From the IMG/VR virus record IMGVR_UViG_2681813205_000009: 6,274 nucleotides of DNA; one strand, written 5' to 3'. The stretch is from a virus (lineage: Duplodnaviria > Heunggongvirae > Uroviricota > Caudoviricetes). The notes under the pieces were generated by a model. The model worked only from the letters and a program-made list of their open reading frames with translations. It did not search any database and had not been told where the DNA came from. Below, piece after piece: positions 1-6,274 of this stretch. The number at the start of each line of letters is the position of its first letter. The stretch's first letter is position 1. The translations under genes were made by a program, and so were the position numbers.

Positions 1-151
1 AGGTAACCGCCTCCCCTTTTTCATTCAGCTCATTGCAGAAAAAATACCGCTCACCACCCTGTACCGTCAGGTCGATTTCCCAGAGTACCACCCGCGGTGA
101 CTGCTCTGATTTAACCGACTCGTTCAGGCTTTCTTCATGAATATTCTGCAT
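1..151 (-). CDS. L: Minor tail protein L, N-terminal ~50 codons only (gene continues beyond the window's left edge)
   Basis: Manual minus-strand translation from ATG at 151..149 gives MQNIHEESLNESVKSEQSPRVVLWEIDLTVQGGERYFFCNELNEKGEAVT, closely matching the N-terminus of lambda gpL as I recall it (MQDIRQETLNE...VVLWEIDLTEVGGERYFFCNEQNEKGEPVT). The start overlaps the M stop in an ATGA arrangement. Not in the ORF track because it is truncated. Confidence 0.85.
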   Translation of the reverse strand, partial: MQNIHEESLNESVKSEQSPRVVLWEIDLTVQGGERYFFCNELNEKGEAVT

Positions 152-492
152 CAGTTCACCACCTGCTCAATCGTACAGCTGAAATCACTGTACCGGGCGT
201 TATCCGTGACGCTCCACTCCCGGCACACCACCCTCACCGTCCGGTTATGTTTCGGCGGTCGCCACAAAAAGGCACGGTAACCACCATGCCAGGATAAAAA
301 TTCATCCAGCCAGCGCCGGGTTGACTCATCCGTCACCCGGAACACCGCCTGAAACGTCTTCAGTTGAGGATTCAGCCCTGTGGGGCGACGCTGTTCATAA
401 CCGTCACCAAACCGTACCCTCGCCACCGACGGTTTCTCACTCACCTGCATCCCTTCACGCGGGACCAGATGCAGCGTTTTTATCTCAGCCAC
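151..492 (-). CDS. M: Minor tail protein M (113 aa)
   Basis: ORF track 151..492(-). Clear similarity to recalled lambda gpM (VRFGDGY, LKT, HGG..FLW.PP, C-terminal EQVVN). The start is GTG at 492..490, with an in-frame TGA immediately upstream so no ATG extension is possible. GGAGGAA Shine-Dalgarno lies about 7 nt upstream. Overlaps the tape measure stop by 8 nt (GTGGCTGA). Confidence 0.9.
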   Translation of the reverse strand: MAEIKTLHLVPREGMQVSEKPSVARVRFGDGYEQRRPTGLNPQLKTFQAVFRVTDESTRRWLDEFLSWHGGYRAFLWRPPKHNRTVRVVCREWSVTDNARYSDFSCTIEQVVN

Positions 493-3400
493 TCAGCATT
501 CCTCCGTCACGTCGCATGGACAGCATCACCGCCTGCACCCGCTGGTCAATCAGCTGCACAAGACTGCCTGCCGCCTCCGGCCCTATCTGGCCATTAGCCC
601 CGTCATTCTGAATGGCGATGTGGTAGACCGGGGAATACACCAGACCGGCACTGCCGTTCATACTGCCCACCGCGCGTACGCCCAGCGAGCCATCCGCCGC
701 CCGGGTCAGGGGCATAATGGCTTCAGGACCGGCCTCCCCCATCAGTCCCGCCCCTTTTGCAAAGGCAAAGTACGTGGGCGTATCCACAATACTGTTGCTG
801 TACGCACTCAGGTTTGCCGAGGTATACACGCCGCCTTTTGCATTGGCCACCGCCCCGCCCAGCCAGTCACCAATGCTGCCGAGAAATCCTCCCGCACCGG
901 ACATACCGTTTGCCGCCGTCTTAATTCCGTTGACAATCGCGGCATTCATAAGAACTTTTGATATTTCCTGCAGCACTGATGAGGCCCAGCTGCGCCATTC
1001 CACTTTATTTCCGTTCAGCATCTCCGTGATGTTATTCACCATCCCTGAGATACCCTCCGTCGCAAGCTGTGCTGCCTGTGAGGCGTAATCGGACGCATTA
1101 TCCACCCAGTTACTGAATCCCTCCTGCAGCCCTTTCTGCCAGTCCGCACGCTGCACATCCGATTCGGCATAAAAGGCTGCCTGGTCCTTAAGGCGTTCGC
1201 TCAGATACTGCGCGTTCTGTGCCCGTGCCTGTCTGTAAAAATCCTCACTGATATCCCCGGTCTGATACTGAGACTGAAGGTCCGCATCCTTCTGGCGGAA
1301 GCTGTCGCGGATCTGCTGCAACTCCCGCATGCGTTCTCTGGCTCGTTCCCCCTGCCCGTACCCCAGCAGTTCAGCATCATTCGACGCACGCGCAGCCGCA
1401 TTCTCATTCTTCAGTGTCTCTTCCCGGGATCGCAACTGTTCCCGGATTTTTTGCTGGTCAATCAGGGCCGCATTACGCAGCAGCTCCTGCTTCTGCATCT
1501 CCGTCAGGGTTTTCAGTTCGCCCTGCGCAGTCTGGTATTTCAGCTTCGCCAGCTCTGTATTCTGACCCGCCAGTGCCAGTTGCTCTTTCTGCTGCTTCAG
1601 TAGCCGGGAAAAACTGTCTTCCGCTTTTTCCGTCTCTGATTTTCTACCCCGGGATTTAGGTTTGTTCGCCTCGTTATTACGCCAGGCTTCCAGAGCATTA
1701 CTGATATAACGCTGTCTCGCCTCCTGATACGAATCCCCCACAAAACCAAGGTCATCCGCCGCATACCCCAGCCGGGCACGCTCTTTTTCCTCCCCCTTCA
1801 GTCGGGACAGGGCCAGCTCACGTTCTGTTTTTGTCAGGGCGCTCTGCTGTTTATCATCCAGGGTGGCCTGCGGCAGCCGTAACGGTACATTCACCAGTCC
1901 CTGACGCTGCTGAAGCAGTTCATTCCCCAGCCCCAGCAGACGGTTGAATTCCGTATGCTGACCGTTCATAACCAGCATGGACTGGTACACCTTATTCTGC
2001 TCTGCCGCCTGCTGACGAATTAACGCCACACGACGGTCTTCCAGCCCGGCAAGCACATCCTGAATGGACTGCGCTTTTTCCTGCATCTGTGCCAGACGGG
2101 ACTGCTCAACGGCAAGCTGCTCTGTTGCCTGAGCAAGCCCTTCCGTTACGGTCTTCACCGAGGTCAGATGGTTTATCATGAATCCGTCACCGGTCGTCCA
2201 GCCCGGGTTCGCCAGAACATACTGATATCCTGCGATTTTTTCCTGCAGGGATTTCACCCGACTGGCCTGTTCATCAATCAGCCGGTTCTGCTCTGTCAGC
2301 GCCGCCCGTGTTCGTCCTTCATTATCTGAGGCTTCAGGCAAAGACATTGACGGCGTTTTATGCGCGATTTCATCTATCGTCAGTGCATACTGGCGCGCAG
2401 ACTCCCTGGCCTGCTCCTGATTCTGGTACAGCGTGTACCATGCTGCAGCCCCCAGCATCACCAGTCCGGGTACGCCACCAACCAGCCCCAGCGCACCGCT
2501 CATCAGACGTGAGCCCACCGCCGTTGTACTGTTCAGCGCATTCTGGGCGGCGCTTCTGGCAGCAATATTTCTGTTCAGGCGTTCCTGTGTGGCCGCCAGA
2601 CGGGCCTCTGCAGCAATCTGCATCTCCGTCCCGCGGGCTGCCGCCACGGCCTGCTGAGCACGGTACACGGCTGCCCTTGCCCGCGCCGTGGCAATCTGCG
2701 TTCCCCTGAACTGTGCTTCCGCCAGTGCCACTTCATTACGTGCTGCCGTCACAAGTCCTGCCGTGGCAGACACCGCTCCGGAGGCCATATTGCCAAAGTA
2801 CCGGGCAACCCCGACGGCAACCAGCGCGCCCACGGCTGTTGCCACATTATCAATCTGTCCGGCAACACCGTTCAGCATGCCGGAGAGCGTTTTTGTCACC
2901 CCGCTGGCCTCATTCGCACCGCCCACCCAGGCCATAAAGGCGTTTTCCACCTTTGTGATACTACTGGAAACCGTTTCCGGCATGGCCGCATATTCATCAC
3001 GTAATATCCCCAGCTGGCTGATTAACGCGGGGACCACTTTATCCGCTGTCAGTTTTCCGTCATCCGCCATTGCCTTCAGATCTTTACGGGCCACGCCCAT
3101 ACCCGCAGCCAGTGCACGTACGATCCGGTCACCACTTTCATTGACCGAATTAAATTCCTCACCGCGTAACACACCCTGTGCCAGCGCCTGGCTGAACTGG
3201 GTGATCACCGAGCCCGCCTCTGCCGTACTGGCACCGGAGATTTTCAGCCCCGTGGAAATGGCCTCCGTCACCTTCAGCACATCATCAGCACTGTAACCAT
3301 ATTCACGCATTGAGGCTGCCGAGCGGGCAAACAGGGCCGCATTATCTGAAAATGCCGTGCCCGTCCGCTGACTGATATCCATCAGCACTTTCTGTGATGA

Positions 3401-3727
3401 CGAAAATTCATCAGATGACTGCGACGCCTGTTTCAGACGGGCATTCACGGAACTCCACTCATCAGCCAGTGAAATCAGGTGTCCGGTGGCAAAGGCACCG
3501 GCAAATGCGCCAGCCATTCCGACAGCAGAACCGCGAATTTCCGTCAACTGGCTGTTCAGTTCTGCCAGGGCACGTCGCTGCTCCCGGGCTGCCGCAGCGG
3601 CCTGACGCCCGCCATTCTGCAGGGTCCGGTAATATTCACTGCCCATACGGGAAGCACGCTGGAGCTCCGACTGGAATGACTGTGAATTTGCCGAAATTTT
3701 GATAATCAGTTCACGTAACGTCGCCAT
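485..3727 (-). CDS. H: Tail tape measure protein (1080 aa)
   Basis: Longest ORF in the window, positioned between the G-T chaperone genes and M. Ala/Gln/Arg-rich, predicted alpha-helical central region; hydrophobic Gly/Ala-rich segments (e.g. LMSGALGLVGGVPGLVMLGAAAWYTLY). The C-terminal tail (NDGANGQIGPEAAG...RRDGGMLSG) resembles the recalled lambda gpH C-terminus (NNDGTNGQIGPAAL...MRDGGLFSG). The N-terminal ~250 aa looks like a generic tape-measure N-terminal domain rather than lambda H. GAAAGG Shine-Dalgarno precedes the ATG at 3727. Confidence 0.95.
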   Translation of the reverse strand: MATLRELIIKISANSQSFQSELQRASRMGSEYYRTLQNGGRQAAAAAREQRRALAELNSQLTEIRGSAVGMAGAFAGAFATGHLISLADEWSSVNARLKQASQSSDEFSSSQKVLMDISQRTGTAFSDNAALFARSAASMREYGYSADDVLKVTEAISTGLKISGASTAEAGSVITQFSQALAQGVLRGEEFNSVNESGDRIVRALAAGMGVARKDLKAMADDGKLTADKVVPALISQLGILRDEYAAMPETVSSSITKVENAFMAWVGGANEASGVTKTLSGMLNGVAGQIDNVATAVGALVAVGVARYFGNMASGAVSATAGLVTAARNEVALAEAQFRGTQIATARARAAVYRAQQAVAAARGTEMQIAAEARLAATQERLNRNIAARSAAQNALNSTTAVGSRLMSGALGLVGGVPGLVMLGAAAWYTLYQNQEQARESARQYALTIDEIAHKTPSMSLPEASDNEGRTRAALTEQNRLIDEQASRVKSLQEKIAGYQYVLANPGWTTGDGFMINHLTSVKTVTEGLAQATEQLAVEQSRLAQMQEKAQSIQDVLAGLEDRRVALIRQQAAEQNKVYQSMLVMNGQHTEFNRLLGLGNELLQQRQGLVNVPLRLPQATLDDKQQSALTKTERELALSRLKGEEKERARLGYAADDLGFVGDSYQEARQRYISNALEAWRNNEANKPKSRGRKSETEKAEDSFSRLLKQQKEQLALAGQNTELAKLKYQTAQGELKTLTEMQKQELLRNAALIDQQKIREQLRSREETLKNENAAARASNDAELLGYGQGERARERMRELQQIRDSFRQKDADLQSQYQTGDISEDFYRQARAQNAQYLSERLKDQAAFYAESDVQRADWQKGLQEGFSNWVDNASDYASQAAQLATEGISGMVNNITEMLNGNKVEWRSWASSVLQEISKVLMNAAIVNGIKTAANGMSGAGGFLGSIGDWLGGAVANAKGGVYTSANLSAYSNSIVDTPTYFAFAKGAGLMGEAGPEAIMPLTRAADGSLGVRAVGSMNGSAGLVYSPVYHIAIQNDGANGQIGPEAAGSLVQLIDQRVQAVMLSMRRDGGMLSG

Positions 3728-3743
3728 TCACCTTTCTCCGGGC

Positions 3744-3768
3744 AAAAAAACCTGCCACAGCAGGTTTT
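3744..3768 (-). terminator. Terminator-like hairpin in the T-H intergenic region (possibly bidirectional)
   Basis: Minus strand reads AAACCTGC-TGTG-GCAGGTTT followed by TTTTTTTGCC: an 8-bp stem with a 5-bp GC core (plus-strand arms 3751..3755 and 3760..3764), a 4-nt loop and a T-run. It sits in the 50-nt gap between the T-frame stop (3778) and the tape measure start (3727). Confidence 0.45.
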
Positions 3769-3777
3769 CATCATTAT

Positions 3778-4457
3778 TTATGACATTGCTGCAAAGCTCA
3801 GCGCGTCTTCCAGCGCCGCAAACGGATCTGACTCCACTTTATCCTCATCCTCGCCCCAGCAGAGCATGGCGTCCTCCAGTGAAACATTCATCCCCTGCGC
3901 CCCGAAAACCGCTTTCACGATCTGCGCATTACGGATATCCCCGCGCTCATCGCCCAGCGGGGACACCCTGTCGAACTCCATCCACATCATCGCCTCGCTC
4001 GCACTCAGACTGTGGCCCAGTTCGGATAAGGTGCGCCCCAGACGGAGCGCAAGTCGCATCAGAAAGCGAATTTCCGGGCGGGCTACTTTTTTCTGGCCGA
4101 CTCTGCATCAGCGATCAGTTCCAGTGCCTGACGCAGCAACCGGGCATGTACCGGACCATAGACGGCCAGCACCTGCTCACGGTCGTCCGGAGTGAACACC
4201 CGCTGCAGATCCGTATCACACAGGACATCGCAGAACAGCGTCACATCCGCTTCCAGGTTACGGCGGGTTTTCGCCACCACCGACAGGGTATCGTCATCCT
4301 CTCCATCACCATTGAGCACTTCCTGCCACAGATACCAGGCCTCTGCCGAAGGCTCCCGCAGCACCACGCTGACATTACCCCATTCCGGCACCTTCACCGT
4401 TTTATGACGAAACCCTGACAGTCTGGCCAGCGCCAGCGTTTTCAGATCCTTTTTCAT
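3778..4457 (-). CDS. Tail assembly chaperone G-T fusion made by -1 programmed ribosomal frameshift (about 226 aa)
   Basis: The G frame ends ...ARKK-TAG at 4083..4085. Slipping -1 at A_AAA_AAG (4086..4092) continues as VARPEIRFLMRLALRLGRTLSELGH..., which is exactly the ORF-track T-frame ORF 3778..4059. The T frame has no ribosome-binding site or independent context of its own. Position between major tail and tape measure genes matches the conserved G/GT arrangement of long-tailed phages. Confidence 0.8.
4083..4457 (-). CDS. Tail assembly chaperone G (about 124 aa from ATG 4457; the track ORF extends to 4505)
   Basis: ORF track 4083..4505(-). I prefer the in-frame ATG at 4457 (MKKDLKTLALARL...): it lies 14 nt after the major tail stop and is preceded by AAGGGGA. 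The 4505 start would overlap the major tail gene by 34 nt and add an Arg-rich leader. Acidic segment (NGDGEDDD) and terminal slippery heptamer are typical of G-like chaperones. Confidence 0.8.
   Translation of the reverse strand: MKKDLKTLALARLSGFRHKTVKVPEWGNVSVVLREPSAEAWYLWQEVLNGDGEDDDTLSVVAKTRRNLEADVTLFCDVLCDTDLQRVFTPDDREQVLAVYGPVHARLLRQALELIADAESARKK
4086..4092 (-). other. -1 programmed frameshift slippery heptamer A_AAA_AAG
   Basis: Minus strand reads GCC AGA AAA AAG TAG. The heptamer A AAA AAG (the same motif as the E. coli dnaX shift site) sits immediately before the G stop, and the -1 frame stays open for 102 codons to 3778. Confidence 0.8.
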
Positions 4458-4471
4458 GATGACCCATCCCC

Positions 4472-5188
4472 TTATCCGGCGGCTGCGCTCACTGTCACGG
4501 TGCATTCAACAGACGTCACACTCTGTGCTTTCTCTGCCGAATCGGTCACCACGCAGGTATATTTCCCCGCATCAGCGGACTGCGCACCTGGCTTACTGAA
4601 GGTGTCTGTCGTCTGCCCGTCAACCGGCTGACCATCCTTCTTCCAGGCGTATTTATACGGCGGCGTTCCCCCGTTGGCACTGACTGACATTGTCAGCAGC
4701 GCACCTGTATTCACGGTAAGTGTTTTATCCAGATTTTTCACAAACGCCAGCGGTACCACAAAGGACACCGGTTTGCCTTTCATACGCAGTGAAAACGTTG
4801 CTGCCACCACGCCGTTGGTACCGGATGACCAGGTGTGCTGACGCACTTCCGCCAGGAACTTAAAGCCCTTACCGGACGGAAACAGCACCTTAAACGCATA
4901 CAACGCGTCATTGTCATAGGCATCACGCAGGGCGTTCTGGGCCTGATTCAGATAAAAATTACCCGACATGGAAATCTCAGACGACGCCCCCAGACCGTTG
5001 ATGTTCTCCTGCTCTGTGGAGCAGAGCGTGGTCACATCAATATCCTGTTTCTGACCGGCGGTGAACTGGACTTCCTTGATGGTGCAGTCCAGGCGCAGAT
5101 ATTCCGCCTTATCCATAGTTTCAGCAGTCGCCGGGGCAGATGAAATCATCACCTGCGTCAGCTGTGAGCGTTCATACAAAGCAGACAT
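4472..5188 (-). CDS. Major tail (tube) protein with C-terminal Ig-like domain (238 aa)
   Basis: ORF track 4472..5188(-). Strong AGGAGG Shine-Dalgarno 4 nt upstream of ATG 5188. Lies immediately upstream of G/G-T, the conserved major-tail position. The C-terminal ~80 aa carry an immunoglobulin-type motif (YKYAWKKDGQPV...DAGKYTCVVTD), as seen in Ig-like decorations of phage major tail proteins. Confidence 0.88.
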   Translation of the reverse strand: MSALYERSQLTQVMISSAPATAETMDKAEYLRLDCTIKEVQFTAGQKQDIDVTTLCSTEQENINGLGASSEISMSGNFYLNQAQNALRDAYDNDALYAFKVLFPSGKGFKFLAEVRQHTWSSGTNGVVAATFSLRMKGKPVSFVVPLAFVKNLDKTLTVNTGALLTMSVSANGGTPPYKYAWKKDGQPVDGQTTDTFSKPGAQSADAGKYTCVVTDSAEKAQSVTSVECTVTVSAAAG

Positions 5189-5204
5189 TCTGCCTCCTGA
5201 TAAT

Positions 5205-5225
5205 AAAAAACCCGCACGCGGCGGG
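5205..5225 (-). terminator. Terminator-like hairpin in the intergenic region upstream of the major tail gene
   Basis: Minus strand reads CCCGC-CGCGT-GCGGG followed directly by TTTTTTATTA: a 5-bp all-GC stem (plus-strand arms 5211..5215 and 5221..5225), 5-nt loop and T6 run, about 17 nt upstream of the major tail AGGAGG. Confidence 0.4.
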
Positions 5226-5254
5226 GTATGGGTTTTGTAGAAAAAAAGAAAAAG

Positions 5255-5599
5255 TCACACCGTGACCTGAAACTCCAGGGTTGCACGGTAACAGCGGTTT
5301 TCCGGAATATAGTCCTGCATTTCACTGACGGATCCCGGGGCCAGCAGCATTATGGCTTCACGGGCGTCCTGACGTATCTGACGCGCCTGCGTCACAGTCC
5401 CGGCATAAACGTCTATCTGCACCGACACTGAGGACTCCGCCTGCCCGCCCATCACGTCCGCCGACACCGATGAAATCAGGCTGAAAACCACCCACGGAAG
5501 CGCCACCGACGGCCTGCCATCCAGCAGGGGGACCACATACGGGTACACCTGCCCGCCGGCAAGATGCGCCAGATGAGGATACAAATCCGCCTCCGTCAT
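5255..5599 (-). CDS. Tail terminator / tail completion protein, lambda U position (114 aa)
   Basis: ORF track 5255..5599(-). Size and position (immediately upstream of the major tail gene) match the tail-terminator slot. The N-terminal pattern (VYP...DGRP...PWVVF) resembles what I recall of DUF3168-type tail terminator proteins. Start ATG overlaps the upstream stop as ATGA. Family assignment is from memory, not a search. Confidence 0.65.
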   Translation of the reverse strand: MTEADLYPHLAHLAGGQVYPYVVPLLDGRPSVALPWVVFSLISSVSADVMGGQAESSVSVQIDVYAGTVTQARQIRQDAREAIMLLAPGSVSEMQDYIPENRCYRATLEFQVTV

Positions 5600-6042
5600 C
5601 GTCTCAGTACCTCATCAATGGCCCGGTTCATCCGAGCAATCGCCACTTGCGCTGCCTGTTCACTGCGCACATCAAACGCCGGACGCACAAACGGGTGCGG
5701 TGGCATATTCACGGTCCCCATTTCCACAAACCGCCAGTAGAAAGCGTTGCGCGGGTTATCCGCCTTCATGGTGTTATCGCTGTTACCGGTGTCCGGATTA
5801 ACACCCCGGATATGCACACCGGATTCCATCCCGCCATCGCGGGAGCGCCGGGAAAGGACCACCACATTGCGGCGCAGTTTTCCCCTGCGTACCGGTGCCC
5901 GTGACACCACTTCTTCTTTCAGCACATTCGCACCCGCACGGGTTGCCTCACGCAGCACCCGGTTATTTTCCGCACCACTCAGAAGCTGCAAATCGCGGCT
6001 GATGTCCTCCAGCCCCGAAAAATCCAGCAGGGTTTCGATCAT
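5596..6042 (-). CDS. HK97 gp10-family tail-component protein, lambda Z position (148 aa)
   Basis: ORF track 5596..6042(-). GGGAGG Shine-Dalgarno 7 nt upstream of ATG 6042. Conserved-looking C-terminal segment (AFYWRFVEMGT...PPHPFVRPAFD) resembles the HK97 gp10 family as I recall it. Positioned two genes upstream of the major tail gene. Confidence 0.7.
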   Translation of the reverse strand: MIETLLDFSGLEDISRDLQLLSGAENNRVLREATRAGANVLKEEVVSRAPVRRGKLRRNVVVLSRRSRDGGMESGVHIRGVNPDTGNSDNTMKADNPRNAFYWRFVEMGTVNMPPHPFVRPAFDVRSEQAAQVAIARMNRAIDEVLRR

Positions 6043-6184
6043 TTTTCACCTCCCAGCCGACAGAGAATTTCCAGACGTCCGCCGGTCGCATCCGGCACGG
6101 GCAGCCCGACAACGTTCAGGATCCGGTCACGCCAGGGACCACTCAGCACATGAAGTCGTGACGCTGCCGTCGATACTCCTGATT

Positions 6185-6214
6185 ATGATATCTTTTTAAC
6201 GGATAATCTGTCAA
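6185..6214 (-). promoter_or_regulatory. Candidate sigma70-type promoter reading into the tail genes
   Basis: Minus strand has TTGACA (complement of 6214..6209), an 18-nt spacer, then TATCAT (complement of 6190..6185): a perfect -35 and a 5/6 -10. It lies inside the only AT-rich island of an otherwise GC-rich window. Predicted start near 6178, about 136 nt upstream of the ATG at 6042. Confidence 0.35.
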
Positions 6215-6274
6215 ATCTTACTGACTCTGGCTTGCTTTTAAGCGATGATGAGTCTGGCGTACGGGCAATTGGCC
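6186..6274 (-). CDS. Possible 3' end of an upstream gene (C-terminal ~30 codons, unknown product)
   Basis: Only one minus-strand frame is open across 6186..6274, ending at TAA 6185..6183 with ...PDSSSLKSKPESVRFDRLSVKKIS. The composition is AT-rich and low-complexity, so coding status is doubtful. Not in the ORF track. Confidence 0.2.

Follow-up and report, generated by a model that had tools for sequence, protein, structure and literature searches.

The word moron was coined for gene 15 of phage HK97, and the classical definition of a moron, a cassette made of promoter, gene and terminator, counts the terminator as part of the element (as given in the part of PMC3594210 that summarises Juhala et al. 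2000). In the HK97 record (AF069529) a 'terminator, putative' is annotated at 8398..8422, between moron gene 15 and H, the gene encoding the tape measure protein (TMP), and in HK544 a 'rho-independent terminator' is annotated at the same place, after moron gene 15. The late transcripts of Stx and other lambdoid phages depend on Q-mediated read-through of terminators (PMC7547250), and the same paper cites a Term-seq dataset for EHEC Sakai (GSE143631).

In this work, we analysed a 6.3-kb stretch of DNA, hereafter called the window, whose sequence matches the tail module of E. coli prophages that are long-tailed and Stx-converting, or are lambdoid relatives of these, with 97-98% identity to Stx1a phages, YYZ-2008 and phage 2851. 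Between its T and TMP genes lies a hairpin that, judged by its letters, its folding and its occurrence in relatives, is genuine, terminator-shaped and well conserved. It is an ordinary kind of element, and its position is already annotated as a terminator in HK97, the model phage for tails of this type. Our preferred reading, to which we give a probability of about 0.6, is that positions 3744-3768 form a Rho-independent terminator-type hairpin, a putative stop for RNA polymerase without Q that would be read through by polymerase with Q. The basis of this reading is the structure of the hairpin, its position and strand, its conservation with covariation, and its association with a slot for cargo genes.

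The hairpin and its surroundings in the tail operon

All the tail genes are carried by the minus strand of the window (Table 1). The slippery heptamer found directly 5' of the stop codon of G (TAG at 4085-4083) is the canonical G-T -1 frameshift site, and after it the -1 frame is open past an ATG at 4059 as far as the T-frame stop (TAA at 3780-3778). RefSeq and PGAP records enter T as a separate gene started at an ATG and not as a G-T fusion. The gap between T and TMP is 50 nt long and contains the hairpin, and the TMP N-terminus that follows is conserved across 170+ loci. When window positions 3660-3860 were used as a query against complete E. coli genomes, this type of junction was found at 2907 places in 1245 of 5426 genomes (about a quarter), with at most seven per genome, and at six places on plasmids; the query stretch itself is present with 100% identity in strains 2013C-4187 and 12089.

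Table 1. Features of the tail module discussed in the text, with positions in the window
Feature	Position	Strand	Evidence or remark
Second terminator-type hairpin, CCCGC-CGCGT-GCGGG + T6, upstream of the major tail gene	5205..5225	-	-7.5 kcal/mol
Major tail gene	about 5188..4472	-	
Tail assembly chaperone G, 124 aa	4457..4083	-	Pfam Phage_TAC_1, E = 1.1e-61, full length; YYZ-2008 annotation
Slippery heptamer A_AAA_AAG, end of G	4092-4086	-	Read directly from the sequence
T frame of the G-T chaperone fusion, via -1 frameshift	4092..3778	-	Pfam Phage_tail_T, E = 1.5e-18
Intrinsic-terminator-type hairpin	3744..3768	-	Sequence, folding, comparison with relatives
A4	3768-3765	-	
Core 5' arm, CCTGC	3764-3760	-	
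Loop, TGTG	3759-3756	-	
Core 3' arm, GCAGG	3755-3751	-	
T7 tract, then GCCC	3750-3744	-	
Shine-Dalgarno (SD) sequence of TMP, GGAG	3739-3736	-	8 nt before the ATG, just 3' of the T tract
TMP gene, 1080 aa, N-terminus MATLRELIIKISANSQSFQ	3727..485	-	Annotated so in YYZ-2008

On the coding strand the whole gap reads TAA-ATAATGATG-AAAACCTGC-TGTG-GCAGGTTTT-TTT-GCCC-GGAG-AAAGGTGA-ATG, and the hairpin RNA, from 3768 to 3744 on the minus strand, is 5'-AAAACCUGC-UGUG-GCAGGUUUU-UUU. The original prediction had placed a terminator-shaped hairpin at 3744-3768, between the G-T chaperone genes and the TMP gene; the inverted repeat is indeed there, and sequence and folding confirm both its shape and its place, the loop TGTG having been quoted in minus-strand letters. 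The folding energy, which had been proposed as a check, is -6.3 kcal/mol for the core stem CCUGC/GCAGG (5 bp, 4 of them G-C, with a 4-nt loop) and -10.7 to -12.1 kcal/mol for the stem of 9-10 bp with the A-U extension, the first four T of the T7 tract being able to form four A-U pairs with the A4. The 66-nt intergenic context folds with -18.1 kcal/mol (z = -2.7), and 1 of 200 shuffles was equally good.

Compared with the usual range for intrinsic terminators (stem of about 5-14 bp, loop of 3-8 nt), the structure lies within it, at the short and weak end, and an uninterrupted U7 follows directly 3' of the G/C core on the minus strand. The orientation is that of a terminator of the tail operon, as the hairpin is on the same strand as the tail genes and between the T stop and the TMP ATG. 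The extended stem begins 9 nt 3' of the T-frame stop, and hairpin plus U7 end 16 nt 5' of the TMP ATG (3727), upstream of the SD, at whose position relatives keep GGAG or GGGTGA.

Taken as a single sequence, the window gives modest evidence, because terminator-like sites are no commoner in it than in shuffles (5 versus 4.4 +/- 2.1 in a consensus scan). The same scan reports 3744-3768 on the plus strand only; the site is absent from the minus strand list because the stem extension of the scan consumes the T-run. It is comparison among relatives, and not the window by itself, that provides the excess over chance. Scanning the whole window against Rfam at E <= 10 returned sub-threshold chance matches only, the best one over the hairpin being rsmX (19.5 bits against a gathering score of 56, E = 2.4), and that over the 5205-5225 hairpin being isrK (18.2 bits). 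Other identities were considered and rejected: a small ORF through the hairpin (ATGATGAAAACC...), since the T7-T9 length polymorphism among near-identical prophages breaks its frame; a protein-binding operator, since close relatives alter the letters of the stem while the pairing stays; and an RNase III site, since a stem of 9-10 bp is too short for one.

The stem-loop of the second hairpin of the operon is at 5225..5211. In close and distant relatives alike, homologous matches to it occur about 1.47 kb 5' of the TMP start, and in HK542 a rho-independent terminator is annotated at the place equivalent to 5205-5225 of the window; around the major tail gene, terminators are annotated in both the HK97 and HK542 records. 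The suggestion made beforehand, that the tail operon is punctuated before both the major tail and the TMP genes, is therefore borne out by the conservation of this second hairpin and by the HK542 terminator. Together, the hairpins at 5225..5211 and 3768..3744 bracket the segment containing the major tail, G and T genes. The 15 nt of the second hairpin are identical to the T|TMP hairpin of a prophage in a Chania MAG (L161), possibly by chance.

Other signals were seen elsewhere in the window. The strongest terminator-like hairpin is at 271-290 on the minus strand (GGCATGGT-GGTT-ACCGTGCC followed by TTTTTG, -11.8 kcal/mol) and is located inside the coding sequence of a minor tail gene (ORF 151..492), not in a gap. 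The sole sigma-70-like match (6214..6185, minus strand, TTGACA-18-TATCAT, 11/12) is upstream of a gene of the HK97 gp10 family (ORF 5596..6042), on the coding strand, and transcripts starting from it in a lysogen would head toward both hairpins. The EHEC prophages Sp9, Sp10 and Sp12 encode HnrS, a 66-nt Hfq-binding sRNA that ends at an intrinsic terminator and is described in PMC13502914 and PMC7547250 as lying 'within the late genes'; as regards a link with HnrS, the window scan gave no promoter-like site upstream of the 3744-3768 hairpin.

Conservation of the hairpin and the cargo slot before it

The close relatives comprise 81 IMG/VR prophage loci in which the TMP N-terminus is 97-99% identical, and their T-to-TMP gaps fall into three alleles: AAAACCTGC-TGTG-GCAGGT(7-9), GAGAACCGC-TGAG-GCGGT(7-8), and the first of these with a TTTG loop. 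Between the first and second alleles one U-A pair is missing from both arms (CCTGC/GCAGG versus CCGC/GCGG), with pairing kept, and in a variant AATCGC...GCGGTT a single change produces a G.U wobble. The loops (TGTG, TGAG, TTTG) and the spacer before the SD vary freely. AACCGC-TTCG-GCGGT(7-8), in a gap of 45-46 nt, is the version seen in more distant relatives (about 73% DNA identity). The T-run after the hairpin ranges from T7 to T9 among the near-identical prophages (L002-L081, about 1480-1490), as expected from slippage. In Salmonella phage FSL SP-016 (KC139516, L085) the deposited TMP CDS begins 81 nt (27 codons) downstream of MATLRELIIK (1252 vs 1333); the conserved MATLRELIIK start is directly 3' of the hairpin and SD, and from its sequence the deposited start is probably mis-annotated.

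For the family-wide survey, HK97-type TMP starts were taken from GenBank phages and from one genome per species (78 loci), the end of T was placed by tblastn, and the 60 nt before the TMP start were scanned with one unvarying set of criteria (4 or more stem pairs, of which 3 or more are G-C; a loop of 3-8 nt; and 5 or more T among the 8 nt that follow the final G-C pair). The junctions came from prophages of E. coli, Salmonella, Klebsiella, Serratia, Kosakonia, Pantoea, Pseudomonas, Aeromonas and others. A coding-strand terminator call at 60 nt or less from the TMP start was obtained for 70 of the 96 distinct junctions (73%), compared with a background elsewhere in the same loci of 0.76 per kb, that is 0.046 per 60 nt (about 4.6% expected), a rate that counts other genuine terminators too. 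A lack of conservation in relatives had been named as the observation that would speak against the original prediction, and the 70 junctions show the opposite.

The calls are distributed by the length of the T-to-TMP gap as follows: 31 of 33 distinct junctions with gaps of 277-1127 nt, where cargo is present; 32 of 39 with gaps of 28-52 nt, which leave no room for a gene; 2 of 19 with gaps of 27 nt or less, both weak and inside T; and all five of those in which the end of T was not located. These gap classes are not independent of the hairpin, as a gap of 28-52 nt is essentially hairpin plus RBS. The hairpin stands right before the TMP SD in the 31 cargo-bearing junctions with a call (94%), versus about 55-64% of the 58 cargo-free junctions that have one (32-37/58). 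A Watson-Crick hairpin is present in 37 of the 39 gaps of 28-52 nt, and five of the seven without a terminator call keep the stem with a decayed U tract. In these five cargo-free lineages, from Pantoea, Silvania, Rahnella and Yersinia (L112, L125, L134, L157 and L158, about 1455-1503), the G/C hairpin is intact and the T-run has decayed, as in GTTTATAGGG and TGTATATGGG. Either termination was lost there recently or the stem-loop has a role independent of the U tract, and the loss may hint that selection keeps the stem-loop itself rather than termination. Nineteen distinct junctions, together with lambda and HK022, have no hairpin of any kind, and thus the hairpin is not essential for tail assembly.

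The junctions contain 43 distinct hairpin sequences, and the differences among them include G·U wobbles, compensatory changes and indels made in both arms. Members of the CCCGC group share one stem from Kluyvera to Pseudomonas, with loops that differ in both sequence and length. In a covariance-model alignment, for which a model built from one subgroup was searched over 90 sources, 93.7% of the cells are paired, five of six pairs are changed on both sides and 26 cells are doubly changed, values reached by 0 of 500 shuffles; this alignment is structure-fitted and includes some hairpins from other positions, so that the enrichment within 60 nt is the less circular statistic. The covariance-model alignment was used for pair counts because MAFFT alignments of the junctions misplace the paired indels.

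The T|TMP junction is a hot spot for cargo, seen in loci L085-L175 (gaps of 277-1127 nt), with two genes in some slots. The long gaps hold at least 16 unrelated families of small genes, with 30-43% GC versus mostly 50-60% in the flanks, among them YebO-like relatives of gp15, several lipoproteins, secreted cysteine-rich proteins, a 296-aa protein and a membrane (TM) protein with a zinc ribbon. An example very close to the window is locus L004 (IMGVR_UViG_2645727539_000014, 960-1440; 98% TMP identity), where the gene for a 137-aa lipoprotein (MKKLMPLIFSAVFFLTGC..., lipobox LTGC, weak PEGA match) stands between the T stop and a CCTGC/GCAGG hairpin. The GC content of this gene is 42%, that of T 57% and that of TMP 56%, and a related lipoprotein occupies the same slot of an Erwiniaceae prophage (L175). 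Just before the hairpin, about 18 nt of the window (AATAATGATGAAAA) resemble the sequence 3' of the lipoprotein gene in L004 (AATAATATGCTGATGAATAAAA).

Cargo families and hairpin types show a many-to-many association. The CCGC-TTCG hairpin is 3' of zinc-ribbon cargo in six junctions and alone in two cargo-free ones (L082, L083); three cargo families precede the CCTGC stem, which is also found alone, as in the window; and two to six different stems are seen with each of the zinc-ribbon, lipoprotein and YebO-like families. By comparison with these loci, the window has the well-known moron slot of HK97-type tails in an empty state that retains the terminator hairpin of the slot. Its gap contains neither an extra gene nor an ORF, since the one frame that is open across it shifts with the T7-T9 length, and the window scan found no sigma-70-like site in or near it; the hairpin, for its part, sits where the moron terminators of HK97 and HK544 are annotated.

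Unlike a terminator borne by a cassette, the hairpin is also present in many cargo-free junctions and is common to unrelated cargo genes, and with this distribution a backbone element fits better than a cargo-borne one. We hold only tentatively, and with more doubt than belief, the stronger proposal that the hairpin is a fixed backbone element of HK97-type tail modules and no moron's part, a terminator pre-installed before the TMP RBS. If that were true, the T|H junction would be a safe harbour, in which promoter-plus-gene cargo placed upstream is automatically insulated from the tail genes. This would account for the many unrelated cargo genes at the T|H junction, and would be a modest revision of the view of morons as self-contained promoter-gene-terminator cassettes.

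Possible roles of the hairpin

In the mechanism that we propose, RNA polymerase lacking the late antiterminator Q would transcribe the gap, the CCUGC/GCAGG stem would form, and the transcript would be released at U7, 16 nt before the TMP ATG. Unmodified polymerase could come from leak-through at tR', from spurious internal promoters or, in relatives, from the own promoter of the cargo gene, and the stop would keep TMP and the tail genes beyond it from being expressed in the lysogen. In lytic growth, polymerase carrying Q would pass the hairpin; the stem-loop would then stay in the polycistronic late mRNA, where it may block 3'-to-5' exonucleases and prolong the life of the major-tail/G/T segment. 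As late transcription is Q-antiterminated, a terminator at the T|TMP junction should act mainly on unmodified polymerase. Termination may be weak, given the short core stem (5 bp, -6.3 kcal/mol), and since the gap of the window has neither cargo gene nor promoter there is no obvious local transcript to terminate. Termination, read-through with Q, and the insulating and stabilising roles are what we infer from the comparison of sequences.

The exonuclease step of this mechanism overlaps with the possibility, raised in the original prediction, that the hairpin serves stoichiometry or mRNA stability, and that possibility is a live rival. The hairpin would then tune expression during lytic growth, as a leaky terminator and/or a barrier to 3' exonucleases, so that the mRNA of the major tail and G/GT genes outnumbers or outlives that of the TMP/tip segment, which would match the very different copy numbers needed of tail proteins. 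We consider such tuning rather unlikely as the main role. It stays live because the hairpin is kept in 32-37 of 58 distinct cargo-free junctions, because in five lineages the stem is retained and the U tract is not, as would suit a stem-loop acting post-transcriptionally, because two conserved terminator-type hairpins flank the major-tail/G/T segment, and because terminators are annotated on the flanks of the major tail gene in HK97 and HK542. Moreover, ribosomes enter T only by a rare frameshift, so that the hairpin would be preceded by about 300 nt of RNA largely free of ribosomes. However, Q-modified polymerase is expected to ignore a weak terminator, as is established in lambda biology (PMC7547250), and the same stoichiometry is reached without a hairpin by lambda, HK022, Proteus phage Pm34 and Xenorhabdus prophages, in which T and H overlap or are 8-26 nt apart.

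It is less probable still that the hairpin is a neutral relic, the leftover terminator of a deleted cargo (moron) gene, with no present function. The likeness between the window and L004 just before the hairpin would be explained by an indel that spared the 3' flank of the cargo, the terminator lies inside the moron by the classical definition (in the part of PMC3594210 cited above), and U tracts are decaying in some lineages. Nevertheless, many cargo-free lineages with different stems have hairpin and U tract intact (32 of 39 gaps of 28-52 nt), the stem of the E. coli clade alters only by paired indel or G.U wobble while loop and spacer vary, the CCCGC stem is kept from Kluyvera to Pseudomonas despite differences in the loop, and cargo families do not go with particular hairpins in the many-to-many association described. 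The breadth and the pattern of this conservation disfavour a pure relic.

The window hairpin had also been described as a bidirectional terminator, which would in addition stop antisense (plus strand) transcription into the chaperone genes; the A-rich run before the stem and the plus strand entry in the consensus scan give it this look. In a strand test in which hairpins were found with no rule on their flanks, at least 6 T were downstream in 31 of 37 cargo-free and 28 of 29 cargo-bearing hairpins, and at least 6 A were upstream in 11 of the 29 cargo-bearing hairpins, as the bidirectional proposal would have it, but in none of the 37 cargo-free ones. When a single imperfect pair was allowed (G.U or A.C), four stems had a G.U pair on the coding-strand RNA and none an A.C pair; on the other strand these wobbles are A.C mismatches. 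Since the T-run is kept and the A-run is not, and G.U outnumbers A.C by 4 to 0, the constraint is on the RNA of the tail operon. On the plus strand of the window, no more than U4 separates the stem from a following CAUCAUU, and neither the ORF list nor the promoter scan of the window gives a credible plus strand gene or promoter nearby. This part of the original prediction thus fails: a bidirectional role is very improbable, and by these comparisons the look is a peculiarity of the A-run in the window allele and the element is unidirectional.

The least probable proposal is a translation-coupled attenuator, in which the T stop codon would be within the ribosome footprint of the 5' arm, ribosomes frameshifted into T would mask that arm, and polymerase would continue, tying TMP transcription to GT synthesis: the T stop is indeed followed at 0-13 nt by the core stem in each of the 32 cargo-free junctions that have a terminator call, but terminators close after stop codons are common in compact genomes, HK97 and 30 other junctions, all of functional phages, have T separated from the hairpin by an entire cargo gene, so that coupling is not required, and Q-modified polymerase should read through regardless.

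Comparison with known systems

For the window, the outcome is one unannotated and ordinary intrinsic-terminator-type element added to the tail operon, which has little weight. In the family, the T|TMP junction is a recognisable cargo slot bounded by a conserved terminator-type hairpin; the slot helps annotators to find small prophage-expressed genes, such as those for superinfection exclusion proteins and lipoproteins, and the hairpin helps in the correct placement of TMP start codons. In addition, filled and empty slots with one and the same hairpin are a clean natural system for separating insulation from mRNA stability in Q-antiterminated late operons.

In our preferred reading, that of a putative stop for polymerase without Q, the hairpin is like the tR' of lambdoid Stx phages, in that an intrinsic terminator within the late transcription unit stops polymerase without Q and should be passed by polymerase that carries it (PMC7547250). 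However, tR' is directly after pR' and is a regulatory switch, whereas the window hairpin is kilobases inside the operon and, unlike tR', has no known short stable RNA product. The T/H junction of lambda has the same gene order as the window (V, G, G-T frameshift, H), but there T (which ends at 10549) overlaps H (which starts at 10542), leaving no gap and no hairpin; HK022 and Proteus phage Pm34 have 19-nt T-to-TMP gaps, also with no hairpin.

The closest counterparts are the terminators annotated in HK97 and HK544. The gap of the window lacks the extra gene and the promoter-like site of a moron, and so is not one, although its hairpin corresponds to the terminator end of the cassette that was defined for the T|TMP junction. 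HK97 has the gene for its 62-aa gp15 (YebO-like) and a promoter region between T and the hairpin, whereas the window has only the 50-nt gap, and the stems differ as well (CCCGCT-ATCA-AGCGGG in HK97 versus CCTGC-TGTG-GCAGG). As in HK97 and HK544, the hairpin of the window has a short G/C stem, a tetraloop and a tract of T7-8, with 12-16 nt to the ATG; it lies 3' of the G/GT chaperone genes and immediately 5' of the SD and ATG of an orthologous TMP (80.7% identical in its first 150 aa).

Follow-up and report, generated by a model that had tools for sequence, protein, structure and literature searches.

The end of gene G in this stretch of phage DNA is almost certainly an ordinary programmed -1 G/GT frameshift site, belonging to the HK97-type tail module of a lambdoid Escherichia coli prophage. 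It has the anatomy, the G and T homology and the conservation of such a site, and about 7% shifting has been measured in a published assay, in a reporter carrying the identical 75 nt. The site is therefore one that is already known, having been assayed in 2013 and catalogued in 2014. We analysed the whole stretch of 6,274 nucleotides, hereafter called the window, together with related loci from other phages and prophages.

Anatomy of the shift site

According to the sequence and its list of open reading frames, all genes of the window lie on the minus strand (Table 1). Gene G runs from the ATG at 4457 to a C-terminal end ...AESARKK, and its 3' end reads AG-A AAA AAG TAG, with A_AAA_AAG in the X_XXY_YYZ phase relative to the G frame. 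A previous sequence-only reading of this DNA had described A_AAA_AAG as directly adjoining the stop codon of G, and this is exactly what was found, with the heptamer at 4092..4086 and the TAG at 4085..4083. The range given there, 4083-4095, takes in both the stop and the heptamer, but it includes three extra bases and did not state that the site lies on the minus strand.

Table 1. Features of the G-T locus and its neighbours in the window
Feature	Position	Strand	Remarks
Major tail (tube) protein gene, upstream neighbour	4472..5188	-	Pfam Phage_TTP_11, Phage_tail_2, Ig_3/I-set; annotated 'major tail subunit'
Gene G, tail assembly chaperone	4083..4457	-	124 aa plus TAG; PF06222; same 375-nt CDS in RefSeq
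75-nt published reporter cassette, identical stretch	4038..4112	-	exact match, 0 mismatches
TGA closing the -1 (T) frame upstream	4108..4110	-	restricts the shift window to 22 nt
Slippery heptamer A_AAA_AAG	4086..4092	-	sole in-phase heptamer in the 22-nt overlap; kept in relatives
Zero-frame stop TAG of G, adjoining the heptamer	4083..4085	-	same +0 layout (TAG or TAA) in three family branches
T-frame (-1) coding segment	3778..4086	-	102 aa plus TAA 3780..3778; PF06223 on the fusion
Internal ATG used as start of a separate 'tail assembly protein T' (93 aa)	4057..4059	-	GenBank/RefSeq annotation
Tape measure protein gene, 1080 aa, downstream neighbour	485..3727	-	Pfam Phage_HK97_TLTM, TMP_3, Tape_meas_lam_C

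The -1 frame is open from 22 nt ahead of the G stop and continues for 102 codons to 3778. Its translation from 4086 gives VARPEIRFLMRL...AAMS and a stop, or in a longer form VARPEIRFLMRLALRLGRTLSELGHS...SFAAMS and a stop, ending at 3778. The conceptual G-T fusion is 226 aa long. Its junction, ...SARKK/VARPEIRF..., is the peptide that the sequence-only reading had predicted, which is right by translation of the -1 frame from 4086.

As a bare motif, AAAAAAG is not in significant excess in the window: two copies were counted over both strands where 0.79 would be expected, and a count of two was reached in 40 of 200 shuffles. It is the position and phase of the motif that are significant, because the TGA at 4110..4108 leaves only about six in-phase positions in the 22-nt overlap, and the probability of finding AAAAAAG at one of them is about 3e-4 at the base composition of the window. 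In-phase X_XXY_YYZ heptamers of any kind number four in the 1,823 codons of six genes, and the heptamer at the end of G is the sole in-phase A/G-type efficient heptamer in these codons.

The other AAAAAAG of the window (5242..5248, plus strand) is intergenic, between a gp17-like gene and the tube gene, where it forms part of the T-run of a minus-strand terminator-like hairpin; it is unrelated to recoding. An in-phase G_GGA_AAA was also noticed at 5878..5884 (minus strand), inside an HK97-gp10-like gene (5596..6042). This heptamer is shift-prone in E. coli when it is given a stimulator, 17% having been obtained with the IS3 pseudoknot (PMC4066793), and the copy at 5878..5884 is probably incidental.

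G and T lie between the tube and tape measure genes

When compared with Pfam, the 124-aa G matched PF06222 (Phage_TAC_1) over residues 1-124 of 124 (E=1e-61), and the 226-aa fusion matched PF06223 (Phage_tail_T, the lambda gpT family) over residues 152-222 (E=6e-18). The order of genes on the minus strand is a V-like gene (5188..4472), G (4457..4083), the T frame (4086..3778) and the tape measure gene (3727..485), and the G/T pair occupies the canonical G/GT position between the tube and tape measure genes. Position, -1 overlap, in-phase slippery site and homology were each found as in the G/GT chaperones (Xu, Hendrix & Duda 2004), and a low-efficiency shift yielding a fusion product was found through the published reporter on the identical sequence. 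The earlier proposal of a programmed -1 G/GT shift at this place is thus borne out by gene order, Pfam matches, reading frame, heptamer phase, conservation and the published reporter.

Two starts of G are in use, one at 4505 (140 aa, inside the tube gene; GenBank LC567835) and one at 4457 (124 aa; RefSeq). We favour the 124-aa form because the Pfam model aligns with it from end to end and because AAGGGGA lies about 12 nt ahead of ATG 4457. The tube protein itself carries an in-frame C-terminal Ig-like domain (residues ~150-227; Pfam Ig_3, Ig_2, I-set), and some phage records name the Ig-bearing tube protein 'Hoc-like head decoration' or 'fibritin'.

An identical cassette shifts in a published reporter

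The site belongs to cluster A_AAA_AAG_25 of Sharma et al. 2014 (PMC4066793 Table S4), whose representative, ECs1801, is listed as 'tail assembly chaperone; [true]'. The cluster comprises 53 genes with a longer frameshift product, for which -1 PRF 'can be safely inferred' according to a footnote (PMC4066793). Two cassettes of the 'Phage_TAC' cluster had been placed in a GST-MBP reporter in E. coli by Antonov et al. 2013 (PMC3711429). The cassette of GeneTack fs-gene 15618692 gave 7% +/- 0.79 of -1 frameshifting (PMC3711429 Supplementary Table S2), and that of a relative with G_GGA_AAG CCG TAA gave 6% +/- 0.61 (PMC3711429). We take the former, together with ECs1801/ECs1802 of prophage Sp9 in E. 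coli O157:H7 Sakai, as the closest known system; the 75 nt tested are those of window 4038..4112. We found no relevant difference between the two sites; the window carries a further copy of this prophage module, in an O145/O111/O103-type EHEC background. The dual-reporter assay across 4040..4110 that the sequence-only reading had proposed had thus, in effect, been published, with a result of 7% on 4038..4112 (Antonov et al. 2013).

The GST-MBP western-blot reporter was used outside the phage context and cannot separate ribosomal from transcriptional slippage (PMC3711429). We therefore considered the possibility that the G-T fusion arises mainly from RNA polymerase adding one A in the A6 run, which would yield the same ...KKVARP... 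protein. The identity of the product, the homopolymeric nature of the site (6 A here, 7-8 A in sister lineages) and the inability of the published reporter to tell the two routes apart are all compatible with such a mechanism. However, programmed realignment takes place on longer runs, A n>7 (PMC3711429), and shifting of E. coli ribosomes on A_AAA_AAG is proven. Moreover, homologues carry the non-homopolymeric G_GGA_AAG or G_GGA_AAC at the same position, and the G_GGA_AAG cassette shifted at about 6%. Transcriptional slippage is accordingly very unlikely to be the main source of the fusion, and ribosomal frameshifting is the reading that we retain.

The shift site is kept while the heptamer is exchanged

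Phage records, GTDB genomes and IMG/VR supplied about 105 related loci, and in each of them we located the end of G, the -1 overlap and the in-phase heptamers. All lineages among them had a shift-prone site close to the C-terminus of G, and the site was kept in relatives down to about 56% protein identity. In the clade of the window the sequence is invariably AGA AAA AAG TAG. In a sister clade, at 68% protein identity, the corresponding sequence is ...TTA AAA AAA AAG TAG, with a -1-frame TAA immediately ahead of the heptamer; the overlap is here exactly the 7 nt AAAAAAG, and a shift is therefore possible only there. Xenorhabdus khoisanae, an Enterobacter MAG and Kosakonia sacchari have GAA AAA AAG TAA. 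The mEp390-like prophages have GCG GGA AAG CCG TAA, and Pseudomonas relatives have G_GGA_AAC followed by one codon and TGA. The site stands further from the stop in other Xenorhabdus and Burkholderia relatives (A_AAA_AAG or A_AAA_AAA, 24-33 nt ahead of it) and in HK97-type phages such as HK446 (CGG GAA AAG, 15 nt ahead of it). The distance between heptamer and stop is +0 in three branches of the family and +3 nt in two others.

On a neighbour-joining tree of the G proteins (built with no bootstrap), the heptamer types were interleaved, and the site has therefore been kept while the heptamer was exchanged. This agrees with the earlier statement that the G/GT event is conserved while the heptamer varies, heptamers being swapped at the end of G among the ~105 loci. 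A_AAA_AAG and G_GGA_AAG, which are equally efficient, thus swap freely at one homologous position. A joined (slippage) CDS has been deposited for HK446 and for Burkholderia phage KS9.

The conservation extends into the T frame. The stretch of residues from the heptamer to the annotated ATG is kept across clades (VARPEIRFLM, VALPGMRFLM, VNEPVTFFMM and VKDPLTFFLM), Pro-4 and Phe-8 being conserved in VARPEIRFLM, VALPGMRFLM and VKDPLTFFLM. Because residues upstream of the ATG are conserved, we argue that the T frame is entered at the heptamer and not at the ATG. Judging from these alignments, the ATG at 4057..4059 is most likely simply the Met of a conserved F-L-M motif. The database view would instead make G and T independent proteins, with T starting at ATG 4059 and the heptamer being incidental. 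This would be in line with the two CDSs given by GenBank and RefSeq and with the presence of a T-frame ATG 27 nt after the G stop, but we give it next to no credence. By reading, no SD-like sequence was found in the 20 nt before ATG 4057..4059, and the T-frame residues ahead of this ATG are retained even in diverged clades. In addition, an in-phase heptamer, this one or an equivalent, is conserved in all lineages, the overlap has shrunk to exactly 7 nt in one clade, the shift has been measured on the identical sequence, and the lambda T domain acts only within gpGT (PMC5009743). Entry into T by a frameshift at the heptamer accounts for the locus far better.

Several HK97-type relatives have no canonical in-phase X_XXY_YYZ heptamer, namely HK446 (L003:1036-1087) and loci L007, L008, L009 and L012. 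The sole candidate in them is GCG CGG GAA AAG, 15 nt ahead of TAA, and HK446 is still annotated as joined. The shift in these phages may proceed by A-site A_AAG slippage alone, or by G:U re-pairing of tRNA-Glu on GGA.

One IMG/VR prophage copy (L042:1272-2171) departs from the others, in that its T frame diverges past ...LALRLGRTL, has no stop and enters a sequence containing HSHPGG, a motif which we take to be lambda-K-like (JAMM/NlpC). This suggests a deletion of most of T, the tape measure gene and neighbouring minor tail genes in a decayed prophage.

The heptamer acts without a dnaX-like stimulator

We looked for the elements that stimulate -1 frameshifting at other sites. By reading, no SD-like element was present in the 20 nt upstream of the heptamer, GCUGAUGCAGAGUCGGCCAG, in which GGAG, AGGA and GAGG are all lacking; the cluster A_AAA_AAG_25 was likewise scored as having no SD by Sharma et al. 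2014 (PMC4066793).

The 80 nt downstream of the heptamer folded at -30.2 kcal/mol (z -2.34 versus shuffles), and a 160-nt context gave a z of -0.05. Overall, the window's own downstream 60-80 nt folded somewhat better than shuffles (z -2.3 to -3.8). Sliding folds of 30, 45 and 60 nt were then computed with spacers of 0-9 nt after the heptamer, and segments of 30-45 nt starting 0-7 nt past it folded no better than shuffles (z +0.4 to -1.7). The source of the signal was an 8-bp hairpin (GCGCUCCG/UGGGGCGC) that starts about 34 nt past the heptamer, inside the conserved ALRLGR coding motif. It is the sole strong hairpin downstream, and the 75-nt cassette, which contains only half of it, nevertheless gave 7%. 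We rejected it as a stimulator because about 34 nt is too far for it to be at the mRNA entrance during decoding of the heptamer.

The RNAalifold consensus of 11 diverged A_AAA_AAG-plus-stop sequences had an energy of only -10.2 kcal/mol, its covariation term being unfavourable at +0.46. Pair counts for the window's own structure matched those of shuffled controls (68.8% versus 68.5% paired), and a search of Rfam, including known frameshift elements, returned two chance-level matches only (E about 0.3). The published hairpin score of the cluster, a ddG of 0.020 +/- 0.023, does not exceed the local background (Sharma et al. 2014, PMC4066793). A conserved downstream stimulatory structure was rejected on the folds, the consensus, the pair counts and Rfam. 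The sequence-only reading had seen no convincing downstream structure by eye, and the prediction it suggested for the RNA 3' of the heptamer, once run, upheld this: no conserved stimulator emerged, only the hairpin some 34 nt away. A lineage-specific structural contribution in the window is conceivable. The heptamer, within its local context, makes up essentially the whole shift signal, with no dnaX-like SD and no conserved downstream stem-loop.

The comparison with E. coli dnaX illustrates this. The two sites share the identical heptamer A_AAA_AAG and the same tRNA-Lys. However, in dnaX the heptamer is flanked by an SD-like stimulator on its 5' side and a stem-loop on its 3' side, shifting reaches about 50% and the frameshifted protein is shorter, whereas the window has no SD and no conserved hairpin, shifts at about 7% and makes a longer one. 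Among the three parts of the dnaX signal, the heptamer was found in the window, while an SD about 10 nt upstream and a stem-loop 5-9 nt downstream were both absent, and the heptamer is the only element that the sites have in common.

Does the adjoining stop codon contribute?

The bare A_AAA_AAG heptamer gave 0.3% in another reporter. The native cassette gave 7%, about 20 times more, which suggests some local context effect. The 3' context can change shifting by up to 12-fold, and the gap between 7% and 0.3% may come from 3' context, from the reporter method or from a small contribution of the adjacent stop or of local structure. An argument based on 3' U as the optimal context of A_AAA_AAG was dropped, a review placing 3' C above U as generally the more shift-prone.

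The layout of the site raises the possibility that the adjoining stop is functional. Ribosomes would then slip with UAG in the A site (an E/P-site slip) in competition with RF1, and RF1 activity would set the G:GT ratio. In favour of this are the family branches with the heptamer close to the stop, three of them with direct contact and two with a gap of 3 nt. Natural heptamer-plus-stop sites are known from RSV and BYDV, and an intercodon effect is documented (PMC4373837). The higher shifting of the native cassette compared with the bare heptamer in its different context also points this way, and the ~20-fold gain would be explained as well if the stop were a tuning element. On the other hand, some family members have the heptamer 15-33 nt ahead of the stop, and the G_GGA_AAG cassette, with its stop at +3, is equally efficient (6%). 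Furthermore, a stop used as intercodon lowered -1 shifting in E. coli, and overexpression of release factor abolished it (Horsfield et al. 1995, summarised in PMC4373837). The proximity of the two may merely reflect an unconstrained C-terminus of G. We therefore think it unlikely that the slip occurs with the stop in the A site, and equally doubtful that the stop is a selected tuning element making the G:GT ratio responsive to release-factor activity. The RSV and BYDV sites resemble the window in having the zero-frame stop directly after the slippery heptamer (PMC4373837), but they are eukaryotic viral signals that rely on strong downstream structures and use other heptamers.

A model for G and G-T synthesis

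In the ordinary programmed -1 shift that we favour, most ribosomes would read AGA AAA AAG and terminate at the adjoining UAG, producing the 124-aa G. A small fraction, about 7% in the reporter, would slip back by one base on A_AAA_AAG. At the level of the tRNAs, two tRNA-Lys(UUU), or the A-site one alone, would re-pair from AAA-AAG to AAA-AAA. As at known A_AAA_AAG sites, it would be tRNA-Lys(mnm5s2UUU), whose pairing with AAG is weak, that re-pairs on AAA in the -1 frame. Reading would then resume with GUA GCC CGC... in the T frame and yield the 226-aa G-T fusion. If the fusion works as in lambda, its G part would bind the tape measure protein, its T part would recruit the major tail protein, and both G and GT would be absent from the virion.

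In lambda itself (Levin, Hendrix & Casjens 1993; Xu, Hendrix & Duda 2004, 2013, 2014), G/G-T occupies the same place in the gene order, and the -1 shift again falls close to the 3' end of G. The T domains of the two systems are homologues (PF06223), and both systems show low-level shifting without a dnaX-type stimulator. The lambda G:GT ratio is about 30:1, and the roles of G and T have been reviewed (PMC5009743); only for lambda is it known that tail assembly needs G and GT together in a balanced ratio and that virions contain neither (PMC5009743). We infer from this analogy that a G:GT ratio is likewise set in the prophage and serves tail assembly. Lambda differs in its heptamer, which is GCG GGA AAG (G_GGA_AAG), as the sequence-only reading had stated, and which stands five codons before TGA, whereas the window has A_AAA_AAG with the stop adjoining. 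The G domain is a further difference, that of the window being Phage_TAC_1, the HK97 type; lambda gpG presumably belongs to another Pfam family.

The members of the HK97-type pair, 'tail assembly chaperone' and 'Gp14' of HK97 according to the HK446 record, belong to the same Pfam family with 63% identity to the G of the window, and HK446 and its relatives have the same gene order with the fusion annotated as a joined CDS. They differ in the shift site, GCG CGG GAA AAG 15 nt before TAA, which is non-canonical as an X_XXY_YYZ heptamer.

Distribution and annotation

Prophages of EHEC strains match the window with 100% identity, among them those of O145:H28 RM12761/RM13516, O111:H11, O103:H2 and others. 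Its G and T are 98% identical to ECs_1801/1802 of Sakai Sp9, with an identical junction. Of 5,426 complete E. coli genomes, 1,246, or about a quarter, contain related G-T modules, a single genome having as many as 7. Related copies also turned up in 92 records of Stx-converting and related phages.

GenBank and RefSeq give G and a 93-aa T as separate CDSs with no slippage. The free-standing T CDS occupies 3778..4059 (minus strand) in the window, and 3462-3743 in both L001 and L002. In RefSeq (PGAP) and GenBank, T is labelled variously as 'phage tail assembly protein T', 'DUF4035 domain-containing protein' or 'minor tail protein'. The missing joined annotation touches prophage copies in those ~1,246 complete E. 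coli genomes. The practical value of the present analysis lies in this annotation, RefSeq and GenBank still giving G and a truncated 'T' and not the joined G-T product; the site adds little new biology, the G/GT shift being a textbook recoding event.

Terminator-like hairpins around the tail genes

A 9-bp hairpin, AAAACCUGC-UGUG-GCAGGUUUU followed by UUU, was noticed at 3747..3768 (minus strand), between the T stop (3778) and the start of the tape measure gene (3727). It resembles an intrinsic terminator or an attenuator separating the two genes. The HK446 record has rho-independent terminators annotated after the major tail gene and just ahead of the tape measure gene. Two further terminator-like sites lie upstream of the tube gene in the window, at 5225..5211 and 5268..5252 (minus strand).

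What the first reader, a model, noticed from the sequence alone, without database searches (positions are those of the whole stretch)
5205..5225. Intrinsic-terminator-like hairpin immediately upstream of the most abundant tail protein gene
A GC stem plus T6 run on the coding strand sits between the U-like gene and the major tail gene. A terminator there looks counterintuitive, since the tube protein is needed in the highest copy number. It is consistent with antiterminated late transcription reading through while unmodified polymerase is blocked (which would also insulate the downstream genes from the candidate promoter at 6185..6214), or with an RNA stability or processing element.
Basis: partly seen in the sequence, partly recalled or inferred. 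Interest (0 to 1): 0.45.

Follow-up and report, generated by a model that had tools for sequence, protein, structure and literature searches.

The report
Conserved terminator hairpin before tail-tube gene
A small GC hairpin followed by six T's just upstream of the phage tail-tube gene is a real, deeply conserved terminator-type signal, but the same site is already annotated as a putative terminator in phage HK97, so it is an ordinary feature whose exact role is still untested.

Summary
On the coding (-) strand a 5-bp all-GC stem with a 5-nt loop (5225..5211) is followed by T6 (5210..5205). It lies 16 nt before the ATG of the major tail gene and 30 nt after the stop codon of the gp17-type tail-terminator gene.

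The single sequence is weak evidence: dG is -8.5 kcal/mol, z is -1.35, and the pattern scan finds no more sites than shuffles do. Comparison settles it. Of 35 distinct homologous loci, from Escherichia to Burkholderia and down to 37% protein identity, 34 carry a hairpin plus T-run at this position. Chance gives about 1.5%. Stems and loops differ and show compensatory changes.

HK97 (gp12 is 79% identical) and HK542 already annotate this site as a putative or rho-independent terminator. The same hairpin/T-run/ribosome-binding-site cassette sits before the tape-measure gene in the window (3768..3744) and before the capsid gene in a complete relative.

It most likely blocks unmodified RNA polymerase and is read through by Q-modified polymerase. 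A Q-like gene lies 17 kb upstream in phage 2851. A post-transcriptional role is not excluded, and no 3'-end data were available. The window itself is a truncated prophage fused to rcsD. Verdict: already known kind, low interest.

The parts
5211..5225 (-). Stem-loop H2: CCCGC / CGCGT / GCGGG (five G-C pairs, 5-nt loop)
   Evidence: Sequence; scan; dG -8.5 kcal/mol. Homologous hairpins with different stems and loops occur in 34 of 35 distinct relatives. Covariation count.
5205..5210 (-). T6 run (U-tract) directly abutting the stem
   Evidence: Every relative has a run of T5 to T9, sometimes with one interruption, at the same place.
5186..5204 (-). AU-rich linker ATTATC, Shine-Dalgarno AGGAGG (5198..5193), spacer CAGA and the ATG (5188..5186) of the major tail gene
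   Evidence: The distance from stem end to ATG is 22 nt here and 18-25 nt in all relatives.
5226..5254 (-). Spacer between the upstream stop codon and H2. It is T-rich in this lineage (T5CT7 at 5253..5241) and C/A-rich and G-poor in most relatives.
   Evidence: It carries homopolymer-length indels among near-identical relatives, while H2, the T6 run and the Shine-Dalgarno sequence stay fixed.
5252..5268 (-). Upstream weak hairpin H1 (AGGTCAC / GGT / GTGACTT) overlapping the TGA stop codon (5257..5255) and followed by the T-rich tract
   Evidence: Scan; dG about -6 kcal/mol. One close variant keeps it through a double change (GATCAC..GTGATC) and another loses it through a TAA stop. It is absent from distant relatives, so it is probably accessory.
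5255..5599 (-). Upstream gene: tail completion / tail terminator protein (gp17 type, functional analogue of lambda U)
   Evidence: Pfam PF11367 at 32.4 bits against a 24.5 cut-off. RefSeq annotations in relatives.
4472..5188 (-). Downstream gene: major tail (tube) subunit with a C-terminal Ig-like domain
   Evidence: 79% identity to HK97 gp12 over residues 1-141. Ig_3, Ig_2 and I-set domains above their cut-offs. Annotated 'major tail subunit' in relatives.
3744..3768 (-). Sister cassette before the tape-measure gene: AAAACCTGC / TGTG / GCAGGTTTT plus TTT, then GCCC GGAG AAAGGTGA ATG (ATG at 3727)
   Evidence: Sequence. A hairpin plus T-run 16-23 nt before the conserved tape-measure start (MATLREL) occurs in most relatives, with different stems and often a UUCG loop. 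HK97 annotates a putative terminator at 8398..8422, just before its tape-measure gene.

Best explanation
It is a factor-independent (intrinsic) transcription terminator. It is one of a small conserved set that punctuates the late structural operon of HK97-type head-tail modules: before the capsid gene, before the tail-tube gene and before the tape-measure gene.

Proposed mechanism. As RNA polymerase transcribes the 66-nt gap after the tail-terminator gene, the nascent CCCGC...GCGGG hairpin forms at the RNA exit channel while the weak rU-dA hybrid of the U6 tract is in the active site. Ordinary polymerase then releases the transcript, probably with only moderate efficiency for this 5-bp version. 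During lytic growth, polymerase modified by the phage Q antiterminator at the late promoter ignores such signals and carries on into the tail genes.

The element therefore keeps any polymerase that did not start at the antiterminated late promoter out of the tail genes. Examples are read-in from the host, spurious starts and moron promoters. It may also trim a fraction of late transcripts.

What is shown: the sequence anatomy, strand specificity, deep conservation with compensatory changes, the homologous annotated sites, and a Q-like gene upstream on the same strand in complete relatives. What is inferred: termination of unmodified polymerase, read-through by Q-modified polymerase, and the selective benefit.

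In this particular window the prophage is truncated and joined to rcsD. The element is probably an inherited relic with no late promoter left within the window.
For: 1. Canonical anatomy on the sense strand only: a GC stem, a 3-8 nt loop and a T-run abutting the stem.
2. The element is present in 34 of 35 distinct homologous loci, against about 1.5% expected by chance.
3. Relatives carry textbook terminators: 7-9 bp stems, UUCG/UACG/UCCG or GNRA-type tetraloops, T6-T9 runs and 2-3 A's upstream that pair with the first U's. Their dG is -10 to -18 kcal/mol.
4. The structure is kept through sequence change. 88% of cells are paired against 36-54% when the partner column is slid. There are 28 double-change cells, and 0 of 500 shuffles reach the observed covariation score.
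5. The stop codon lies about 15-30 nt upstream of the stem, and the intergenic length is 52-66 nt in nearly all loci. This leaves the hairpin clear of a terminating ribosome.
6. HK97 (AF069529, 6692..6719) and HK542 (6642..6664) annotate the homologous site as a putative or rho-independent terminator.
7. Phage 2851 has a Q-like antiterminator gene followed by stx2c, lysis, terminase, head and tail genes; all but one small gene (DUF3950, between the lysis genes and the terminase) are on that strand. The site lies about 17 kb downstream of q. Antitermination control of Stx-phage late genes is described in PMC7547250.
8. Intra-operon terminators in lambdoid late operons are a recognised phenomenon (PMC8022706).
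Against: No RNA 3'-end, in vitro transcription or reporter data were available, so function rests on sequence signature and conservation.

The window's own hairpin is at the weak end: 5 bp, -8.5 kcal/mol, z -1.35. At equilibrium an alternative AAAACCC/GGGUUUU helix (-9.9 kcal/mol) out-competes it, leaving H2 with about 7% pair probability in a 210-nt context. That alternative can only form after the U-tract has been transcribed.

The hairpin always sits next to the ribosome-binding site of the next gene (18-25 nt from the ATG), which a pure terminator does not require.

The Burkholderia relatives have no recognisable Q-type antiterminator. Two candidate ORFs of KS9 gave no Pfam hit. A strong terminator (-18 kcal/mol in Bcep176) in front of the tail-tube gene is awkward there unless an unknown antitermination or RNA-level role exists.

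A terminator ahead of the most abundant tail protein gives no obvious stoichiometric benefit.
Confidence: 0.58

Rival explanations
1. Post-transcriptional punctuation. The selected function acts in the full-length late mRNA rather than on the polymerase. The stable hairpin would block 3'-to-5' exonucleases for the upstream segment. After RNase E cleavage in the unstructured spacer, it would also cap the 5' end of the tail-tube message. The U-rich tract between hairpin and Shine-Dalgarno sequence, and the C/A-rich spacer, would serve as a ribosomal protein S1 or standby platform that raises translation of the next gene. The tail-tube, G and T genes would then form a stabilised sub-message bracketed by two hairpins.
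For: The hairpin-to-ATG distance is tightly fixed at 18-25 nt.

The same cassette precedes the capsid and tape-measure genes. The tube/G/T block is therefore bracketed by hairpins in the window and in most relatives.

Where the upstream gene is unrelated (L096, L098) or frameshifted (L090), the hairpin still sits next to the tail-tube ribosome-binding site.

A/U-rich and C/A-rich sequences upstream of Shine-Dalgarno sites are documented translational enhancers acting through S1 (review PMC7769764). From memory, not re-read here: the E. coli rnd leader has a terminator-like hairpin plus U8 whose U's are required for translation (Zhang and Deutscher 1992).
Against: A U-run directly abutting a GC stem, UNCG/GNRA loops and A's paired to the first U's are the specific signature of terminators. 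An RNA stabiliser needs none of these.

Genome compaction explains the adjacency to the ribosome-binding site. In HK97 every annotated late-operon terminator fills the gap between a stop codon and the next ribosome-binding site.

The cassette also precedes the tape-measure gene, whose product is needed in only a few copies.

In-silico accessibility of the tail-tube ribosome-binding site is unchanged by mutating or deleting the hairpin (0.35 against 0.35-0.37).
Confidence: 0.25
2. Leaky attenuator. Even Q-modified polymerase terminates at a modest rate at each of the three sites. This would give a stepwise fall in transcript dosage from head genes to tube genes to tail-tip genes, helping to set structural protein ratios.
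For: There are three serial sites at module boundaries in complete relatives. Partial termination is one of the two possibilities offered for such terminators in PMC8022706. The site before the tape-measure gene fits, because the products downstream of it are needed in low copy number.
Against: The site before the tail-tube gene would lower the dose of the most abundant tail protein relative to the low-copy neck proteins encoded upstream of it. From established knowledge of lambda, Q modification gives very efficient read-through. No data were available here.
Confidence: 0.12
3. The terminator is the 3' end of a small Hfq-binding RNA derived from the 3' end of the tail-terminator gene message. 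The layout hairpin H1, U-rich tract, hairpin H2 and U6 resembles the Hfq-binding module of sRNAs. Such an RNA would be expressed in lysogens, like the Pas and EcOnc prophage sRNAs.
For: The layout at 5268..5205 looks like 'hairpin, U-rich stretch, terminator hairpin, poly-U'. That module is described by Ishikawa et al. 2012, as cited in PMC4104026. An Hfq-dependent sRNA is known from this type of tail module: PasB (83 nt), between the I-like gene and J on the opposite strand. EcOnc22 (~85 nt) occupies the same I-J gap, antisense, in the lambda-type-tail prophage Sp15.
Against: There is no Rfam match in the window at E up to 1, and the PasB probe sequence is absent. None of the EcOnc peaks I could place lies at a junction of this kind. 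H1 and the U-rich tract are confined to the closest relatives, and distant relatives have a C/A-rich spacer instead. No promoter-like site lies in or near the spacer.
Confidence: 0.04
4. Chance hairpin with no function.
For: Single-sequence statistics are unimpressive: z -1.35, and 5 pattern matches against 4.4 expected in the window.
Against: The element is conserved at the same position in 34 of 35 distinct loci, down to 37% protein identity, with compensatory changes. Within close relatives the neighbouring spacer drifts while the hairpin stays fixed.
Confidence: 0.01

Closest known systems
Putative terminator between genes 11 and 12 of coliphage HK97 (GenBank AF069529, regulatory feature 6692..6719), and the 'rho-independent terminator' at 6642..6664 of phage HK542 (NC_019769)
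   Same: The position is homologous, between the gp11/gp17-type tail-terminator gene and the major tail subunit gene (79% identity to the window's protein for HK97, 50% for HK542). The architecture is the same: spacer, GC hairpin, T-run, Shine-Dalgarno sequence, ATG. The spacing is the same, with the stem end 19-20 nt from the ATG against 22 nt here.
   Different: The HK97 stem is 9 bp (GAACCCGCC/GGCGGGTTT, -15.5 kcal/mol), while the window has 5 bp (-8.5 kcal/mol) plus an extra weak hairpin over the stop codon. HK97 and HK542 also have a hairpin right after the major tail gene, whereas the window has only a 14-nt gap there. The annotations are predictions; I found no experimental test of them.
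Intra-operon terminators of lambdoid late operons read through by Q-type antitermination (lambda, P22 and L paradigm)
   Same: These are intrinsic-terminator signatures inside a long single-promoter late operon, downstream of a Q-type antiterminator gene. [quoted passage not shown] Phage 2851 shows the Q-like gene to tail-gene layout.
   Different: The documented example in L lies at the end of the procapsid module of a P22-like phage and is not homologous to this site. Lambda-type tail modules have no room for such an element between U and V: the gap is 7 nt in Sakai Sp15.
U-rich and C/A-rich translational enhancers upstream of Shine-Dalgarno sequences, which bind ribosomal protein S1 (rnd, manY and others)
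   Same: There is a U-rich tract within about 12 nt upstream of the Shine-Dalgarno sequence, preceded in rnd by a terminator-like hairpin (from memory), and many relatives have a C/A-rich spacer (review PMC7769764).
   Different: No test of translation was possible. The in-silico accessibility test gave no effect. The full terminator signature is more than an enhancer needs.
Prophage-encoded Hfq-dependent sRNAs of pathogenic E. coli (PasB and EcOnc22/23/24)
   Same: PasB is encoded in the intergenic space of the same type of tail module and ends in an intrinsic terminator; EcOnc22 sits at the equivalent I-J position of a lambda-type-tail prophage.
   Different: They lie between the I-like gene and the J gene on the opposite strand, outside this window. 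There is no sequence match and no Rfam hit.

Membership tests
Intrinsic (Rho-independent) transcription terminator | G+C-rich stem of about 5-14 bp with a short loop (3-8 nt) | tested here: met
   CCCGC/CGCGT/GCGGG, with five G-C pairs and a 5-nt loop. This is at the short end of the range.
Intrinsic (Rho-independent) transcription terminator | Run of U's (at least 5 of 8) starting directly at the 3' foot of the stem, on the transcribed sense strand | tested here: met
   T6 at 5210..5205, then ATTAT. There is no T-run on the + strand side.
Intrinsic (Rho-independent) transcription terminator | Hairpin stable enough to form co-transcriptionally and more stable than composition predicts | tested here: inconclusive
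   dG is -8.5 kcal/mol with z -1.35, and 19 of 200 shuffles fold as well. A competing -9.9 kcal/mol helix needs the U-tract. Relatives reach -10 to -18 kcal/mol.
Intrinsic (Rho-independent) transcription terminator | Structure conserved among homologues through compensatory change | tested here: met
   88% of cells are paired against 36-54% for slid controls. Five of 8 pairs show double changes, and 0 of 500 shuffles reach the covariation score. The CCGC/GCGG core itself rarely varies.
Intrinsic (Rho-independent) transcription terminator | RNA 3' ends in the U-tract, or measurable termination in vivo or in vitro | not testable with these tools
   The EHEC Term-seq data (Sakai strain; GEO GSE143631 is the accession given for the companion dRNA-seq set, the Term-seq accession is printed as 'GSE14363', presumably the same series; PMC7547250) are not held as text. 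The two Sakai prophages inspected carry lambda-type tails.
HK97-type late-operon terminator between gene 11 and gene 12 | Flanked by homologues of the HK97 gp11-type tail terminator and the gp12 major tail subunit | tested here: met
   79% identity to gp12. The upstream gene is of the gp17/gp11 type and is preceded by an HK97-gp10-like gene.
HK97-type late-operon terminator between gene 11 and gene 12 | Same place and geometry in the intergenic gap | tested here: met
   The gap is 66 nt against 59 nt in HK97. The stem end to ATG distance is 22 nt against 20 nt.
Q-antiterminated lambdoid late operon (read-through context) | Q-type antiterminator gene and late promoter upstream on the same strand | tested here: inconclusive
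   This is met in the complete relative, phage 2851. It is not visible for the window, because the prophage is cut off inside the head-closure gene at about 6175 and joined to an rcsD fragment.
Q-antiterminated lambdoid late operon (read-through context) | Modified polymerase reads through the site | not testable with these tools
   This needs in vitro transcription with and without Q, or induced against uninduced 3'-end mapping.
Known prophage sRNA families (Rfam, PasB, EcOnc) | Sequence and structure match to a described family | tested here: not met
   No Rfam match at E up to 1. The PasB probe has no match with up to 3 mismatches. PasB maps between the I-like gene and J on the other strand.
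S1-dependent U-rich translational enhancer | The U-rich element raises initiation at the adjacent ribosome-binding site | tested here: inconclusive
   A U6AUUAU tract is present 6 nt upstream of the Shine-Dalgarno sequence. Predicted accessibility of the ribosome-binding site is the same with and without the hairpin. A real test needs reporter fusions.

The most novel reading that the evidence does not exclude
The hairpin / U-run / Shine-Dalgarno cassette, kept at a fixed 18-25 nt from the start codons of the tail-tube and tape-measure genes from Escherichia to Burkholderia (and seen before the capsid gene in a complete E. coli-prophage relative), may be mainly an RNA-level expression module rather than a polymerase stop. 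It would combine a 5' cap hairpin, a 3' exonuclease block and an S1 or Hfq landing pad. This would carve the long late message into differently stable and differently translated segments, with tube-G-T as one bracketed unit. That would also explain why it persists in relatives with no recognisable Q-type antiterminator.
Probability: 0.2. Interest if true: 0.5.

Novelty: already known. Interest (0 to 1): 0.22.

Why it matters
It matters little for this window, where the element is an inherited feature of a truncated prophage.

It matters slightly more in general. Terminators inside phage late operons are widely annotated, yet their roles are stated to be unknown (PMC8022706). This family offers an unusually clean test case. 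It has three serial sites with fixed geometry and natural stem variants of graded strength. Its hosts range from E. coli to Burkholderia. Its members are well studied, such as HK97, or medically relevant, such as the Stx-converting phages.

Knowing whether these sites insulate, attenuate or act on the RNA would improve prediction of tail and toxin-phage gene expression. It would also help the design of engineered phages.

Tried and rejected
1. Opposite-strand or bidirectional terminator: rejected. The + strand has no T-run after the hairpin, and relatives have only 2-3 A's upstream.

2. Identity with the PasB sRNA. PasB is described as embedded in an operon of phage structural genes in phages that carry this same module (preprint 10.64898/2026.05.13.724894). 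I checked and rejected the link. PasB lies between the I-like gene and J on the other strand, and its probe is absent from the window.

3. Hfq-CRAC EcOnc list of strain Sakai: no entry could be placed at a junction of this kind. Sp15 and Sp4 carry lambda-type tails with no such gap, and EcOnc33 lies in the nanS/lysis region.

4. Alternative fold AAAACCC/GGGUUUU (-9.9 kcal/mol). It is favoured at equilibrium in this sequence, but it requires the U-tract, and the spacer upstream of the stem has a different sequence in distant relatives. I treat it as incidental.

5. In-silico accessibility of the ribosome-binding site with the hairpin mutated or deleted: no difference, so uninformative.

6. Junction cases in IMG/VR contigs. 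I first read L017 and L198 as mosaic break-points showing which gene the hairpin travels with. The foreign DNA starts with similar GTAAGCGT... ends on both sides, so these are insertion-sequence insertions, and I dropped the argument.

7. Whether Burkholderia relatives have a Q-type antiterminator: the two candidate ORFs of KS9 gave no Pfam hit, so this is unresolved.

8. The search for close relatives of the upstream gene returned only 100%-identical copies and gave no mosaic information.

9. The HK97/HK022 genome paper (Juhala et al. 2000) and Zhang and Deutscher 1992 are not held, so I could not read their wording.

Full report
**What is in the window**

All genes lie on the - strand. In the order they are transcribed they are:
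- the last 45 codons of a head-closure gene (6039..about 6174);
- an HK97-gp10-like gene (5596..6042);
- a gp17-type tail completion / tail-terminator gene (5255..5599);
- the major tail subunit with a C-terminal Ig-like domain (4472..5188);
- the G-like and T-like chaperone genes;
- a 1080-aa tape-measure gene (485..3727).

Pfam and the annotations of relatives support these assignments. The DNA is 98-99.8% identical to long-tailed Stx-converting phages of the genus Pankowvirus (phage 2851, YYZ-2008, JLK-2012) and to prophages of many E. coli strains.

**The observation**

The finding's coordinates are exact. The - strand reads CATAC-CCCGC-CGCGT-GCGGG-TTTTTT-ATTATC-AGGAGG-CAGA-ATG.
- The stem-loop is 5225..5211.
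- The T6 run is 5210..5205.
- The Shine-Dalgarno sequence is 5198..5193.
- The start codon is 5188..5186.

The hairpin begins 30 nt after the TGA stop of the upstream gene (5257..5255). As one sequence it is unremarkable:
- dG is -8.5 kcal/mol with z = -1.35, and 19 of 200 shuffles fold as well.
- The consensus scan finds 5 terminator-like sites in the window against 4.4 expected.
- At equilibrium a rival helix, AAAACCC/GGGUUUU (-9.9 kcal/mol), is preferred. It needs the U-tract, so it cannot precede the termination decision.

A second, weaker hairpin (5268..5252) overlaps the stop codon and is followed by T5CT7.

**Comparative evidence**

This is what establishes the element.

Among 80 near-identical IMG/VR loci, the hairpin, the T6 run and the Shine-Dalgarno sequence are almost invariant. 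The spacer just upstream shows homopolymer indels and substitutions.

I then collected divergent homologues of the major tail protein:
- 30 loci from Serratia, Symbiopectobacterium, Pectobacterium, Klebsiella, Raoultella, Enterobacter, Kosakonia, Leclercia, Providencia, Yersinia and others;
- phages HK97, HK542, Cronobacter ENT39118 and Morganella IME1369_02;
- the Burkholderia phages phi1026b, KS9 and Bcep176, which are only about 37% identical in protein.

Every one has a GC hairpin plus T-run just upstream of the tail-tube ribosome-binding site. By a strict rule (at least 5 bp, at least 4 GC pairs, at least 5 T in 8), 34 of 35 distinct upstream 60-mers qualify. The same rule is met by 1.4% of dinucleotide shuffles and 1.7% of random 60-mers from the same loci.

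Stems differ: CCCGC/GCGGG, ACCGCC/GGCGGT, CCACC/GGTGG, CCACT/AGTGG, GCTGC/GCAGC and GGCCCGC/GCGGGCC. Loops differ and are often UUCG, UACG, UCCG, GGAA, GAGA or GUAA.

On a MAFFT alignment, 88% of cells pair, against 36-54% when the partner column is slid. There are 28 double-change cells, and no shuffle out of 500 reaches the observed score. The caveat is that the CCGC/GCGG core rarely changes, so much of the covariation comes from one internal pair and the outer pairs.

Geometry is tight. The stem end lies 18-25 nt from the ATG, and the intergenic length is 52-66 nt in nearly all loci.

The element is absent where the module differs:
- The Pseudomonas relative at 29% identity has a 6-nt gap.
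- The lambda-type tail of the Sakai prophage Sp15 has a 7-nt gap before its major tail gene.

**It is one of a set**

In the window a sister cassette precedes the tape-measure gene: AAAACCTGC-TGTG-GCAGGTTTT-TTT-GCCC-GGAG-AAAGGTGA-ATG (stem 3768..3747). Most relatives have a hairpin plus T-run 16-23 nt before the conserved MATLREL start of that gene, again with varied stems.

In a complete relative (E. coli 97-3250 prophage, L001), the three sizeable gaps in the structural operon that carry a hairpin plus T-run are those before the capsid, tail-tube and tape-measure genes. Every other junction overlaps or is shorter than 25 nt, apart from a 44-nt gap after the capsid gene that holds a hairpin without a T-run.

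**Already annotated**

The HK97 record (AF069529) carries 'regulatory: terminator, putative' at 6692..6719, between genes 11 and 12. That is the homologous site, GAACCCGCC-AGAT-GGCGGGTTT-TCTTTTT. The record has five more such features in the late operon, flanking the head and tail-tube genes and preceding the tape-measure gene.

The HK542 record annotates 'rho-independent terminator' on both sides of its major tail gene. [quoted passage not shown] It suggests partial termination or the stopping of spurious, non-antiterminated transcription (PMC8022706).

**Mechanism**

The best-supported reading is a genuine intrinsic terminator. The signature goes beyond what an RNA stabiliser needs: a U-run at the foot of the stem, extra-stable tetraloops, and upstream A's that pair with the first U's. 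It is strand-specific and sits clear of the terminating ribosome.

In phage 2851 a Q-like antiterminator gene lies about 17 kb upstream, and every gene in between except one small DUF3950 gene (between the lysis genes and the terminase) is on that strand. Q-dependent antitermination of Stx-phage late genes is established (PMC7547250). I infer, but have not shown, two things. Polymerase modified at the late promoter reads through. Polymerase arriving from elsewhere is stopped, probably only partly by this 5-bp version.

The main rival is an RNA-level role in message stability and translation of the adjacent gene. In its favour:
- The distance to the ribosome-binding site is fixed.
- Two hairpins bracket the tube-G-T block.
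- The hairpin is retained next to the tail-tube gene where the upstream gene is unrelated (L096, L098) or frameshifted (L090).
- The Burkholderia relatives have no recognisable Q-type antiterminator.

Against it:
- Compaction explains the adjacency.
- The same cassette precedes the low-copy tape-measure gene.
- Predicted accessibility of the ribosome-binding site does not depend on the hairpin.

A small-RNA reading found no support. There is no Rfam hit, and PasB and the EcOnc peaks I could place lie elsewhere.

**This copy's context**

Similarity to phage DNA stops at about 6174. Window 6181..6272 is an internal piece of rcsD on the + strand, 95.7% identical to E. coli rcsD.

The prophage is therefore a remnant lacking its head genes and, within the window, any late promoter. 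None of the 5,426 complete E. coli genomes searched contains this junction.

Its TTGACA hexamer arises from two substitutions relative to E. coli rcsD. Any insulation of the tail genes from it is conjecture.

**Verdict**

The kind of element, and this very site in HK97, are already known. What this analysis adds is the depth of conservation, the covariation and the fixed geometry at three sites. That makes the family a good experimental handle on an acknowledged open question, but it is not a surprise.

Noticed in passing
window 3744..3768 (- strand): A second terminator-type cassette sits directly before the tape-measure gene: AAAACCTGC/TGTG/GCAGGTTTT plus TTT, then GGAG and the ATG at 3727. 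The scan reported it only on the + strand because the T's are consumed by A-T pairs. It is conserved with varied stems in most relatives.
   Followed up: yes
window 6175..6274: The prophage ends abruptly inside the head-closure gene and is joined to an internal fragment of rcsD (+ strand, 95.7% identical to E. coli rcsD). This is a truncated prophage that disrupts or replaces the 5' ~2.2 kb of the Rcs phosphorelay gene. None of 5,426 complete E. coli genomes has this junction, so the host may be a different Escherichia or Shigella lineage.
   Followed up: partly
window 6185..6214 (- strand): A near-consensus sigma-70 match (TTGACA, 18-nt spacer, TATCAT) lies antisense within the rcsD fragment. 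The -35 hexamer differs from E. coli rcsD by two substitutions (TTAGACGG becomes TTTGACAG on this strand).
   Followed up: partly
window 5252..5268 and 5241..5253 (- strand): A weak hairpin spans the stop codon of the tail-terminator gene and is followed by T5CT7. One close variant keeps the hairpin through a coding change plus a downstream change (GATCAC..GTGATC), and another loses it through a TAA stop. The T-runs vary in length among near-identical prophages, as expected for slippage.
   Followed up: partly
L017:1-122 and L198:1383-1440 (IMG/VR relatives): Two contigs carry foreign DNA with similar GTAAGCGT... terminal sequences inserted into the 66-nt gap. One insertion is just 5' of the hairpin and the other is immediately after the T6 run. 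They look like insertion-sequence ends (IS66-like, from memory). A third contig (L059) has unrelated DNA right up to the ATG. The gap seems to be a recurrent insertion target.
   Followed up: partly
L113:3257-3496 (E2348/69) and L205:7692-7931 (Sakai Sp15): The published Hfq-dependent sRNAs PasB (83 nt) and EcOnc22 (~85 nt) both lie in the gap between the I-like tail assembly gene and J, antisense to the tail genes. They are probably the same sRNA family. PasB's host prophage carries the same type of tail module as the window; Sp15 has a lambda-type tail. This region lies downstream of the window.
   Followed up: partly
L001:11076-11119 (- strand): In the complete relative, a GC-rich hairpin without a T-run (GGGAGGCG-TG-CGCCTCCC) follows the major capsid gene. 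HK97 likewise has a hairpin without a T-run after its major tail gene.
   Followed up: no
window 3778..4505 (- strand): The G-like (about 4083..4457) and T-like (3778..4059) chaperone ORFs have the usual layout for a programmed -1 frameshift product. HK97 annotates a joined gp13/gp14. The slippery site was not looked for.
   Followed up: no
L118:536-553 (Burkholderia phage phi1026b): The hairpin of this distant relative (CTCGC-CGCGT-GCGGG) matches the window's 15-mer (CCCGC-CGCGT-GCGGG) at 14 of 15 positions, although the flanking proteins are only about 37% identical. This is probably convergence within a small design space, but it is striking.
   Followed up: no

Follow-up and report, generated by a model that had tools for sequence, protein, structure and literature searches.

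The minus-strand frame that stays open near one end of the window, which is the whole 6,274-nt stretch of viral DNA analysed here, is almost certainly the 3' part of a phage head-closure gene, with bases 6170-6042 representing codons 74-116 of a 116-aa coding sequence. Hence 43 of the 47 open codons are coding sequence of a known phage gene, and it is because the region is the 3' end of that gene that the frame is open, that it overlaps the gene behind it and that it is missing a start signal. On alignment with its relatives, the openness of the frame is not due to chance. The loss of the upstream part of the gene is probably an artefact of assembly rather than the outcome of a real rearrangement, and the account as a whole, a head-closure 3' end that has been truncated by such an artefact, is considered likely to hold. 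The window corresponds to the entire draft contig JXWM01000211.1 of assembly GCA_000932215.1, as found by exact look-up of its tape-measure protein, and the coordinates of the features discussed below are collected in Table 1.

On the minus strand the frame begins behind a TAA stop at 6185-6183, which forms its upstream limit as read from the strand and the list of open reading frames, and it runs from 6182 to 6042. It closes with a TGA (6041-6039) that shares bases with the ATG (6042-6040) of the gene for a 148-aa HK97-gp10-like protein, giving the sequence ATGA. The sole canonical start within the 47 codons is a GTG at 6149-6147, and no Shine-Dalgarno lies upstream of it when the minus strand is read directly. 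An AGGAG is also present, with no start codon at a working distance from it. Apart from the identification of the downstream gene, these points had all been made in the original prediction, and the minus strand and the list of open reading frames bear out the 47-codon frame, the GTG and the ATGA overlap, just as the strand bears out the absence of a Shine-Dalgarno near the GTG and of a properly spaced start for the AGGAG. Two details need correction. The GTG is where it was said to be, but the peptide that starts there has 36 aa instead of 37, the string written out in the prediction itself also having 36 letters, and the AGGAG motif, which is real, is at 6180-6176 and not at 6179-6175.

Table 1. 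Features at the junction end of the window (positions are those of the 6,274-nt stretch).
Feature	Position	Strand	Remarks
HK97-gp10-like neck/tail-component gene, 148 aa ('Z-like' in the original prediction)	5596..6042	-	PF04883, 39.4 bits, cut-off 21.4
ATGA stop/start overlap, head-closure gene / HK97-gp10-like gene	6039..6042	-	usual arrangement in the phage module
Last 132 nt of the head-closure/head-completion gene (almost certain)	6039..6170	-	codons 74-116 + TGA; PF05521, HK97 gp7-like
GGAGG Shine-Dalgarno of the HK97-gp10-like gene	6049..6053	-	six bases before its ATG
GTG proposed as start	6147..6149	-	Val81 codon of the head-closure gene; alignment …SRLHVLSGPW…
Junction zone	6171..6180	.	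AGGAGTATCG (minus strand); clean fit to neither parent; one extra G relative to phage ATC-ACGG
Internal fragment of chromosomal rcsD	6181..6274	+	nt 2191-2284 of 2673, codons 731-761; reads out of the contig end
Sigma-70 promoter-like site, TTGACA-18-TATCAT, 11/12	6185..6214	-	in the rcsD-derived tail; points into the phage genes

Translation of 6182-6042 gives SGVS followed by 43 residues, and all 43 coincide with residues 74-116 of the full-length relatives (seven aligned). At the level of DNA, comparison with phage 2851 reveals identity from ACGGCAGC (6170) through to the stop codon and unrelated sequence upstream. A full-length relative matches the Pfam family PF05521 (Phage_HCP) over residues 3-111 with 64.2 bits, against a cut-off of 25, and shares 43% identity with HK97 gp7 along residues 1-116. 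The 47-aa translation by itself gives no Pfam match at E <= 1, whereas the full-length relative, which has the same 43 C-terminal residues, does match PF05521. A full domain of this family, with about 105-116 residues and its own start codon, is not found in the window, where codons 74-116 only are present, and the 47-codon fragment is best regarded as a piece of a PF05521 member and an incomplete one. The protein is widespread, being covered at ≥80% in 166 of 173 phage records. In necks of the HK97 and SPP1 type, the head-closure protein closes off the filled head beneath the adaptor and offers the tail a surface for docking. We infer that a 43-codon piece of it without a start signal could not fold alone and would be functionless by itself, be the truncation technical or real. 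None of this is new, as the fragment belongs to a known PF05521 member in the well-described Stx-type lambdoid prophage family with an HK97-like head and neck.

The surroundings of the gene in its relatives are equally regular. A query spanning 5596-6274 is matched at 98-99.7% in 92 phage records and in upwards of 1,200 complete E. coli genomes, always from window position 6174 downwards only. The annotation of the matching part names a head closure protein and, after it, an HK97 gp10 family protein. Phage 2851 has a head-closure gene of 351 nt (1285-1635) and a gp10-like gene at 1632-2078, so that the two overlap by 4 nt. Ten loci from other genomes, each encoding an identical gp10-like protein, all have the gene order portal, PF05135 adaptor, 116-aa PF05521 gene and gp10-like gene, and the same 4-nt overlap recurs in all ten (9654-10004 and 10001-10447). 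Three more complete E. coli genomes hold an intact 116-aa gene with this overlap. Intact Stx-type lambdoid prophages therefore present a head-closure gene of 116 codons between the head-tail adaptor and HK97-gp10-like genes, and its start in the intact phage lies 219 nt upstream of what is the break point in the window. Whilst the relatives have both neighbours, the window has the HK97-gp10-like partner with its ATGA overlap and the upstream PF05135 adaptor gene is absent from the contig. For the exact 148-aa gp10-like protein the collection lists 42,325 blocks.

A separate observation concerns the portal gene, which often goes uncalled in this prophage type (in L006, L008, L010 and L011 at about 6790-9317, and in L028 at 9723-12145). 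Where it is called, its length varies between 805 and 861 aa, and in the annotation of a complete genome it is 'frameshifted', a pattern suggestive of repeated disruption, of trouble with a homopolymer or of some unusual form of decoding.

The original prediction had offered three readings of the region, namely an unannotated small protein, a leader peptide and the remnant of a disrupted upstream gene. The last has turned out to be the right one, with the 116-aa gene passing uninterrupted through the region in every intact relative examined, an outcome that the prediction itself had listed as a refutation of a separate small ORF. A separate 36-aa protein or leader peptide, begun at the GTG at 6149 and coupled to the gp10-like gene via the ATGA, would account for the open frame and for the overlap, but it is scarcely credible when set against the relatives, in all of which this GTG is Val81 of the 116-aa protein. 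Moreover, the GTG is without a Shine-Dalgarno, the gp10-like gene has a GGAGG of its own, no gene is called between 6039 and 6182 in the source contig record and exact look-up of the 36-aa product returns no protein on record. The fragment, which alone has no Pfam match, makes up the last third of a PF05521 domain and would not be expected to fold in isolation. Nor is the frame conserved as a separate small ORF, the upstream gene being continuous in phage 2851, in the ten loci and in the three further genomes, and the idea of a leader peptide falls in the same way, as the region is an inner part of a 116-codon gene in the relatives. Fainter still is the prospect of a structured RNA leader or attenuator that controls the tail genes. 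Its position upstream of these genes is all that speaks for it; a search of 5800-6274 on both strands gives no Rfam match at E <= 1, a scan of the region found no terminator-like site, and the region is protein-coding in all relatives, with an almost invariant coding sequence.

The head-closure sequence gives out between 6170 and 6174, with the blastn alignments to ten prophage loci stopping at 6170 and megablast reaching 6174 with a gap. The first four open codons (SGVS), and everything from there to the contig end, are made up of a 10-nt junction zone and about 94 nt of rcsD, which run in the opposite direction and are antisense to the phage genes. The product of rcsD helps to regulate capsule and motility and, in EHEC, genes for virulence. 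Bases 6181-6272 match rcsD nt 2191-2282 at 95.7% in 5,377 of 5,426 complete E. coli genomes. As an aside, the rcsD stretch in two records titled Enterobacter hormaechei (L016 and L017) is identical or nearly so to that of E. coli, which suggests that these are mislabelled or contaminated assemblies.

Within its 94 nt the rcsD tail carries five private substitutions, four of which are transversions and three of which are non-synonymous (P>L, A>D and E>A). The five sites are identical in E. coli, Shigella, E. ruysiae, E. whittamii and two unnamed Escherichia species, in a comparison to which E. albertii, E. fergusonii and E. marmotae contributed no representative genome, and four of these sites are also the same in Trabulsiella. 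The substituted P and A are kept even in a Salmonella RcsD fragment. The L, D or A variants are absent from the seven short fragments, none of them a full-length RcsD, that were returned by a protein search, for which the probe was a 51-aa hybrid of the 31-aa rcsD fragment and 20 E. coli residues and which covered those three species weakly. A natural, divergent rcsD allele was considered as the source of the tail and is unlikely in view of this invariance across the recovered Escherichia and, at four sites, in Trabulsiella.

The phage side of the junction is quite different, as none of its 6,170 positions differs from all of 13 relatives and the 132 nt of phage DNA adjoining the junction hold no private substitution. 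A private divergence of 5% on one side and none on the other cannot be explained by a recent fusion, but it can be explained by a tail that one or a few low-quality reads cover. The sequence is thus not of equal quality across the break, nor does it run on into the chromosome, for the break sits about 100 nt from the contig end, which comes 94-100 nt past the junction. A single-copy chromosome should let the contig continue, and its ending so soon after the junction favours an artefact. The break also falls in sequence that four prophages (L005-L008) of one genome share without a difference, and short-read contigs tend to end in repeats that are common to co-resident prophages. In the proposed sequence of events, the contig would end inside an exact repeat of co-resident prophages and a chimeric, low-coverage and error-rich rcsD read tip would be attached to that end, whilst in the real genome the head-closure gene would be intact and would be translated, with the usual coupling to the gene that follows.

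The rival view is that the junction is real and that a rearrangement has fused the prophage, at head-closure codon 74, to rcsD nt 2191. Such a junction could have come from a deletion in which the prophage lost its early and head regions and rcsD its 5' part, it could be the junction of a duplication or inversion, or it could belong to a sub-clonal variant. This would make the 43-codon piece a pseudogene remnant, the prophage a tail-only remnant and RcsD a protein without residues 1-730. Moreover, no ribosomes would reach the gp10-like gene by coupling, leaving it reliant on its own GGAGG. Prophage decay by deletion is common in such strains, the tape-measure, portal and tail genes of relatives being truncated, and the junction zone looks like filler DNA. 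Nevertheless, a real rearrangement is judged unlikely, as it has to contend with the private changes being confined to the rcsD side, with a contig that stops about 100 nt into single-copy chromosome that an assembler should cross, and with the absence of the junction from every collection scanned. None of the 5,426 complete E. coli genomes spans it, coverage reaching at most 85% of the 679-nt query and at most 63% of a 145-nt query; a 40-mer across the junction found no match when one genome per species was searched, a window-specific rcsD 25-mer found none in metagenome and viral contigs, and the same junction has not appeared in independent genomes. A local rearrangement involving a prophage beside rcsD was also considered and found no support. 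The single candidate, a lambdoid prophage about 10 kb beyond rcsC in the complete genome of strain E2865, has a head and tail module of another, lambda-type, kind.

One feature of the tail sits awkwardly with an artefact. Two of the five private substitutions convert TAGACG to TTGACA and raise a sigma-70 promoter-like site from a score of 9/12 to 11/12, and this near-consensus promoter (6214-6185) is directed into the tail genes, which could reflect selection on a real junction. Amongst 40,000 simulated sets of five random substitutions, 0.06% (6e-4) reach a score of at least 11/12. The gain of a promoter is not predicted by plain sequencing error, although the observation is post hoc. It is on account of these promoter-building substitutions that a real and possibly selected junction is kept as a minority reading, according to which a Stx-type tail-only remnant has been fused to a 5'-truncated rcsD and two mutations have made a promoter that drives the orphaned tail genes. 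This version is very unlikely. Were it true, input to the RcsC-RcsD-RcsB phosphorelay would be abolished, and the tail genes, with any cargo beyond them, would be driven independently of phage late control. An assembly artefact remains the preferred explanation of the truncation.

Several observations on the tail genes of the window stand apart from the question of the junction. On the minus strand the slippery heptamer A AAA AAG, at 4086-4092, immediately precedes the TAG that closes the gene for the tail assembly chaperone (PF06222), and the -1 frame after it continues into a Phage_tail_T ORF (3778-4059). It represents the G/GT programmed frameshift that is conserved in lambda-like tail operons. 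Like many lambdoid tail tube proteins, the major tail protein (238 aa, 4472-5188, minus strand) carries an immunoglobulin-like domain (PF13927 and related) at its C-terminus. The tape-measure protein (1,080 aa, 485-3727, minus strand) is on record with this exact sequence in JXWM01000211.1 only, and, since every base of the phage part is found in at least one of the 13 relatives, its gene is a new mosaic of known alleles and not a newly mutated one. In related prophages the tail operon also houses cargo genes (L012 16111-17274, L006 14538-16133, L011 18104-18631 and L028 403-930). A porin gene separates the M-like from the L-like gene, an Arc-type repressor and an antirepressor are set between L and K, and a gene for a Cu/Zn superoxide dismutase (sodC) precedes J.

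For biology the finding carries little weight, as the phage neck gene whose end is seen here is well known and the ATGA overlap is the standard means of coupling in this operon. Its use lies more in the caution that it provides. A start-less open frame beside the end of a draft contig should be tested first as a truncated gene, and the final 100 or so bases of such a contig can be both chimeric and error-rich. At face value the contig implies a disrupted rcsD and a defective prophage, neither of which should be claimed without read support.

The best counterparts of the fragment are the head-closure proteins of HK97-like siphophages ('Hc1' in phage annotation), for example YP_009909246.1 of phage 2851 and WP_001007905.1 of E. 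coli prophages, and the last 43 residues of the E. coli prophage members are the same as those in the window. With the prophages that carry them the window also shares the downstream HK97-gp10-like neighbour and the ATGA overlap, and the tail module continues after the gp10-like gene as it does there, with a gp17-like terminator, an Ig-domain major tail protein, the G/T chaperones, tape measure, M and L. Unlike the intact prophages, the window is without codons 1-73 of the head-closure gene and without the adaptor, portal and capsid genes, in place of which are the 10 nt of the junction and the rcsD fragment. The likeness extends to ATGA-coupled phage morphogenesis genes more widely, which have the same 4-nt stop/start overlap, and the gp10-like and gp17-like pair of the window overlaps too. 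In contrast to the standard coupled pairs, the upstream frame in the window has lost its start.

As to the manner of the truncation, the closest comparison is with the chimeric tips of short-read drafts of multi-prophage E. coli strains, in which the same kind of break in a co-resident repeat is followed by a foreign tail of about 100 nt at the contig end. As in such tips, the density of errors in the tail is far above that in the rest of the contig; unlike plain chimeric tips, two of the tail 'errors' build a consensus -35 hexamer.

Follow-up and report, generated by a model that had tools for sequence, protein, structure and literature searches.

The window analysed here, namely the whole stretch of 6,274 nucleotides, has the same extent, end to end, as the draft contig JXWM01000211.1 (assembly GCA_000932215.1, 6,274 bp), and position 6274 is therefore the end of a contig. 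A phage tail module, encoded on the minus strand, is followed in it by a piece of the host gene rcsD on the plus strand, and the features are as follows.

2..151, minus strand: L, start of the gene (Pfam and RefSeq annotation)
151..492, minus strand: minor tail protein M (Pfam and RefSeq annotation)
485..3727, minus strand: tape measure (Pfam and RefSeq annotation)
3778..4059, minus strand: T (Pfam and RefSeq annotation)
4083..4457, minus strand: tail assembly chaperone (Pfam and RefSeq annotation)
4472..5188, minus strand: major tail subunit with an Ig-like domain (Pfam and RefSeq annotation)
5255..5599, minus strand: gp17-like tail completion gene (Pfam, and RefSeq annotation of the colinear prophages)
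5596..6042, minus strand: HK97 gp10-like (lambda Z-like) tail-completion/morphogenesis gene, nearest of the complete genes downstream of the joint
6039..6170, minus strand: 3' remnant of the head-closure gene, the last 43 of 116 codons and the stop, with only an internal GTG as start
6171..6180, no strand: joint zone CGATACTCCT, which in alignment resembles the prophage and rcsD parents only loosely
6190..6185, minus strand: -10-like hexamer TATCAT, native antisense rcsD sequence over codons 732-734 (Y-D-I), in all E. coli
6214..6209, minus strand: -35-like hexamer TTGACA from the consensus scan, with two substitutions private to the contig
6175..6274, plus (sense) strand: fragment of rcsD (phosphotransferase RcsD), its reading frame running from codon 731 at 6181 to codon 761 at the contig end

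The tail module and its intact relatives

Positions 1..6174 were found to be colinear with lambdoid (Stx-type) prophages in 1,241 of the 5,426 complete E. coli genomes, with an identity of 98.5-99.0% over the whole length and up to 99.7% over 5600..6174, and 91 phage records, mostly of Stx1a/Stx2-converting phages and phage 2851, match likewise. The called genes of the contig hit the Pfam families PF04883, PF11367, PF06222, PF06223, PF09718 and PF05939, and together they form the colinear gene set of a lambdoid (HK97/lambda-like siphovirus) tail module. With the Stx-type prophages of E. coli O26/O103/O111/O145/O157 (e.g., phage 2851), the contig shares the gene order gp10-like, gp17-like, major tail, chaperone G/GT, tape measure, M and L at 98.5-99.7% identity, but it differs from them in lacking the connector, the portal and everything upstream of the 43-codon end of the head-closure gene.

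The homology to prophages always stops at 6174 (BLAST, with one gap), inside the head-closure gene. All 43 residues encoded by the remnant of this gene equal residues 74-116 of WP_001007905.1, the head-closure protein of the intact prophages, and its stop codon overlaps the next ATG (ATGA, 6042..6039). In the intact prophages the head-closure gene runs on to its full 116 codons, again with a 4-nt overlap with the gp10-like gene, and a scan of the homologous position found no promoter-like site on the coding strand. In the real phage, the tail genes would be expected to be read as part of one late operon, in which the ATGA would couple translation of the head-closure gene to that of the gp10-like gene. 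Across the phage side (1..6170), only 14 positions are unmatched by four reference prophages, and none of these falls in the first 500 nt.

Some further observations concern this module. A canonical -1 slippery heptamer, A_AAA_AAG (4086..4092, minus strand), directly precedes the chaperone stop codon (4085..4083) upstream of the T ORF; by its sequence and place, it would be the expected programmed frameshift site of the G/GT type of lambda-like tails. A terminator-like hairpin, CCCGC-CGCGT-GCGGG followed by T6 (5211..5225, minus strand; also 5252..5268), lies in the 66-nt gap between the gp17-like and major tail genes, some 20 nt before the start codon of the major tail gene (ATG, 5188), and is identical in an intact prophage (2612..2626 of the locus compared); inside a late operon, such a hairpin could be an antitermination-dependent checkpoint or a 5'-stabiliser of the mRNA. 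The exact 1,080-aa tape-measure protein occurs in this contig only, while its 90%-identity cluster has 21,432 members, and it may reflect ordinary mosaic variation or a consensus collapsed from near-identical prophage copies. Five colinear prophages of complete genomes were inspected further upstream, and each has its portal gene, beyond the head-tail connector, annotated as a frameshifted pseudogene, which may mean that many of the shared prophages are defective, that a programmed feature has gone unrecognised, or that the annotation has a systematic issue.

The rcsD fragment and its promoter-like hexamers

The GC content is 0.358 over 6170..6250 and 0.42 over 6175..6274, against 0.569 over 1..6174, and the 81-nt window of minimum GC (0.346) starts at 6173, with the runner-up elsewhere at 0.407 (3670). 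The preliminary description had reported an AT-rich island at 6170..6250; its low GC was borne out, while its bounds were not, since the patch truly spans from about 6175 to the contig end at 6274. The island carries no tRNA or att site (ARAGORN), and no known RNA family reached its gathering score anywhere in the window.

The island is a piece of host coding sequence. Positions 6181..6272 match rcsD in 5,374 of the 5,426 complete E. coli genomes with 88 of 92 positions identical, and they correspond to nt 2191-2282 of the 2,673-nt rcsD CDS, namely codons 731-761, placed antisense to the tail genes. The fragment is 89% identical to rcsD of Salmonella and 85% identical to that of Citrobacter and Klebsiella. 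Its frame is held through the contig tail without indels, giving the translation DYDIFLTDNLSNLTDSGLLLSDDESGVRAIG, to which DYDIFLTDNPSNLTASGLLLSDDESGVREIG is the wild-type RcsD counterpart; both nucleotide homology and a preserved frame therefore identify it as an rcsD fragment. It resembles E. coli rcsD (yojN, Rcs phosphorelay) in frame, in local GC and in the antisense TATCAT with its 18-nt spacer, but differs from it in that only about 100 nt are present here, with phage DNA replacing the upstream rcsD sequence, and in five (possibly eight) differences within the fragment, among them the two behind TTGACA. The corresponding stretch of wild-type E. coli rcsD has a GC of 0.413, and the low GC of the island is the local composition of rcsD. 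In a comparison of 6165..6274 with 50,697 phage records no meaningful match was obtained, nor was the rcsD segment of the island found in the viral contigs of IMG/VR; the island is thus not phage DNA recurring at a phage module boundary.

Two records titled Enterobacter hormaechei were also encountered, whose rcsD segment is identical or nearly identical to that of E. coli over the 135 nt shown, which suggests mislabelling, contamination or recent transfer. In PMC3762810, consulted for the position of the internal rcsB promoter, "prcsB" is the name of a plasmid.

The preliminary description had also pointed to a near-consensus sigma-70 promoter in the island, TTGACA-N18-TATCAT on the minus strand, aimed at the tail genes, and the consensus scan confirmed that this sequence is there. 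Read along the minus strand, the order is GTAAGAT, TTGACA, GATTATCCGTTAAAAAGA, TATCAT and then AATCAGGAG, which directs the hexamers at the gp10-like (Z-like) gene, 6042..5596. The hexamers match the sigma-70 consensus (TTGACA/TATAAT) at 11 of 12 positions with a spacing inside the 16-18 nt range, although the 18-nt spacer is suboptimal and the scan found no extended -10 TG, and they are the sole promoter-like site in the window. Among 1,000 dinucleotide-preserving shuffles of the window, the chance expectation of a match of at least 11/12 with a spacer of 16-18 nt was 0.027 per shuffled window, with 2.6% of the shuffles having one; such a match is therefore uncommon for a single window and unremarkable genome-wide, where it is expected many times over.

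Most of this site is native to the host gene. At the homologous position, the antisense strand of wild-type E. coli rcsD reads TAGACG-N18-TATCAT, a match of 9/12; the -10 and the spacer are native rcsD, and the perfect -35 is made by two substitutions, 6209 C->T and 6213 T->A, at a place where TAGACG stands in all E. coli and in the other Escherichia checked. The hexamers arise incidentally, from an AT-rich coding sequence seen on its antisense strand. A chance match in AT-rich DNA, which had been offered as one explanation of the site, thus came near the truth, with the refinement that the antisense strand of rcsD already holds nine of the twelve bases. The same latent 9/12 antisense site is seen in rcsD of E. 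coli O157:H7 (4005..4034 of the locus compared), where it is two substitutions short of near-consensus.

The substitutions are private to the contig tail. Over the 101 nt of 6174..6274 there are eight differences from E. coli rcsD, seven of which are transversions; three of the eight (6176, 6179 and 6180) precede the clean homology, and within it, from 6181 onward, there are five (6209, 6213, 6224, 6266 and 6273), three of which change an amino acid (P740L, A745D and E759A). The top identity among the 5,374 E. coli genomes being 88/92, the differences at 6209, 6213, 6224 and 6266 therefore occur in none of them, and the same four positions are invariant in E. albertii, E. ruysiae, E. whittamii, Salmonella, Citrobacter and Klebsiella; the fifth, 6273 G->C, is the state found in Salmonella, Citrobacter and Klebsiella. 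Of the residues affected, P740 and A745 are conserved in the other genera checked, and codon 759 is variable (E or K). The wild-type CCGTCTAATC stands unchanged in E. coli, E. albertii, E. ruysiae, E. whittamii and Escherichia sp. E1V33, and also in Salmonella, Citrobacter and Klebsiella aerogenes. A degenerate-pattern scan of 185,579 species representatives for rcsD with TGTCAA in another species returned 10 loci, none with the combination seen in the window, and these carry CCGTCTAATC in all but Siccibacter (CCGTCAAATC). The variant rcsD gave zero matches in the JGI metagenomes and in IMG/VR. A plasmid-borne rcsD paralogue was considered and rejected, as the matches in the plasmid collection are ordinary rcsD at 88/92, on mislabelled chromosomal or large replicons.

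Origin of the joint

Aligning the window with related prophages, as had been proposed for finding a recombination joint, did reveal one: the homology ends at 6174, and what it joins is rcsD. The earlier suggestion of a mosaic module junction therefore held in so far as there is a joint, and failed in so far as the partners are not two phages but phage DNA and host rcsD, or the two sides of an assembly chimera. By inspection, no IS end or adapter was recognisable at the joint. No match spans it in the 5,426 complete E. coli genomes, the phage records or IMG/VR, and the JGI metagenomes gave zero matches. The joint thus recurs in no independent genome searched, and the contig ends 100 nt past it instead of continuing into a unique flank.

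Based on these findings, we consider that the joint and the extra differences are probably an artefact of sequencing or assembly, a prophage contig bounded by repeats having been extended chimerically and on poor support: a lambdoid tail module, cut within the head-closure gene, would have been linked in the assembly to an internal, antisense piece of rcsD. In short-read drafts of prophage-rich genomes, contig ends can be chimeric or poorly supported. The present contig resembles such ends in being short and bounded by repeated prophage DNA, in having an unrelated end of about one read length in which private substitutions are locally raised, and in not continuing into unique DNA, but it departs from the pattern in that the other end of JXWM01000211.1 is clean. 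On this artefact reading, the organism would have no promoter here.

Several lines of evidence favour the artefact, and most of them weigh at the same time against a real joint. First, the contig halts 100 nt after the joint, although an assembler should continue easily through rcsD, rcsB and rcsC. Second, the tail is dense in private differences, whereas the phage side is clean. Third, seven of the eight differences are transversions, whereas transitions predominate in natural E. coli polymorphism, and four of the five differences in the clean homology sit at positions conserved across the enterobacterial genera checked. Fourth, the ages of the two sides do not agree: the phage side, up to 99.7% identical to known prophages, would imply a recent event, while the rcsD side is about 5-8% diverged, beyond the divergence of the other Escherichia species and without their variants. 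Fifth, 6171..6180 fits neither parent cleanly, and the joint occurs in no other genome searched. Counting against the artefact, the tail is free of indels and in the rcsD frame, as a real fragment would be, the left contig end shows no comparable cluster of errors, the differences do not rise steadily towards the contig end, and truncated prophages are many in STEC genomes, which makes a real deletion joint biologically possible.

A real joint is the tentative alternative, possible but on the whole doubtful. Here a strain-private deletion or illegitimate recombination would have removed the prophage head and early regions together with the chromosome up to about codon 730 of rcsD, leaving an orphan tail module beside a 3' fragment of rcsD, and later substitutions would have turned the 9/12 site into an 11/12 site. 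Besides the preserved frame, it is consistent with this that two genuine E. coli-type halves meet without an intervening IS element or adapter, that truncated lambdoid prophages are common, with up to 13 matching places per genome, and that such prophage regions have IS-disrupted or frameshifted neighbours. Non-promoter DNA commonly needs no more than one or two point mutations to become an active promoter (Yona et al., 2018; PMC5906472), and promoter birth of this kind would fit a real joint. The site does resemble the latent intragenic promoters of that study (Yona, Alm and Gore, 2018), in that two -35 substitutions convert a 9/12 antisense site into an 11/12 one, but unlike those promoters its substitutions are probably errors, and selection is without support. 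Under a real joint, transcription could plausibly start near 6178 from the 11/12 site and run through what is left of the head-closure gene into the tail genes; such a promoter would have arisen by accident at the scar of a deletion and would not be a signal that the phage had evolved for the purpose. Beyond the points already given, the real joint is opposed by the fact that site-specific integration alone cannot yield a junction between the head-closure gene and rcsD, and that the rcsD segment appears in no viral contig of IMG/VR.

It is most unlikely that only the link is artefactual while the rcsD variant is real, namely that an intact rcsD bearing the substitutions exists in the strain or in a contaminant. 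The in-frame tail and the 6273 G->C state shared with Salmonella, Citrobacter and Klebsiella would agree with such a variant, but it is present in none of the 5,374 E. coli genomes, none of the 185,579 species representatives and not in the JGI metagenomes, and it would carry three amino-acid changes, two of them (P740 and A745) at positions conserved in the other genera checked.

The reading with next to no probability is that of the preliminary description itself, an internal sigma-70 promoter of the phage's own, or a phage-phage mosaic joint, driving the tail genes apart from the late promoter: the 11/12 match, rare by chance in one window, oriented to the tail genes and set in a local AT-rich patch, had spoken for it, but the hexamers lie in host rcsD coding sequence with no match in the 50,697 phage records, and the island is absent from every related prophage and phage that keeps the flanking genes (1,241 E. 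coli genomes and 91 phage records); their head-closure gene runs on in its place. By the criterion set in the preliminary description, this refutes an internal promoter of the tail module, since relatives that keep the neighbouring genes do not keep the hexamers, and the further suggestion that the island serves expression in the lysogen state is unsupported.

Implications for the prophage and its host

The claimed internal phage promoter is not a real feature, and nothing at this locus falls outside known kinds. The case carries a caution, namely that an AT-rich "island" with a near-consensus promoter, when it lies at a window's edge, can prove to be a fragment of an unrelated host gene attached to a contig end, and that a "strong" -35 may rest on bases common to no other genome.

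If the joint is real, a prophage remnant peculiar to this strain would have inactivated rcsD, and its accidental promoter would be of modest interest. In a very unlikely extension of this reading, with both the joint and the substitutions real, an orphan lambda-type tail module (gp10-like through L and beyond) fused to the rcsD fragment would have gained a near-consensus constitutive promoter through two point mutations in that fragment. Were such a fusion true, the tail genes would be driven independently of Q antitermination, which could be a possible first step towards a domesticated flexible-tail particle (F-type tailocin-like), and of rcsD possibly only an Hpt remnant would be left, broadly like the rcsD frameshift variant of Yersinia pestis (PMC10191623).

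On the phage side the outcome is ordinary: the intact relatives have overlapping head-closure and tail-completion genes and show no internal promoter at this place. The late genes of lambda are transcribed from a single late promoter, pR', with antitermination by Q, and the arrangement of the intact relatives fits transcription as a single late operon.
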